From: Vulcanimicrobiota bacterium
GTDB taxonomy: Bacteria > Vulcanimicrobiota > Vulcanimicrobiia > Eremiobacterales > Eremiobacteraceae
DNA length: 64,000 bases
NCBI GenBank assembly: GCA_963805945.1
Contig: CAWDVP010000004.1
Location: 120,830-184,829, forward strand
Direction of reading: 5' to 3'
The notes under the pieces were generated by a model. It searched no databases. It had not been told where the DNA came from and saw only the letters and a program-made list of their open reading frames with translations. Both the position numbers and the translations under genes were made by a program. Shown here one piece after another: positions 1 to 64,000 of this stretch. Position 1 is the first letter of the stretch; every line of letters begins with the position of its first letter.

Positions 1-540
1 GGCGATCCGCGCGATCCAGCTATCGAGCGTGCTGAGCGCGCGCGTACGTCTTGCTCGCTTCGCCGCGTTGTAGGCCGCGTTGGCCGGACGGTCTCGCGCA
101 GTGCGGCGCCGATCTTCTTCGCGTAGTCCTGCGCATAGGTCGCATCCAGCCACAGATGGGGATTGCCGGGCTCGCTTGCGCGTGCGGCCCGCACCGGCAT
201 GCCGTCGGAGAGCACGATCAGCGTGCCTTCGTGTTCGCGACGCTGGCAGCAGTTTGTCCATCCAAGCTCGAGGCCCGCGCCGTTCTTCACGATGAGCTGG
301 GCCTGTGCGAGCTCGACGAGGTCCTGCGGCGACGGTTCGTACGTCTCCGGCGCGGCGCCGATGGGCACGAGGCTGACGACATCGATTTGTCGCCGCCGAC
401 AGGACTTGACGATCGCGCGAGCGTGGACAAGGTCGCCATGACGTTGATGCGGCCGCCGGACGTCGTGCGATGACGCGCTCGTCTGGACTGCGGCGCGCAG
501 GCGCCGGCGAGCAGCGCGAGCACGAGAGCCGCTGCCACAT
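1..540 (-). CDS. Zn/Mn ABC transporter substrate-binding lipoprotein (TroA/ZnuA family); runs off window edge, several frameshifts
   Basis: Minus-strand fragments read LALLAGAC (lipobox), INVMATLSTLA, ETYEPSPQDL and GNPHLWLDATYAQDYAKKI, which are typical of cluster A-I metal SBPs. Confidence 0.8.
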   Translation of the reverse strand, partial: MWQRLSCSRCSPAPARRSPDERVIARRPAAASTSWRPCPRSRDRQVLSAATNRCRQPRAHRRRAGDVRTVAAGPRRARTGPAHREERRGPRAWMDKLLPASRTRRHADRALRRHAGAGRTRKRARQSPSVAGCDLCAGLREEDRRRTARDRPANAAYNAAKRARRTRALSTLDSWIARIA

Positions 541-554
541 GCGGCCACGATTCT

Positions 555-575
555 TATCGAGAATCATTCTCGATA
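555..575. promoter_or_regulatory. Fur/Zur-family operator candidate
   Basis: Perfect 10-1-10 palindrome TATCGAGAAT-C-ATTCTCGATA about 15 bp upstream of the metal SBP start; core GAGAATCATTCTC resembles the Fur-type box. Confidence 0.65.
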
Positions 576-651
576 GCCTTTCGAGCCGTACCTAGGCCCG
601 ACCTTCGAGCCGCCCGGAGGCTGGACCGGTCGAGTTTACTCGACCGTCCGG

Positions 652-1985
652 CTAGAAATCGTCGTCGGGCGGCACCGTCGAGAGCGGCGCCCCAGGAAGT
701 ACTGGGCTCGTCGATCCGCCGTGATGACCTGGAATGGCGTCGGCGTCTGGCCATAGTTGAAGCAGTCCGCGAGGTCGTCGGCGCGCGCGTCGGTGTAGCC
801 CAGCGACGGCAGGCCGAACGTCTCCTCGATGTACTTGAGGATGCTGCCGTATTCGTGCTGCACGTGCGACACGTAGCCGGGCTTCGCATACGGCGAGACG
901 ACGATGAGCGGCACGCGGAAGCCGAGCTCGTACGAGTTGTAGATCTGCGGCTGGACGTGATCGAACCAGCCGCCCCAATCGTCCCAGGTGATGAAGATCG
1001 CGGTGTTCTGCCAGTACGGGCTCTGGCCGACCGCGTTGACGATCGAGGCCACCCACGCCGGGCCCGAGCCGTCGGTGGACAGCGCGTGATCCGAGGCCGC
1101 CGCGCTCGGGATGACCCATGAGACTGGCGCAGCTGTCCCGCCGCGATATCGGTGAGGACTGTCGTCTCGGCACGATCACGTTCGCCCAGTCCGCGCCGTA
1201 GCGAATGTGCTGGATCGCGTCTGGCGCGGACCACAGGCGCCGTTGTACGAATCGTAGTAGCGCCAGGTGACGCCGTCGCGTCGAGCTCGTCGAACAGCAC
1301 CGGGTGGTCGAAGCATGGCGGCAGCATCGTCGCCTCGCTGCCCGACGGGTCGATCATCGCCACCAGCGACGAGGTTCGAGCCGTCGCAGTTGAGGGTGTT
1401 CGCCTACGATTGTATTTCGGGTTCTCGGAGGCGAGCAGGTTGCTGCCGACCGCGTTGGTGGACGTTCCCGAGATGATGTACTGGTGCGCGGGAAAACTCG
1501 GGCCCTGATTCGTCTCGAACATCCGGTCGGCGAACGTGTAGCGCTCCGCCATAGTGAAGTACGGCTGCACCTCGGCTTGCGGCACGTAGCCGAACGCCGT
1601 GAGCGGGCTGCACGCATGGCTCGGGCAGTTTAAACCACCAGGTCCCAACCGTTCATCGAGCCGCCGGCGTACTCGGTCTTGAAGCCGGTATGGCTGTGGT
1701 CGATATCGTACGGCGCCGTGATGTCGACGGGCTGCAGCGGCACGACTTGCCCCATCGAGTTGGTCCCGCTGTTGGCGGTGTCGGCGCCGGCAAGCCGTGG
1801 AAGAGGTTGTCGGTTGAGCGGTTCTCCTGGAAGATGATGATGACGTATTTGATCTTGCCTTGCCCGGGCGGTGGCGTGGGGCTAGGGCCCGGCAGCACGC
1901 CGCCACCGCTGCCGCTTCCACCGCACGCGGCCAGCGAGAACACAGCCGTCAACGCGATCGCCAAGCCAAGCACTGAGCGCTTCAT
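652..1985 (-). CDS. Secreted phosphoesterase / non-specific phospholipase C family lipoprotein (frameshifted over several ORFs)
   Basis: Lipoprotein signal (LAACGG), KIKYVIIIFQENRSTDNLF, GPSFPAHQYIISG, TAIFITWDDWGGWFDHV, GFRVPLIVVSPY. Confidence 0.85.
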
Positions 1986-2136
1986 AGTTCCAGATTAGCA
2001 CCCTCGCGCGGTTCCGTGCCTGAGAACGCGATGAGAACGATTTCTCATCGGGATTTCACCCTTGTGGGGGTAAAAGAGCGCGCGCTCGCTTCGTTCTTAT
2101 GGATAGAGAAACGGGCGGGCACAGAGGAGACGGGAC

Positions 2137-2279
2137 ATGGTGCAAGAGACAGCAGCGACGACCGGCAGCGGATCGGCGCTCACCCGCGCCGAGATGCACG
2201 CTTACTACATCGCGTTCGTGACCATGACGCGGGTGGGCTTCGACCCGCGCGCAGCTCGCTGACCAAGTCGGCTTCTTAG
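2137..2279 (+). CDS. Small hypothetical protein (about 41-47 aa)
   Basis: AGGAGA RBS then ATG; reads MVQETAATTGSGSALTRAEMHAYYIAFVTMTRVGFDPRAAR; the end is uncertain because of local indels. Confidence 0.4.
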
Positions 2280-2614
2280 GCCGTCAGCAGCTCGTCGCCT
2301 TCGCTGGGCGCAAGCTCGATGAGTTCGACTTCTCCGTCGGGAAAGCGAGCGATGATCTGGGAGCTCTCCGCCCACCGCCTCGATATAGCGACGCAGCGTG
2401 CTCACATAGACATCCGTGCAATGCTCGAGTTACGACACCTCGGGCTCGCGTCATGTCGAGTATGCCCGCAAGCGTCTCTTGTGTGAGCTGGCGCGCGCGC
2501 CGCACTTCGCCGAGCAGGGCTGCGCGCTTCTTCCAATCTTGCTCTGCGAGCTCTACAACGCCCGGTTTCGAGTGGGTTGCACGAATCTCGCTCCATCTTC
2601 TTGGTACTGGGCAT
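2277..2614 (-). CDS. XRE/HTH antitoxin (HigA-like), frameshifted
   Basis: Fragments RRARQLTQETLAGILDM and VSTLRRYIEAVGGEL; start overlaps the toxin stop. Confidence 0.8.
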
Positions 2615-2982
2615 CAGATCAAACCCTCGGCTTTCGAGCTCTTCAAGGTGGTAGGCATGAGAGTTTCGGTCAGCGATCGGCACCATGCGCTCGTAGAATC
2701 GTCCGTCACCGGTCTTGTCGCCGCCGATAAGCAGAATCGCTACGCGTCGCGGGTCGAAGGCGAAGAACGTGCGCGAAGTAGGACGGCCCCCGAGCCTGAG
2801 TCCGCAACTCCTTCATGTTGGCGAATCGCGAATCTCGAACTGCGTCGGCGTATGGGCGAGCTAGACCCGGACCGCTTTCTTCGAGGAGTTTGATCGAGAC
2901 GTAAAGCGCGCGCTGCTCGGCGATGCCCGAAGGATCCGTACCACCCCTTGAACTCGTTCGTGCTCTCGACCACCCATATCAC
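2613..2982 (-). CDS. RelE/ParE-family (HigB-like) toxin, frameshifted
   Basis: N-terminus VIWVVESTNEFKGWY; later fragments FFAFDPRRVAILLIGGDKTGD and FYERMVPIAD; toxin-before-antitoxin order. Confidence 0.8.
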
Positions 2983-2986
2983 CGCT

Positions 2987-3015
2987 ATTATACCTTCTAT
3001 ATCATAGTCTGTCAA
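2987..3015 (-). promoter_or_regulatory. Consensus sigma70 promoter of the TA operon
   Basis: TTGACA-17 bp-TATAAT on the minus strand, 4 nt before the GTG start. Confidence 0.85.
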
Positions 3016-3042
3016 AGGTATGAGGCCATCGCCACAACGCAA

Positions 3043-3070
3043 AGAGGCCGACCTGAAGGTCGGCCTCTAC
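3043..3070 (-). repeat. REP family A hairpin; its GTAG supplies the SLT gene stop codon
   Basis: GTAGAGGCCGACCTTCAGGTCGGCCTCT on the minus strand. Confidence 0.8.
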
Positions 3071-3798
3071 ATGGAGCCGCGGGCGTTGAATAAGCCCAGA
3101 GCGTGCGCCCGGTAGTCCGCTAAGATCGAGCTCACGTAGTTGCGCGTCTCCGCATACGGCGGCACGCCGTGGTACCTGTCGACCGCGCCTGAACCCGCGT
3201 TGTAGGCGGCGAGCGCGAGGTCGAGCCGGCCGCCATACTGATCGATAAGACCGCGCAGCATCTTCGCCCCCGCGTCCACGTTTTGCACAGGATCGTACGG
3301 GTCGTTGACGCCGAGCGATTTCGCGGTGTCCGGCATGAGCTGCATGAGGCCCATCGCGCCGGCCGACGACTGCGCCTTCGGATTGAACCCAGATTCTTGC
3401 TGGATGACCGCGGTGAGCAGCGCCGGATCGAGCTCATGCCGCTGTGCGCTGCGCTGGATGAGGCCGTCATACGGATTTGCCGCCTGCGCCTGCGATTGGG
3501 CGCGGCGGGTGGGAGTGGACGGCTGCGCGGCCGACGCGGCGGATTCGGCGCTGCGCGCGAGCGACTGCAGCGCTTTCATGAACGTGCGCTCGATGGACTT
3601 GAGCTGGCTGGAGAGCTGTGTGATGAGCTTGGACAGGCTCATCTCGTTCGGATCGGTATGATTATCGCCGCTGGCGCTGGGCGCCGGCTCGGACGGCGGA
3701 AGACCTGTATCGCCGCCTGCGTCGATCGGACGCGTCGCGACGGGCAACGTCCAGCGTAAACTCGAGGGGTCGGGCGTATCGATCGGTGCGATGCTCAT
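3067..3798 (-). CDS. Lytic transglycosylase (SLT domain) with N-terminal extension
   Basis: AVIQQESGFNPKAQSSAGAMGLMQLMP, LALAAYNAG and ETRNYV motifs; start MSIAPID. Confidence 0.92.
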   Translation of the reverse strand: MSIAPIDTPDPSSLRWTLPVATRPIDAGGDTGLPPSEPAPSASGDNHTDPNEMSLSKLITQLSSQLKSIERTFMKALQSLARSAESAASAAQPSTPTRRAQSQAQAANPYDGLIQRSAQRHELDPALLTAVIQQESGFNPKAQSSAGAMGLMQLMPDTAKSLGVNDPYDPVQNVDAGAKMLRGLIDQYGGRLDLALAAYNAGSGAVDRYHGVPPYAETRNYVSSILADYRAHALGLFNARGSM

Positions 3799-3878
3799 CG
3801 CCAATCCTTTCCGCAAGAGAACAGCGCTCGTACTATCACGCGATCGCCTGCATCGGTCCAGGGGCGCGGCGCAATCGC

Positions 3879-5149
3879 TCAGGCGATCGCCCCAAGCGCC
3901 TCGATCGGATCGCCGGCCCTGCCGTCGCCGTCGAAGACGAATGCCTCGAGCTCCTCGCGCGCGGCGACACACGCGTCGAGCCAGCCATCCGAGCCGGCGC
4001 GGTACGCGCCGATAGCGAAGAGATCTTCTGCACCGGCGAGCGTGGCGAGCGCGTGGCGGACGATCGCCGCGTCGTGCCGATGCTCGGGTGTGACGATCTC
4101 CGGCATCGCGCGGCTCAAGCTGCGCAGCACGTCGATCGCCGGGTAGCGCGCGGCTTCGGCGAAGCGCCGCGACAGCGCGATGTGCCCGTCGAGCAGCGCG
4201 CGCACCGCGTCGGTGACGGGCTCGAATTCGTCGTCGCCGTCGACCAAGACCGTGTACACCGCGGTGATCGAGCCCTGCGGACGCGCGCCGGCCCGCTCGA
4301 CGAGCCGCGCGAGTGCGAGCGGCATCGAGGGCGGATGGCCGCGCTGCGCTGGTGGCTCGCCGGCCGCGAGCGCCATCTCGCGCCACGCCGCGGCGACGCG
4401 GGTGAGCGAATCGATGACGAGCAGCACGCGTCGGCCGCTGCGGCACAGCCATTCCGCTTGTGCGGTCGCGGTTCGGGCCGCGGTGAAGCGCTCGATCGCG
4501 CTCGTTTCGGAGGTCGCGCAATATAAGGAAGTGCTCGGCCAGCACGGCAGCACTTGAAGCCGGTCGCGAGCCTCTGCGGCCTCGCGGGCGCGCTCACCGA
4601 CGAGCGCCACGACACGCGCATCGACCGCCGCGTTTCCGACGATGCGCCGCAGCAGCGTCGTTTTGCCGACGCCTGCGCCGGCGGTGAGCGAGACGCGCTG
4701 TCCGTAACCGAGCGTCGCGAACGCGTCGATCGCGGCGACACCGGTGCGCAAGACCCGCGCGATGGGAGCGCGGGCGCGCAGCGGCAAGCGCGGCGGATCC
4801 AGCGGCGCGACGATGCGCGCGCGGCTGCCGCGCGCCCGGCCCCACGCGTCGGCGACTGCGCCGAGCAGCGCCGTACCGACGTATGCGCCGAGCCTGCCGA
4901 GTTCGCTAAGCGCCGGCGCGCCGACCGCGACGCCGGCGACGCCGCCCAACGGCGTGCAGCGCGCGCCGTCGCCATCCACCGCGCGCACTTCGGCGAGCAC
5001 GCGACCGCCGTCGCGCGTGGCGATCGTCAGGACATCGCCCGGCGTCAGCGCGGGCGCGCGGACCACCACGATGTCGGCGCCCACGCTCGTGACACAACCA
5101 CGGCTATGAATCCGTCGGCGTGCTCGAAGGTGAGCGGCAAATCACGCAT
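3879..5149 (-). CDS. fliI: Flagellar/T3SS export ATPase FliI (one frameshift near 5' end)
   Basis: Walker A AGAGVGKT, LVGERARE, DSLTR, LVERAG and YPAIDVLRSLSR; position after fliH. Confidence 0.88.
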
Positions 5150-5716
5150 ACGCGGCGGCGCGCGCGAGCAGCAGCGCGCGCTCTTCGATCGTCGCACCGA
5201 GCGTGCCGGCGTCGGTGGTGACGCTGACGGCACCTCGCGCGAGCGAGGCATCCGCGACGACATCCGCCTCGCGGCTCGGCCGGAACGCGATCGCATCCTC
5301 GGGATGAAGATGGATCGCGGCGCGGCCCACGCGGCCGCACGCCCGTAGCGCTTCATCGACGTAACGCGTCAGCTCGTCCGCGTCGGCCGCGACGGCTTTG
5401 CGCAGCGCGCGGGCGCAGGCGATGGCGGCGAAGCGGATCGCCTCTTCCCGCAGCGCGACGTGAGCCTCTTCTTCATCGCGTACGCGCCTGCGGTCGTGGC
5501 GTACGGCGGTGAGCCTCATCGCCTCCGCCATCACGTTCGACATCAGCCTCGGGCTCGCGCGACTCGACGATCTCCGTGACCGGAGCGTTCGCCGCGCGCG
5601 CTGTCGGCGATGACGGTGATTTGTTCGAGAACCGGCATGATCTCCGACGGGACATCGGCCTGAGGCGCCCCGTGCCGCCGCGGGCGCAGCGGCACGAACT
5701 CACGCTCGTCGTGCAT
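5142..5716 (-). CDS. fliH: FliH/SctL-like protein (frameshifted; intact C-terminal part 5142-5543)
   Basis: IHLHPED and DASLARGAVSVTTDAGTLGATIEER match the FliH C-terminus; lies between fliF and fliI. Confidence 0.7.
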
Positions 5717-7106
5717 CGTGCAGACATGCCTCGACGGAAGCGCGGCGCAGCGGGCCGTAGGATTCCAGCACGCGCTCGCGCAGCCCGCGCGGCAGCGACG
5801 AGAGCACGTACGCCGCCGTGCGCGGCGATTCGCGATCGAGCGTGTCGCGCAAGCGGCTCACGACGGGATCGGCGGGCTTGGCTGTGCGATGCGGCCAAAA
5901 CGTCAGGCACAGCGCGACCATGAGCACCGCCGCGGCGGGCAGCACCGCGCGGGCGAACGGCGCGGGTGGCGGCACTGCAGGCGCAGCCTTCGCGGCGAAC
6001 GGCACCGCCTCGACCACCACCTCGTCGCCTGCTTCGAGGTCCGCGCCGGCGGCCGCGCGCACCAACGCGGCGATCGGCTGCGAACGCTCGGCATCCGTGC
6101 GCGCCGCGTCGAGAAAGACCGCCACAGAGATCTTGGCGAGCGCGTCGGCGGCGGTCGAGCGGTGCTCGATGATGGTGTCGTACGCATAGTGCCGCGCCGT
6201 GCGCTCCTTGGAAAGCCGCCGGCCGTTCTCAAGCCCGTGCTCGCTGCCGGTGTCGGCGTCGAGCAGTCCATGCGGCACCACACGTGTGCTCTGCACTGTG
6301 CTCTCGGCGCCCTGGCTGCGCACGCTCACGCGCACTACCGCGGCGCCGGCGCCGAGCACCGCGTCGAGCGCTGTCTGCACGTTCGCCTGGATGCGCGTCT
6401 CGCGGCTCGCGGCGCGATCGGGTGCGGCAGCGCCGAGCAACGCGCCCGAGCCGTCCACGATCGCCACGCGATCCGGATTGAGTCCCGGATATCCCGCGGC
6501 GACGAAACGGCGGATGCCGGCGACGGTCGACGCCGCCAGCTGCACGCCGGGCTGCAGGATGAGCTGCACGCTCGCGCTCGGCGGCGAACGCTCCGCTTCG
6601 TCCGCGAACGCGTCTCCGCTCGCCGGCGCGATGACCACCGACGCATCCGCGACGCCGTCCATGCGCCGCAGCCCGCTCACCAAGTCTCCCTCGATGCCGG
6701 AGCGGCGGCGATCGTCGACGACCTCAGGCGGCGCGAGCGGGTTGTCTTGGGTCTGGAGCACGTCCGCCGTGGTCGGCACGTAATGATGAGGCAGATCGGC
6801 GAGCGCCAAGCGCAGCAGCAGATCGCGCCGGCGATGGGCGTTGACGAAGATCTGCGTGCCTTGGGCGTCGGCGGAGAACGGCTCGTTCCACAGCGTGAGC
6901 GCCTGCGCGACTTCTGCGACTTGCCGCGGGTGCAGCGGCGCGTCGAACAGCGCGACCGGAGCGGCGCCGCGCACGACCAGCGCGATGACAGTTGCCACGA
7001 CCACACAGGCGGCGGCAGCGCCAAGCGCCGCGGTCCGGCGTCGCCGTATCCAGAAGACGCAGTCCTCGACGACGCGGGGCAGTTTCGCGGGCAGCAGGGC
7101 CAGCAC
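5700..7106 (-). CDS. fliF: FliF M-ring protein with a C-terminal FliG-M-like ARM segment
   Basis: N-terminal TM, IEGDLVSGLRRMDGVADASVVI, PPSASVQL, PGLNPDRVAIVDGSG, GDEVVVEAVPF, second TM, then RESPRTAAYVLSSLP. Confidence 0.82.
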   Translation of the reverse strand: MLALLPAKLPRVVEDCVFWIRRRRTAALGAAAACVVVATVIALVVRGAAPVALFDAPLHPRQVAEVAQALTLWNEPFSADAQGTQIFVNAHRRRDLLLRLALADLPHHYVPTTADVLQTQDNPLAPPEVVDDRRRSGIEGDLVSGLRRMDGVADASVVIAPASGDAFADEAERSPPSASVQLILQPGVQLAASTVAGIRRFVAAGYPGLNPDRVAIVDGSGALLGAAAPDRAASRETRIQANVQTALDAVLGAGAAVVRVSVRSQGAESTVQSTRVVPHGLLDADTGSEHGLENGRRLSKERTARHYAYDTIIEHRSTAADALAKISVAVFLDAARTDAERSQPIAALVRAAAGADLEAGDEVVVEAVPFAAKAAPAVPPPAPFARAVLPAAAVLMVALCLTFWPHRTAKPADPVVSRLRDTLDRESPRTAAYVLSSLPRGLRERVLESYGPLRRASVEACLHDARRA

Positions 7107-7108
7107 GA

Positions 7109-7396
7109 TTAGAGCTGCGTCTGCAGCAGCGTCGAGACGGCGTTGCTGACGCGCGAGGCGGTGATCGCCGCGACCTCCAGCATGACGTCCGCCTTGGCGC
7201 GGGCGATCGCCGCCTCGGCGACCCCGCCGTGTCCTGCGGCGAGCGCTGCGGCCGCGCCGTCGGCGCCTTCCAACGAGCGCTGTGCTTGATCCACCAGCGC
7301 AGCGAACGACGAACCAGCCGAAGGCCCGGCGGCAGGGGCACCTTCGACGAGCACGGCTGGGCGCAGCGCCGCGATCGGCTCGATGCCGCCCGTCAC
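7109..7396 (-). CDS. fliE: Flagellar hook-basal body protein FliE
   Basis: SFAALV...AKADVMLEVAAITASRVSNAVSTLLQTQL; GTG start overlaps the flgC stop. Confidence 0.8.
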   Translation of the reverse strand: MTGGIEPIAALRPAVLVEGAPAAGPSAGSSFAALVDQAQRSLEGADGAAAALAAGHGGVAEAAIARAKADVMLEVAAITASRVSNAVSTLLQTQL

Positions 7397-7863
7397 GGCT
7401 GCTCGATCTCCAGCGCTTGCGTGTCCATGAGTTTGGCGGCTTGGAGCGAAGCGACGTCGGCGTCGTACGCGCGCCCGGCGGTGATCAGACCGATCATCTG
7501 CGAGATCGAATCCACGTCGGAGACCTCGACGTAGCCTTTGTGCGGGCCGGAGACGGCGGCCAGCGGATTGCCTGGATCGAGGCGGTATTGCGGTTCGTAT
7601 GGCTGCTCGGTGAGTCCGGCGAAACGCACCGCCGCGGGCGCCGTGTCCGTGTCGTCGAAGGAGATGGCGAAGTCGTCTGCCGACGCCGCATCGAGCGCGG
7701 CGGAGAACGAAGACTCGAACAGCGCGGCCTGTGCACGAAACGGCACACCGTCCGCCTGCGTCACGTTCGCGTGGGCGAGGTTGTTCGCGATGACGTCCAT
7801 CTGCACGCGCTGGGCTGCCATGCCGCTCGCCGCGATATCGAACGCGCTCAGCGGCTCGCTCAT
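7393..7863 (-). CDS. flgC: Flagellar basal body rod protein FlgC
   Basis: FDIAASGMAAQRVQMDVIANNLAHAN ... MIGLITAGRAYDADV. Confidence 0.9.
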   Translation of the reverse strand: MSEPLSAFDIAASGMAAQRVQMDVIANNLAHANVTQADGVPFRAQAALFESSFSAALDAASADDFAISFDDTDTAPAAVRFAGLTEQPYEPQYRLDPGNPLAAVSGPHKGYVEVSDVDSISQMIGLITAGRAYDADVASLQAAKLMDTQALEIEQP

Positions 7864-8174
7864 CGGCGCGATTCTTCCGCGACCGTGCGCAGCTCGCGCA
7901 GCAGCGCGTGCGCCTGCGTCGCGAGCGCGCGATACCATACCGCGTTCTGGGCGCTCGCGCCCATGGCGTACTCGACGGTCGCCGGGGCGGACCCAGATTC
8001 CACATCGTGCAACGCAGCGGCGAAGCGCATACCGCCCGCCGTCGCCTGCGCCTCGAGCGTGGCATCGCGCATGGTGAACCCCGGCGTGTTGGCATTGGCG
8101 ACGTCGCTCGCCAGCAGACCGGCGCGGTAGCGCCCGAACGCCATCGCCTGTTCGATGCTCTCGAAGACCGTCAT
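7860..8174 (-). CDS. flgB: Flagellar basal body rod protein FlgB (short, 104 aa)
   Basis: RAGLLASDVANANTPGF motif; first gene before flgC. Confidence 0.8.
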   Translation of the reverse strand: MTVFESIEQAMAFGRYRAGLLASDVANANTPGFTMRDATLEAQATAGGMRFAAALHDVESGSAPATVEYAMGASAQNAVWYRALATQAHALLRELRTVAEESRR

Positions 8175-8236
8175 GGCTGCCAGGGTAGCGCCCATACGTG
8201 AGCGGGAATTGAACGGCGTGTGAAAAACAGATACAC

Positions 8237-8695
8237 ATGAAGGCTCCGCTCGCCGTCGCCGCGCTCGCCGCCATCGCACTGGCCGCCATTGCGGCGCCGA
8301 CACAAGCGCTGGAGCCCCAAGACGGCGATCAGCAGACGCCGGTGCAGGTCACGCTGCCTCAAGGCATGACCGCTACCACGACCACCGTCATGCCAGGCCC
8401 GACGCCCGACACGAAATACCTCGTCATCAACTGGCTGCGTCTGTTCAACCAGAGCAAGCTGCAACCGCTCAATATCGATTACAAAGACTTCCGCCTGCGC
8501 GCCGAAAACGGCGACTTCTTCGACGTCGACCAGAAAGTGACGAGATCGCTGCTCAATCCCCTGTCCGAGGAGTCCCTTGGGGTGGGCCAGGAAGCGACCG
8601 GCTCCCTCGCGTTCAAGGTGCCTGCGACGATGCGGACGGCGCATTTGGGCTATTACGTCATCCAGTTCGATGCGATCTACCCCTCGAACAACTAG
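8237..8695 (+). CDS. Secreted protein, DUF4352-like Ig fold
   Basis: Signal peptide; DFRLRAENG and GQEATGSLAFKVP pattern. Confidence 0.6.
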   Translation: MKAPLAVAALAAIALAAIAAPTQALEPQDGDQQTPVQVTLPQGMTATTTTVMPGPTPDTKYLVINWLRLFNQSKLQPLNIDYKDFRLRAENGDFFDVDQKVTRSLLNPLSEESLGVGQEATGSLAFKVPATMRTAHLGYYVIQFDAIYPSNN

Positions 8696-8739
8696 ACCCG
8701 GGTAAGCGGCCGGGGCAGCCGCGCCGATGACTTAATAAG

Positions 8740-10527
8740 ATGGAACACGATCGGCGCGACAATCCTTGGGAGCGCATCGCCGCGCGCCTCGACGAGGCGC
8801 TCGAGGAGGGGCGTAGCCTCGCCGAACGCCCGCAGAGCGCGCCGCGCGCCGCATCCACCGCCAATAAGCTGCTCGATCTGCTCGCCCGCGCCCGTTCCGA
8901 GGTGAACGCGCGCGAACTCGAGGCGAGCGCGGCGTCCGCACGCGCACAACGGCTTCAGAGCGAACTCGATATCCAGCGGCGGCGCGCCGACACGCTCGTG
9001 CGGATCGGCAAGGCGATCAACGCGGTGCGGCGGCTCGATTCGCTGCTCCAGCTCGTCGTCGATCTTGCCGTCGAGGCGACCGGCGCCGAGCGCGGGCTCA
9101 TCGTCGTGCCGGACCCCGCCGGCGGCCGCCAGGAGTTCAGCGCAGGCGCCAACCTCGATCCCGACATCGTCGCGCGGCCTGAGTTCGCGGTGAGCCGTTC
9201 GATCATCGAACGCGTCTTCAGCGAGGGCACGCCGCTCGTCACCACCGACGCGCAGAACGACCCGGACGTCGACGCGTCGCCGAGCATCCGCTCGCTGCAC
9301 ATCCGCTCGATCAACTGCGTGCCGATCCAGAGCAAGAGCGGCACCATCGGCGTCATCTATGTGGACTCGCGCATCCGCACGGACAGCCTGTTCCAGCACG
9401 ATCCCGAACTGCTCTCGACCATCGCCGACCAGGCGGCGGTCGCGATCGACAACGCGCGCCTGTACGACGACTGGAACCGCAGCTTCAACGAACTGTCGAC
9501 GATCAAGGCGCAGACCGACGAGATCCTCGAGTCGATCGCCTCGGGCGTCATCGTGCTCGATCCGAACGACGTGATCGCGCAGTTCAACCGCGCGGCAGAG
9601 ATCACGTTCGGCCTCTCCGCATCGACGCTCGAAGGCCGCCACGCGCGCATCCTCAACTCGTGGCTGCCGGGCTTCACGACGCTGCTCGAACAGTACAAGA
9701 AACGGCCGGAATCGCGCGCCGAGGTCGAGATGCGCGGCACGCACTTCGTGCGCGGCCCGATCGTGCTGCAGGCGGCGTTCCTGCGCATCCATCCGTTGTC
9801 CGGCGCCGGCGTCGGCACGGCCGTCGTGCTCAACGACCTCACCGCGCGGCGCCTGCTCGAAGCGGAGAACCAAGCGCAGATCGAGCACAGCGAAAAGGTC
9901 GCGCGATCGTTCGAGCGCTATCTCGCGCCGCACGTCGTCAGCGGCTTGCTGCTCGATCCGGATAAGGTGCCGCTCGGCGGCACGCGCCTCACCGCGACGA
10001 TGCTGTTCGCCGATATCCGCGGCTTCACCGAGCTCTCCGAACGGCTCATGCCTGAAGAAGTCGTCGACATGCTCAACCGCTACCTCGCGCCGACGGTCGA
10101 CGTCGTGCTCGCCAACCTCGGCTTGCTCGACAAGTACTATGGCGACGGCATCATGGCGGTCTTCGGCGCACCGCGGCCAGCGAACGATGACGCCAACCGC
10201 GCGGTGCTCGCCGCGCGCCAGATCCTCGAACAGGTGGAGCTGCTCAACGCGCAGCCGGGCGTGCATTGGCCGCTGTCGGTGAGCATCGGCCTGGCGACGG
10301 GCGACGTCGTCGCGGGCAACATCGGCTCGGAACGGCGGCTCGAGTACACCGTCGTCGGCAGCGCGGTCAATCTCGCGCAGCGCTTGCAGTCGATCGCCGA
10401 ACCGAACCAGATCCTCGCGGACGCGCGCACGTATGAGAAGGTGCGCGGGCAGATCGCGGCGACCCAGCGTCAGGCGCGCATCAAGGGCCGCGCCGGGCTG
10501 ACGACCGTCTACGTCTTGCACGGCTAG
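8740..10527 (+). CDS. Class III adenylate/guanylate cyclase with GAF and PAS domains
   Basis: MLFADIRGFT, DKYYGDGIMAVFG and EYTVVGSAVNLAQRLQ; GAF and PAS segments upstream. Confidence 0.92.
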   Translation: MEHDRRDNPWERIAARLDEALEEGRSLAERPQSAPRAASTANKLLDLLARARSEVNARELEASAASARAQRLQSELDIQRRRADTLVRIGKAINAVRRLDSLLQLVVDLAVEATGAERGLIVVPDPAGGRQEFSAGANLDPDIVARPEFAVSRSIIERVFSEGTPLVTTDAQNDPDVDASPSIRSLHIRSINCVPIQSKSGTIGVIYVDSRIRTDSLFQHDPELLSTIADQAAVAIDNARLYDDWNRSFNELSTIKAQTDEILESIASGVIVLDPNDVIAQFNRAAEITFGLSASTLEGRHARILNSWLPGFTTLLEQYKKRPESRAEVEMRGTHFVRGPIVLQAAFLRIHPLSGAGVGTAVVLNDLTARRLLEAENQAQIEHSEKVARSFERYLAPHVVSGLLLDPDKVPLGGTRLTATMLFADIRGFTELSERLMPEEVVDMLNRYLAPTVDVVLANLGLLDKYYGDGIMAVFGAPRPANDDANRAVLAARQILEQVELLNAQPGVHWPLSVSIGLATGDVVAGNIGSERRLEYTVVGSAVNLAQRLQSIAEPNQILADARTYEKVRGQIAATQRQARIKGRAGLTTVYVLHG

Positions 10528-10535
10528 GAGCGACG

Positions 10536-11027
10536 GTGATCGTCCGCCTGCTCAAAGCGATCGGCTGGTCCGCCTTGTTCGGCTTCCTGACGGGCGCCGC
10601 GACGTATGTGGTCGCCGCGATCGTCAATCAGGTGTACGGCCCCGTCTTCTACATCACCCGAGGGTTCTCCGAGCATGTCGGGTTCACGCTCATGTATGCG
10701 ATCGGCGGCTTGATCATCTTCGGCGCCGCGTTCTCGATCTCGTACCTGGTGTGGCTGCGTGCTTGGCCGGCGCGCGGCGCGATCGCCCGCCTTGCAGGCA
10801 TCGCGCTCGCGGTGCAGTGCCTCGAACTCGGTATCGTCGAGACGCTTGCCGTCCGCGAGCATAACGCGTTGAGCTGGCCCGTCGCCGACCAGCTCATGCC
10901 GTTCAATTTCGGCCTTTTCGCGCCGGTCGGTATTTGGGAAGGCCGGCCGGACGCGTTCTTCTTCTGGTTCTCTGCGGCATTCGCGGCGTTCGTCGCGGCC
11001 TGGCTATGGAGCCGGCACCGGGGCTAG
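10536..11027 (+). CDS. Hypothetical membrane protein (about 4 TM)
   Basis: Hydrophobic ORF with AGGAG RBS directly after the cyclase. Confidence 0.65.
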   Translation: MIVRLLKAIGWSALFGFLTGAATYVVAAIVNQVYGPVFYITRGFSEHVGFTLMYAIGGLIIFGAAFSISYLVWLRAWPARGAIARLAGIALAVQCLELGIVETLAVREHNALSWPVADQLMPFNFGLFAPVGIWEGRPDAFFFWFSAAFAAFVAAWLWSRHRG

Positions 11028-11042
11028 ACCGCCGAAAACCCC

Positions 11043-11291
11043 CTAAGGCTTGCAGCCCTGCGTCTGCCACGCTTTGAAACGTGCGCACATCTCGGGCGTC
11101 CAGCGCGTGCCGGTGCCCGGCGGCGGCATGCTTCCGTCGCTCACCACGTCGTAGATCGAGTCGGCGTGCGCCACGACTTCGTCAAGGCTGCTGAGGTCGA
11201 TGCCGTAGCCCTGCATATGGTCGACGTCGATGTCGGTGAACAGCGGCCGTATGTCGCGCGCGAACGATAGGTCCGGATTGCTGGTGCTCAT
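11043..11291 (-). CDS. Small protein with cytochrome-c-like outline but no CxxCH
   Basis: LSFARDIRPLF...DVDHM...GSMPP...W...FKAW..G. Confidence 0.7.
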   Translation of the reverse strand: MSTSNPDLSFARDIRPLFTDIDVDHMQGYGIDLSSLDEVVAHADSIYDVVSDGSMPPPGTGTRWTPEMCARFKAWQTQGCKP

Positions 11292-11356
11292 AGTGGCGGG
11301 CTGATTCATGCTCCCGTGCGCGCGTCCCTATCGGGCATAACAAAAAAGGCCGGCGT
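11187..11356. repeat. 170-bp direct repeat, copy 1 (copy 2 at 12000-12169)
   Basis: Ungapped alignment at offset 813 with scattered substitutions. Confidence 0.9.
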
Positions 11357-11467
11357 CGTGCTCGCATTCGCACGCATCGACACGCTCGCAGCGCTGCTGC
11401 TCGTCCCTACTTGATCTGGGTGGGCTTCGCCGCCGTCCTCAACTTCGCGATCTGGCGGCTGAACTAG
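11352..11467 (+). pseudogene. tspO: 3' remnant of a TspO/MBR family gene
   Basis: Reads VVLAFARIDTLAALLLVP(Y)LIWVGFAAVLNFAIWRLN* with one missing base; the 5' part is absent. Confidence 0.75.
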
Positions 11468-11937
11468 CTTCGGGTCAAGTCGGGCGCTTCGACTCCCAGC
11501 GCGGTGGCCAGGTCGATCTGATGGTCTTGTTCGTTGACTAGGATACCGCGGATCTGCTCTGCCATCGCGAACTCGCCCAGCTCCTCGCACTGGCGGACCC
11601 GCTCGCGGTAATTCCGGATGGTGTCGTTCTCGTTGGCCAGATCGAAACGCAGCATGTCCTTGGGCTTGTCCGATGTCCGCACCGGCTTGGGCGTCACGGT
11701 CGGCATCGCGCCGAGGTAGTCGATCTGCCGCGAGATGATGAGCGCATGATCGAGCTCCTGTTTGGCGTGGAGCTCGAGCTGCGCGGCGATGTTCATATAC
11801 TCGGCGCCTTTGAGCACCTGCGAGTACACGACGTACGCGATGATAGCCTGATATTCGCGCGATAGATCTTCGTTCAGCAGCTCTGCCAAGCGCTTTCTGG
11901 TGATGGTGGCGTTGCCTTTTGCGGCCGGTGCTTTCAT
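11464..11937 (-). CDS. Bacterioferritin/ferritin-like protein
   Basis: LNEDLSREYQAIIAY, QELDHA, ENDTIRNY and NEQDH ferroxidase-type motifs. Confidence 0.88.
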   Translation of the reverse strand: MKAPAAKGNATITRKRLAELLNEDLSREYQAIIAYVVYSQVLKGAEYMNIAAQLELHAKQELDHALIISRQIDYLGAMPTVTPKPVRTSDKPKDMLRFDLANENDTIRNYRERVRQCEELGEFAMAEQIRGILVNEQDHQIDLATALGVEAPDLTRS

Positions 11938-11987
11938 GTACAGCTCCTCGCTAGCACGTGATGCGGACCCACGGGTTCGAATACGCC

Positions 11988-12104
11988 TTATCCGCTCGCG
12001 CTGCTGAGATCGATGCCGTAGGTCTGCATATGATCGACGTCGGTCTCGGTGAACATCGGCCGTATACCGCGCGCGAACGATAGGTCCGGATTGCTGGTGC
12101 TCAT
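11988..12104 (-). pseudogene. Truncated second copy of the 11043-11291 gene (38 aa)
   Basis: MSTSNPDLSFARGIRPMFTETDVDHMQTYGIDLSSASG*. Confidence 0.8.
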
Positions 12105-12169
12105 AGTGGCGGGCTGATTCATGCTCCCGTGCGCGCGTCCCTATCAGCCATAAGAAAAAAGGCCGGCGT
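12000..12169. repeat. 170-bp direct repeat, copy 2
   Basis: Matches 11187-11356. Confidence 0.9.
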
Positions 12170-12176
12170 TGCGGCC
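12153..12176 (-). terminator. Intrinsic terminator after rpsI
   Basis: AGGCCG-CAACGC-CGGCCTTTTTT on the minus strand. Confidence 0.65.
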
Positions 12177-12196
12177 TGCCTTTCGTCTTGTCATCG

Positions 12197-12223
12197 AGGG
12201 CCGATCTAAAGATCGGCTCCTAC
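12197..12223 (-). repeat. REP family A hairpin
   Basis: GTAGGAGCCGATCTTTAGATCGGCCCT on the minus strand. Confidence 0.8.
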
Positions 12224-12226
12224 AGC

Positions 12227-12637
12227 TTAGCGCTTGCTGAACTGGAAGCGCTTGCGGGCGCGCTTGCGGCCGTACTTCTTCGATTCTTTCTCGCGCGGAT
12301 CGCGGGTGAGCAACCCGGCTTTGCGCAGCACGGGGCGCAACGACTCGTCCGCGGCGACGAGCGCGCGCGCGATGCCGTGGCGCACGGCGCCGGCTTGACC
12401 AGCCAGCCCGCCGCCGAAGGCGTTCGCGAGGACGTTGAAGCGGCCGACGCTGTTGGTGGCCTCGAACGGCTGGCGCACGATCTGCATGAGCGTCGCGCGG
12501 CCGAAGTATGCCTCGGCAGGTTTCTCGTTGATGGTGATCTCGCCGGTGCCGGCGATGAGCCGGATGCGGACGACGGCGCGCTTGCGCCGGCCGGTGCCGG
12601 AGGGTATCGCGGGAGAAGTCGTTGCGGTCTCGGTCAT
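12227..12637 (-). CDS. rpsI: 30S ribosomal protein S9
   Basis: [11 protein letters not shown] ... [28 protein letters not shown]. Confidence 0.97.
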
Positions 12638-13068
12638 CAATTCACTTTCAGGGGCTGCGGCTTGTGCGCATCGTGCGTATGCTCTGCGCCGGCGAACACG
12701 CGCAGCCGCTTCATGCGCAGCGCGCGAAGTTTGTTGGTCGGCAGCATGCCCTTCACCGAGTGCTCGATGAGCCGTTCCGGATGCTTCGCCTTGATCTCGC
12801 CCGCGGTCTCGGTGAGCAGGCCGCCCGGATACTGGGTGTGGCGGTGGTAGAGCTTGTCGGTCCACTTCTTGCCGGTGAGATGGACGTGCTCGGCGTTGAT
12901 CACGACGACGAAGTCGCCGCAATCCGCGTGCGGGGTGAAATCCGGCTTATGCTTGCCGATGAGCACGGCGGCGACGCGCGTCGAGAGACGGCCCAGCGTC
13001 TCGCCTTTGGCGTCGACGATGAACCACTGCCGTTTGATGGAATCTTTGGCTAGGAGCGGGGTGCGCAA
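12637..13068 (-). CDS. rplM: 50S ribosomal protein L13
   Basis: [42 protein letters not shown] start after AGGAC. Confidence 0.97.
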
Positions 13069-13121
13069 TTTCGATGTCCTGTCAGAAAGAAACCCTACCC
13101 CGGCGGGGAGGGACAAGGGTA

Positions 13122-13151
13122 ATAATACGCGAGCGCGCCGTGCGGCGTCAA
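13122..13151 (-). promoter_or_regulatory. sigma70-type promoter of rplM-rpsI
   Basis: TTGACG-18 bp-TATTAT. Confidence 0.65.
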
Positions 13152-13210
13152 GTTTCGATACGGTTTTCCCCGTCTGTCCCTCATGGCGGGTTCAGACGCC
13201 GTCAGAATCA

Positions 13211-13951
13211 TCATCGCGGCGTCATCACGACCTGATGCGCGGCGATCTGCCACAACGCGAACAGGCCGGCCGCTAAACCGAAATACGCCGCGCCGGCAAC
13301 CCACTTGGCGGACGTGGGCATCTGCGACGCACGCGACCACAGCGCATACGCGACCCAGCCGCCGTCGAACGGCACCATCGGGACCAGGTTGATGAGGTTG
13401 ATGAAGAACATCGTCGAGGCGAGCGCATACCAGAACGGGCTGCCCGTTTGGACGCCGGCCACATAACACCCGAGCGCGCCAAGACCGCCGACGAATGGTC
13501 CGGCGAGCGAGATCACGGCCGACGTGGTGGAATCGCGCGGCAGGTTCTTGATGGAGACCGCCGCGCCGATGAACGGGATGAAGATGGGCAGGCTCACCGG
13601 CAACCCGTACAGACGGGCGGCGATGAAGTGCCCCATCTCGTGGACGAAGATCAGCAGGACGAAGCCGACCGCGAAGGGCCAGCCGAAGAGCAGCGACCAC
13701 GCCCACATGTTGAGCAGCAGCGAGCCGAAGCTCAACGCGAACTTGGCGCCGATCGCGACCCATTTGAAGTTGAGCAGCAGCAGCAGCGCGGTCTTGAACT
13801 TCAGAGCGAGCGCGAGCAGTACCGCGCCGATGCCGATGGCGCCACCGCGGCCCTTCGAGCGCGGCTTGAGCTCGAACGATGGCGTTTGCTGCAGGCTCGG
13901 CGGCAGCACGTGTGCGTATTGCGCGAGCGGATCTGGTTTCGGGTCTTCCAC
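13211..13951 (-). CDS. Site-2 protease (peptidase M50)
   Basis: HEMGH, LAGP and NLVPMVPFDGG motifs. Confidence 0.92.
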   Translation of the reverse strand: MEDPKPDPLAQYAHVLPPSLQQTPSFELKPRSKGRGGAIGIGAVLLALALKFKTALLLLLNFKWVAIGAKFALSFGSLLLNMWAWSLLFGWPFAVGFVLLIFVHEMGHFIAARLYGLPVSLPIFIPFIGAAVSIKNLPRDSTTSAVISLAGPFVGGLGALGCYVAGVQTGSPFWYALASTMFFINLINLVPMVPFDGGWVAYALWSRASQMPTSAKWVAGAAYFGLAAGLFALWQIAAHQVVMTPR

Positions 13952-13965
13952 GTGGTATCGCTTCT

Positions 13966-14715
13966 CTAGATCGGCTCGGCGTACCTCACGCCGGTGAGAT
14001 AGAGCGCGTGCGCCGGCGCCGTGATGCCAGCCGCGGCGCGGTCTTTGGCCGCGAGGATCGCGTTCATCGACGCCGGATCGCGCTTGCCCCGGCCGACTTC
14101 GACCAGCGTGCCGACGATGATGCGCACCATCTGATGCAAGAACGAGTCCGCGGTGATCTCGATCTCGACGAAATCACCGTCGCGCGCGATCTCGAGCCGC
14201 TCGATCGTGCGCTGCGTCCGCCCACCGTCGGGCGGTTGCACGCAGAACGACGCGAAGTCGTGCTCGCCCGTCAGCGAAGCGGCAGCCCCGCGCATGCGCT
14301 CGATATCGAGCCGGCTGCGCACGAAGAACGCGCGCCGCTCGTGCAGCGGGGACGGCGAGAGCCGGTTGAGGATGCGATACAGATACGTCCGCGCGAGCGC
14401 GTCGTGGCGTGCCGAGAAGCCCTGCGGCCGCTCGACCGCCTTCAATACGGAGATGCGCTGCGCGTGCAGCATGCCGCTCAACGCGATCGGCATGCGCCGC
14501 AGCTCGAGGTCGGCGTCCGTCGAGAAGCTGCAGACCTGGCCTAAGGCATGGACGCCGGCATCGGTGCGGCCCGCGCCGACGACGGTCACCGGATGGCCGC
14601 ACAGCGTCGTCAGCGCGCGATCGAGCTCGCCGGCCACCGTCGGCAAATCTGATTGGCGCTGGAATCCGTGGAGGGCCGTGCCGTCGTACTCGACGACGAT
14701 CGCGAACGTACGCAT
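13966..14715 (-). CDS. truA: tRNA pseudouridine(38-40) synthase
   Basis: EYDGT, GAGRTDAGVHALGQ, SFLHQMVRIIVG. Confidence 0.96.
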   Translation of the reverse strand: MRTFAIVVEYDGTALHGFQRQSDLPTVAGELDRALTTLCGHPVTVVGAGRTDAGVHALGQVCSFSTDADLELRRMPIALSGMLHAQRISVLKAVERPQGFSARHDALARTYLYRILNRLSPSPLHERRAFFVRSRLDIERMRGAAASLTGEHDFASFCVQPPDGGRTQRTIERLEIARDGDFVEIEITADSFLHQMVRIIVGTLVEVGRGKRDPASMNAILAAKDRAAAGITAPAHALYLTGVRYAEPI

Positions 14716-14721
14716 CGCCGT

Positions 14722-15192
14722 TCAGCCCGCCTTGGTGAGGCGCAGCACTTCCGTGAGCACGTCGTTCGCGGCCCAGAAGAGATCGGACAGCTCGCTCTTC
14801 TTCTGCGTGAGCGCGGTCGCGGCGAGCGGCGCCGACGCGTAGACGCCGTCGGATTTCAATATGAAGAAACCGACGTTGCCCGGCGCCGGCGGCGCATACT
14901 GCGTGGTCTTGGTGAAGCGATCGAGATGCTGTCCGGCGAGCTTGAGCAGCTTCGCGCCGGCGTTGCGGACCGCCGCGTGCGCGCCGGCGCCGATCGTGCC
15001 GCCGCCGGTGCCGAGGTAGAGGCTCGTCGTGCCGTCCGCGAGGGTGACGATCGTCGCCAAGCCCGCCGGCAGCGCGAAGTCGACCACGGCGCCCCACACG
15101 CCGTTGGGCAGCGGCGTGATGCCGACGCGCTCGAACGTGGTGGTGAGCGCCATCGTGCGCATCGTCTCCATGACGTTGGGAGAATCCGGCAT
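14722..15192 (-). CDS. Hypothetical protein
   Basis: Coherent ORF MPDSPNVM... between lysS and truA; ADGTTSLYLGTGGGTIGAG. Confidence 0.7.
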   Translation of the reverse strand: MPDSPNVMETMRTMALTTTFERVGITPLPNGVWGAVVDFALPAGLATIVTLADGTTSLYLGTGGGTIGAGAHAAVRNAGAKLLKLAGQHLDRFTKTTQYAPPAPGNVGFFILKSDGVYASAPLAATALTQKKSELSDLFWAANDVLTEVLRLTKAG

Positions 15193-15197
15193 GAGGG

Positions 15198-16694
15198 CTA
15201 CTCCGGTTTTTGCAGCGGGAACAGCAGCACGTCGCGGATCGATTCTTCGCCGGTGAGCAGCATGATGAGGCGATCGACGCCGATGCCCAGGCCGCCGGTG
15301 GGCGGCATGCCGTACTCGAGCGCTTGGACGTAATCCCAATCGGGCTCGGGCGCTTCGGCGTCGCCCTTGGCGCGCTCGGCCGCCTGCGCCTCGAAGCGTT
15401 TGCGCTGGTCGTCCGGGTCGTTGAGCTCCGAGAACGCGTTGACCATCTCCATGTGCGCGATGAACAGCTCGAAGCGCTCGACGAGCTGTGGGTCGTTCGC
15501 TTTGCGCTTCGCCAGCGGCGAGAGCACCACGGGAAAATCGGTGATGAAGGTGGGGCTGATCAGCTGCGGCTCGACGACCTGCTCGAAGATCTTGTCGATG
15601 ACGTGGCCGTGGCTGTCGCCTTTCTTGACGTCGAGTTTGAGCTTCGCCGCGACGTCGCGCGCGCGGCGCTCGTCGAGCGCGTCCTCGCGCGAAAGATTTC
15701 CCCATTTCGCCAGCGCGTCGAGATAGGCGATGCGCCCGAACGGCCGCTCCAGCGCGATCGGCTCGCCCGCGAAGATGTGTTCACCGCGCACGCCTGCGAC
15801 CGCGGCGAGGTGCAAGATGAGATCCTCGGACAGCTCCATCATGCTCTCGTAATCGCCGTACGCCTCGTACAGCTCGAGCATGGTGAACTCCGGGTTGTGG
15901 CGCCGGTCGATGCCCTCGTTGCGGAAGATGCGGCCCAGCTCGTACACCTTCTCGATGCCGCCGACGATGCAGCGCTTGAGGTTCAGTTCGGTCGCGATGC
16001 GCAATTGCAGCGGGATGTCGAGCGCGTTCGAGCGCGTCATGAACGGCCGCGCGTTGGCGCCGCCGGCGATCGAGACGAGCGTCGGCGTCTCCACCTCGAC
16101 GTAACCGCGGTCGTCGAGATAGCGGCGCGTCTCGGCGATCAGCCGGCTGCGCAGCAGCATCGTCTCGAGCACCGGCCGGTTTACGATGAGGTCGACGTAG
16201 CGGCGGCGATAGCGCGCCTCGTGATCGGTGAGTCCGTGCCACTTCTCGGGCAGCGGGCGTAGCGACTTGGCGAGCACGCTCAGTCGCTTGACGGCGATCG
16301 TCAGCTCGCCGGTCTTGGTGACGAACGGCTCGCCGTCGACGCCGACGAGGTCGCCGCGATCGAGCATGTCGGCGAAGCGGAACTCATCGCCGAGCGTATC
16401 GGCGCGCAGGTATATCTGGATGCGGCCGGACTGGTCCGAGAGATCCGAGAACATCGCCTTCTTGCCCATGTCGCGCACCGTGCCGAGCCGCCCGGCGACG
16501 CTGACAGACACGTCGGCATGCTCGCCGGCTTTGAGCTCGCCATAGGTATCGTGGAGCGCGCGCGCGCTGTGCGTACGCTCGAACTTGGTGATCGCGAACG
16601 GGTCGCGGCCGGATGAACGCAGCGCGTCGAGCTTGGCCCGACGCGCCTTGATGAGCTCTGACTCGGTCGTGCCGAGCTCGTGGTCTTCGCTCAC
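15198..16694 (-). CDS. lysS: Lysine--tRNA ligase (class II)
   Basis: RYRRRYVDL, FRNEGIDRRHNPEFTMLE, YGMPPTGGLGIGVDRL. Confidence 0.98.
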   Translation of the reverse strand: MSEDHELGTTESELIKARRAKLDALRSSGRDPFAITKFERTHSARALHDTYGELKAGEHADVSVSVAGRLGTVRDMGKKAMFSDLSDQSGRIQIYLRADTLGDEFRFADMLDRGDLVGVDGEPFVTKTGELTIAVKRLSVLAKSLRPLPEKWHGLTDHEARYRRRYVDLIVNRPVLETMLLRSRLIAETRRYLDDRGYVEVETPTLVSIAGGANARPFMTRSNALDIPLQLRIATELNLKRCIVGGIEKVYELGRIFRNEGIDRRHNPEFTMLELYEAYGDYESMMELSEDLILHLAAVAGVRGEHIFAGEPIALERPFGRIAYLDALAKWGNLSREDALDERRARDVAAKLKLDVKKGDSHGHVIDKIFEQVVEPQLISPTFITDFPVVLSPLAKRKANDPQLVERFELFIAHMEMVNAFSELNDPDDQRKRFEAQAAERAKGDAEAPEPDWDYVQALEYGMPPTGGLGIGVDRLIMLLTGEESIRDVLLFPLQKPE

Positions 16695-17197
16695 CGAGCC
16701 TTCGCTCTACCGCTCTTGCGATTCGCTCTGATGGAGATGACGCGCAGCTGCACGTCGCCGCTGGGCGTCGTCGCGGTGACCGTCTGGCCGGGCTTCGCGC
16801 CCATGAGCGCGGTGCCGATCGGCGAATCGTTCGAGATCTTGGCGTCGAGCGGATCGCTCTCGGCGCTGCCGACGATCGTGTACTCGGCCTCGCTGTTCGC
16901 GGTGATGTTGCGCACCTTGACGGTGCTCGCGAGATGGACTTCATCCGCGCCGCCCTCACCCTCGACGATGATCTTCGCGTTGCGGATCATCGCTTCGAGC
17001 TTCATGATGCGGCCTTCGATGAACGCCTGCTCCTGCTTGGCGTCCTCGTACTCCGCGTTTTCCGAGATATCGCCGAATTCTTTGGCCTGGCGGATGCGGT
17101 CGTTCACCTCTTTGCGGTGGACGGTCTTGAGCTCCTCGAGCTCGGCTTCGAGCTTTTTCAGCCCATCAGCGGTGAGGACGGTCTCTTTTTCTTGCAC
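16691..17197 (-). CDS. greA: Transcription elongation factor GreA
   Basis: GDISENAEYEDAK, ISNDSPIGTAL. Confidence 0.96.
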   Translation of the reverse strand: MQEKETVLTADGLKKLEAELEELKTVHRKEVNDRIRQAKEFGDISENAEYEDAKQEQAFIEGRIMKLEAMIRNAKIIVEGEGGADEVHLASTVKVRNITANSEAEYTIVGSAESDPLDAKISNDSPIGTALMGAKPGQTVTATTPSGDVQLRVISIRANRKSGRAKAR

Positions 17198-17207
17198 TTG
17201 GTCCCTT

Positions 17208-18131
17208 TCAGGTTGTCGTTGCGGGGAGGCGGAAATCTTCGATCCGCGGTGCGAACTTCAGCTCTTTCATGACGCGCATGTAATCGTCGTGGGTCACGTC
17301 CGCCCAGCGCTTGCCGAGCAGCGCGAGCAGCGCCGCCTCAAGCACATTGGTGCCGAACGAGCGGCCGCCCAGGTTCGGCGTGCTCGTCACCAGACGCGCC
17401 ACGCCGCGCGAGCGAAGCTCTTCGACGTTCGTCTGCGTCACCGTGTTGGTGAGGATGGTCTTGCCGCGCAGATCGTCTGGCATGTGCTGGCGGATGAAGT
17501 GGAAATCGCCGGCGACCGTCTCGGCGGCCGCGTAGTACTGCGAGTACTTCGGCGACGGCGGCTTCTCTTGTTTCTTGCCGGTCGGATAGAAGAACTGGAA
17601 CGGCAGCTTGCAGGCGTCGGGCAGATACTTCTCGGCGAGCGCCTCGAACTCGGCGAGCGAGGTGACCGGCTTGTCGACGTCGAGCGCGAAGATGAAATCG
17701 CCGAAGGTGAGGCGTGCGCCCGCTTCGGAGAGCGCCTGCGCCATGCCGAAGCGATCGAGCGCGCTCACCATGAGCACTGGCATGTCGCGGAAATCCATGA
17801 TGCCGTTGGATTGCAGATAGCGCACGGTCTCGCGCTCGAGGCTGTTCTTGAGCCCGCTGCCGTCCACCACCGGCGTCACCTTCACCGCTTCGAGCATGCG
17901 CAAGCCGTCGCGCAGCGCGTAGCGTTTGGTGCCGGCATACAGGTAGACATCGATGCCGCCCAAACCGATCGCGTCGACGGTGCCGTCCAACTCGTGCAGC
18001 TTCGCGATGGCGCGGTCGAGCGATCCATCGAAGCCGATGCGGCTGATGTCGAAACGCTCGCCCAACCACTCCACCTCGACGCGGTGGTCGCGGGTCGACG
18101 AGCCGAGACTGACCGAGACGACCTTCTTCAT
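17208..18131 (-). CDS. Uncharacterised protein (family often auto-labelled 'quinate 5-dehydrogenase')
   Basis: MKKVVSVSLGSSTRD, DAIGLGGID, VDGSGLKNSLE, GRSFGTNVLEA; overlaps the upstream reductase stop. Confidence 0.75.
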   Translation of the reverse strand: MKKVVSVSLGSSTRDHRVEVEWLGERFDISRIGFDGSLDRAIAKLHELDGTVDAIGLGGIDVYLYAGTKRYALRDGLRMLEAVKVTPVVDGSGLKNSLERETVRYLQSNGIMDFRDMPVLMVSALDRFGMAQALSEAGARLTFGDFIFALDVDKPVTSLAEFEALAEKYLPDACKLPFQFFYPTGKKQEKPPSPKYSQYYAAAETVAGDFHFIRQHMPDDLRGKTILTNTVTQTNVEELRSRGVARLVTSTPNLGGRSFGTNVLEAALLALLGKRWADVTHDDYMRVMKELKFAPRIEDFRLPATTT

Positions 18132-19336
18132 GTCGCTTTCGCCGGCCGCGTCGTCGCTTTTGCCGTCCGCTTCGCGGGCTTGAGCGCCGGCGTGACTTCG
18201 GGCGCGCCGTTGTGCGCGATGGCGCCGGGCTGCGCGGTCTGCTGTGCGGCCTGTGCGGCGCGCGCCGCGCGCGCGAGCTCCCGCGTGCGCGCGATCTGCT
18301 CGTCGCTCACCGGTTTGTCGAACGCGCGCATGCTCGCGAGCTTGAAGCCGTGCTTGTCGGCGAGCCGCTCCATCTCGAGCACTTTGTCGAGATGGATGCC
18401 GCGGCCGAGCGAATAGTTCTCGAAACGTCCTTCGAGCGTGAGGATCATCGTCTCCGACATGCACGCGAGCGCGGTGCGCGGCGGCAGGCCGAAGTCGAAG
18501 TGGAAATCGGGCTCGCCCGGCACGAGGATGTTGCCGCCTTCGCTCACCAGCACGTCCGGCCGCTCCGACGCGACGCGTCGCGAGACGTCGTGCGGCAGCG
18601 AGACCTCGGAGATGACCGCGCCAGGGCGCAGGTCCTCAGGCTCGACGATCGTCGAGACGGCGGAGGTCGCGGTGAGGATGAGGTCGGCGCTGCGCACCGC
18701 CTCGCGGATATCGGTGGTCCAGTCGAGCGCCGCCGAGACGTGCGGTTGCATCGCTTGCGTGAGATTCTTCAAGCGCGTCGCGTTACGCGCGGCAAGCGTC
18801 AGGCGCGCGACCTTAGTGCCGAGGATCTGGGAACACGCCGAGCCGATAGAGCCGGTCGCGCCGATGACCACGGCGTGCGCGGACGCGAGATCGACATCGA
18901 GCTCGCGCGCGCCGCGGAACGCGCTTTGGATGCCCGACGCGATGGTGTACGTGTTGCCGGTGGTGATGGCGATCCCCGGCACGGTCTCGGCAAGCGTCAC
19001 GCCGCCGTCGCCGACGACCGCGGAGAAGCCGCCCAGGCCGATGATGCCGCAGCCAAGCTCCTTCGCCAGCTTCGCGGCGCCGACGAGGCGGTCCATGATG
19101 AAGTCCCGCGGCAGATCAAGCCATTGTTCGGGCATGATCGGCACGCCGATGAACACGCCTTCGATCTCCTCGCCGGTGCTCGCGCTGCGCACGCCGGTGA
19201 TGTCGGAGACGCGATACGGCGGGATCCACTCGAGGATCTTCTTGATGATGGCGCGCCCCTTGCCGACGGCGCCGGGCTCGTAACGCTCGACGTCGTCGTA
19301 GGACAGCGGGTGCACCAGGAAGCCGAACTTGCGCAA
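18128..19336 (-). CDS. Acyl-ACP/thioester reductase-like NAD(P)-binding protein (COG5322-like)
   Basis: FGFLVHP, IIGLGGFSAVVGD, TTGNTYT, GATGSIGS, and LACMSETMILTLEG with the putative catalytic Cys. Confidence 0.8.
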   Translation of the reverse strand: MRKFGFLVHPLSYDDVERYEPGAVGKGRAIIKKILEWIPPYRVSDITGVRSASTGEEIEGVFIGVPIMPEQWLDLPRDFIMDRLVGAAKLAKELGCGIIGLGGFSAVVGDGGVTLAETVPGIAITTGNTYTIASGIQSAFRGARELDVDLASAHAVVIGATGSIGSACSQILGTKVARLTLAARNATRLKNLTQAMQPHVSAALDWTTDIREAVRSADLILTATSAVSTIVEPEDLRPGAVISEVSLPHDVSRRVASERPDVLVSEGGNILVPGEPDFHFDFGLPPRTALACMSETMILTLEGRFENYSLGRGIHLDKVLEMERLADKHGFKLASMRAFDKPVSDEQIARTRELARAARAAQAAQQTAQPGAIAHNGAPEVTPALKPAKRTAKATTRPAKAT

Positions 19337-19393
19337 TGGGCGGCCTGAACCTCAGATAGGCCCGGTCAAAGGGCGCCGGGACAGAGGCTCTTT

Positions 19394-19840
19394 CTACGCG
19401 CGGCGCGCCGCTTCCGCCCTGGTCTTCAGCGCGGTGAGCATCATGAGCGAGTTCTCTTCGACCTTCCTCTGAAGCGTCGGCCCGATGAGCTCGGCCAGCG
19501 TCGGCACCCCGAAATCGTAGTCGACGCCGAGGACCACGTGGGTCGTGCCGCCGCGCTCTTCAAAGGTCCACGAGCCCTCGAATTTGTCGAGATCGCCCTC
19601 GGTGAGGCGGTAGTCGATGCGGGTGCGGGCGTCGTCGAAGACGTCGATCTCCGTCCATTCGATCGGCGCTTCTTCCACCAACGTCTTCCAACGCGTCGTC
19701 GTGCTGTTGCCGTCGCGCGAGAGCACGGTGACGGCCTCGACGTCGGGCATGAAGTCCGGATAGTGCTCCATGTCCTTGGCGAGCTCGTAGATAGCCCGCG
19801 CCGGCGCAGCGATGTCGATCGTGGTCTCTACATAAGGCAT
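19394..19840 (-). CDS. SRPBCC / polyketide cyclase-dehydrase family protein
   Basis: DMEHYPDFMPDV and GDLDKFEGSWTF. Confidence 0.88.
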   Translation of the reverse strand: MPYVETTIDIAAPARAIYELAKDMEHYPDFMPDVEAVTVLSRDGNSTTTRWKTLVEEAPIEWTEIDVFDDARTRIDYRLTEGDLDKFEGSWTFEERGGTTHVVLGVDYDFGVPTLAELIGPTLQRKVEENSLMMLTALKTRAEAARRA

Positions 19841-19885
19841 TGAGCGGCCGTGCGGGCTCCCGTGCGCATGAAAAATCGCGCCGTC

Positions 19886-21148
19886 TTACGAGCGCGCGGT
19901 GCGTGCAAGGTCACCCAGTTTTTCCTTGGCGGTGACCAGTCCTTGTTCGAGCAGCCGCAGCGCTTCGTCGATCTCGTCTTTCGTCACGATGAGCGCGGGC
20001 TCGAGCCGGATGACCCGCTGTTGATTGAGGGTGTAGGCGACGGTGAGCCCGAGTTTGAGACATTCCGGGATGATCGCGCCGCCGTAGCCTTCGTTGGTCA
20101 GCTCGACGCCGACGACAAGGCCACGACCGCGCACTTCGCTGATGACGTCGGGGTGGCGCGCCATCAGTCTCTCGGCCTGCGCAAGCAAGTATTCCCCCAA
20201 CTCGCTCGAGCGCTCCACCAGGTGTTCTTCTTCTAAGACCTGCAGCGCGGCGAGGCCGGCGGTGCAAGCGAGCGGGTTGCCGCCGAAGGTCGAGGTGTGG
20301 ATGAGCGGCGCGTGTCCGAAGGCGCTCATCCACACATCGCGTCTGGAGACCGTGACGCCGATCGGAATGACGCCGCCGGAGAGGCCTTTGGCGGCGGTAA
20401 GGATGTCGGGCACGACCCCGTCGTGATCCACGCCCCACAGGTAGCCCGTGCGTCCGAGCCCGGTCTGTACTTCATCGGCGATGAACAGCGCGCCGTGCTT
20501 GTCGCACAGCTCGCGCACGCCGCGCAAGTAGCCGTCGGGCGGCACGATGACGCCGCCTTCGCATTGGATCGGCTCGACGATGAACGCGGCCGCCTCGGGC
20601 AGCGCCTCATCGAGCGCCTCGAGATCGCCGAAGACCACATGGGTGAACTCAGGGATCAGCGGCTTGAACGAATCTTTGAAGACGTCGCGGCCGGTGGCGG
20701 TGAGCGAGCCCATCGTCTTGCCGTGGTAGGCGTTGTGCGTGCTCACGAGCTTGGTGCGTTTGGTCGACAGGCGCGCCATCTTCAGCGCCGCCTCCACCGC
20801 TTCGGTGCCGCTGTTCGAGAAGAAGCTGATCGTGAGGTCGCCCGGCGCGATGCGCGCGACTGCTGTCGCGAGTTCGGCGGTCTTGGCGTTGAAGAACACG
20901 CGCGACGAGAGCGCCATGTGCTCGAGCTGGGCGCGCACCGCGGCAACGACCTTCGGGTGCATGTAGCCGAGTGTGAAGACGCCGTAGCCGCCGCAGAAAT
21001 CGAGATACGACTTGCCTTTTTCGTCGAAGACGCGGCAGCCGTGCGACTCGACCTCGACCGTCGCGCCGGCGAGCTTCATGAAGCGCGCCAGCGGCGGGTT
21101 GATGTGCTCTTTATACGCGTTGTAGACGCTATCGAAATCCATCGTCAC
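19886..21148 (-). CDS. Class III PLP aminotransferase (putrescine/acetylornithine-type)
   Basis: SNSGTEAVEAALK, YHGKT, IADEVQTGLGRTG, AKGLSGG, STFGGNP. Confidence 0.93.
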   Translation of the reverse strand: MTMDFDSVYNAYKEHINPPLARFMKLAGATVEVESHGCRVFDEKGKSYLDFCGGYGVFTLGYMHPKVVAAVRAQLEHMALSSRVFFNAKTAELATAVARIAPGDLTISFFSNSGTEAVEAALKMARLSTKRTKLVSTHNAYHGKTMGSLTATGRDVFKDSFKPLIPEFTHVVFGDLEALDEALPEAAAFIVEPIQCEGGVIVPPDGYLRGVRELCDKHGALFIADEVQTGLGRTGYLWGVDHDGVVPDILTAAKGLSGGVIPIGVTVSRRDVWMSAFGHAPLIHTSTFGGNPLACTAGLAALQVLEEEHLVERSSELGEYLLAQAERLMARHPDVISEVRGRGLVVGVELTNEGYGGAIIPECLKLGLTVAYTLNQQRVIRLEPALIVTKDEIDEALRLLEQGLVTAKEKLGDLARTARS

Positions 21149-21155
21149 GACCGCT

Positions 21156-22781
21156 TTAGTGCGACACGACGGTTATCATGCCGGTCATGCCCTGATGGTA
21201 ATCGCAGTGGTAGCTGATAGGACCCACCCGTGGGAACTTATAGGTGAAGGATTCGCCGGGCGGCAAGTCGCCGACGATCGAGCTGTCGCTCGACACCACG
21301 TCGTGCGCGTCCGTGTCCTTGTTCACCCACGTCACCGACCCGCCGACGTGGACGACGGTGTTGCTCGGAAACGAATCATCGGTGATATCGATCTCGACAT
21401 GCATCGGCGCCGGTGGGGGCGCGGCGGTCGGCGGCGGAGACGAGACCACCTGCGAATTGACGCACAGCGGCGAACTTGGATCCGACTGGACGCTGCCGTG
21501 ATAGGCCCTGACGATGAAACACTCGGGAACCTTGAACGGCCCGAGGTCGGCGCCTCGTATGCCGCCGTTGGACTGGTGGGCGACCTCCGGGCCGCCCGCT
21601 TGATACACGTTGTAGCCGTCGACGCTGGACACGCAACCGGATCCGCCGCACGGATTCCAATTCCAATACAACACGGTGTGCCCCGTGCTGATGTATCCAT
21701 CGCACTGTCCGCTCGACGATCCGAAGACGGCCTCACACGTGGCGATGTTCTGGATGGTGCGCACGTTCCACGGCGCCGCCACGTACGCGCTCTGCCCGAC
21801 GCAGTGCGTGCCGCTGTCATTCGATTCACGGCTCGTCGTGAACGCCGTGACCACGAAGCACTCGCCTTGGCTGAACGGCGAGATGCCTCGCAGCGTGATG
21901 CTGGGATTCGTCTGCGTGTCCACCAGCGTGCGCGTATAGCCTGCGTAGTGCACCTGATGCGCCATCGTGGTATGCAGTGTCGTGATCGGCTCGAGCTTGA
22001 GCATCGTCACCGAGTATATGTGAAAGCCTTGGATCTGCTGCACACAGTTCGCGCTCTTGCAGGCCGCCCAGTTCCACACGAGCAGCAGCAGCCCGGTTTG
22101 CCCGATCACGGTCGGGCATATGAAGGCACCGGCCAAGCCCACATGGGCGGTGCAGACGCTGGGATTTGTGGTATACGTGAGGCCGGTGGGCGCGGCGACG
22201 AAACTCGGCGGCCCGGGGCTCGCCGTCGGATGCCCAAAGGGGATGACTTTCGTCGGATGCAGCACGATCATGCTCGGGCTGGGATGCGGCGTCGCGCCGG
22301 CGTGCCCTTTGTTTGTGGAATGCGCGACGGACGCCGCTGATGCCGTCGTGCAACCGGCCGAGCGCACGGTCGTGATCTGGCCGGCGTCGTTGTTGAAATC
22401 GCTCTCTTTGATCCAGTGGCCCTGATTGATGATGACCGCGAGCGGCATCTTGGGCGCGGTCGCTTTGCCGGACGCGTGGCGCACCAGATCGACTTCGACG
22501 ACAGCCGAGCCGTTGGCCGCGATGGCGGGTAGCCCGGCGCTGCCGGTCCAGCTATGCGGCGTCGCGCTATCGTGGACGAACACCGCCGCGACGCCGCTGG
22601 CCGCCGGGCTGGACGCCGAACCGTGATTCGCGACGGTGATGCTGACCGCATACGTCTGTTCCGACCCGCTGCACGTCTCGGTCGCCGCTGTCGCCGCGAT
22701 CACGAGATCCGGCTTGCCGCTCGCGTGAGCATGCGCCGACCCGATGACGAGCAGAAGCACGAAAAGAGCTAGCGTCTTCAT
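21156..22781 (-). CDS. Secreted multidomain protein: CARDB-like domain, two Cys-rich FN3-like repeats, C-terminal cupredoxin
   Basis: Signal peptide; KPDLVI...ESDFNND; repeated WNW..C...C...G[FY].[IV]Y...ECF.V.A; HDV and YHCDYHQGM Cu ligands. Confidence 0.75.
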   Translation of the reverse strand: MKTLALFVLLLVIGSAHAHASGKPDLVIAATAATETCSGSEQTYAVSITVANHGSASSPAASGVAAVFVHDSATPHSWTGSAGLPAIAANGSAVVEVDLVRHASGKATAPKMPLAVIINQGHWIKESDFNNDAGQITTVRSAGCTTASAASVAHSTNKGHAGATPHPSPSMIVLHPTKVIPFGHPTASPGPPSFVAAPTGLTYTTNPSVCTAHVGLAGAFICPTVIGQTGLLLLVWNWAACKSANCVQQIQGFHIYSVTMLKLEPITTLHTTMAHQVHYAGYTRTLVDTQTNPSITLRGISPFSQGECFVVTAFTTSRESNDSGTHCVGQSAYVAAPWNVRTIQNIATCEAVFGSSSGQCDGYISTGHTVLYWNWNPCGGSGCVSSVDGYNVYQAGGPEVAHQSNGGIRGADLGPFKVPECFIVRAYHGSVQSDPSSPLCVNSQVVSSPPPTAAPPPAPMHVEIDITDDSFPSNTVVHVGGSVTWVNKDTDAHDVVSSDSSIVGDLPPGESFTYKFPRVGPISYHCDYHQGMTGMITVVSH

Positions 22782-22840
22782 GGCTGGGCCACTGCTTCTG
22801 CCTCGGAGGTGCGGCATCCCGCGATTCGAACGTGCTCGCC

Positions 22841-23407
22841 ATGCTCGACAGCGCCGAAGCTACCATAAGTTCGCAGCTCCAAGACGGCGAGCAGCTTCTC
22901 TGGAGCGGCCGGCCGCGTCAGGGCCTGCTGCTCCAGAACACGGACATCATCGTCATCCCCACCACTCTGCTCTTCAGCGGCTTCATCTTCTATTGGGAAT
23001 ACGAGGTCGTCACCACGCATCAGTTCTGGGTGCTGCAGCTGTGGGGCATCCCGTTCGTGCTGCTCGCGCTCTTCTTGGTGATCGGGCGTTTTTTTATCGA
23101 CGCCGCGGTGCGCGGCAAGACGTACTACGGCCTCACCGACCGGCGCATCGTCAGCGTGGTCGGCGACAAGACGACGAGCTACGCGTTAGGCGACATCAGC
23201 GGCATGGGAGCGAGCGCCGCCAGGAACGGCGTCGGCAATATCGTGTTCGGTGTGCCCGGCACGACGGTGCCGAACGACATGAGCGCGATCCTCGGCAGTT
23301 CCCGCTCGGGCTGGCCGCAGTGGAGCTTGATCGACGACGCGCGCGGAGTGCGCGCGCAGATCGAAACCGCGCGCCAGGCGCTTCAAACGGGATCCGCCGC
23401 GACCTAG
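22841..23407 (+). CDS. Membrane protein with bacterial PH-like domain
   Basis: LQDGEQLLWSGRP, two TMs, YGLTDRRIV. Confidence 0.7.
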   Translation: MLDSAEATISSQLQDGEQLLWSGRPRQGLLLQNTDIIVIPTTLLFSGFIFYWEYEVVTTHQFWVLQLWGIPFVLLALFLVIGRFFIDAAVRGKTYYGLTDRRIVSVVGDKTTSYALGDISGMGASAARNGVGNIVFGVPGTTVPNDMSAILGSSRSGWPQWSLIDDARGVRAQIETARQALQTGSAAT

Positions 23408-23410
23408 TTA

Positions 23411-23433
23411 CCCGAGCTTCGCTCGGGCACTAC
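23411..23433 (-). repeat. REP family C hairpin
   Basis: GTAGTGCCCGAGCGAAGCTCGGG on the minus strand; identical to 38362-38384. Confidence 0.8.
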
Positions 23434-23448
23434 GGCCCGTTTCGCGTG

Positions 23449-24519
23449 TTAGCCGAGTTTGGTGCCGCAGTTACCGCAGAACTTGGCGCCTTCGGGATTC
23501 TGCTGATGGCATTGCGGGCACTCGACCGTCGTGACCACCGCTTTGCCGCACTCCGGGCAGAACTTCGCGTCTGCCGGGATCTTCGCCTGACAGTGCGGGC
23601 AGGCGATCATCGCGACCGCCGCGCCGGCAGCGGCCGCGCCGCCACCGCCCGCAGCCGCGCCCGCGTTGCCCGCTTGCATCGCTTGGTTGAGCATGCCGGG
23701 GATCGCAAAACCGAGTCCGGCGCCCATGCCGATGCCCGCGGCCGCGCCCGCTGAGCCGCCGGGGTTCTGCGCGGCCTCTTCGAGCGAACGCGCAGCCTTG
23801 AACTGCATGTACTGATTCATGTTCCCGACGACGCCCATGCCGGTACGCTCGTCGATGACCTTCTGCACGTCGTCCGGCGGCGTGATCGCGTTGATGAGGA
23901 AATCGACCAGCTCGACGCCGTACTGCGCGAAGTCGTCCTTGACGCGCGCCTTGGCGGCCGCGTCGAGCGCGTCGTAGTTCTTGGCCAGGTCGAGCACGCT
24001 CTTCACCGTCTCGCCGAGCAGGTTGTTGAGCCGCGACACGATGATGTTGCGGAAGAAGTCCTGTAGCGACTCAGACGTGTAGACGTTTGCCGTGCCGACG
24101 ATCTTGTTGACGAACAGCTGCGCATCGGTGACGCGCACCGAGAAGATGCCGTACGCGCGCAGACGCACCATCGAGAACTCGGCATCGCGGAAGAGGATCG
24201 GCTCGGCCGTGCCCCAGCGCAGGTTCGTGAAGACGTTCATGCTCACGAAGTAGACCTGGCTCTGGAACGGCGAGGTGCCGCCGAACGGGATCGACAGGAA
24301 CTTGGTGAGGACGGGCAGGTTCTGCGTCGACAGCGTGTAGCGGCCCGGCGTGAAGGTGTCGAGCGCGCGGCCATCGCGGAAGAACACCGCGGCCTGGCTC
24401 TCCTGCACGATGAGCTGGCTGCCCCACTTGATGTCGGTGGAGCCGGTCTCGGGCCAGCGATGCACGATCTGCTGCCCTGTGTTGTCGAAGAACTCGATGA
24501 CCGAAAGGCCGAGTGCCAT
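23449..24519 (-). CDS. SPFH-domain protein (YdjI-like) with double zinc ribbon
   Basis: GSQLIVQESQAAVFFRDG, PFQSQVYFV; C-terminal CPHC/CPEC/CPQC/CGNC. Confidence 0.88.
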   Translation of the reverse strand: MALGLSVIEFFDNTGQQIVHRWPETGSTDIKWGSQLIVQESQAAVFFRDGRALDTFTPGRYTLSTQNLPVLTKFLSIPFGGTSPFQSQVYFVSMNVFTNLRWGTAEPILFRDAEFSMVRLRAYGIFSVRVTDAQLFVNKIVGTANVYTSESLQDFFRNIIVSRLNNLLGETVKSVLDLAKNYDALDAAAKARVKDDFAQYGVELVDFLINAITPPDDVQKVIDERTGMGVVGNMNQYMQFKAARSLEEAAQNPGGSAGAAAGIGMGAGLGFAIPGMLNQAMQAGNAGAAAGGGGAAAAGAAVAMIACPHCQAKIPADAKFCPECGKAVVTTVECPQCHQQNPEGAKFCGNCGTKLG

Positions 24520-24568
24520 GATGTGTGTCCTTTTACCTCGTGCTCACGCCGTTTGAGTGTGGGTAACG

Positions 24569-25213
24569 CTAGTTCTGCGGTGCGGTCAATGGATCGAAGA
24601 GATGCTGCCGCGCCTCGAAGCGCCGATCGAATTCCGCGCTCAGCGCGTCAAGCGCCGAGAGCGCCGCGGTGAGTTTGGCAGGATCGCTCGCCGCCGCTTC
24701 CACGCCCGCGATCGCGGAGTCGAAACCGCCGAGATCGTTCATAATGCCCGCGTCGTATTGGTACAACCGCGCGAGCTCGGGATCGCCGAGCTGCACGCGA
24801 TCGAAGACGGCGGAGTAGCCGTAATCGGCGAAGCGCATGCGGTCGATCAATTTCTCGAGGCGCCGTCCGCTCAGATCGATGAGCGACAATCCGTCGAGGC
24901 TGCCCGAGCGCGAGATGCTGTCGACGACGCCGTCGAGCCGGCCCTTGATGCCGGTCAGCCGCTCGCCGATGATCGCGCGCAGCTGCTTGTCCGCGGTCCG
25001 GCGATCCTCGACCGCCTTGTAGCCTGCGAACCCAGGGATGAGGTGCGCGATGTTGGCCAGCGCATCGCCGACGCTGGGCAGATGCGCGTTGATGGTGTCG
25101 ACCCGTTGCTGGAAGGTCGGCCCAGGCGCAGGCGCGGCGGCCGGCGACACGGGTACCGCGGCGGGCGCAGCCGGCACTACGGCCGGTGCTTGCGGGGCGT
25201 CTTGATCAGGCAT
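24569..25213 (-). CDS. Conserved helical hypothetical protein
   Basis: IPGFAGYKAVEDRRTADKQLR, FADYGYS, LYQYD; co-oriented upstream of the SPFH gene. Confidence 0.75.
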   Translation of the reverse strand: MPDQDAPQAPAVVPAAPAAVPVSPAAAPAPGPTFQQRVDTINAHLPSVGDALANIAHLIPGFAGYKAVEDRRTADKQLRAIIGERLTGIKGRLDGVVDSISRSGSLDGLSLIDLSGRRLEKLIDRMRFADYGYSAVFDRVQLGDPELARLYQYDAGIMNDLGGFDSAIAGVEAAASDPAKLTAALSALDALSAEFDRRFEARQHLFDPLTAPQN

Positions 25214-25338
25214 GCGATGGTCGCTCCTTGGAAAGGCGTGTTCGTGCGGCCCGTGTTTCGTCCATTATATCGGTATCCCCGGCCAAAGGTTGCACCGCGC
25301 GAGGCCCGCGTTGTCCCGCTCGGCCTTAACGGGAAGAA

Positions 25339-25365
25339 AGGGCCGACCTAAAGGTCGGCCCCTAC
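25339..25365 (-). repeat. REP family A hairpin
   Basis: GTAGGGGCCGACCTTTAGGTCGGCCCT on the minus strand. Confidence 0.85.
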
Positions 25366-25381
25366 ATATGAGCGCGTGGGG

Positions 25382-26761
25382 CTATTTCGAGGCTTGGAGC
25401 GGCGGCGCCGTCCACTGGCCGTCGAGCACCTCTTGCTTCGGCCAGTACAAGCGCATCACCACGTAGATGAGACCATCCGGCGCGGGCAGCCAGTTCGATT
25501 CCAAATCCTTGCCGGGCGATGTGGCTTGGAGGTACAGCGTGATGCCCCCGTCCGCGTTCTTCTTCAACTGCGGCAGCATCGGCGAGTTGATCAAGTATCG
25601 GTCCAGCGGATTGGCGACGAGCAGTTGGGTCTTGCCGTCGTACATCGTCACCGACCAGAAGGCGTTCACCGGCGGCAGTTTGCCTGGCGCGAAAGTCAGC
25701 TGATAGTTATTTTTGGACGCGTCGAATTGGTTGCCGTCCGGGCCGAGCTTATAGAACGCGTAGGTCGCCTCCGCCGCGGAATTGCCGTAGATCCCCAGTT
25801 GCGCGCCCACCGCCCGATTCAGGTAGTTGTTCTTCAGGAACTCGCGCGTGCCGAAATATTGGGCGGAAGAGCCCTTTGCCTTCGCGACGGCTGCGTCAAT
25901 GGCTGCGTTCCCATCCGTCATCCCGCCGGCGAGCGCGGTCGCCATAGGGCCTGTCATCGCGACGGTCTTGAACGGCGCGATGCCGATGATCGCGAAATTC
26001 TGACGCAGCTGAACCTCGCTCGGGTCGACGGAACAGAGCTGCAGCAAGAAGTTCAGATAGTTGAAGAAGCCGATACCCGCCACTGCCTTGGGATCGTAGG
26101 TCGGCCAGTTGATCTTCGGCGGCGGCTCCGGCCTGGGGCGGTTCGCGAAGACGCTGAGCTGCTGGACCTTATAGCCCGCCTGGATCTTCTTCACGTTATC
26201 AAGGTCGCTCGGGCCGAACAGCTGCGTCCGGTAGAGGGCGATCGCGAACCGCGTTTCGCTCCTGATGACTTTCGTGATGCCCGCGGGGGTCGCACCCGTC
26301 CACTCGGGGCCGGCGATCAAGAAGTGGCCGCCGCCGTTGCCGGTCGTGCGCGAGCCGAGATACGCGAAATTGTAGGTGTACAGGTCGATCAACTGGACCG
26401 AATAGTAGCGGTCTTTCTCGATCGCCGGCAGCGTGAGCACGAGCGGCTCGGTCAGGTCCATGCCGACGAATGAATACGGCGTGTCGCTGTTCGGCGTCAC
26501 GACGGTGGTGTCGGCAGGTGTGTACACGTTGGCGGTGTTGTAGATCGTGTTGAAGCCTGTCTTGTATTGCGGATTGTTTTTATCGATAAAATAGGCGAAT
26601 ATGGCCTTGTAGTTGTCGACCATGGGATAGCCGTAGATGTAGGCTTGCGTCGCGATCGCGCGAGCTTGCGTCGGATTCGGTGAGTCCGCAGCCCGCGCAC
26701 TCGTGGCGCCAGCGAGGGCGACGAAAAGAGAGAGACTCAGTGCGAATACATGCTTTTGCAT
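25382..26761 (-). CDS. Secreted DUF1254/DUF1214 protein
   Basis: AYIYGYP, VVTPNSDTPYS, PPVNAFWSVTMYD, NWLPAP, MRLYWP. Confidence 0.9.
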   Translation of the reverse strand: MQKHVFALSLSLFVALAGATSARAADSPNPTQARAIATQAYIYGYPMVDNYKAIFAYFIDKNNPQYKTGFNTIYNTANVYTPADTTVVTPNSDTPYSFVGMDLTEPLVLTLPAIEKDRYYSVQLIDLYTYNFAYLGSRTTGNGGGHFLIAGPEWTGATPAGITKVIRSETRFAIALYRTQLFGPSDLDNVKKIQAGYKVQQLSVFANRPRPEPPPKINWPTYDPKAVAGIGFFNYLNFLLQLCSVDPSEVQLRQNFAIIGIAPFKTVAMTGPMATALAGGMTDGNAAIDAAVAKAKGSSAQYFGTREFLKNNYLNRAVGAQLGIYGNSAAEATYAFYKLGPDGNQFDASKNNYQLTFAPGKLPPVNAFWSVTMYDGKTQLLVANPLDRYLINSPMLPQLKKNADGGITLYLQATSPGKDLESNWLPAPDGLIYVVMRLYWPKQEVLDGQWTAPPLQASK

Positions 26762-26807
26762 GCCGCGTCTTTCTGAGCGACGCGCGCCGACTCCCTCGGG
26801 CATTGGA

Positions 26808-27845
26808 CTAGATCGCGAGCGCGGTGTCCTGGTCTTCGAAGTCGCCGACGCCGACGACTTCAAGTTCTTGAGATCGCGCTTCTTCTAATATCGCGCGCAC
26901 GTCGTCCGAGGTCGGCGCGTGGTTGATCCGCTCGCGCAGGCTCGACGCGCCGTGGATGCCCTTGACGTACCAACCGAGATGTTTGCGCATCTGCAGCACG
27001 CCCGACTTCTCGCCGTAGCGCTCGACCATCGCATCGAGATGCGCGCGCGCGAAATCGATGCGCTCGGCCACCGACGGCGCCGCCGGCACCGGCTCTCCGC
27101 GCATCGCCGCCGCGATCTCGCGCACCAGCCACGGATTGCCGAGCGACGCGCGGCCGATCATGATCGCGTCGACGCCGGTCTCGCTCATGCGCCGCATCGC
27201 GTCGGCGGCGCTGCCGATGTCGCCGTTGCCGATCACCGGCACGTGGAGCACTTCTTTGAGCTTGGCGATATACGACCAGTCAGCCGTGCCCTTATAGAAC
27301 TGCTTGCCGTAGCGCCCGTGCAGCGTGAACGCGTCGATGCCGACCGCCTCCGCCCGTTGCGCGATGTCGAGATGGGTGAAGTTGCTCTGCTCCCAGCCGA
27401 GCCGCATCTTCACGGTGACCGGGACCTTCTTCACCGCTTTGCGCACCGCGTCGCAGATGCGCACCGCGAGATCGGGATCGCGCAGGATGGCGGCGCCATC
27501 GCCGCCTTTGGTGATCTTGGGCGCCGGGCAGCCGAAATTGATGTCGACGATGTCGGCGCCGCATTCTTCCACGAACGCGGCCGCTTGCGCCATGACTTCG
27601 GGATCGCTGCCGTGCAGCTGGACCGCGGTCGGCCGCTCTTCCGGGTAGACGTCGACCATCTCGAGCGTACGCTTGTTCATCCGCAAGAGCGACTGGGCCG
27701 AGACGAATTCGCTCACCGTCAGCCCCAGGCCGAACGGCTTGAGGAGCTTGCGGAACAGAGCATTGGTGACCCCGGCCATCGGCGCGAGGGCCAGCGGCGG
27801 GAACATCTCGATGGCGCCGATGCGCAGCGGTTTGATGGGAGTCAT
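26808..27845 (-). CDS. dusB: tRNA-dihydrouridine synthase
   Basis: LAPMAGVT, DINFGCP, TVKMRLGW, VIGNGD. Confidence 0.93.
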   Translation of the reverse strand: MTPIKPLRIGAIEMFPPLALAPMAGVTNALFRKLLKPFGLGLTVSEFVSAQSLLRMNKRTLEMVDVYPEERPTAVQLHGSDPEVMAQAAAFVEECGADIVDINFGCPAPKITKGGDGAAILRDPDLAVRICDAVRKAVKKVPVTVKMRLGWEQSNFTHLDIAQRAEAVGIDAFTLHGRYGKQFYKGTADWSYIAKLKEVLHVPVIGNGDIGSAADAMRRMSETGVDAIMIGRASLGNPWLVREIAAAMRGEPVPAAPSVAERIDFARAHLDAMVERYGEKSGVLQMRKHLGWYVKGIHGASSLRERINHAPTSDDVRAILEEARSQELEVVGVGDFEDQDTALAI

Positions 27846-27883
27846 ACTCTCGGCCAGATTCGACCGGGCGGGGCGCCGCGCCT

Positions 27884-27903
27884 CGGTCGAATAAATTCGA
27901 CCG
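27884..27903. repeat. REP family B palindrome (other copies 627-646, 41011-41030, 49421-49447, 49460-49484)
   Basis: CGGTCGAATAAATTCGACCG. Confidence 0.75.
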
Positions 27904-27956
27904 CTCCATCGCCACGTGCGCGAAGGGCGAGCCCGCACGCAAGCGAACCCCTCTAG

Positions 27957-29075
27957 ATGAAGACTTATCGATCGTCGATCGCGTCGCTATGCGTCGCGGT
28001 CGCACTCATCCTGGTGGCGGGCGCACCGGCATCGGCAGCATTGCGCGCCGTCACCTTCGTATCGCCGAGCACCGGCTGGGTCGCCGGCGACGGCATCATC
28101 GCCGCGACCACCGACGGCGGCAGGACGTGGCACCAGCAATATTCGGGCAGGGCGCAGATCTCGTCGTTGAGCTTCGTCAGCGCGAGCACCGGCTGGGCCG
28201 CCGGCGTCGATCCGATTCCGGGCACGGGCGTGCTCTTGGGAACGCTCGACGGCGGACGCACGTGGAACAAACTCGCCGAACCGCCGAGCAGCGCGCGCAT
28301 CGTGAGCTTCGGCGATTCGTCTGTCGGCTACGCGATGGAGGGCGGCTCGCTGCTCGAGTCCGGCGTCGTGCCCGAACGTTCGACGCCGTTCTTCGGCGGC
28401 CGCCTCGCGCAATCGACCGATGGCGGACATTCCTGGCACGTCTTGGACAATCCGATGCTCGTCGACACCGTGTGCGCCAGCAGCTCGCGCAGCGCGTTCG
28501 CCGCGTACCAAGCGGCGGTGCTACGCGCGGTCGACAATGGCGAATCGTTCAACCACGTCTTCTCACCGCACATCGACACCCATCTCGTGTGGTATGCGAG
28601 CGTGCATTGCGCCGGCGACGACGTCGCGTGGGTGCAGTTCTCGAGCACGCCGGTCGGTGATCAACGGCCGTGGATCGTCTTCCGTACGACCGATAGCGGG
28701 CAGACGTGGCAGCCGATGCTCATGAACAAGAAGACGCCGGCGGCGTACTACCATCCCGATAACAGCAGCGCTGCTGACGCACCGGGTCCCTGGCCCGGAC
28801 CGTTCGCAGTCATCGATGCGAGCACCGCGTTCTTCGTCGGCGGGTGTCCGCAATGCGGCGCGCACGGCACGCTCACGATCACCGGCACGATCGACGGCGG
28901 CGCCACCTGGCAACCCGTCGCGAGCATCCCCGATCTGACGCTTGCCGGTCCCGTCGCCGTGTCGTTCGCGAACCGCGCGCGCGGTTGGGTGGTCGGCACC
29001 GGAGCCGACGGCTCTCCCGCCATCGAGATGACCGCCAACGGCGGTCTTGCCTGGACGAGGCAGCGGCTGAAATGA
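27957..29075 (+). CDS. Secreted BNR/YCF48-like beta-propeller protein
   Basis: Signal peptide; repeated T.DGG.TW Asp-box motifs. Confidence 0.85.
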   Translation: MKTYRSSIASLCVAVALILVAGAPASAALRAVTFVSPSTGWVAGDGIIAATTDGGRTWHQQYSGRAQISSLSFVSASTGWAAGVDPIPGTGVLLGTLDGGRTWNKLAEPPSSARIVSFGDSSVGYAMEGGSLLESGVVPERSTPFFGGRLAQSTDGGHSWHVLDNPMLVDTVCASSSRSAFAAYQAAVLRAVDNGESFNHVFSPHIDTHLVWYASVHCAGDDVAWVQFSSTPVGDQRPWIVFRTTDSGQTWQPMLMNKKTPAAYYHPDNSSAADAPGPWPGPFAVIDASTAFFVGGCPQCGAHGTLTITGTIDGGATWQPVASIPDLTLAGPVAVSFANRARGWVVGTGADGSPAIEMTANGGLAWTRQRLK

Positions 29076-30254
29076 CGTCAACGGTGCTCGAGGTCCCCGC
29101 GGCGGTCGTCCGCGATGTGGTCGCGCTGCGGCGCGATTTCCACGCGCATCCGGAATTGGGTTTCGAAGAGAACCGCACCGCGGGCATCGTGGCGGAACGC
29201 CTCAAGGCGCTCGGGTACGAAGTGCGCACCGGCATCGGCCAGACCGGCGTCGTCGGCATTCTGCGCACGAAGAAGCCCGGTAAGACCGTGCTGCTGCGCG
29301 CGGACATGGACTGCTTGCCGATTCGAAGAGCTCAGCGGCGTCGAATATTCGTCCACGCATGCCGGCAAGATGCACGCGTGCGGTCACGACGGCCACACCG
29401 CCATGCTGCTCGGCGCAGCGCAGCTCATCATGGAGCGCCGCGATCTGCTCAGCGGCACGATCGTGCTCTGCTTCCAGCCCGCCGAAGAAGGCAAAGGCGG
29501 CGCCAAGGCGATGATCGAGGACGGCCTGCTCGACGATCCGCACGTCGATCGCGTCTACGGCATCCATCTCACCTCGCTCTATCCGGTCGGCCAGGTGCTC
29601 GTCAAAGCGGGCCCGGTGATGGCGTCGAGCGATTCCATCGAGATCACGATCCACGGGCGCGGCGGCCATGGCGCTGCGCCGCACCAGACCGTCGACCCGA
29701 TCGTCACGGCGGCGCACTTCGTGACGCAGCTGCAGCAGGTCGTGAGCCGCCAGGTCGATCCGTTGCAGCCGGCGGTGGTGACGATCGGTGCGATCCACGG
29801 CGGCACGATCCACAATGTCATCCCCGACAAGGTCGACCTGCTCGGCACCGTGCGCGCGTTCTCAGAAGATGAGCGCAGTCGGATGCACCCGCGCATCGAG
29901 ACGGTGCTCGGCGGCTGCTGCGAGGCCTTCGGCGCGAGCTACGACTACAAATATCTCGATCGCTATCCGGTGACGGTGAACGATCCCGTGCACGCGGCCT
30001 ACGTGCGCGACCTGGCGGCGCGCACCGTCGGCGCCGAGCGCTCGCGCGAGCTCACGCCCACCATGGGCGCGGAGGACTTCTCGTTCATGCTGCTGGAGCG
30101 GCCCGGCTGCTTCTTCTTCGTCGGCTCGCAATCCGACGAGCGCACCGCGGTCGCCCACCACAACGCACGCTTCGCCATCGACGAGGCGTGCCTGCCCACC
30201 GGCGTGCAGATGTTGCTCGCGCTCGCGCTCGATGCGCCCACCCGTGAACTGTAG
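29072..30254 (+). CDS. M20 family amidohydrolase (single frameshift near 29322)
   Basis: RRDFHAHPELGFEE and LLRADMD in one frame, then MHACGHDGH, FQPAEE and AEDFS in the next. Confidence 0.92.
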
Positions 30255-30269
30255 CCGAGAAGGGATCGC

Positions 30270-31040
30270 ATGACGATCTTTCACGTCCAATTCGACGTCC
30301 GCCTCATCGTGCTCGCCGTGGCGGTGCTCATCCTCATCTGCAGCGAGCTGGGGTTCCGCTACGGGCGCCGGCGCGCTGGCCGCCTCGGCGCCGAGGAATC
30401 GGTCGGCGCGATTCTGGCGGCCGCGTTCGGCGTCGTCGCTCTCCTGCTCGCCTTCTCGTTCCAACTCGCGGTCACGCGCTATGACGTGCGCCGCGAAACG
30501 GTGGTCCGCGAGGCGAACGCCATCGGCACGACCATCCTGCGCGCGCAGCTGCTCGACGCGCCGACCCGCGCACAGATGCTGCCGCTGCTGCGCCAATACG
30601 TCGCGAGCCGGATCGCGTTCTCAGAAGCCGGGGCCGATGCGGCCGGCCGGACGTCGGCCGATGTGGGGTCCGACCGGCTGCAGCACGAGATGTGGGCGCT
30701 TGCGATGTCGGCGGCACGGCGCGATCCGCACTCGACGCTGATGCCGTTGTTCATCGCCACGCTCAACGACGCGATCGACGCGAGCGGCGAGCAGAGCGCC
30801 GCGCTCGCCGCGGCTATCCCGACACCGATCCTCTCGGTGCTGCTCGTCATCGTGCTCGTCTCTGCGGTCCTGCTCGGCATGGACTCAGGGCGCCAGGGCC
30901 AGAGAGGCCTCGTGCCAACGCTGTTGTTCGCGTTCATGCTGGCGCTGTCGATCTACATCATCTTGGATCTAGACCTTCCGCAGCGAGGGTTGATCAAGGT
31001 CAATATCTCGCCGCTCATCCAGCTGCAGAGCCTATTCTGA
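30270..31040 (+). CDS. Membrane protein, DUF4239-like
   Basis: LLLAFSF...RYDVRR..VV.EANAIGT..LR and ILDLDLPQRGLIKV. Confidence 0.75.
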   Translation: MTIFHVQFDVRLIVLAVAVLILICSELGFRYGRRRAGRLGAEESVGAILAAAFGVVALLLAFSFQLAVTRYDVRRETVVREANAIGTTILRAQLLDAPTRAQMLPLLRQYVASRIAFSEAGADAAGRTSADVGSDRLQHEMWALAMSAARRDPHSTLMPLFIATLNDAIDASGEQSAALAAAIPTPILSVLLVIVLVSAVLLGMDSGRQGQRGLVPTLLFAFMLALSIYIILDLDLPQRGLIKVNISPLIQLQSLF

Positions 31041-31048
31041 CGGCCGCG

Positions 31049-31624
31049 GTGCAGCCCATCGAGCATCAGGCGCACACCCGCGCGCGGCTGGAGTCGTTCA
31101 GCGACATCGTCTTCGGCTTCAGCCTCGCGCAGCTGGCGCTCGCATTGCCCACGCCCAGTCATGTGAGCGAGTTGCGCTGGACCGACATCTTTCTCTTCGT
31201 CGCCACGTTCACCGCGGTGAGCTTCCTGTGGTGGCGGCACCATCTCATCTTCCGCGACGTCTTCGTCCCCGAACGATGGAGCATCGTGCTCAACTTCGTC
31301 ATGCTGGCCGCGGTCGCGCTGTCCACGTATGCCATCCAAGCGACGTTCCGCGGCCACATGGGCCTGTCGTCCGTCGTCCTGTACGCGACGGTCCTCGGCG
31401 TCACGTTTCTCTCGCTGAGCGCCATGATCGCGCGTGGTCTGCCGCGGCGCGAGGGCATCACCGACGAGACGCGGCTCGCCAACAAGAGGCTGATGTATGC
31501 GTTCGGCGGCATCGGCGTCATCTTCTTGGGCTCGATCGCGCTCTTGCCGCTCGGCGCGGAGTACATCCCGCTCGCCTGGTGCCTCACGCCGTTCGTACGC
31601 ATCGCTGCCGGGCGGGTCCGCTAA
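31049..31624 (+). CDS. TMEM175-family (DUF1211) cation channel
   Basis: RLESFSDIVFGF signature and W..HH..F. Confidence 0.8.
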   Translation: MQPIEHQAHTRARLESFSDIVFGFSLAQLALALPTPSHVSELRWTDIFLFVATFTAVSFLWWRHHLIFRDVFVPERWSIVLNFVMLAAVALSTYAIQATFRGHMGLSSVVLYATVLGVTFLSLSAMIARGLPRREGITDETRLANKRLMYAFGGIGVIFLGSIALLPLGAEYIPLAWCLTPFVRIAAGRVR

Positions 31625-31626
31625 GC

Positions 31627-32415
31627 ATGTCGCGCGCGTCCGCCCATGGCGAGGAGTTCCTGTATGAAGCGCCGCGCGGCACACGCCCGCACGTCGTGCT
31701 GCTGCCGGGCCTGATCGCGGGCAGCTGGATGTGGGAGCCGACGATGGCGATGCTCGCCGAGCACGGCTACGGCTATCTCGCACTTGCCCGCCCGCTCGCG
31801 GTCGAACGCGAGGACGTGAAGTCCATGCAGGGTTGGGCGCTAGAGCTGATGGACCGCTGCGAGATCGAGCGGGCCGTCATCGCAGGCGGCTCGTTCGGAT
31901 CGCACGTGGCGCTCGCCTGTGCGCTCGAGGCGCCTGAGCGCGTCGAGATGCTCGTGCTCAGCGGCGCGCCCGGGGCGATCACCGCTGCCCAGCTCGGTAT
32001 CTCGTGGCCGGGTAAGATGACACGCTCTGTCGGCGATAAGGTGATCGATAAGCTCTTCGTCGATTGCTCCGTCGTCGCGGAGGAGACGATCGTGCGGACG
32101 CATCAGCTCTTTCGGGAGAGCCGCAACATGCTTCGCGCCATCCGGCTCATGAAAGAGTGCACCGCGTTCGACTACGGCGCGGCGCTCGCGCGCGTCGAGC
32201 CCTTTGTGCTCATGATCTGGGGCGCCGCGGATCAGTTCAGTCCATGCGCGATCTGGCAGGACATCGCGCTCCGCGTTCGCGACGGCGCATTTGTCGTCAT
32301 CGACGGCTGCGGCCATGTGCCGATGATCGAACGGCCGGACGTCTTCAACGCACTGCTCTTGGAACATCTGATGAAGAACAGGACGACGAAAGGCTCAGGC
32401 AGCGCCGCCGACTAG
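31627..32415 (+). CDS. Alpha/beta fold hydrolase
   Basis: GGSFG nucleophile elbow, IWGAAD, CGHVPMIE. Confidence 0.88.
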   Translation: MSRASAHGEEFLYEAPRGTRPHVVLLPGLIAGSWMWEPTMAMLAEHGYGYLALARPLAVEREDVKSMQGWALELMDRCEIERAVIAGGSFGSHVALACALEAPERVEMLVLSGAPGAITAAQLGISWPGKMTRSVGDKVIDKLFVDCSVVAEETIVRTHQLFRESRNMLRAIRLMKECTAFDYGAALARVEPFVLMIWGAADQFSPCAIWQDIALRVRDGAFVVIDGCGHVPMIERPDVFNALLLEHLMKNRTTKGSGSAAD

Positions 32416-32426
32416 CCATCGAAGTG

Positions 32427-32514
32427 TGCTATACTTGACGTACAGCGACTAAGGCATTACCAGATAGCTGCCCCGTACGCATCGCGTACGTCATTGTCGG
32501 GCGGTTTTTTATTT
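32427..32514 (+). promoter_or_regulatory. Extended -10 promoter plus structured leader with terminator (candidate attenuator)
   Basis: TGCTATACT, alternative stems, and a GC hairpin followed by T6, about 50 nt before the ABM-like start. Confidence 0.5.
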
Positions 32515-32563
32515 GGCGAACCCATGATTATCGGCTGTCGTCCATTCATCCAAAGGAGTTCCC

Positions 32564-32884
32564 ATGTTCGCACGCATCGTCAAGATGACCATCAAGCCGG
32601 CCCATGTCACCGACTGGAACGCGACCTTCGAGAAGCAGATCCTCCCCACGCTGCGCAAAGAGAAGGGTTTCCAGGACGAGATCACGCTCGTCGGCCCGAC
32701 CGGCACCGAGATCCTCGCGATCAGCCTGTGGGATAGCAAAGCGAGCGCGGAAGCGTACAACGTCGGAGCCTTCCCGGAGCTGGTGAAGAACCTGTCGCAC
32801 ATGCTCGACGGAAGCCCGAACGTCAAGACCTACGAAGTGGGCAATTCGACCATGCACACGATCTCGCATCCCCTCCCCGTCTAA
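32564..32884 (+). CDS. ABM-like dimeric alpha/beta barrel protein
   Basis: AAGGAG RBS; LRKEKGF...ISLWDSKASAEAY pattern. Confidence 0.75.
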   Translation: MFARIVKMTIKPAHVTDWNATFEKQILPTLRKEKGFQDEITLVGPTGTEILAISLWDSKASAEAYNVGAFPELVKNLSHMLDGSPNVKTYEVGNSTMHTISHPLPV

Positions 32885-32906
32885 CGTCGACACTCCGTCA
32901 CATGAC

Positions 32907-32942
32907 AAGAGCGGCCGGAATCCGGCCGCTCTTCTCTTTTTT
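32907..32942. terminator. Intrinsic terminator between convergent genes
   Basis: AAGAGCGGCCGG-AAT-CCGGCCGCTCTT followed by a T tract. Confidence 0.8.
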
Positions 32943-32958
32943 CCGCCGCCGGCTCGCG

Positions 32959-33639
32959 CTAGGAGCTGAGCGCGCCGTCTTCCATGCGGATCGTGCGGTC
33001 GGCGACGTCGGCGATGCGCGGATCGTGGGTCACGGTCAGCACCGCGCAGCCGCGGTCTTTGGCGAGCGCGCGCAGCAGCTGGGTGACGTGCCGGCCGTTC
33101 TCCGAATCGAGCGACGCGGTGGGTTCGTCTGCCATGATGAGCGGCGGCGCACCGGCGAGCGCGCGCGCGATCGAGACGCGCTGCTTCTCGCCCGCCGAGA
33201 GGTCGCGCGGCAAGCGCTCGGCCTTGGCGGCCAGTCCGACGTCGTCGAGCAGCGCCAGCGCCTGTTGACGTGCGACCGGATTGCGCCCGCCCTTGAGCGC
33301 GAGCGCGAGTTGCACGTTCTCGCACGCCGTGAGCGCGCCGAACAGGTTGAAGCCCTGGAAGATGAAACCGACGCGCTCGAGCCGGAACCGCGCGAGATCG
33401 CGCACCGAGAGCGAGCTGACGTCGGTGCCGAAGGCGGTCACGGTACCCGACGTCGGGGTGAGGATGCCGCCGAGGATCGAGACGAGCGTCGTCTTGCCCG
33501 AACCCGACGGGCCCATGAGCAGCAAGAACTCGCCCTGCTTGATGTCGAGCGACACGCCTTTGAGCGCGCGCACCTGCGTCGAACCCGTGCGGTAGACCAT
33601 CACCAGATCGCGGCCGGTGACCGCCACAGACGCGCTCAT
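32959..33639 (-). CDS. ABC transporter ATP-binding protein (DevA/LolD-like)
   Basis: GPSGSGKTT, LSAGEKQRV, ADEPTASLD. Confidence 0.93.
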   Translation of the reverse strand: MSASVAVTGRDLVMVYRTGSTQVRALKGVSLDIKQGEFLLLMGPSGSGKTTLVSILGGILTPTSGTVTAFGTDVSSLSVRDLARFRLERVGFIFQGFNLFGALTACENVQLALALKGGRNPVARQQALALLDDVGLAAKAERLPRDLSAGEKQRVSIARALAGAPPLIMADEPTASLDSENGRHVTQLLRALAKDRGCAVLTVTHDPRIADVADRTIRMEDGALSS

Positions 33640-34829
33640 GCTTTGAACACCATCGCCGGATCGACGCGCAACGCGCGCTGCACCGCGATCACGGCGGCGA
33701 GCACGCACATGGCGACGATGACCGCGAACGTGAGCGCCGCGCTCGCCGGCGTGATGAGGATGAGCACGTCTTTATGCGCGTGCGCCCACGCCGCGACCAC
33801 ATCGCTGAAGACGATCCCCGGCACGAAGCCGAGCAGCGCCAAGAGCACCGCCTGTTCGACCACGACGCGATAGAACAGCCCATCCGGCGCGCCCATCGCG
33901 CGCAACGTGCCGTACTCCTTGATGTGATCGGCGATCGACGTGTAGAGGATCTGCCCGACCACCGCCATGCCGACGATCAATCCGACGATCGCGGCGAACC
34001 CGAGGATGAATCCGATGCTGGTGCGCTGCTGCCAATAGGCATGCGTCCTGGCGGCCATCTCGGCTTGCGTGTACGCGACCGTTCCCGGCAGCGCATCGTC
34101 GAGACGCTGCTTGAGCGCCACGATATCGGTGCCCGGTTTCGCCCTGACGAGGATGTAGCTGATATCGTCGGTCGGTTTGAGGGCGGCGCCCCCGGGCGGC
34201 GGGGCGTTGATCGCCAGCCCGAGGAACAGCGGCGGCTGCGGCGGCGCGAGGAACGCCTTGGCGTTGGACAGCGACGCATAGATGAAGGTGGCGGAGATGA
34301 TCGGCTGCGTGTCGTGCGCGAGGCCGACGACGCTCACGTCGCGCGTGCCGATCTTGCCCGTGCCGCCGACGCCGGCGATGTTGAGCGACTTGAGATTGCC
34401 GGCGTCCACCACGACGGTGTCGACGCCGGCGAGTTTGGCGAGCACGTCATCTGAGAGCGGCCCGGGCGACCACAGCGCGCCCTGCGGGTCAAAACCGATG
34501 ACGCGGATGTAATCGATCTTATGCTCGGGCCCGCGCCAGGCCGAGGTCTTGATGAGCAGCGCTTCGGCGCGCTCCACGCCGTCGACGCGGCGCGCCTTCG
34601 CGAGGGTGTCGTACTTGATCGGGAACGCGAGCTCGAAGTGCAGATTCTCCTTGGCGGCGACCCAGATGTCCGCTTTCGATTCATCCACCGCCCGGCCCGA
34701 CGACTTGACGAAGCCGAGGAAGATGCCGCTCTGGATGGCGATGAGCCCGACCGCGAACATGACGCCGAGCAACGCGACCACCAGTCGCGGCACGTCTTCG
34801 AACAGCGTCTTGCGGCCGAGCGGGACCAC
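33636..34829 (-). CDS. ABC transporter permease (DevC/FtsX-like)
   Basis: N-terminal TM, periplasmic domain, EYGTLRAMGA, RVDPAMVFK. Confidence 0.9.
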   Translation of the reverse strand: MVPLGRKTLFEDVPRLVVALLGVMFAVGLIAIQSGIFLGFVKSSGRAVDESKADIWVAAKENLHFELAFPIKYDTLAKARRVDGVERAEALLIKTSAWRGPEHKIDYIRVIGFDPQGALWSPGPLSDDVLAKLAGVDTVVVDAGNLKSLNIAGVGGTGKIGTRDVSVVGLAHDTQPIISATFIYASLSNAKAFLAPPQPPLFLGLAINAPPPGGAALKPTDDISYILVRAKPGTDIVALKQRLDDALPGTVAYTQAEMAARTHAYWQQRTSIGFILGFAAIVGLIVGMAVVGQILYTSIADHIKEYGTLRAMGAPDGLFYRVVVEQAVLLALLGFVPGIVFSDVVAAWAHAHKDVLILITPASAALTFAVIVAMCVLAAVIAVQRALRVDPAMVFKA

Positions 34830-34832
34830 GGT

Positions 34833-35747
34833 TCAGGATTTCAAGTACTTGGCGTACCAGGCGAGCATGCGCGCCCACGCGTCGGTCGCGGCCGAGGCGA
34901 CGTACGAGTCGCGGGTGTCGTCCATGAACGCGTGGCCGGCCTCGTCGTAGATCTTGATGTCGTTGGGCACGGTGAGGCGCTTGGCCATCTCGCGCACGTC
35001 GGCCGGGAGAATGCTCGTGTCGCGGCCGCCGAAACTTCCCATGAGCGGCACGCGTACCCGATCGGTCCAGGCGAGCGCCATGTCGGTGATCGGTCCGACG
35101 TTCTCCTGTCCCCAGCGCACCTTGCCGTAGAACATCGCGCACGCGTTGAAGTTCGCGTCGTCGACCGCCGCGCGCAGCGCGATGGAGCCGCCCATGCAGA
35201 ATCCCATGATCCCGATCTTCGGCGGGCGCTGCAATTCGGCGGCGCCGACGCGCTGGCGGATCCACGTCGCGCCGGCCGCCAGGTCGGAGTCGACCGTCGC
35301 GTCCACGAGCTGCTGCGCGAGGGCTGAGAACGGTTTGTAATCGGTGGCGCCGTCGCCGTTGGGCACGTTCTGAAAACGCGCGAAGAGCTCGGGCGCGATC
35401 GCGAAGTAGCCTTGCTTGGCGAGACGCCGCACGATGTCGCGGATCTGCGCGTCGACGCCCCAGATGGCTTGCGTCACGACGACGCCCGGCGTTCTGCCGC
35501 TGGCGTCGCGCGGATATGCGGCGTACGCGGGGATCGATGACGGCGCCGGCAGCATGAAGCGGCCGGTGATGAGCGATGGATCGTCGTCGGGCACGATCGG
35601 CGGATGGGGCTTGCCGAAGCCTGTATCGTCCGCGAGCGCGGTCGCGATCGCGCTCGACGCCGCGGCGACGCCGGCCGAGAGACCGATGAACGCCTTGCGG
35701 CTGAGGTCGAGCGCGGTGGAATTGACGGGATCGGTCGTGTCTGTCAT
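34833..35747 (-). CDS. Dienelactone hydrolase family protein, probable Tat-like signal
   Basis: GFCMGG, AGHAF; N-terminal SRKAFIG. Confidence 0.9.
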   Translation of the reverse strand: MTDTTDPVNSTALDLSRKAFIGLSAGVAAASSAIATALADDTGFGKPHPPIVPDDDPSLITGRFMLPAPSSIPAYAAYPRDASGRTPGVVVTQAIWGVDAQIRDIVRRLAKQGYFAIAPELFARFQNVPNGDGATDYKPFSALAQQLVDATVDSDLAAGATWIRQRVGAAELQRPPKIGIMGFCMGGSIALRAAVDDANFNACAMFYGKVRWGQENVGPITDMALAWTDRVRVPLMGSFGGRDTSILPADVREMAKRLTVPNDIKIYDEAGHAFMDDTRDSYVASAATDAWARMLAWYAKYLKS

Positions 35748-35771
35748 GTTCGTGCGTCCCTCTTGCAGAAT

Positions 35772-36329
35772 CTACGTCGACTTGAGGCGGCGGGTGTAGG
35801 CCGCCAGCGCTTCGAGCAGCTCCACCAGCTTTTTCTTGATGCTCTCGTCGGTCAACTCGCCGACCTCGTTGAATTTCTCTTGCGCGAGCGCGACGTTGAG
35901 TTGCTCGTCGAGGATGCGCATGCCGTTGGTCAACAGGACAGGCAGCAATGCGATCTTCGAACGCACGCTGCCGAAGTAGCTCGTCGAGCAGCCGGCCAGA
36001 CCGACGGGCTTGTCTTCCAAGCACGAATCGTCCCTCGATGCCCAATCGAGCACGTTCTTGGTGATGCCGGACATGGAATTGTTGTATTCGGGCGAGACGA
36101 TGAGGAGCGCATCGGCCGCGCGGATGCCCGCGCACAGGCGCTCCACCGCCGGTGGCGTGCCCGCGTCTTCGACGTCTGCGTTGAAGAGCGGCACGTCGCC
36201 GATGTCGATCGACTCGACGCGCACCCCGGCTGGTGCGAACTTCACCGCGGCGCGCAACAGGGATCTATTGTATGAACCCTTGCGCAGGCTGCCGGAGAAG
36301 GCGGCGATGGTGATCGGCGCTTCGGCCAC
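35772..36329 (-). CDS. NADPH-dependent FMN reductase
   Basis: SGSLRKGSYN, SPEYN, KNVLDWASR. Confidence 0.92.
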   Translation of the reverse strand: MAEAPITIAAFSGSLRKGSYNRSLLRAAVKFAPAGVRVESIDIGDVPLFNADVEDAGTPPAVERLCAGIRAADALLIVSPEYNNSMSGITKNVLDWASRDDSCLEDKPVGLAGCSTSYFGSVRSKIALLPVLLTNGMRILDEQLNVALAQEKFNEVGELTDESIKKKLVELLEALAAYTRRLKST

Positions 36330-37150
36330 TAGCGGGCCTTCTTCGCGCCCAATGCGCGCGCCCCATCGGACTTGGCGGATCTGGTGGCCCACGTGTACAG
36401 CCCGTCGAGCACGAGGCGTTCGTCCACGGCGTCGAAGATCTCGGTGTGCGACGCGATGAGGTCGGCGAGGCCGCCCGTCGCGATGACTTTGGGCTTGCCG
36501 CCGAGCTCCGCGCTGATGAGCTTCACCAGATGCTCCACCTGGCCGACGAATCCGAAGATGATGCCGGATTGCAGCGCGCCCGGTGTGTCGGTGCCGATCG
36601 CCGCCGGCGGCTTCACCAGCGGCACATCCATCAGTTTGGCGGCGCGCCCGATGAGGCCGTCCACCGACACTTCGATGCCCGGTGCGATGGCCGTGCCGAG
36701 ATACTCGCCGGCTGCCGAGATGGCCGCGAAGGTCGTCGCCGTGCCGAACTGCACCACGATGAGCGGCGCGCCGAACTTCGCGACGCCGCCGATCGCCCCG
36801 CCGATGAGATCCGCGCCCAGCTCTGAGGCATGGCGCGTCTTCACGGGCACGAGCGTCTGTCGCGCCGCGGACAAGAACTCAGGCCGGCAGCCGAAGTAGC
36901 GCTGGGCCATGTCGTTGATCGCGCGGTACAGCGGCGGCACGACGCTCGCGACGACGACGCGCGTCACCGAGGACCGGGTGACGCTGTTGAGCCCGAGCAT
37001 GGAGGCGACGTGCGCGGCGAGGTCGTCGCCGGTCTGGCGGCGGTCGGTGACCGAGCGCCAGGTGTGCACGAGCGTGCCCGCGGCCGCGCCGTCGGCCTCG
37101 AACAGGCCGAACTTCACATTGGTGTTGCCGACTTCGACCGCGAGCAGCAC
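36329..37150 (-). CDS. coaX: Type III pantothenate kinase
   Basis: LLAVEVGNTN, SVVP, LGADL, FGTATT, ATGG. Confidence 0.9.
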   Translation of the reverse strand: MLLAVEVGNTNVKFGLFEADGAAAGTLVHTWRSVTDRRQTGDDLAAHVASMLGLNSVTRSSVTRVVVASVVPPLYRAINDMAQRYFGCRPEFLSAARQTLVPVKTRHASELGADLIGGAIGGVAKFGAPLIVVQFGTATTFAAISAAGEYLGTAIAPGIEVSVDGLIGRAAKLMDVPLVKPPAAIGTDTPGALQSGIIFGFVGQVEHLVKLISAELGGKPKVIATGGLADLIASHTEIFDAVDERLVLDGLYTWATRSAKSDGARALGAKKAR

Positions 37151-37152
37151 GG

Positions 37153-38400
37153 TCAGCCGGCGTTTCGCAGGACGTCGATGCGGTCGAGGATGGCTGCCGC
37201 AACGGCCGCCTTGGATGCGCGCGGCAACCTTTCGTCGCCGTCGCGGCCCCACAACAGCGTCACTTCGTTGTCGTCGGCGCCGAATGCGCCGCCCGGGCCG
37301 CCGACACGGTTGGCGACGATGAGGTCCAAGTGCTTGCGCTCCAGTTTTTCGCGCGCGTGTTCTTCGACGCGCTCGGATTCGGCGGCGAAACCGATCACGA
37401 GACAACCCGGCGGGCGATGCGCGACGACATCCGCGATGATGTCGGGATTGCGCGCGAGCGTCATGCTCAGTTCGGCGGCTTCCTTCTTCACCTTGGCGGC
37501 GGCGACGAGTTCAGGACGGAAATCGGAGACGGCAGCGCTGCCGACGAACAGCGTCGCCGCCGGCAGATGTTCGAGCACCGCATTGTGCATCTCGCGCGCG
37601 CTCGTCACGCGCACGAGCTCGACGCCCGCGGGGGCGCGCAGTTCGGTCGGCCCGCTCACCAGCGTCACCGCGGCGCCGCGCGCGGCGGCTTCGGCCGCGA
37701 GCGCGTAGCCCATCTTGCCTGTCGACGGATTTGAGAGGAAGCGCACGGGATCGGCGTACTCGCGCGTCGGTCCGGCGGTGATGAGCAGGCGCTGACCGTC
37801 GAGCTGATGGCGGCGCGCGACGACGCGCGCGACGGCGGCGACGATCTCGTCCTCGTCGGCGAGCCGGCCGCTGCCGACCTCGCCGCAGGCCAAGAAACCG
37901 GCGCCGGGTTCGATGAACTCGAAGCCGCGCGTCTGCAGCGCGAGGATGTTCGCTTGCGTCGCGGGCGATTCGAGCATCGCGGTGTTCATCGCCGGCGCGA
38001 TGAGCACCGGATTGCGCGTCGCGAGGACGCACGTCGTGAGCAGATTATCGGCGACGCCGTGCGCCAGCTTGGCGATGGTGTTGGCGGTCGCGTTGAGGAC
38101 GAGCAGCAGCGCGCTCTTGCGCACAAGGCCGATGTGCGCGATGTCCCAGCTCGACCCGGCGGCGAACATGTCGGTGTGGACGTCGTGGTTCGAGAGCGCC
38201 TGGAAGGTCAGCGGGGTCACGAAGCGCTGTGCGGACTCGGTCATGATCACGTGCACGTCTGCGCCGGCTTGGCGCAATGCGCTCACCACGCCCGCGCACT
38301 TATATGCGGCGATGCCACCGCACACGCCGACGAGCAGGGTGCTCCCCTCAAGGTGGTTCGTGTAGTGCCCGAGCGAAGCTCGGGTCTCTTGTTCCTTCAT
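37153..38400 (-). CDS. coaBC: Phosphopantothenoylcysteine decarboxylase/ligase
   Basis: GGIAAYK, APAMN, ITAGPTRE..DPVRFLSNPSTGKMG, GFAAES. Confidence 0.96.
   Translation of the reverse strand: MKEQETRASLGHYTNHLEGSTLLVGVCGGIAAYKCAGVVSALRQAGADVHVIMTESAQRFVTPLTFQALSNHDVHTDMFAAGSSWDIAHIGLVRKSALLLVLNATANTIAKLAHGVADNLLTTCVLATRNPVLIAPAMNTAMLESPATQANILALQTRGFEFIEPGAGFLACGEVGSGRLADEDEIVAAVARVVARRHQLDGQRLLITAGPTREYADPVRFLSNPSTGKMGYALAAEAAARGAAVTLVSGPTELRAPAGVELVRVTSAREMHNAVLEHLPAATLFVGSAAVSDFRPELVAAAKVKKEAAELSMTLARNPDIIADVVAHRPPGCLVIGFAAESERVEEHAREKLERKHLDLIVANRVGGPGGAFGADDNEVTLLWGRDGDERLPRASKAAVAAAILDRIDVLRNAG
38362..38384 (+). repeat. REP family C hairpin inside the coaBC 5' coding region
   Basis: GTAGTGCCCGAGCGAAGCTCGGG, identical to the intergenic copy at 23411-23433. 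Confidence 0.8.
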
Positions 38401-38402
38401 CT

Positions 38403-39239
38403 TTATGGTGTCGTCACTTCCAGGTTATCGATCAGGCGCGTCGTACCGGCGAAGACCGCACCCAGCACGAGCAGCTCTCGCCCGAGCGGCGCTTCATGCA
38501 GCGGTGCGAACACCGCCGGCTCCACGACCGCGAGGTAGTCTAGTTTCAAGGGCGGCAGGTCCGCCTCCGCCTGGGCGAGCGCGGCATCCACGTCGCGCGC
38601 ACCTCCGTGCAGCGCAGCGGCCACCCTCGCCAGCGCCTTATAGAGCCGCGGCGCGTCGCACCGCTCGCTCGGCGTGAGGTAGGCATTGCGCGAGGACAGC
38701 GCGAGGCCGTCGGCTTCGCGCACGGTCGAGCATGCGGTGATGGCGATCGGCAGATCGAAATCGGCGACGAGGCGGCGCACGACGGCGAGCTGCTGCGCAT
38801 CTTTCTGTCCGAAGTAGGCGATGTCGGGCGCGGTGATATTGAAGAGCTTGAGCACCACGGTGGCGACGCCGCCGAAGAAGCCGGGGCGCCGTTCGCCTTC
38901 CAGATATTTCGCGACCGCCCCGGGCGCCACGACCGACTGCGCGCCTGGCGGATACATCTCCTCACGGCTCGGCATGAAGAGTAGATCAACGCCCGCCTTC
39001 TCGAGGGCCGCGGCGTCGGCTTCCGGCGAGCGCGGATAACGCTCGAGGTCCTCTGCCGGCCCGAACTGCAGCGGGTTGACGAACACCGATGCGATGACCG
39101 AGGCGCACTCGCGGCGCGCGCGCGCGACCAGCGACTCGTGCCCGGCATGCAGGGCGCCCATGGTCGGGACGAAGCCGATGGGATGGGGCAGCGCCGCGCG
39201 CGCGCGCCGCGCGTCGGCCACCGAGCGGACCGTGTGCAT
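38403..39239 (-). CDS. panC: Pantoate--beta-alanine ligase
   Basis: FVPTMGALHAGH, FVNPLQF, FGQKDAQQ, LSSRN, RLIDN. Confidence 0.96.
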   Translation of the reverse strand: MHTVRSVADARRARAALPHPIGFVPTMGALHAGHESLVARARRECASVIASVFVNPLQFGPAEDLERYPRSPEADAAALEKAGVDLLFMPSREEMYPPGAQSVVAPGAVAKYLEGERRPGFFGGVATVVLKLFNITAPDIAYFGQKDAQQLAVVRRLVADFDLPIAITACSTVREADGLALSSRNAYLTPSERCDAPRLYKALARVAAALHGGARDVDAALAQAEADLPPLKLDYLAVVEPAVFAPLHEAPLGRELLVLGAVFAGTTRLIDNLEVTTP

Positions 39240-39243
39240 CGGA

Positions 39244-39546
<303 letters not shown>

Positions 39547-39743
39547 ATCGGCGACCGCTTTTCGAGCATCCTGAGGAGGTCTCCCGCGCTCGGCATACGT
39601 CACAAAAAGGGTGCCGTCACAGTATCTCTGTGGGACGAAAAGGCTCAAGTCGGGGGTTCAGGTGGCCGATGATTAGAGCATACAGGCGGAGTCGCTTGGA
39701 AGCGAACGGCCCGCCCACCACGGCCTCGCCGGAGCATCATCGG

Positions 39744-39965
39744 GTGGACAACGTAAGCGTGAAGAACCTCGAATCGGAACTGGTCGACATCGACGCTGAC
39801 GCGCTTCGGGAAGCTGAGCGCATCTTCGCGCAGGGCATCTTGGACACGATGCCCGGCAAGTCGGTGGCCCGCGCTGAATATCAAGAGACCCGGGTCGTCA
39901 TCACCATGACCGACGGCACGGAGTTCTATTTCTACGGGTTCATGGGAGAGTCCGCAGCCCACTAG
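39744..39965 (+). CDS. Small acidic hypothetical protein (73 aa)
   Basis: GGAG RBS and GTG start; DIDADALREAERIFAQGILDTMPGK...YFYGFMGE. Confidence 0.65.
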   Translation: MDNVSVKNLESELVDIDADALREAERIFAQGILDTMPGKSVARAEYQETRVVITMTDGTEFYFYGFMGESAAH

Positions 39966-39984
39966 ATCCCCACCCTCGGACAAT

Positions 39985-40010
39985 GTGGCGGCCGACCTTT
40001 AGGTCGGCCG
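39985..40010 (+). repeat. REP family A variant (GTGG foot)
   Basis: GTGGCGGCCGACCTTTAGGTCGGCCG. Confidence 0.75.
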
Positions 40011-40091
40011 TTTTGCGTGTGTTCCCAAGTCGTAATGGCCCGAAGGGCTTCACCGGCGGCCGCCAAAGCAGACGGCAGGTAAGGAGCGCGG

Positions 40092-40994
40092 ATGCAGACT
40101 CAGGCGCCATCGATCTCTGAGATTTTCGGCCCGGCCGACTGGCAAAGCGACCTCGCGAGGACCGCAGACCACCTGGCCGACCAGATGCAGATGCACCACT
40201 GGCACGTCGATCAGATGCCGTGGGATACGCTGCCGCTTTTCCCGATCGAGAACAGCGCTCGCACCTCGCCTAAACTGATACGCTTCTACAAGAATGCGGC
40301 CGCCGTCGCCACGAGAGCCGAAGAGATCGCGGTCTCGATCGCGCGACGTCTGCTCGTCTATGCGGATCAGGAGAAGCTGCCGATCGCGTTCCGGCGCGCC
40401 ATCGCGGCGGTGCTCAACGACGAGGCCTCGCACGTCGCGACCATGATCCGGCTGGAACAGCTCGCCGACGCCGCATATCCGGGCGTCGCCGCACGGTCCG
40501 ACGAGAGCCCCCTTTTCGAGGCGCTCATGCCGGCCATCGAGACACTCGAACCGGCGGTCCTGGCCACGTTCATGGCGTCATACGAAGCGTCGGTCGCGAT
40601 CCGCTCCTATCAGGAGCAGCAGACGTACGGCATCCCCTCCATCCTCTCGGAGATGGGCGCGCACGCCGCCGAGGACGACGGCCGCCATGCCAAAACGCTG
40701 CGCGTCGCCGCGCACGCGTTCTTGAAGATCTTCCGGGCGCGGCATGGCGATGACGAGCGCGGCACGTCGCCGGCGTGGCGCACGCAGCTGCTCGATCCGT
40801 TCCGCACCTACTGGAGCCTGATGCCAGCCCACGAGCTATATCTCGCCGGCAGCGATCGCCGGCAACTGGCGCACGTGCACGAACTTGTCGCCCACGACAT
40901 CGCGATCATGACCCGGATCCTCGGGTTCCTCGGGGTGTCGCCGGAGGCGCAAGAATATGCCGGCGTCACCGCGATCGCCGGCCAGCCCGCCTAA
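40092..40994 (+). CDS. Ferritin-like diiron protein of unknown function
   Basis: AEE..., DEASH, YEAS and EDDGRH carboxylate/His motifs; AAGGAG RBS. Confidence 0.65.
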   Translation: MQTQAPSISEIFGPADWQSDLARTADHLADQMQMHHWHVDQMPWDTLPLFPIENSARTSPKLIRFYKNAAAVATRAEEIAVSIARRLLVYADQEKLPIAFRRAIAAVLNDEASHVATMIRLEQLADAAYPGVAARSDESPLFEALMPAIETLEPAVLATFMASYEASVAIRSYQEQQTYGIPSILSEMGAHAAEDDGRHAKTLRVAAHAFLKIFRARHGDDERGTSPAWRTQLLDPFRTYWSLMPAHELYLAGSDRRQLAHVHELVAHDIAIMTRILGFLGVSPEAQEYAGVTAIAGQPA

Positions 40995-41032
40995 TCTCCG
41001 CTTCTTGGAGCGGTCGAATTTATTCGACCGTT

Positions 41033-41380
41033 CTACTTCGACAGGGCGTTGGCGTCGACGAATTCGGCGATCATGCGCCGGTCTTCGGGATCGATCGACG
41101 TGAACGCGATGCCATGATGGAAGATCTTCTCGGAGCCTAGGAATGCGCTGAGCACGACGCGTCCGCGCACGCGGATCGCGAGATCGCTGCCCGGCAGGCG
41201 GAAGCGCAAGTCGAGCGTGGCGCGCGGTGGCAGGTCGTACGACGCGACGAGCCGCATGCCGCCCGCGCCGAGATCCAATACGGAGCCGGGATGCGACGCC
41301 GGATCGGGCTCGATCGAGAATTCAACCGGGAGCGACACCGGAACGCGCACGTACTGTCGCCTGTGGAGGTCACCCCTCAT
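41033..41380 (-). CDS. PilZ domain protein
   Basis: RRQYVR and DLGAGG c-di-GMP motifs. Confidence 0.9.
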   Translation of the reverse strand: MRGDLHRRQYVRVPVSLPVEFSIEPDPASHPGSVLDLGAGGMRLVASYDLPPRATLDLRFRLPGSDLAIRVRGRVVLSAFLGSEKIFHHGIAFTSIDPEDRRMIAEFVDANALSK

Positions 41381-41432
41381 GGCGCGTGTATTCTCGCTCG
41401 TATGTGCGCCCCCCTCGGACGATTACGCTCCC

Positions 41433-42704
41433 TCATGTCGCTTTGCCGACGGCGTCCGCGGCGCTCATGACCGCGAGCATCCCGTGCATGACGTCGAGTC
41501 CGCCCTGTAGATAGACCTCGAACGGCGCGCGCATCGGCGCGTCGCACGACAGTTCCAGCGTCGACCCCGACACGAATGCGCCGCCCGCCATGACGACGGG
41601 ATCCGCATAACCGGGCACAGGCCCGGGTTCGGGCAGCGCGCGCGAGTTGACCGGCAGCAACCGCTGCAGGCCGCGCGAGAATGCAAGGAGCTTGGCCGCG
41701 TCGCCAAGCCCGATCGCCTGGACGATATCTGTGCGCTGCGCGCCGGAAAGCGGATCGACGTGATATCCGAGTGCGCCGAACAGCGCGGCGGCGAAATCCA
41801 GCGTCTTGAGGCTTTCGAGCACCGCGTGCGGCGCACGATGCAGACCGGCGAAGAACCAGCGCAGCGTGTCGAGCGTCGGGCCGGCCGACGCCCCGAGCCC
41901 GGGCGCGAAGACCCGGTCGGCGACGCGGGCTACTGTCTCGGCGTTGCCTGCTATATAAGCCCCGGTCGTCGCAAGCCCGCCGCCGGGATTCTTGATGAGC
42001 GAGCCCACGACCGCGTCGGCGCCGACCGACGACGGCTCGTGCGGCTCCACCAGCTCACCGTAGCAGTTGTCCACCACGATCGTCGCGCTGGGCGTATCCG
42101 CGCGCGCGAGCTCGATGAGCCGGCCGATCTGCGCGATCGAGAGCGACGGCCGCGGCGCATAGCCGCGCGAGCGCTGGATGAAGATGACGTCGGGCGAGCG
42201 GCGCAGCACGTCGCGCGCGTCTTCGTCGCGCGGCGCGGCGCCCTCCGTCCACGCGGCCTCGAGATACTCGACGCCGCGGCCATGCACCAGGCCGTTGGGA
42301 TGGTCGGCGATCGCCATACGTAAGGTGTCGTATGGGCGGCCGGTGAGCGAGCACAGCGTGCCGCCGCGCGGTGAAAGAGCATCAAGCGTCGCTATGATGG
42401 CGTGCGTGCCGCTGACGAGCTGCAGCCGCGCCAGCGCCGCCGGGGCTTCGAAGATGTCGGCGAGCAGCGCTTCGTATGCCTCGCGTCCGCGGTCATGATA
42501 CGCATAACCGGTGCTGCCCGCGAGATGCGACTCGTCGATGCCGGCGCGGGCGAACGCCGCGACGACCTTCGCGCTGACGGACAGCGCGAGCGCTTCACGC
42601 ATGCGCCAGGCGTCGGCGATATGGTCGAGCGCCGCGCACGCGGGGTCCGCGATCGCCGGCGCGATCGCGAGCCGTCCGGCGGCGTCGCGCAACGCGTCCT
42701 TCAC
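41433..42704 (-). CDS. PLP-dependent YnbB / aluminium-resistance (methionine gamma-lyase family) protein
   Basis: STGYAYHDRGRE, VSGTHAI, IQRSRGY, VDNCYGE, GSLIKNPGGGLA. Confidence 0.9.
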   Translation of the reverse strand: MKDALRDAAGRLAIAPAIADPACAALDHIADAWRMREALALSVSAKVVAAFARAGIDESHLAGSTGYAYHDRGREAYEALLADIFEAPAALARLQLVSGTHAIIATLDALSPRGGTLCSLTGRPYDTLRMAIADHPNGLVHGRGVEYLEAAWTEGAAPRDEDARDVLRRSPDVIFIQRSRGYAPRPSLSIAQIGRLIELARADTPSATIVVDNCYGELVEPHEPSSVGADAVVGSLIKNPGGGLATTGAYIAGNAETVARVADRVFAPGLGASAGPTLDTLRWFFAGLHRAPHAVLESLKTLDFAAALFGALGYHVDPLSGAQRTDIVQAIGLGDAAKLLAFSRGLQRLLPVNSRALPEPGPVPGYADPVVMAGGAFVSGSTLELSCDAPMRAPFEVYLQGGLDVMHGMLAVMSAADAVGKAT

Positions 42705-44005
42705 TGCGGCTGCCCTTCTTCGGTGAGGTGCTCTGGGTGGCGCTCGACTTCCAGCTCGTGTTCGCGGATCGCCTCGGCGGTCTTGACGAGCCGGTCTTCT
42801 TCCTCCGGCTCGCGCGTGAGCGTCTCTTCGAACGCCTTGTAGAACGGCAGATAGAGCACGTACGACAGCGCGATGTTGAAGAACACCAGCACCACCGCGC
42901 GCCAATCGCCGTTGGTCGTGAGCCAGGCCGCGATGGGCACGGGGATCGCACCCGGCAAGAACACGACGGTCCGCCCGACCAAGCCGAAGTACATGGAGAG
43001 ATAGGTGACCGTGGCGAGCACGAGCGGCACGCCGATGAACGGGATCGTGAGGCTCGGATTCATGACCAGCGGCAAGCCGAAGATCAACGGCTCGTTGACG
43101 TTGATGAAGCTCGGCAGGATCGAGGCATAGCCGAGCTTGCGGATGCGTGGGATCTTCGACGCGAGCATGAGCAGGTTGAGCGACAGCGTGGCGCCGGAGC
43201 CGCCCGGGAAAAAGAACAGAAAGATAGTGATCGTGACGATGTGCGGCGGCAGTTCGTGCCGGAGCATGGCGTGGCCGTTGGCGTCGATCGCGCTCAAGAA
43301 GACCGGCGTCGTGATGGCCGCGAGGAAGCCGGGCCCGTGCACGCCGGCGGTCCACAGCAGCACCTGCAAGAACACGACGAGCAGCAACGCGGGCAAGGTG
43401 TCGCCGACGCCGACGAGCGGTTTGATGACGGCGAGCAGCACGTCGGCGACGCTCTGATGCGAGGGCGCGAGCGCGCCCGCGATGCCGACGAACACGAACA
43501 GCGTGAGCGCGACCGATGCCGCCAGTGCGAGGACGCGCCGGCTGATCCAGCGGTGCATCCAGCGCATGATCTCGCCGGTGATCATGGCGACGATGATGCC
43601 GAGGAAGAGGCTGCTCGCCGACAGCGTCGCGAGCAGCACGAGCGGCGAGGACGGCACCGGGCGCGGCAGCGAGATGATGAAGGCGACGGCGCTGAGCACC
43701 ACCGCGGCGATGCGGTTATAACGGAAGCGTTGCGCGAGCTGGTCCGCCAGCAGCAGCGCCAACGCGAAGCCCATGGCGCCGAAGCCGACGTGATACGCAT
43801 CGAGGAAGCGCGGGAACACCTTCTGCGGCGGCACGAGGAAGAACGCGGCGACGGTCGCGATGGCCATGACCCAGAAGGCCGGCTGGATGGCGACGCGCAC
43901 GGACGCGAAATGCGGTTCGTCGGCGGCTCGCTGCAACGGCGGCAGTAGACGCACCTCGAGCGCGGCGACGGCGGCATCGAGGCCGCGCAGCCAAGTCGAC
44001 TTCAA
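42701..44005 (-). CDS. PTS EIIC component (cellobiose/lactose family)
   Basis: LLWTAGVHG, GGSGATL, FINVNEPLIFGLPLVMNP, YLPFYK. Confidence 0.88.
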   Translation of the reverse strand: MKSTWLRGLDAAVAALEVRLLPPLQRAADEPHFASVRVAIQPAFWVMAIATVAAFFLVPPQKVFPRFLDAYHVGFGAMGFALALLLADQLAQRFRYNRIAAVVLSAVAFIISLPRPVPSSPLVLLATLSASSLFLGIIVAMITGEIMRWMHRWISRRVLALAASVALTLFVFVGIAGALAPSHQSVADVLLAVIKPLVGVGDTLPALLLVVFLQVLLWTAGVHGPGFLAAITTPVFLSAIDANGHAMLRHELPPHIVTITIFLFFFPGGSGATLSLNLLMLASKIPRIRKLGYASILPSFINVNEPLIFGLPLVMNPSLTIPFIGVPLVLATVTYLSMYFGLVGRTVVFLPGAIPVPIAAWLTTNGDWRAVVLVFFNIALSYVLYLPFYKAFEETLTREPEEEDRLVKTAEAIREHELEVERHPEHLTEEGQPQ

Positions 44006-44018
44006 GAACGTCTAAATT

Positions 44019-44828
44019 CTACGACGCTCGCGCCGCGCGGCGTTGCGAACGTTCGCTCGCCTGCGCGACGAAACTGCGGAAAAGCGCGCGGCTGTGCTCG
44101 TCGCGCGCGGCGAGCTCCTCCGGATGCCACTGCACGCCGATGAAGAACGGATGCTCGTCGATCTCGACCGCTTCGACGATGCCGTCGTGGGTGCTCGCGA
44201 CGGGCTTGAGGTCGGCGGCGATGCGTCGCAGCGCCTGGTGGTGCAGCGAATTCGTGTCCAGCGAGATCGTGCCGAGCACGGTCGCGAGCTTCGAACCCGG
44301 CGCCACTTCGACGCGATGCGTCGTGTCGTCGCGCGCGAAATCCGGCGTCTGCACGTGGCGCAGCTTCGGCCCGCCGCCGGGCGAGCGATGCTGCGCGTCG
44401 ATGTCTTCGTACAGCGTGCCGCCGAACGCGACGTTCATGACCTGCACGCCGCGGCAGATGCCGAACGTTGGGATGTTCGCGCGTCTCGCTGCGCGTGCCG
44501 CTTCCATCTGAAATTGATCCACGCCCTCGGGTGCCGGCGTGACGCTGGGATGCGAGCGACCGCCGTACAGCTCCGGATCGACGTCGGCGCCGCCCGGCAG
44601 CAGCACGCCGTCGAAACGCTCGAGCAGTTCGGGCACGGACGCGAGGTATTGCGGCGGGGCGACGAGCACGGGCTCGCCGCCGGCTTGTTCGACGGCGCTG
44701 CGATACTTGGCGCGGGCGTTCGGTTTGGCGAGCTCTTCGGCTCCGACGATGATGGCGATCTTCGGCTTCACGCCGTCGTTTTCCGAAAACGTCGTGGGGC
44801 GACCTTTCGGCCGCCCCACCACGCTCAT
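44019..44828 (-). CDS. Gamma-glutamyl-gamma-aminobutyrate hydrolase family (peptidase C26)
   Basis: DGVLLPGGADVDP, GICRG, NSLHHQ, GVQWHPE; an alternative GTG start lies near 44771. Confidence 0.92.
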   Translation of the reverse strand: MSVVGRPKGRPTTFSENDGVKPKIAIIVGAEELAKPNARAKYRSAVEQAGGEPVLVAPPQYLASVPELLERFDGVLLPGGADVDPELYGGRSHPSVTPAPEGVDQFQMEAARAARRANIPTFGICRGVQVMNVAFGGTLYEDIDAQHRSPGGGPKLRHVQTPDFARDDTTHRVEVAPGSKLATVLGTISLDTNSLHHQALRRIAADLKPVASTHDGIVEAVEIDEHPFFIGVQWHPEELAARDEHSRALFRSFVAQASERSQRRAARAS

Positions 44829-44861
44829 AACCTATGTAGGGGTCGACCTTTAGGTCGACCC
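44794..44861. repeat. Pair of REP family A hairpins after lexA
   Basis: GTGGGGCGACCTTTCGGCCGCCCCAC and GTAGGGGTCGACCTTTAGGTCGACCC. Confidence 0.75.
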
Positions 44862-44866
44862 TTTTC

Positions 44867-45517
44867 TCAAAGCTTGCGTATGACCGCGGACACCTTGCCG
44901 ACGATCTGGAGGTTATCGACGCTATTGACGTAGATGGGTTCCATATACTTGTTCTCCGGCTGCAGCCGGATGCGGTTCGCTTCTTTATAGAAGGTCTTGA
45001 CGGTGGCTTCCGATTCGATGCCTTCGATCATGGCGACGACCATGTCGCCGTTCTCGGCGGTCTGCTGCTGCTGCACGACGACGAGGTCGCCGTCAAGGAT
45101 CGCGGCGTCCATCATCGAGTCGCCTTTGACCCGCAGCATGAACGAACCGGACTTGGCGGCGAGGTGCGACGGCAGCGCGATCTCGTCTTCGACCTCGGGA
45201 TTCGCGGTGATCGGAATGCCGGCAGCCACTCGGCCGTACAGCGGCAGGGTGACGATGTCGCGCGACGCCTCGCTGCCCGTGACCAGGGCGCGCGGCTTGG
45301 TGGGATCGCGATGGATGAGGCCCTTGCGCTGAAGGGTGCGCAGGTGGCTCTGCACGGTAGAGCTGCTGGAGAGGCCGACCCGTTCGCCTATCTCGCGGAC
45401 CGACGGCGGATAGCCGTGCTGCCGCTGGAAATCTTTGATGACGTCGAGGATGGACTGCTGTCTTGCAGTCGTCTTGCGATCCACAGGAGTCTTACCGCCC
45501 TTCCCTTGTTGCCGCAT
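44867..45517 (-). CDS. lexA: SOS repressor LexA
   Basis: GYPPSVREIG, VAAGIP cleavage site, GDSM, ATVK. Confidence 0.96.
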   Translation of the reverse strand: MRQQGKGGKTPVDRKTTARQQSILDVIKDFQRQHGYPPSVREIGERVGLSSSSTVQSHLRTLQRKGLIHRDPTKPRALVTGSEASRDIVTLPLYGRVAAGIPITANPEVEDEIALPSHLAAKSGSFMLRVKGDSMMDAAILDGDLVVVQQQQTAENGDMVVAMIEGIESEATVKTFYKEANRIRLQPENKYMEPIYVNSVDNLQIVGKVSAVIRKL

Positions 45518-45604
45518 GGCGGGACAAATAGCGACAGTAACGCCCGTCGATGGCTCACTGAACCGACGGTAAGATGGATTCTAGCACAATCCGCGTCCCA
45601 AGTG

Positions 45605-45676
45605 CAAACGTTTGTTCGAAAAATTCTTGACAGCCTGCTCGGCCCGGCGGTAATATGGCACTAGAACATACGTTCG
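45605..45676. promoter_or_regulatory. Two LexA (SOS) boxes and a sigma70 promoter
   Basis: CAAAC-GTTT-GTTCG (45605-45618), GAAC-ATAC-GTTC (45664-45675), TTGACA-18-TAATAT (45627-45656). Confidence 0.8.
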
Positions 45677-45707
45677 AGCCTAGGCGGCTCGGAGGACGGA
45701 TTTACCA

Positions 45708-46007
45708 ATGCACACACACCGCCGCAAGACGCGGGTCACGCTCATTCCTCTCATCCAGCTGCTCTCCCTCGTGCTGGTGTTCGCCCTCCCCGTGGTCTGG
45801 GCGTCCCAGGTTTTCACCTCCAGCCCAACCCACTACGATAAGGTCGTCGTGAGCAGCGGAGACACGGTGTGGAGCCTCGTGGCCAAGCGCGCGGCCGTCG
45901 GCAGCGACGTCAACGAGCTGGCCTACAACGTCATGAACGTCAACCACATCAAGCCCGGTCAGGGGCTGCACCCAGGCCAAGTGCTTCTGCTCCCCCGATC
46001 CAACTAA
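45708..46007 (+). CDS. LysM membrane protein, YneA-like SOS division inhibitor candidate
   Basis: N-terminal TM plus LysM (VVSSGDTVWSL...LHPGQVLLLP); divergent from lexA. Confidence 0.8.
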   Translation: MHTHRRKTRVTLIPLIQLLSLVLVFALPVVWASQVFTSSPTHYDKVVVSSGDTVWSLVAKRAAVGSDVNELAYNVMNVNHIKPGQGLHPGQVLLLPRSN

Positions 46008-46023
46008 CCCCACCCAAACCGAT

Positions 46024-46056
46024 GTAGGGGCCGATCTTTAGATCGGCCCTTTTTTT
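46024..46056 (+). repeat. REP family A hairpin doubling as terminator
   Basis: GTAGGGGCCGATCTTTAGATCGGCCC followed by T7. Confidence 0.85.
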
Positions 46057-46131
46057 ATGCCTGACCGCAAGGGTCTCTGAACCCTGTGACCAACGGCAAA
46101 CCAAGCCACTGAATTGATCGGAGAGGTCGAC

Positions 46132-47004
46132 ATGCGGATCGTAAGCGCGAGAATCAGCATCCTGTTGATCGCGGTAGGCGCCGTGATTGCGGCCGCCTGC
46201 TCGAGCAGCACGACGGCACCCCCGGTCACACTGGCCACACCGCCGCCGTCGCACCTTTATGTCTCCGACTTCACCGGGAACCTGTACGTGTATACGCTCC
46301 CGCTTAACGCAGTGAGCCAACCCTCGGTGACGCTCGCCGGCCAAGCGGCATTCGCCGGCATCGCCGTCAGCCAGAACAAGCTGTACAACGGACCGTACGT
46401 CTTCCAACTGCCGCTCACCAGTACCAGCGTGAGGACGGCCGTGCTGACGACGACGAGCAATGTCATCGACGACGCTGCTGACGCAAACGGCACGATCTAC
46501 CTCGCTGAGAATATGAACTCCACGTGCTGCATCGACGTCTACCAAGGCGGCGCAACGAGCCCGACGTTCACATTGAGCGGGGCTTCGGTGAACGCTCCTT
46601 TCGGAGTCGCCATGGACTTTGGCGGGAACCTCTTCCTCGCCAACGCCGGATCGATCGGGTACTTCGCGACACCGGTGCACGCAGGTGAGGCGGGCATAAC
46701 TTTCGGTCGTGACAGCTTCAACGAAGGGCTCGTGACGGACTCGAGCGCCAATCTATACGTGGCCGATGGCAATGGCCTCGGGACGATCGACTACTATCAT
46801 CCACCGTATGCCGTCGCAAGCGCCCCAGGCACGCCTGCGACGATCGGCGGCAAGCTCTACCAAATGGCGATAGGACCTGACGGCACGATGTATATCATGA
46901 GCCAATTGCCCAGTCAAATCGACGTGTTGACGCCGCCGTACACGTCGATCGCCTTTGCGGTGCCGACGTCGTGGACCGGCTACGGCGTCGCCGTCGGGCC
47001 GTAG
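46132..47004 (+). CDS. Beta-propeller-like lipoprotein, tandem paralog 1
   Basis: Lipobox AAAC; NHL-like repeats (D..GNL[FY].A); GGAGAGG RBS. Confidence 0.8.
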   Translation: MRIVSARISILLIAVGAVIAAACSSSTTAPPVTLATPPPSHLYVSDFTGNLYVYTLPLNAVSQPSVTLAGQAAFAGIAVSQNKLYNGPYVFQLPLTSTSVRTAVLTTTSNVIDDAADANGTIYLAENMNSTCCIDVYQGGATSPTFTLSGASVNAPFGVAMDFGGNLFLANAGSIGYFATPVHAGEAGITFGRDSFNEGLVTDSSANLYVADGNGLGTIDYYHPPYAVASAPGTPATIGGKLYQMAIGPDGTMYIMSQLPSQIDVLTPPYTSIAFAVPTSWTGYGVAVGP

Positions 47005-47127
47005 AGGTCTCACGCACGGCGGAGCCTCACCAACAGCGGATGTAGGGGCTTTTTTCGCTTGCCCGCAAGGGTCTTGCAAACCAGTGACGCAACCGCTCCC
47101 AACCACATATCGAATGGAGAGGTGAAC

Positions 47128-48006
47128 ATGCGAATCGTAAGCGCGAAATTCGGCGCCTTCTTGGCTGTGGGGATCGCCGTGCTGACAGCGGCGTGCTCGA
47201 ACACGAGCACCTCACCATCTGCCACGCCGACGCCCACCCCTTTACCTCCGACCCATCTCTACGTCTCCGATCAAGCAGGCACGGTCTACGTGTATGCGCT
47301 CCCGCTCACCCTCGCAAGCACACCCGCGGTGACGGTCACCGGTCAGGGATGCGAGTGCGGCATGACGATCAGCCAGAACAAACTCTACGTCGGTCCGTTC
47401 GTCTTCCAACTGCCGCTCACCAACGCGAGCGTGCATATAGCCACGCTGACGACGACGAGCAGCCCGGTCGCTGATGCGTCGGACGCGAGCGGCACGATCT
47501 ATATCGCCGAGAACATGAGCGCCACGTGCTGCGTCGACGTGTACCAGGGTGGCGCGACGACTCCGACGTTCACATTGAGCGGGGTTTCGGTTAAGACCCC
47601 ATTCGGGGCCACCGTGGACAGCGGCGGCAATCTTTTTGTCGCCAACAGCGGCTCGATTGGATACTTCACCGCGCCGGTGCATTCAGGTGAGGTGGGCATC
47701 ACGTTCGGACGGGATTCTTTCAACGAAGGGCTCGCGACGGATGCTGCCATCAATCTCTACGTCGCCGACGGCAATGGGCCTGGAACCATGGACTATTACC
47801 ATCCGCCGTATACCGGCGCCACTACCCCGGGTGCACCCGTGACATTCAGCTCCACCCTCGAGCAGATGGGGATCGCGAGTGACGGCACGATGTATATCGC
47901 CGCGGAATCGCCGAACCAACTATTCGTGCTCACGGCTCCCTACACGTCAGTCGCGCTGGCCGTTCCGGTATCGTACGTCGCCTACGGCATCGCCATCGGA
48001 CCGTAA
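47128..48006 (+). CDS. Beta-propeller-like lipoprotein, tandem paralog 2
   Basis: Colinear with paralog 1 (TCC[IV]DVYQGGAT, GITFGRDSFNEGL). Confidence 0.8.
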   Translation: MRIVSAKFGAFLAVGIAVLTAACSNTSTSPSATPTPTPLPPTHLYVSDQAGTVYVYALPLTLASTPAVTVTGQGCECGMTISQNKLYVGPFVFQLPLTNASVHIATLTTTSSPVADASDASGTIYIAENMSATCCVDVYQGGATTPTFTLSGVSVKTPFGATVDSGGNLFVANSGSIGYFTAPVHSGEVGITFGRDSFNEGLATDAAINLYVADGNGPGTMDYYHPPYTGATTPGAPVTFSSTLEQMGIASDGTMYIAAESPNQLFVLTAPYTSVALAVPVSYVAYGIAIGP

Positions 48007-48024
48007 GGCTACCAAAACGAAAAT

Positions 48025-48057
48025 GTAGGGGCCGATCTTCAGATCGGCCCTTTTTTT
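48025..48057 (+). repeat. REP family A hairpin/terminator
   Basis: GTAGGGGCCGATCTTCAGATCGGCCC followed by T7. Confidence 0.85.
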
Positions 48058-48946
48058 ATTGTGTGGGGGACGGCGCGGGTGCCGGTGCGGTATTCGGCCA
48101 GGTCGTGCCGTCGCTGTAGGTCACGCCGGTCACCGACATCGCGATATAGCCGGCGCGCAGGATCGAAATGCTCGCAAGTCCCGTGTCTTTCACCCAGCAA
48201 TTGTTGAGCTGATCGCGATTGCCGACGCCGCCCTTGAGCGTCGTGTAGTCGTTCAACGTCGCCGGCCCTGCGATCGTGATGGTCGGCGAGAACGTGCCGG
48301 TGCGCTGGTTGACGTTCGTTTCGAGCAGGCTGCCGTCGTACGCGAGCAGCTGATACGTGAACGAGATCGTCGTCGCGGTCTTCGCGCCGGTATTCCGGAA
48401 GGTGAGGCATTGGATGAGCGACGTGCCGTCGTTCTTCGCCGCCGCGAAGCCGCCCGCGATGACGATGCCGCTCGCGTCGCTCGCCTCCGGCGCGAGGGTC
48501 AGCGCGATGATGCGATAATTCGGGTTCGGGGTCGGGCCGGTCGAGGGACTGTTGCAGCCTCCCGGATCGATCGGGGACAGACACGGACCGATCTGCGTAT
48601 CGGTGGCGCCACGCGCGTAGAGCGCGCCGCGCCCTTTGCCCTGCAGCCAGATCACGACGGCATCGCGATCGCCCGGTTGCATAGTGACGATCTGCGCTTT
48701 CACTTGATCGAGCGTCGAAAAGACGGGATTGGGCATCTGCACCGGCGTGTTGCCCGCCCAGCTCTGCAACGCGGATAGGTCCCCGACACCGAGCGCTTGG
48801 ATCGCGGACAGCCCGCGCAGCAGCGCGTAGCTCGGCTGGTTGTTGCAGTTGCCGTAGCCGTAGCAGTTGGTGTCGGCCGCGATCGTCTGTGACGCACTGG
48901 CCGAGAGCAGCACCGCGAGGGCGAGCGCGAAAATCGTCGGTCTCAT
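48056..48946 (-). CDS. Secreted hypothetical protein
   Basis: Signal peptide MRPTIFALALAV; Cys pairs; C-terminal V.YSDGTTW. Confidence 0.7.
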   Translation of the reverse strand: MRPTIFALALAVLLSASASQTIAADTNCYGYGNCNNQPSYALLRGLSAIQALGVGDLSALQSWAGNTPVQMPNPVFSTLDQVKAQIVTMQPGDRDAVVIWLQGKGRGALYARGATDTQIGPCLSPIDPGGCNSPSTGPTPNPNYRIIALTLAPEASDASGIVIAGGFAAAKNDGTSLIQCLTFRNTGAKTATTISFTYQLLAYDGSLLETNVNQRTGTFSPTITIAGPATLNDYTTLKGGVGNRDQLNNCWVKDTGLASISILRAGYIAMSVTGVTYSDGTTWPNTAPAPAPSPTQ

Positions 48947-49017
48947 GAAGCCCCACCTTTCGTCCCGGCGAACGGTTTGGTGCATCGGCCACGCTGAGCC
49001 TGCGGTCGCACGCGGAT

Positions 49018-49141
49018 TTGACGTCCCGGGAACCGCTAGGGTATACTTGGCGCTGTACCCAGGCCCGGCGCACGGTCGAGAGGCTCGACCGGATTCATCA
49101 GCTGGACCGCGGGCGAATGTGGAAGGACGACTTACTACAGC
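49018..49141 (+). promoter_or_regulatory. rpsO promoter and structured leader
   Basis: TTGACG-18-TATACT followed by hairpin CGGTCGAG-AGG-CTCGACCG. Confidence 0.6.
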
Positions 49142-49411
49142 ATGGCATTGAGCAAAGATCATAAGACCTCGGTCATCGATAAGCACAAGCGCAAAGACAA
49201 CGACACCGGATCGCCGGAAGTCCAGATCGCGCTGCTGACCGAGTCCATCAACGACCTCACCGAGCACCTCAAGGCACATAAGAAGGACCACGCCAGCCGG
49301 CGTGGACTGCTCATGAAGGTCGGCAAACGACGCCGCTTGCTGCGCTACCTCGAAGGGTCGAATCTCGAGCGCTATCGCGCGATCGTCAACGAACTCGGCC
49401 TGCGGCATTAA
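49142..49411 (+). CDS. rpsO: 30S ribosomal protein S15
   Basis: [25 protein letters not shown]. Confidence 0.97.
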
Positions 49412-49595
49412 GCACGAATTCGGTCGAATACATTCGACCTTCCCTACGCTCGAACGCCTGTGGCGGTCGACTTTAGTCGACCGCGCTCGCGTTCCGCATC
49501 CAGGGAACGCACCCGTACATTAAGAAGATATCCACATCAATAATTGATTGAAACTAGAGCCGCGATTGTATCGCGGTGAATTAGGAGGAACCCCC

Positions 49596-51716
49596 TTGCC
49601 AGAGTCCGTCAGCATGGAGCTGGGCGGGCGCACGCTTACCATCGAAACCGGTGAGCTCGCGCGCCAGGCCAGCGGCTCCGTATTCGTCCGTTATGGTGAC
49701 ACCTGCGTCCTCGCCGCCGTCACCGCCAGCGCCAACCCCCGTGATGGGATCGAATTCTTCCCCTTGACCGTCGATTACGAAGAGCGCATGTACGCCGCGG
49801 GTAAGATCCCGGGCGGGTTCATCAAGCGCGAAGGCCGGCCGTCGGAAAAGGCGACGCTTAGCGCACGCCTCATCGACCGCCCGTTGCGGCCGCTCTTCCC
49901 CGAAGGTTTCCGCCACGACATCCACGTCGTGTGCACCATCCTGTCGGTCGACCCCGACGCCGATCCCGATGTGATCGCGCTCGTCGGCGCGGGCGCCGCG
50001 CTCGCGGTCTCCGACATCCCGTTCGACGAGCCCGTCGCGGGCGTGCGCGTCGCGATGGTGGACGGCGAGTACATCGCCAACCCCACCGCCGAACAGCGCG
50101 AGAAATCCATCCTCGATATCATCATCGCCGGCACGGCCAAAGCGGTCATGATGGTCGAGGGCGGCGGCAAGGAGGTCTCGGAAGAGGCAGTCCTCGGCGC
50201 CGTCGAGTTCGGCCATGCGCGCGTGTGCGAGATCCTGCGCATCATCGCCCAGCTCGCCTCGAAAGCCGGCAAGACGAAGCGCGTGTTCCCGCTCTTCCTG
50301 CCGTCGCCGAAGATGCAAGAGTTCGTCGAAGATCAGTTCGGCGCCGACATCGCCAAGGCGATGCGCATCACCGGCAAGCTCGACCGCAATCGCGCATTTG
50401 ACGCCATCTCGCGCCAAGAAGCGCTCGTGCGCGTCGCGGGCCACCGGCTCGAAGCCGACGTGCGGCCGCTGCTGGAGAACAGCAAGAACCGCGACTTCGA
50501 CAACTGCGTGAAGCATTGCGAAGAGCAAGAGCTGCGCACCATGGTCGTCGACGAGGGCATGCGCCCCGACGGCCGCAAGCTCGACGAAGTCCGTCCGATC
50601 ACCACGCGCACCGGCATCGTGCCGCGCACGCATGGCTCGGGCCTCTTCACCCGCGGCGAGACGCAGATCTTCACCGCGGCGACGCTCGGCTCGATCAGCG
50701 ACGAACAGCGCATCGACGGCCTCGGCCCGATGACGTTCAAGCGCTTCATGCACCACTACAACTTCCCGCCGTTCTCGGTCGGCGAGACGCGCCCGATGCG
50801 CGGTCCCGGCCGGCGCGAGATCGGCCACGGCAACCTCGCAGAGCGCGCGATCGCGCCGATGCTGCCGCCCGCGGATCAGTTCCCCTACACATTGCGACTC
50901 GTCAGCGAGACCTTCGAGAGCAACGGCTCGTCGTCGATGGGCTCGGTGTGCGCGAGCACGCTGGCGCTCATGGATGCGGGCGTGCCGCTGCCCAAACACG
51001 TCGGCGGCGTCGCCATGGGCCTCATCCTCAAGGATGGCCGCCCGGGCATCCTCACCGACATCCAGGGCCTCGAAGACGCGCTCGGCGAGATGGACTTCAA
51101 GGTCGCCGGCACCGAAGACGGCATCACCGCCGTGCAGATGGACATCAAGGTGCAGGGCATCACGATCGACATCATGCGCAAGGCGATGGCGCAGGCCCGC
51201 GACGGCCGGCTGTTCATCATCGGCAAGCTCAAGGAGGCGATCGCGGTACCGCGTCACGGCCTCTCGAAGTTCGCGCCGCGGATGATCGTGCTCGAGATCC
51301 ATCCCGACAAGATCAAAGACGTCATCGGCCCCGGCGGCAAGGTCATCAACAAGATCGTCGCCGAGACCGGCGCCAAGATCGACATCGAGGACGACGGCCG
51401 CGTGTTCCTGGCATCGCCGGATGCGGCGTCGGCCGAGAAGGCGCGCAAGATGGTGGAAGCCATCGTCAAGGACGTCGAGATCGGCGAGGTCTACTCAGGC
51501 GTGGTGAAGCGCATCATGAACTTCGGCGCCTTCGTGCAGATACTGCCGGGCAAAGAAGGCTTGGTGCACATCTCGCAGCTCGCACCGCACCGCGTCAACC
51601 GCGTCGAGGATGAGGTCAACATCGGCGACGAGGTCGTGGTCGAGGTCCGCGAGATCGACGATAAGGGCCGCATCAACCTCACGCGCAAGCACCCGGCGGG
51701 CGCGGCCAAGCACTAA
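49596..51716 (+). CDS. pnp: Polyribonucleotide nucleotidyltransferase
   Basis: FFPLTVDYEER, RREIGHG, SNGSSSMGSVC, KH and S1 domains; AGGAGG plus TTG start. Confidence 0.98.
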   Translation: MPESVSMELGGRTLTIETGELARQASGSVFVRYGDTCVLAAVTASANPRDGIEFFPLTVDYEERMYAAGKIPGGFIKREGRPSEKATLSARLIDRPLRPLFPEGFRHDIHVVCTILSVDPDADPDVIALVGAGAALAVSDIPFDEPVAGVRVAMVDGEYIANPTAEQREKSILDIIIAGTAKAVMMVEGGGKEVSEEAVLGAVEFGHARVCEILRIIAQLASKAGKTKRVFPLFLPSPKMQEFVEDQFGADIAKAMRITGKLDRNRAFDAISRQEALVRVAGHRLEADVRPLLENSKNRDFDNCVKHCEEQELRTMVVDEGMRPDGRKLDEVRPITTRTGIVPRTHGSGLFTRGETQIFTAATLGSISDEQRIDGLGPMTFKRFMHHYNFPPFSVGETRPMRGPGRREIGHGNLAERAIAPMLPPADQFPYTLRLVSETFESNGSSSMGSVCASTLALMDAGVPLPKHVGGVAMGLILKDGRPGILTDIQGLEDALGEMDFKVAGTEDGITAVQMDIKVQGITIDIMRKAMAQARDGRLFIIGKLKEAIAVPRHGLSKFAPRMIVLEIHPDKIKDVIGPGGKVINKIVAETGAKIDIEDDGRVFLASPDAASAEKARKMVEAIVKDVEIGEVYSGVVKRIMNFGAFVQILPGKEGLVHISQLAPHRVNRVEDEVNIGDEVVVEVREIDDKGRINLTRKHPAGAAKH

Positions 51717-51736
51717 CGCACTCGTAGGAGGCATTC

Positions 51737-52298
51737 ATGCGCCATCGCTCTACCTTCGCAGGCACGCGGTGGCGCTTGCCGTTTGCGTCGCCGCTTGCGG
51801 TGCTGGCGGCCACGGTGTCCGCGGGCAACGGGCTCAACGGCAGTCTCAACAACGCGCTCGACACGAAGAGCTCGTATGCGGGCCAGCCGATCTCGATCAA
51901 CGTCGTGCAGCCGTTCCCGCAGGGCATCTCGGCGTTCAACTACGCGGTCATCTACGGTCACGTGGGCAATGTGACGCCCGGCGGCCGCGGCACGAACCCG
52001 CAGCTGTCCATCATCTTGGACAAGATCAAGTTCTCCAACGGCTCGTCCGAGTCGATCGGCGCCGTCGTCAACAAGCTCGAACCCAAGAAGGACAAGCGCG
52101 GGCGCGTGCTGCTCGGCACGGCCGGCGGCATGGCCTTGGGCAACTGGGCCGGCAAGGCGATGTTCGGCGGCAGCGCCGGCGGCGCGGTCGGCGCGGCGAC
52201 CGGATTTCTGCTCGAGCTCGAACAACAAGAGCGACTTCCACGTGCCGGCCGGTTCGCCGGTGGGCATACAGCTCACGCGCTCGCTGTCGGTGCCGTAA
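51737..52298 (+). CDS. Secreted protein with Gly-zipper hairpin, paralog 1 (frameshifted)
   Basis: LDTKSSYAGQP..IYGHV..GTAGGMALGN; the C-terminus KSDFHVPAGS lies in another frame. Confidence 0.65.
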
Positions 52299-52311
52299 GA
52301 AGGGATTCGAT

Positions 52312-52870
52312 ATGAAATATCGCGCGCCACTGCTCGCGGCTGTCGCCGCACTTCTTCTCCCGGTCGCGGCCGTTGCCGCGCAGACGTTTAGCCACCGGCA
52401 CGGCCATCCACACGACGATCACCTCGACGATCGACACGAAGACCGCGTATCTCAACCAGCCGTTCACGCTTGCGGTGCAGACGCCGTATCCGAACGGCGA
52501 TAGCAATTTGAGCGGCGCGACCATCACGGGTCACGTCATCAAGATCGTCAAGGCCGCGCAAGGACGCAATGCGCAGCTCGAGCTCGCCGTCACGTCGATC
52601 AAGCTCGCCGGCGGCAGCTCGAAGTATCTCAACGCGAAGTTCACCAACATCACCGAGAAGAAGACCAGCAAGCTGCCCGAGGTCGCCGCCGGCACGCTCG
52701 CCGGCATGGCGCTCGGCAACATGCTCTTCAAGACGGTGTTCCAGGCCAAGTACGGAGGCGTGGCCGGCGCGGTCGCGGGCTACCTCATCACCTCGAACGA
52801 CAAGCCGAACTTCACCGTGCCGTCCGGTTCGTCGGTCGACCTGCAGCTGCTCAGCAACCTCACCATCTAG
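52312..52870 (+). CDS. Secreted protein with Gly-zipper hairpin, paralog 2 (frameshift near 52388)
   Basis: MKYRAPLL signal; IDTKTAYLNQP..ITGHV..GTLAGMALGN..KPNFTVPSGS. Confidence 0.7.
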
Positions 52871-52878
52871 CCAGCTAT

Positions 52879-52903
52879 GTAGGGGCCGACCTTCAGGTCG
52901 GCC
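52879..52903 (+). repeat. REP family A hairpin
   Basis: GTAGGGGCCGACCTTCAGGTCGGCC. Confidence 0.85.
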
Positions 52904-52917
52904 TTCGCGTGAGAACG

Positions 52918-53391
52918 ATGCGCAGACCAGCCCTCATCTTCACGATTCTCTCGCTGCTGTGCTTTGCGCTGCCGTTCTTCGTCGTCTCGTGCGGCGGGCA
53001 GACGGTCAACACGGTCACCGGCATCAGCCTGATCACGGGTCAAGACGTGCCCGCTCGCCTTGAGCAGCGGCAGCGGCGGCACGCAGCACGTACCGCCCAA
53101 CGCGTGGGCCATCGCTGCCGTCGTCTCTGGCGATCATCGCGCTCTTGTTGATACTGAGCCGGATGAAAGATCCCGCGAGCGTCGGTATCGTGGGCTGCGG
53201 CGACGCTGTGCGCGCGGCGATCGCTTTGCTGCTGGTGCGGCTGTCAGCGCGCGATGCGCTCAGCGCACCAATTCGTGCTCGGCGTCCGTGTCGCGTATGG
53301 CTACTATCTCTCGCTGCTGTTCATGTTCGCTGCAGCCGTCGCGGGCGTGCTCGGCGCCCGCCAAGACAAGGCCCCCGCGCCACCGTCCTAG
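52918..53391 (+). CDS. Hypothetical membrane protein (frameshifted)
   Basis: CFALPFFVVSCGG...TGISLITG and further hydrophobic segments in shifted frames. Confidence 0.5.
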
Positions 53392-53414
53392 CGGCGACGA
53401 TAGACCCTTATGGG

Positions 53415-53942
53415 CTAGGGCTCTTCGAAAAGCGCGCGCGCCGGCATCGCAAAACCCGGCATGCTGGCGTGGCTGACGATCCCGTCGCGATCGATGATCC
53501 GCTGGCCGCTTGCATCGCGAACCGTCACGGTCTGGTCGTCTGTGTCGACGATGAATACCACGGTCGTGCCGCATGCGAAGTACACGCGGATCTTGTCCTC
53601 GAGATCTCTCTTCCGGTCGCTGGGCGAGAGCACTTCGACGACGGCATCCGGCGCTATGTTAGGCATATCAGCCGCCTCTTCGTCTTCTCGGGGCAGCCTC
53701 GCGTACGACAAGTAAGCCACGTCCGGCACGAGTGGCCTGCGGATCTCTCCCGGCGGCTGTAAGCGGAACTCCCACTCGATGCCAGGCCGGCCGCTGTGGT
53801 TTTCGTCTGCCCAGACTAACATCGCGGACCCGAATTCAGATTGGGCCAGGGCGTGCTTGTACCGACCACCCGCCTTTTGCAGCACTCGGCCATTGACCCA
53901 CTCCAGCGCCGGCTTGGTCTCTGGCAAACTGATCTCGTGCAT
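53415..53942 (-). CDS. Uma2 family endonuclease
   Basis: ETKPALEWVNG, VPDVAY, APDAVVEVLSPSD, KIRVYF. Confidence 0.9.
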   Translation of the reverse strand: MHEISLPETKPALEWVNGRVLQKAGGRYKHALAQSEFGSAMLVWADENHSGRPGIEWEFRLQPPGEIRRPLVPDVAYLSYARLPREDEEAADMPNIAPDAVVEVLSPSDRKRDLEDKIRVYFACGTTVVFIVDTDDQTVTVRDASGQRIIDRDGIVSHASMPGFAMPARALFEEP

Positions 53943-53945
53943 GCT

Positions 53946-54161
53946 TTAGACGAGAACTTCGACTAACTCGATTTTCGCTGGCGTTGGAACGGGAAGATTT
54001 TGCTCTCGCAGCGCATCGATGTAATCGGCGATCGCCCCGGGCGCGTCAGCGAGCAGTTCCTCGCGCGTGTCGGCGGCCAGCAAGAGGCCCGGCAAATCTG
54101 GCGCCGTCGCGCCCCAGCCACCGTCGTCGGCCTGCTCAATAATGATTGAATATGCGTTCAT
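53946..54161 (-). CDS. hicB: HicB family antitoxin (short, no HTH/RHH tail)
   Basis: YSIIIE...PDLPG...TREE...AIADYI. Confidence 0.85.
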   Translation of the reverse strand: MNAYSIIIEQADDGGWGATAPDLPGLLLAADTREELLADAPGAIADYIDALREQNLPVPTPAKIELVEVLV

Positions 54162-54361
54162 CGTGGCCTCCAGATGCCGTCGATTTGTTTCAAGATTTTC
54201 GCCAGCGTTCCCCTCGGAACGTCCTTGGACCCATGGGCGGCGATGACCACTGAATACGAATAGTCCGGGTGACGATAGATGCGGTGAGACGCCTTTGATC
54301 CGTAACGCACGAACCGCCAGCCTCGACTCTCGGCGTAGGCAACAACATCGTTGGCCTTCAT
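54158..54361 (-). CDS. hicA: HicA family toxin
   Basis: GWRFVR..SHRIYRHP, HGSKDVPRGTLAKILKQ. Confidence 0.88.
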   Translation of the reverse strand: MKANDVVAYAESRGWRFVRYGSKASHRIYRHPDYSYSVVIAAHGSKDVPRGTLAKILKQIDGIWRPR

Positions 54362-54494
54362 CGGAGAGACCCATCACGCGGTTGTTCGTGATGGTCAAGT
54401 CTCCGCGTCGATTCGCTCGCGTTAGGTTCGCGGCGGCTCTCCCGTTACAACACACAAGAAGGCCGACCTGTTCGGTCGGCCCTCTTGTGGTCCG

Positions 54495-56815
54495 CTAGCG
54501 GCCGCGACCGCCGCCGCCTCGCATGCCGCCGCCACCACCGGATTCCCGCCGCTAACTCGCCGCTCCTTGGTTGCGCGCGAAGTTGTCGCGATTCAGGTTC
54601 TGGTAGGTCCCCGCGTTCATCCCCATGCTCCCGCCCGCGTTCATCGACTGTTGAGGTCTGTTGAACGACGACTCCGATGGCGTGTACGGCGCCTTCGAGC
54701 CTTGCCATGCACCCGACTGGTTGTTATATTGCGACCAGCCGCCATTGGTCGACGGCCTATACACGTTGCCGTCGTTGCCTGCGAACACGTCGTTGGTCGA
54801 CGGCCGCGTCGACCCGGCGAAAGATCCGCCTCCTGGCAACGTGCTCGCCGATCCGCCGGCGGGCCGAGTGCCGGCCGCACCGCCTGCCGGCAGCGTCGCC
54901 GCTGACCCACCTGCCGGCCTGCTCACCGACGGCTGATGCGCGACGTTGTTGCCCCAGCTCTTGTACGGTTGGGCTTGATTGCCGGAGCCGTATCTGCCGC
55001 CGGCGGTGCTCGCGCAGCCATGGCCTTGCGCGCACCCGACCGCGCCGTTGGGTCCCCATGCCGCGGCACCGCGATACATGTTGCCCGTCGCAGGGTTGTA
55101 GACCGCGCCGCGGCCGATGCCGCCGTTCGGTCCGTACACCGCGCCGCCGCGCCAATAGTTGCCGGTCGCCGGATTGTAGCCGCCGCCGATCGCCGCGCCG
55201 CCGTACGGACCGCGCACCGCGTACCCGCGACCATACGCGCCCGTCACGGAATTGTAGTACGAGCCGCCGACATACGTGCGCGGCCAGGGATAATAGATCG
55301 GATAGCCGCCGGCATAGCCGTACCACGGGTTGTACCACCAACCCGTGCCGTAGTAGTAGCCGCCGTACCAGGGATACCCGAACAAGTAGCCGCCGGTATA
55401 CGCGAACGAAACCGACGAGTTATCGGATTGGGTCTCGGTGACGTAGGTGTCTTGATACAGCGGCGATTCGGGCGTGATGGTGTAGATCTCGGCGGGCACC
55501 TGTCGGTGACCGCCCACGGACCGTTCGGCGTGTTGGCGACGAACCACACCGCGTTCTCGCACGCGTAGTACTTGCCGTCGCTCGCCTTGATCACGTCCGT
55601 GTCGGTGTTGACCGCGTAGAGCATCGACGTGTTCGGGATCGGCTGGAATACCGGATCGCCGGTGTACTTCACGCTGAGCGTCGCCGTCGAGCGATTGATC
55701 TGCGCCGTGTGCGGTATCTGCGACTCGATGAGCGCCTCCTGCGATTGCGGGGTGCCCGGCACCGACGGCAACACGAAGCCGAGCGGGCCGGAGGCGGGGA
55801 TCTTCTTGAAATCCGCCGGCAGCTTCGTGCTCGCGAACGACCACGGGCCGGAGAGGCTGCTCGCGGCAAACCAACGCCCGGAGCTCAGGTAGTAATATTG
55901 CTTGCCTGCCGTATCGAAGACCAGCGTGGCCGGCGAATTCGAGACGAAGCTCAGCTTCGTGCCGGGGATGGCGGTGAACTGCGGCGCGCCGTCGGTCACG
56001 ATCGCTTCTGCCGGCGTGGTGGAGACCCACACGGTCGGCATCTGCGCGGCGCTCAGCGGCGCGGCGCTGAGATTGGCGCGCGCGTCTTTCCAGTTCTCGG
56101 TGTCGGGCAGCTGCGCGAACACGGCGGGCAGCGTGCCGGCCGGGGACCACGGTCCCTTCGCCGAGGGCGCCTGCAGCCAATGATCGCTGTCGAGCAGATA
56201 GACCTGCGTGCCGTTCTGGAAGACGTTCCAGTTGGTGTTGATCGCGAACTTGAGATCGCCGGTGAGATCCTTGATGGGGCTGAACACCGGATCGCCGTCG
56301 TAGACGACGAGTATCGCGGGCTTATCGCTGTAATACAGCGTCGGCGGATCGGTCTTGATGGGGACGTTCTGCGCGGCGGCGCTGTGCTGCAGGCTCGCGA
56401 CGATCGTCGCCGCCGGCAAGACGGCATCGTTGAGATGGAGGTTCTTGCGGACATACGCGTCATACTTCTGCTGCGTCGCGGCCGAGATGCCGGGGAAGCT
56501 CACGGAGTCGACTTGCACGTTCGTGACCTTGACGGACTTCGTGGTCGCATCGGTGACGGTGTCGGCGGTCAGCCCGACGACGCCGTACGTCGGCTCTTTC
56601 GCGCCGGGCGCGGTGACGCCGACCGCGGAGCGTGCCTTGAGCTTGGTGTAGTTCTCCCATGACACGACCTGGGGCTCGTAGGCGGTCCACGTGTAGCCGT
56701 TGACATTGCCGGTCTTGGGCCAGCCGGTGATGTCGCCCGCACTCGCGGGTGCCGCGGCCCAACCGCAGAGCACTGCCGCCGTCCAGATGGCGGCGATCGA
56801 AGCAGAACGTGTCAT
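54495..56815 (-). CDS. Large secreted protein with Gly/Tyr-rich repetitive C-terminus (frameshifts near 55500 and 54550)
   Basis: Signal peptide; repeated W..A.S..GPW motifs; tail with YNPATG / GPNGG repeats and NDVFAGNDGNVYR. Confidence 0.75.
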
Positions 56816-56894
56816 TGAGAAGACTCCTTATCCGCTCTTGCGCTGTAGGCGTGGAATCTTCGATACGGGGGCCCGGTTCCCGCTCGGTTGGTCC

Positions 56895-58241
56895 TTAGAG
56901 CAGTCCGGCGGCGCGGCGCAGTGCGACCAATGCCACATGCGCATCGGCGAGCGCCGAGGCGTCTTGCACCTGCGTCTGGGTGTACGCGAGCAACGCCTCG
57001 GTGAGCTCGAGCGCCGTGCCGACGCCCGAGCGATAGCGCAGCTGCGTCACGCGCAAACTCTCGGCGGCCGCGACCTGCGCGGAGTTCGCGGCGGTCACCG
57101 CCGATTGCGCGGCGGTATAGTTGAAGTACGCCTGGCGCGTCTCGAGATCGACGTTGTTGCGGATCTGCTGCAGATTGATCTCCGCCTTGCCGACCTGCGC
57201 TTGCGCCTCGGCGACCTTGCCGTGGGTGAGTCCGCCGTCGAAGAGCTTCCACACCACCGCCAACGTCTCGGTGAGCTGCGGCTGCGGCACGTTCACGAAA
57301 TTGGGCTTGCTCGACGCATCCTGGATCTGCAGGCCGATGGTCGGCAGCGTGCCCGAGCGCGCCGCCTGCACCGCGCGCTGCGCGATGGTCACCGCGTCCG
57401 TGGCGGCGGCGATCTCGGGTCGCAGTTTCTGCGCGTCGGTGAGCACTTCGCTCAAGGCATACGTCGCGGTCTGCGGCTCGAGCTTTTCGGTCGGTTCGAT
57501 GATGCCGCCGAGATCCGCGTTGAGCAGGTTCGCGAGCTGCGCGTTGGCTACGTCGGCGCGGTTGTGCGCGCGCACCGCGTCGACTTGCGCGTTGGCAAGC
57601 GACACCTGTTGGCGCAGCACGTCCGCCTTGGCGGCCACGCCCGCGGCGAAGAGCTGGTTCGAGGTGGTGAGGTTCTGCTGCGCGACGTCGACCGCTTCGT
57701 CGGCGATGGCCACCTCGCGCCGCGCGAGCACCAAAGCGAAATACGCGTTCGTGCTGTTGTTGATGACGTCGGCGCGCACCGCCGCGTAGTCGCTCTCCGA
57801 TGCGGCGAAGCCGGCTGCCGCCGCGCCGATGGCGGCCTGCACGGCGCCGCCGGTATAGATCGCGTATTGCAGCGTCGCGTTGACGTTGTTGATGTCGGTG
57901 GCGGAGAACGGCGCCTTCTGCAGGACGGGCGGACCGCTCGGCTGTGGCACGGGCAGGAAGAAGAACGCGGCGTTTTGCGTGTGTTCGTACGCGTAGCCCG
58001 CCGAGACCGTCGGGTACGCGTTGCCGCGCGCTTGGATGAGCCGCGCTTGCGCCGCTTTGACGTCTTGGGCGGCGGCCTTATAGTTCAGATTGTTCGCGAG
58101 CGCGGTCGAGATCGCGTTATCGAGCGAGAGCGGAATAGGCGACGGGCTCGGCGTCGCGTTCGCGGCGCTCAGAACAGGCGCCGGCGCGGCGGCGAAGAGC
58201 ACCGCGGCGATCGCGGCGAGGAGCGCTGTGTTCGGCTGCAT
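56895..58241 (-). CDS. TolC family outer membrane protein
   Basis: LSLDNAISTALANN, LFDGG, RYRSGVGT..E. Confidence 0.9.
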   Translation of the reverse strand: MQPNTALLAAIAAVLFAAAPAPVLSAANATPSPSPIPLSLDNAISTALANNLNYKAAAQDVKAAQARLIQARGNAYPTVSAGYAYEHTQNAAFFFLPVPQPSGPPVLQKAPFSATDINNVNATLQYAIYTGGAVQAAIGAAAAGFAASESDYAAVRADVINNSTNAYFALVLARREVAIADEAVDVAQQNLTTSNQLFAAGVAAKADVLRQQVSLANAQVDAVRAHNRADVANAQLANLLNADLGGIIEPTEKLEPQTATYALSEVLTDAQKLRPEIAAATDAVTIAQRAVQAARSGTLPTIGLQIQDASSKPNFVNVPQPQLTETLAVVWKLFDGGLTHGKVAEAQAQVGKAEINLQQIRNNVDLETRQAYFNYTAAQSAVTAANSAQVAAAESLRVTQLRYRSGVGTALELTEALLAYTQTQVQDASALADAHVALVALRRAAGLL

Positions 58242-58372
58242 GCCTTTCCTTCTACCCGCGGCGACTACGTATCGCACGGCGCTCTTTCCCCCGTGAAATG
58301 AAAGAGCGGCACGGCGCCGGGTGTGGGCGCGCATGCCGCTCGTGGCGGATCACGTGTGTCAGAGGTCGGCGC

Positions 58373-58720
58373 TTAGGCTGCTGGCGCGACGCCCGCGGCG
58401 ATCGCCGGCGTCAGATGGAACACGCGCGACAGGCCGGTGAGCTCCATGATGCGCCGGACGTCCGGTTTGGACGCGCGCACGCGCACTTCGCCGCCGCGGT
58501 TGCGCGCCATGCGCAGGGTCGCGATGAGCGCCGCGAGGCCGGTGGAGTTGAGCGCGCCGACGCGGTCGAGGTCGATGGTGAGATTGACTTTGCCGGACTC
58601 GACGACGCGAGCCAGCTGACGTCGGGCTTTCTTGCCGCCCGCGTCGTCTAGATCACCGATGAGGGAAACGTCGGCGTCGCGAAGGTCGCCGATGTTCTTG
58701 ATGTTGATTTCGATTGCCAT
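58373..58720 (-). CDS. STAS-domain anti-sigma factor antagonist
   Basis: LIGDLD, IDLDRV..LNSTGL..L, MELTGL. Confidence 0.85.
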   Translation of the reverse strand: MAIEINIKNIGDLRDADVSLIGDLDDAGGKKARRQLARVVESGKVNLTIDLDRVGALNSTGLAALIATLRMARNRGGEVRVRASKPDVRRIMELTGLSRVFHLTPAIAAGVAPAA

Positions 58721-58808
58721 GATAGGATCCTAAGAAAAAGTGGGCCAGAATGGTTGGTTGCCATACTGTTTACCGCTTTATAATAACCTGGCTAACGGAA
58801 GATTACAA

Positions 58809-59435
58809 CTAGTTTCCTTCAGTATACCTAGTCGTGTCCCGTGATGCGGTCGAGCTAACGGGCGGCGGGCGGCCGGGTCGGCGCCGTGGCTCAAGCCGCA
58901 CGCGGACCCGCGAATAGGCCATATCGTTGAAGAAATCGCCCATGAGCATGCCGTTGGAGTAGCCCAAGAACTCCTGGCGCGACGACCCACCAGCGCGGAA
59001 GACGACGCCGAAGGTCCTCGCGATGCCGGGCGGGATCACGCGATCGACCTGATTCTGCGCATCGAACGCACGCTGGCCGTCGGCATCGTACGTCTGCCGA
59101 GCCCCGCCGATATCGTGCTGCAGATAGACGATCGCCGGATCCCAGGTGTAGGGCACGCGCTCGGCATGGTTCTCGACGTTGACGCTGACGACCCAAAACA
59201 TACAGCCCGAGGGCGCGGGCGCCGAGGCGGTCGATTCGCAGCGCGACGAGACTTGGTGGCCCGGCGGCCCGAGCTCGCGCGCGAGGCTCACGCCGACCAC
59301 CGAGTAGACGAAATCATCCTGGCGGACCGGGGCGCGCAGCCCGACCGTCTCGATCGGTCCCCAGACCGCATACGCGAAATAGCCGAGGATCGCGATGACG
59401 AACAGGCTGAGCAAGAGCGTCGCGACGCGTTTCAT
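58809..59435 (-). CDS. Hypothetical membrane-anchored protein (DUF4352-like)
   Basis: N-terminal TM; QDDFVYSV, VENHAERV. Confidence 0.6.
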   Translation of the reverse strand: MKRVATLLLSLFVIAILGYFAYAVWGPIETVGLRAPVRQDDFVYSVVGVSLARELGPPGHQVSSRCESTASAPAPSGCMFWVVSVNVENHAERVPYTWDPAIVYLQHDIGGARQTYDADGQRAFDAQNQVDRVIPPGIARTFGVVFRAGGSSRQEFLGYSNGMLMGDFFNDMAYSRVRVRLEPRRRPGRPPPVSSTASRDTTRYTEGN

Positions 59436-59529
59436 CCATTACTTTGTAGCGCAAAGCGAGCGGATGTCAAGCCAAAAAGAAGACCACCGCTTACGCGGTG
59501 GTCTCGCTCCATGTGCCAGGGTCGACGGA

Positions 59530-60045
59530 CTAGAGCCAAATCGGCTTCTTGCCCGACGTGTTGCCGCAATAGTACATGTGCACATCATGCTTCACGTACC
59601 ACGCGTGGATGTCGTAGTGCGGGATCTCGTAGCCCGGATGGCCGTGCGGCTCGAACCAGATGTCGACGTGATCGATCTGATGTCCGGGCAGCGGCACGAG
59701 CACTTGGTCCCAGCTCATGCCTTTCGCGAACGAGGTCTGCGGTATCATCACCTCGGTGAAGGTCGGTTGGCCGTTCATGTAGCCGTAGATCGGGCCGAAC
59801 GGCCACTTGTTCGGAGCCGCGTAGTGGAAGCCCATCGTCGGGATGCAGCCGCCACCCGGAACGACGTCGGCGGGCAGGCCTGCCGGATGCGGGCTGCCGG
59901 GCGTCATGACCATCTTGTAGACCGCGGGGGTCATGCCTGGTGGCAACTTCGGAGGCGGGGTCGGAGTGGCGGCGGCCTGCGCGACCGCGGCGAACGCGAT
60001 GACCGCGGCGCAGGTCACGAAGATCCGAAAGAGATTCAAACGCAT
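59530..60045 (-). CDS. Secreted His-rich putative metal-binding protein (DUF5602-like)
   Basis: Signal peptide; MGFHY, DHVDI..PHGHPG..PHYDIH; GAGGAG RBS. Confidence 0.7.
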   Translation of the reverse strand: MRLNLFRIFVTCAAVIAFAAVAQAAATPTPPPKLPPGMTPAVYKMVMTPGSPHPAGLPADVVPGGGCIPTMGFHYAAPNKWPFGPIYGYMNGQPTFTEVMIPQTSFAKGMSWDQVLVPLPGHQIDHVDIWFEPHGHPGYEIPHYDIHAWYVKHDVHMYYCGNTSGKKPIWL

Positions 60046-60127
60046 CTAACTCTCCTCTAGAATAAGCGGTTGGACGTCGAAAACGGCGGGCACGAAAAAA
60101 TGCCGCCGGTTCTAGCCGATATTGCGA

Positions 60128-60150
60128 CCCGAGCTCCGCTCGGGCAGTGC
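60128..60150 (-). repeat. Degenerate REP family C hairpin
   Basis: GCACTGCCCGAGCGGAGCTCGGG on the minus strand. Confidence 0.6.
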
Positions 60151-60261
60151 AAGGGTGATTCGAGCAGCGTTCCCGCGCACCTGTGTTTATGAGGCTTTTG
60201 GCACGCCCGGCAGCGCCAAAAGCGAGGCTTTCGCCGCCGCGCATGAGAACCGAGCCAGCCC

Positions 60262-61734
60262 GTGTACGACAATCTTCAAGACTTCGTCGCTGCCCTGCGC
60301 GCCGCCGGCGAACTGCAGGAGATCGCGACCGAACGTCGACCCGCGCTTCGAGATCACCGAGATCGCCGATCGCTGCGTCAAGAGCCCGAGCGGCGGGCCT
60401 GCCTTGCTGTTCACCAACGTCAAGGGCTCGCAGTTCCCCTTGCTCATCAACGCGCTTGCCTCCGAGCGGCGCATGGCGATGGCGCTCGGCGTCGAGAAGC
60501 TCGACGATCTCGGCGCCAAAGTCTCCGGCTTGCTCGATCTGCTCAAGCCCGGCTCGCTCGCGAGCAAACTCGGCGACCTCTTCGCGCAGCGCGAGCTGCT
60601 CGGCATCATGCCCAAGACGGTGCGTTCAGGCGCGTGCCAGGAGATCGTCGCGCGAAGGCGATGCGGTCGACCTGCGCGAGCTGCCCGTGCTCACCTGCTG
60701 GCCGATGGACGGCGGACCGTACATCACCCTGCCGCTCGTCTTCACCAAGAATCCGGAGAGCGGCGCGAACAACGTCGGCATGTATCGCATGCAGGTCTTC
60801 GATGCGCGCACCACCGGCATGCACTGGCAGCGCCACAAGCACGGCAGAGAGCATCAAGACGCGTCGGCGCCGTCCGCGCGGATGCCGGTGGCGGTCGCCA
60901 TCGGCGGCGATCCCACGCTCACCTACGCGGCGACCGCGCCGCTGCCGTCGGGCATCGACGAGATGCTGCTCGCGGGTTTCTTGCGCGGGCGCGCGGTGCC
61001 GATGGTGGCCTGCAAGACCGTCGACTTGAAAGTGCCCGCCGACGCCGACTTCGTGCTCGAGGGCTACGTCGACAACGGCGAACTGCGCCGCGAGGGGCCT
61101 TTCGGCGATCACACCGGCGTCTATTCGCTCGCGGACGACTACCCGGTCTTCCACGTCACCTGCGTCACCCGCAAGCGCGAGCCGATCTACTGGACCACCA
61201 TCGTCGGCCGGCCGCCGATGGAGGACGGCTGGTTGGGCAAAGCGACCGAGCGCATGTTCTTGCCGATCCTCAAGCAGATGCTGCCGGAGATCGTCGACTA
61301 CAATCTGCCGGTCGAAGGCGGCTTCCAGAACCTCGTCATCGTGTCGGTGCGCAAGCGCTATCCCGGCCAGGCGAAAAAAGTGATGTACGCGCTGTGGGGA
61401 CTGGGCCACATGATGATGCTCACGCGCAACATCATCGTCGTCGACGCCGACGTCGACGTGCAGAACGTGCGCGAGGTCGCATGGGTGACGCTCAACAACG
61501 TCGACGCGGGGCGCGATCTCGTGTTCGCGCCGGGTCCGGTCGACGCGCTCGATCACGCCGCGCCGCTTACCGTCGCTGGGCACGAAGCTCGGTATCGACG
61601 CGACACGCAAAGGCCCCGAGGAAGGCTACACGCGCGAGTGGCCGCCGAACATCGTGATGTCCGACGACGTCAAGGCGCTCGTGAGCAAGCGCTGGAACGA
61701 ATACGGCCTGCCCGACCCCTTCGCACATGGCTAA
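60262..61734 (+). CDS. UbiD-family (menaquinone biosynthesis) decarboxylase, three frameshifts
   Basis: GGPALLF, NVGMYRMQV, EGPFGDHTG, GRPPMED, GPVDALDHA, KLGIDAT. Confidence 0.9.
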
Positions 61735-62649
61735 TGCCATGGCGATGTAGGGGCCGATCTTCAGATCGGCCCAACTCGTTCGTCGCCTTCATCCGCGAGA
61801 TCAAACCAGAGCACACGCTCTTCCAATTGCCGTTCGCCTACACCGGCGCGCTGCTCGCGCAAGGCGGCGTGCCCTCGCTGCGCGTGCTCGTGTGGATCAC
61901 GCTCGCCGTGCTGGGCGCGCGCACCGCGGCGATGGCGGCGAACCGGCTGCTCGACGCGCGCATCGACGCGCGCAACCCGCGCACCGCGAAACGCGCGCTC
62001 GCGACGGGCGAGCTCACGCCCGCGCCGTTCTGGTATGCGGTGGTGGCCGGCATCGGGCTGCTCACGATTGCCGCGTCGCAGCTCAATCCGCTGTGCTTCG
62101 CGCTCGTGCCTTTGGGCGCGCTCGGGCTCATCTTGTATCCGTTGGCCAAGCGCGTCTGGTGGGGCGTGCACTTCTTGCTCGGCGCGGTGGATGCGCTTGC
62201 TCCCCTGGGCGGCTGGCTTGCGGTGAGCGGCCGCTTCGAGTGGCCGGCGATCATGCTGTGGCTCGCGGTGACGCTGTGGGTGGCCGGTTTCGACATCCTC
62301 TACGCGCTCATGGATCAGGATTTCGACGTCGCCGAGGGCGTGCGGTCCATCCCGGCGCGCTTCGGCTCGGAAGCCGCGCGGCGGCTGCCCATCGTCCTGC
62401 ACGTCTGCATGCTGGGGCTGCTCGCCTGGTTGGGCGTCTCGATGCACCTCAATGCTCTGGTACTGGGCCGGGGTCGTCGCCGGAATCGCGCTCATCGGCT
62501 ACGAAGCATACATCATCCGGCGGCGCAGCGACGACGTGTTCGCGCTCAACGCCGCGATCTTCAACGCCAACATGACGTTTTCGGTCGTGTTCCTTGCGAC
62601 CACGGCAGGCTCGCTGCTGGCCGCGACACCACCGCCGCTCACGCACTGA
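61734..62649 (+). CDS. UbiA-like polyprenyltransferase (frameshift near 62460)
   Basis: EHTLF.LPF, ARTAAMAANRLLD..ID..NPRT..R, AGFDILYA..D..FD. Confidence 0.9.
61747..61772 (+). repeat. REP family A hairpin inside the ubiA-like 5' coding region
   Basis: GTAGGGGCCGATCTTCAGATCGGCCC, identical to 48025-48050. Confidence 0.85.
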
Positions 62650-62660
62650 GAAAGCACGCA

Positions 62661-63833
62661 ATGCACATCGGATTCAAAGCGCTCCTCGCCGCCTGCGCGG
62701 CCGCACTGCTGACCGGCTCCACGCTCACCGCACCCGCGCTGGCGGACTTCCCGGTCTACGCGCACGTCGTCGGCATCGCGCTCGTCGCGCCGCTCACCGG
62801 CGACAAGAAAGCGCTCGGCATCCAGCTCTCCAACGGCATGGTGCTCGCGATCGACGAGGTCAACGACCGGCGCGGGCTCGCCGACTTCGGCTACGTCTTC
62901 CACTCGTTCGACGATCAGGACGATCCCGGCGTGGCGTCGCAGCAGGCCGAGTTCACGCAGGTCGACACGACCACGTCGATCGTCGTCGGCCACGTCGGCG
63001 CCGAGGCGACCTACTTGGCCGAGCAGGTGTATCACGATAAGGGCGTGCCGCTCATCATCCCGACGCTGCCGTACGCGCAGCTCACCCGGCGCGGCTACGA
63101 CAACATCTTCCGCCTCTGCCCGACCGATGTCGTCGAAGGCCAGCAGGCGGCGCGCTACGCCGAACGCACGCTGCACGCCAAGAAGGCGGCGATCGTGTAT
63201 GAGGAGACCGACTACGGCGCGGACGCGGGCGCGGGCTTCGTCGACTACGCGGGCTCCGGCAAGGCGCTCGCCGCCAAGGATTTCGCGGTCACGACGGATC
63301 TCAAGAACCTCAGCGCGATCGTCGCGGCGGTCAAAGACTACGCGCCCGACGTGCTCTACCTGAGCGGCAACGGCATCGACGAGGCGGCGGTGTTAGGCGC
63401 GCTGCGCAACGCCGGCATCACCGCTCCCGCGCTCGGCTCCCAGGCCCTGTACGACGAGAAATTCGCCAAGGCCGCCGGCGCGGGGGCGGACGGGATGATC
63501 GTCTCCGCCTGCGTGCCGCCGATCGAGTTCGTGCCGACCGCGGTCGACTTCATCCACCGCTACACCGCGCGCTTCGGGCGCCCCACGTCCTACGCGCTGA
63601 TGGGCTACGTGGCCGCGCAGATCGCCATGTCGGCGGTGCAACAGATCCGCAGCTCGGACAAGACGCAGCTGATCCGCGAGCTATCGGTCGGGTCGTTCCC
63701 GACGATCCTGGGCAACTACAGCTTCACCCGCGGCGGCGATGTCGCCAACCCGATCGTCTACTTCTATCAGTGGAGCAACGGCGCGTTCAAGTATCTCACG
63801 TCATCGTATCCGAACCCGCTCGTCGCCCACTAG
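62661..63833 (+). CDS. Branched-chain amino acid ABC transporter substrate-binding protein
   Basis: Signal peptide; APLTG, DDQDDP, IFRLCPTD..G, TDYG. Confidence 0.88.
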   Translation: MHIGFKALLAACAAALLTGSTLTAPALADFPVYAHVVGIALVAPLTGDKKALGIQLSNGMVLAIDEVNDRRGLADFGYVFHSFDDQDDPGVASQQAEFTQVDTTTSIVVGHVGAEATYLAEQVYHDKGVPLIIPTLPYAQLTRRGYDNIFRLCPTDVVEGQQAARYAERTLHAKKAAIVYEETDYGADAGAGFVDYAGSGKALAAKDFAVTTDLKNLSAIVAAVKDYAPDVLYLSGNGIDEAAVLGALRNAGITAPALGSQALYDEKFAKAAGAGADGMIVSACVPPIEFVPTAVDFIHRYTARFGRPTSYALMGYVAAQIAMSAVQQIRSSDKTQLIRELSVGSFPTILGNYSFTRGGDVANPIVYFYQWSNGAFKYLTSSYPNPLVAH

Positions 63834-63871
63834 ACTCACGAAGCCGCCGAAGTGGGAATGAGGCCCTGTTC

Positions 63872-64000
63872 TTAGAGCTGCTCCGGCCAGAGCTCGGACA
63901 CGCGCATCGACCAACCCGGCAAGATCGTGGGCAGATCGAGTGTGTCAGCATCCGTAAGCGTGCGAGGGGGCTGGTCGTCGGCGTCGACTTTGACCGTTTT
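63872..64000 (-). CDS. C-terminus of a probable second Uma2 endonuclease (partial)
   Basis: RTLTDADTLDLPTILPGWSMRVSELW matches the Uma2 C-terminal pattern. Confidence 0.6.
   Translation of the reverse strand, partial: KTVKVDADDQPPRTLTDADTLDLPTILPGWSMRVSELWPEQL

Follow-up and report, generated by a model that had tools for sequence, protein, structure and literature searches.

A conserved four-gene operon of Eremiobacterota as a candidate for fatty alkylamine synthesis

Among the major membrane lipids of Deinococcus and Thermus are phosphoglycolipids that contain an alkylamine. The enzymes that form the alkylamine, the third hydrophobic chain of these lipids, had not been identified as of 2022 (PMC9636437), and in the literature that we searched on N-glyceroyl alkylamine and alkylamine phosphoglycolipid none of them is assigned to a gene, a point on which Bale et al. 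2025 may bear. A cluster of four genes in a 64,000-nucleotide stretch of DNA (the window) from a member of the Eremiobacterota, a phylum of little-known soil bacteria, raises the question of whether such a chain could be made by the proteins it encodes: a class III aminotransferase, an SRPBCC protein, an acyl-ACP-reductase-like (AAR-like) protein and a fourth protein, P4.

Organization and conservation of the cluster

The first-pass annotation had placed four open reading frames here on the minus strand, co-oriented with greA, lysS and truA, and Pfam, NCBIfam and the coordinates agree with this layout (Table 1). The cluster is embedded in a housekeeping block, panC-coaBC-coaX-dus ... greA-lysS-truA, in which truA follows greA-lysS and all three of these genes are confirmed by Pfam. 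By coordinates, the intergenic gaps measure 45 nt between the aminotransferase and SRPBCC genes and 57 nt between the SRPBCC and AAR-like genes. The AAR-like gene and P4 overlap by 4 nt, the ATG of P4 sharing the sequence ATGA with the TGA stop of the preceding gene. Downstream of P4, and separated from it by 10 nt, lies greA, which itself overlaps lysS by 4 nt and is probably co-transcribed with P4. The list of open reading frames gave P4 as 418 aa (17208-18464); we redefined the gene as 17208-18131 (307 aa), because its homologues begin at MKKVV.

Table 1. Genes of the cluster and the adjoining housekeeping genes (positions in the window).
Feature	Position	Strand	Length	Family or basis
Class III (omega-type) aminotransferase, PigE-TA / YgjG-like branch	19886..21148	-	420 aa	PF00202
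SRPBCC / START-like small hydrophobic-ligand-binding protein (predicted)	19394..19840	-	148 aa	PF03364, PF10604
AAR-like thioester reductase, COG5322-type	18128..19336	-	402 aa	NCBIfam, PDB
P4, uncharacterised, AAR/TAD-like fold, partner of the reductase	17208..18131	-	307 aa	AF2 model
greA	16691..17197	-		PF03449, PF01272
lysS	15198..16694	-		PF00152, PF01336

The order aminotransferase-SRPBCC-reductase-P4 is the same in nine named genome loci and, as far as the contigs extend, in 80 metagenome loci; greA and lysS keep their order in related loci of both kinds. In a sample of 61 genomes of the phylum, every genome yielded the reductase and the SRPBCC protein, and 60 yielded P4. The SRPBCC gene sits on the contig of the cluster in 60 of the 61, and an aminotransferase orthologue, down to ~50% identity, stands beside the cluster in 59. 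Because the order is kept in nine loci, 80 metagenome loci and 61 phylum genomes, the grouping of these genes is not a matter of chance. Co-occurrence had been proposed at the outset as a check on the operon, and across the phylum the four genes do occur together (59-61 of 61 genomes). This co-occurrence, together with the kept order, makes it likely that the operon serves a core function and not secondary metabolism, in keeping with the structural role that had been suggested. Genes for an ACP, an acyl-activating enzyme, a glycosyltransferase or a phosphatidyltransferase did not turn up in a Pfam scan of the cluster, which counts against the pathway favoured below.

Reductase, aminotransferase and SRPBCC protein

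PigE is the best-scoring NCBIfam family for both the reductase and the aminotransferase. Residues 33-369 of the AAR-like protein match profile positions 37-371 of PigE (NF053554), and the match to this N-terminal half (1.1e-55) is followed by that to the cyanobacterial AAR family (TIGR04058, 8.8e-29). The PDB search gave the same order, with PigE (4ppm) at 1.9e-31 and AAR (6jzq) at 3.8e-21. The protein lies below the equivalog cut-off of TIGR04058 (100.9 bits vs 449.7), and none of the 61 phylum genomes holds a match to this family above the cut-off. The five motifs on which the first-pass annotation had called the protein acyl-ACP-reductase-like, FLVHP, GLGG, TTGN, GATGSIG and ACMSE, are all present in the translation and, with the PigE match, bear that call out. 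Cys292, within the ACxxE motif, is aligned with chain residue 294 (C294) of AAR in the 6jzq alignment and is invariant in 35 of 35 aligned reductase homologues, as are G159, A160, T161, G162, I164 and G165 of GATGSIG (residues 159-165). With this Cys and a GxTGxIG loop, the protein is, as judged from its sequence, a member of the AAR / COG5322 thioester-reductase superfamily. After about residue 350, its tail is Ala/Lys-rich and unconserved.

The aminotransferase matches PF00202 at E 6e-109 (364.8 bits vs a gathering score of 30.5), and its residues 7-355 match PigE profile positions 378-732 at 1.4e-126 (NCBIfam). Between them, reductase and aminotransferase thus have the two halves of PigE as their best NCBIfam matches, which gives substance to the earlier description of a split TamH/PigE system; both are under the NF053554 equivalog cut-off of 850 (189 and 424 bits, respectively). 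In the PDB, the best matches of the aminotransferase are putrescine aminotransferases, with PigE next. It scores 421-422 bits against the putrescine aminotransferase family NF008570, below the cut-off of 612, and a separate gene of the same genome (G000:C2:110747-112099) is a true putrescine aminotransferase with 686 bits; the cluster enzyme is therefore not the putrescine aminotransferase of the cell.

The SRPBCC protein is matched by PF03364 (1.4e-21; 77.5 bits vs a cut-off of 23.4) and by PF10604 (1.8e-17; 64.4 bits vs a cut-off of 27.4). Its best solved relative is TTHA0849 of Thermus thermophilus HB8 (2d4r; E 2.5e-23, the next match reaching 9e-7), a full-length homologue aligned over 1-145 vs 1-145 that was deposited as a hypothetical protein.

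P4, the fourth protein

By sequence, P4 has no match in Pfam or NCBIfam (E <= 0.01) and none in the PDB. Its AF2 model (pLDDT 96), compared with 48,161 chains, matches AAR best (6jzq; Z 13.2, 246 aligned, rmsd 4.8) and carmabin TAD next (Z 12.6-13.1; 9e4s 12.6), the next fold reaching 9.9. With a whole-chain match well above that to other folds, the predicted structure is of the AAR/TAD fold. Public records label P4 'quinate 5-dehydrogenase'. We rejected an identity as quinate/shikimate 5-dehydrogenase, as P4 has no match to PF01488 or any other Pfam or NCBIfam family (E <= 0.01) and shikimate dehydrogenases reach only Z 8-9 against the model.

The overlapping protein had been described as uncharacterised and as carrying a GLGG motif related to that of the reductase. 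The overlap, the lack of characterisation and the motif itself stand, but the kinship is seen only at the level of the fold: hhalign of P4 against the reductase profile gives a probability of 0.2, and the N-domains of TAD and AAR themselves are reported to share only 9% identity (bioRxiv 10.1101/2024.10.28.620694), so that so low a value is not decisive. Rather than a mere paralogue, P4 constitutes a separate and more conserved family. Its invariant and nearly invariant columns, in 80 sequences, contain no Cys and no glycine-rich motif; at those places, judged by motif order, P4 has the stretches VSAxDRFG and GRSFGTNVxEA. The protein is slow-evolving, and many of its Arg, Lys and Asp residues are invariant.

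Three fusions of P4 with the reductase, ~700 aa in length, were confirmed by domain scan or BLASTP, and about 35 of 47 longer matches share their length class and labels. P4 is furthermore present in 70 of 71 Armatimonadota genomes. Stand-alone P4 genes adjoin cytidylyltransferase-like and PAP2 genes, which suggests an activity of P4's own that the pathway favoured below does not explain.

Proposed pathway and competing explanations

We give about an even chance to the reading that the four genes form one core operon for fatty alkylamine synthesis through an unfused pair of the PigE/TamH/KecF type, in which the thioester reductase and the omega-transaminase, fused in those enzymes, would be encoded as separate proteins. 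Family membership and the conserved residues suggest a first step in which Cys292 of the AAR-like protein would accept the acyl group of acyl-ACP or acyl-CoA and NAD(P)H would reduce it to the aldehyde. P4, translationally coupled to the reductase here and fused to it in other phyla, would act together with it. The class III aminotransferase would then turn the aldehyde into a primary amine, and the START-like SRPBCC protein may hold or hand on the hydrophobic aldehyde or amine. The enzymes most likely start from a long-chain fatty acyl group; chain length is not readable from the family, because PigE and KecF use short keto-acyl or polyketide thioesters. The pathway would then supply a core membrane lipid with a fatty alkylamine; this lipid may be of the N-glyceroyl alkylamine phosphoglycolipid type, which occurs in Deinococcus, Thermus and some Bacillota.

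The Chloroflexota offer one ground for another view. The P4-reductase pair, fused or split, is present in 16 of 81 Chloroflexota genomes, and five fusion-bearing genomes encode only ArgD-like aminotransferases of 39-42% identity. The reductase-P4 module, occurring without an orthologous aminotransferase, therefore works without it there and is not specific to amine synthesis. Reductase and P4 might accordingly provide non-amine lipids with a fatty aldehyde, an alcohol or a diol, with the aminotransferase serving polyamine or amino-acid metabolism as a syntenic neighbour only, a reading that we consider unlikely. It would fit the nearly equal scores of the aminotransferase against putrescine aminotransferase and PigE, the position of the cluster inside a housekeeping block, and the Armatimonadota, in which an AT-like gene of ambiguous orthology (407 vs 357 bits) is unlinked to P4. 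However, the aminotransferase gene is directly upstream in 59 of the 61 genomes even where identity falls to ~50%, the function of putrescine aminotransferase is already filled elsewhere in the genome, and the reductase-transaminase pairing was fused three times independently in known enzymes.

PigE, TamH and KecF, the nearest characterised relatives, all belong to secondary metabolism, so that the operon could instead make a small or medium-chain specialised amine or a cyclic imine (an alkaloid or a signal) and no building block of membrane lipids. This is improbable, as the cluster occurs universally in the phylum, in single copy and with conserved synteny, P4 evolves slowly and extends to nearly all Armatimonadota genomes, and PKS, NRPS and tailoring genes are absent near the cluster.

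A similarly low probability attaches to amide formation, in which the AAR-like protein with P4 would act as proposed for TAD, an amine attacking the acyl or glyceroyl thioester on Cys292 to yield an N-glyceroyl amide. TAD has been proposed to make terminal amides via a Cys thioester (bioRxiv 10.1101/2024.10.28.620694), P4 is structurally as close a match to carmabin TAD as to AAR, and its many invariant Arg, Lys and Asp residues could serve to bind a substrate that carries a phosphate or carboxylate group. Nevertheless, the chemistry of TAD is itself unproven, PigE and AAR are by far the closest to the reductase in sequence, and such a route would need a separate source of fatty aldehyde.

A replacement of glutamyl-tRNA reductase (HemA) and HemL by the reductase and aminotransferase in 5-aminolevulinate synthesis, prompted by analogous chemistry, the presence of hemL and a genome (G000) without hemA above cut-off in which the AAR-like gene is the best TIGR01035 match, has a negligible probability: it is contradicted by the co-occurrence of the cluster (61/61 phylum genomes) with hemA (37/61, including all 17 others of the same class), the genome is only 82% complete, and the hemA match spans the NAD-binding domain only.

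Alkylamine lipids and known reductase-transaminase systems

The reading of fatty alkylamine synthesis also draws support from the distribution of homologues. Matches to the AAR family in 14 control genomes are confined to S. elongatus, T. thermophilus and D. radiodurans. T. thermophilus matches the YgjG/PigE-type aminotransferase family (NF008570) at 1e-100, and D. radiodurans has no match to it at E <= 1e-100. The nearest Atlas cluster of P4 is commonest in Deinococcota. A family 'annotated as quinate 5-dehydrogenase' is present in 33 of 33 Deinococcus genomes and in Thermus (PMC9425974 Table 3), and the same work singles out a family with this label as conserved, uncharacterised and probably important (PMC9425974); the equation of this Deinococcus csCOG with P4 rests on the label and the Atlas match. 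The connection to Deinococcus and Thermus that the first-pass annotation had drawn is thus strengthened by the AAR family, the family sharing the label of P4, the SRPBCC homologue TTHA0849 and the Thermus aminotransferase. P4 homologues are also named from thermophilic members of the Bacillota, a phylum in which N-glyceroyl alkylamine lipids have been reported (Bale 2025; Moorella table note; PMC13274423). For V. alpinus, every polar lipid is listed as unidentified (PMC9758169).

We tentatively postulate, as a possibility clearly less likely than its opposite, that the genes still missing for the alkylamine chain of N-glyceroyl alkylamine phosphoglycolipids are those of this operon and its homologues, with P4 as a new enzyme of the pathway. 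If so, such lipids would be core in Eremiobacterota and Armatimonadota too, besides Deinococcus-Thermus and some Bacillota, and P4 would be an indispensable reductase subunit or the catalyst of a later step, for instance the one that forms the glyceroyl amide. The operon provides four candidate genes with homologues in the genetically tractable T. thermophilus and D. radiodurans, which makes the question directly testable. The P4 family, for which there is no Pfam model, also gains a working context from the operon, and a natural unfused acid-to-amine enzyme set could serve biocatalysis.

Among known systems, the carmabin TAD structures (9e4s and others) have the AAR fold and are, with AAR, the best structural matches of P4. 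TAD is described as keeping the invariant Cys and binding NAD (bioRxiv 10.1101/2024.10.28.620694), whereas P4 is free-standing and lacks both the Cys and the glycine-rich loop. The cyanobacterial AAR (TIGR04058; 6jzq) shares with the reductase its fold, TTGN, GxTGxIG and ACxxE with the catalytic Cys over a full-length alignment. Its partner is an aldehyde-deformylating oxygenase, in contrast to the P4, aminotransferase and START-like protein found here.

PigE of the Serratia prodigiosin MAP pathway (4ppm; NF053554) combines an AAR-like thioester reductase and a class III transaminase acting on one substrate, and reduction of a thioester is described for it (PMC8341465). It is a single 837-aa fusion, whereas the present cluster encodes two proteins, with the SRPBCC gene between them and P4 as an extra partner; the pig cluster is absent, and the genes are a phylum-wide core. 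The same logic has been proposed for KecF (PMC6498172). TamH of the Pseudoalteromonas tambjamine YP1 pathway differs in being a TA-TR fusion, in requiring the ANL-ACP protein TamA, of which this cluster holds no similar gene, and in belonging to a secondary-metabolite cluster. Together with TamA, it is reported to convert a C12 acid to the C12 amine via its AAR-like domain and class III transaminase (PMC9594044), and so demonstrates experimentally, from a carrier-bound C12 acyl group to the amine, the reaction proposed here.

Organization and conservation of the cluster

The cluster on the minus strand of the window (G+C 65%) consists of genes for a class III aminotransferase (AT), a START-like lipid-binding SRPBCC protein, an acyl-ACP-reductase (AAR)-like protein, hereafter the reductase, and a partner protein, P4. 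The coordinates and motifs that the first-pass annotation assigned to these four genes are correct. The ATG of P4 overlaps the TGA of the reductase gene in an ATGA, and the remaining spacings from AT to lysS are 57 nt at most, the tightest being a 4-nt overlap. A promoter and terminator scan gave no signal exceeding shuffled controls. The source genome comprises 2.3 Mb at 82% completeness, and its relatives carry the names Eremiobacterota or Vulcanimicrobiota.

Features of the cluster and its surroundings, in transcription order
Feature	Position	Strand	Remarks
SPFH/Band-7 protein with C-terminal double zinc ribbon	23449-24519	-	PF13421, 7e-65
Secreted CARDB/cupredoxin protein, 553 aa	21156-22817	-	PF13473 1e-7 (C-terminal cupredoxin); PF07705 8e-6 (N-terminal CARDB)
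Class III aminotransferase, AT	19886-21148	-	
SRPBCC protein	19394-19840	-	
Acyl-ACP-reductase-like protein	18128-19336	-	
P4, 307 aa	17208-18131	-	
greA, then lysS	after P4	-	
Small ORF between lysS and truA	14722-15174	-	without Pfam family
truA	last of the listed genes	-	

The order AT-SRPBCC-reductase-P4-greA-lysS(-truA) is found in nine named Eremiobacterota loci, and the same order from AT to lysS(-truA) recurs, within contig reach, in 80 metagenome loci. Across a sample of 61 genomes spread over the phylum, the source genome included, the reductase is present in all 61 and P4 in 60; in the sole miss, the reductase match ends early. SRPBCC is likewise found in every genome (on the contig of the cluster in 60), and 59 genomes have an AT orthologue directly upstream on the same contig; in the other two (G001 and G009), the cause looks to be a contig break. 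The expected co-occurrence of the four genes is thereby borne out within the phylum. Their proposed housekeeping context holds as well, with greA-lysS(-truA) downstream and, in other lineages, dus, coaX, coaBC and panC upstream, an arrangement that places the cluster within a housekeeping block and marks the cupredoxin gene of the window as a local insertion. A metagenome scan with the P4 alignment recovered close Eremiobacterota relatives only and therefore added no new P4 contexts.

The CARDB/cupredoxin gene ends 7 nt ahead of the AT start, and its product has no tblastn match at the equivalent place in the related loci L002-L016; lacking a counterpart there, it is a lineage-specific insertion upstream of the operon. 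Homologues of the SPFH/Band-7 protein occur upstream of the cluster in four related loci (L002, L005, L009, L025). At the equivalent position in L003 and L004, the small ORF between lysS and truA shows weak conservation (34-40% identity).

The reductase, the aminotransferase and P4

PigE, a known fusion of a thioester reductase (TR) and a class III transaminase (TA), is the best-scoring NCBIfam family for both catalytic proteins. The reductase scores highest against the N-terminal half of PigE (1.1e-55) and next highest against cyanobacterial AAR (8.8e-29). For AT, the C-terminal half of PigE ranks first (1.4e-126), tied with putrescine aminotransferase (2.5e-126). None of these scores reaches its equivalog cut-off. 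PDB matches of the reductase are PigE 4ppm (1.9e-31) and AAR 6jzq (3.8e-21). Its Cys292 aligns opposite AAR chain residue 294, described as the catalytic Cys (PMC9594044), and neither the GATGSIG motif nor this Cys varies in any of the 35 homologues compared. On plasmids, the reductase matches only fused PigE-like genes from Ralstonia and other Proteobacteria, and a P4 search gave zero matches.

A second YgjG-type aminotransferase of the source genome (G000:C2:110747-112099; L120:130-1455, minus strand) shares 41% identity with AT and reaches 686 bits against the putrescine-aminotransferase cut-off of 612, whereas AT scores only 421 bits. Because a separate gene passes this cut-off and AT falls below it, we regard AT as a paralogue of its own within the YgjG/PigE branch. 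Aminotransferases of this branch use terminal aldehydes and amines as substrates.

P4 has no sequence match in Pfam, NCBIfam or the PDB, and its public labels read either 'quinate 5-dehydrogenase' or hypothetical. The family counts 930 representatives (50% clustering) at E <= 0.001. An AF2 model built from an alignment of 80 diverse sequences (pLDDT 96, pTM 0.93) was searched against all structural representatives, with AAR as the top match (Z 13.2, 246 residues aligned), followed by the carmabin terminal amidation domain (12.6) and then glutamate dehydrogenase (9.9). Profile-profile comparison of the two families (hhalign) did not reveal kinship between P4 and the reductase at the sequence level. 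The conserved Cys and the glycine-rich loop are both absent from P4. Its invariant polar residues include R15, R32, D50, D91, K96, E100, R128, D146, D210, K225, R258 and N263. Eremiobacterota P4 shares 52-56% identity with named Bacillota and Actinomycetota proteins, and P4 evolves more slowly than the reductase, which shows 53-60% identity in loci where P4 retains ~70%. Such conservation is more in keeping with an enzyme or a specific ligand binder than with a paralogue in decay.

P4 and the reductase also occur as fusions of ~700 aa; domain scan or BLASTP confirmed three of them (P0141, P0206, P0237). Of the 47 longer P4 matches, about 35 resemble these in length class and labels, some of them carrying names from Chloroflexota such as Roseiflexaceae and Anaerolineae, and the Cys is retained in 32 of 36 fusions. 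P4 may be an obligatory subunit of the reductase, the gene overlap and the existence of fusions being the evidence for a putative physical binding. Alternatively, P4 may be the enzyme of a neighbouring step, a role compatible with its invariant charged residues and with its head-group-type neighbours in Chloroflexota. A separate fusion protein, P0202 (762 aa), joins a BioF/serine-palmitoyltransferase-like alpha-oxoamine synthase (residues 91-435) to P4 (466-735), and the synthase represents a second acyl-thioester-using partner of P4.

P4 and the reductase in other phyla

Among Armatimonadota, P4 is found in 70 of 71 genomes, and 66 of the 71 carry AT-like genes of ambiguous orthology, so that the two vary too little for a co-occurrence test. 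One Armatimonadota and one 'Hebobacteria' genome carry P4 immediately 5' of the reductase, and neither AT nor SRPBCC accompanies the pair. Two loci from these groups (L098:2532-5164 in G061 and L099:2337-5011 in G064) carry, downstream of leuC/leuD-like genes, a gene for a YgjG/PigE-like aminotransferase whose translation is coupled to the end of a TolC-like outer-membrane efflux gene. The similarity of this aminotransferase to AT (407 bits) and to the true putrescine aminotransferase of the source genome (357 bits) is comparable, which leaves its orthology ambiguous.

The P4-reductase pair is patchy in Chloroflexota (16 of 81 genomes), and the aminotransferases of five genomes with the fusion are ArgD-like only. 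P4 and the reductase are thus not everywhere bound to a cluster-type aminotransferase. Stand-alone P4 operons contain MobA/cytidylyltransferase-like and PAP2 genes, or MBL, MFS and alpha/beta-hydrolase genes, and one fusion has a PEMT-like gene on one side and a hydrolase gene on the other; these neighbours are of the lipid head-group type. In L112:6388-8641 (G141) and L117:6207-7973 (G084), stand-alone P4 overlaps a MobA-like or cytidylyltransferase-like gene at the start of the latter, and in L112 a PAP2 phosphatase gene comes next, an arrangement resembling that of a small operon for lipid head groups. Furthermore, four Chloroflexia loci (L011-L014, ~2000-7100) encode an unfused AAR-like paralogue (43-45% identity) with no P4 nearby, located 3' of genes for an alpha/beta hydrolase and a 438-445-aa hexapeptide-repeat (LbH) protein. 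An opposite-strand MFS transporter gene lies in between in L011 and L012, and in L014 the LbH gene leads directly into the AAR-like gene.

Proposed pathway, candidate product and precedents

In the best-supported mechanism, an acyl thioester would first be reduced to an aldehyde, from which a primary amine would then be formed. The reductase, with P4, would catalyze the first step and AT the second, the SRPBCC protein would handle the hydrophobic intermediate, and the amine output would supply a core cell component. The most economical candidate for the product is a long-chain alkylamine for a membrane lipid. The original proposal of a split PigE/TamH operon making such a lipid is thus upheld in part: the split PigE-type homology of reductase and AT and their co-occurrence in the phylum speak for it, and the five Chloroflexota fusion genomes with the pair but no cluster-type aminotransferase speak against it.

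A membrane lipid replacing LPS in an LPS-less diderm is rejected for the source genome, which encodes LpxC (294 bits). A role of reductase and AT as a HemA substitute is likewise rejected, as hemA occurs alongside the cluster in 37 of the 61 phylum genomes. The source genome has hemL, and hemA was not found in its 82% complete assembly. The gene is missing from 24 of the 61 genomes, including 10 of 10 in family f6 and 6 of 6 in f13, most of them >90% complete; such lineages may be without the C5 pathway or rely on a different one.

Several observations bear on the N-glyceroyl alkylamine lipids of Deinococcus-Thermus and Bacillota. The SRPBCC protein has T. thermophilus TTHA0849 as its best solved relative, ahead by 16 orders of magnitude, a point weakened by the over-representation of Thermus in the PDB. 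Matches to the AAR family are confined, among 14 named controls, to Synechococcus elongatus (which exceeds the cut-off), Thermus thermophilus and Deinococcus radiodurans; the YgjG/PigE-type AT family is matched at 1e-100 in T. thermophilus and not in D. radiodurans. The nearest Atlas cluster of P4 has its highest frequency in Deinococcota, the two after it in Bacillota and Vulcanimicrobiota. A csCOG 'annotated as quinate 5-dehydrogenase' is reported from 33 of 33 Deinococcus genomes and Thermus (PMC9425974); that study notes its low variability and regards it as uncharacterised and probably important. We equated it with P4 by label and Atlas match rather than by alignment; the supplements of that paper contain neither the csCOG id nor COG5322. 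N-glyceroyl alkylamine phosphoglycolipids are reported from Thermus, Meiothermus, Oceanithermus and Deinococcus (PMC9636437), and such lipids also from Bacillota (Bale et al. 2025; table note on Moorella thermoacetica, PMC13274423). Thermophilic Bacillota with named P4 homologues are Limnochorda, Thermovenabulum, Gelria, Syntrophothermus and Syntrophaceticus. The polar lipids of Vulcanimicrobium alpinus, the sole cultured Eremiobacterota member, are all listed as unidentified (PMC9758169). A link between the cluster and N-glyceroyl alkylamine lipids is tentative and somewhat unlikely, and we consider it a good, testable lead.

The proposed chemistry has precedents in known systems. TamH (TA-TR), together with TamA, converts a C12 acid to the C12 amine (PMC9594044), thioester reduction is also carried out by PigE (PMC8341465), and the same reaction is predicted for KecF (PMC6498172). 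In contrast, the Streptomyces TabE/TabA route employs a reductase of the unrelated ALDH type (bioRxiv 10.1101/2025.08.11.669332).
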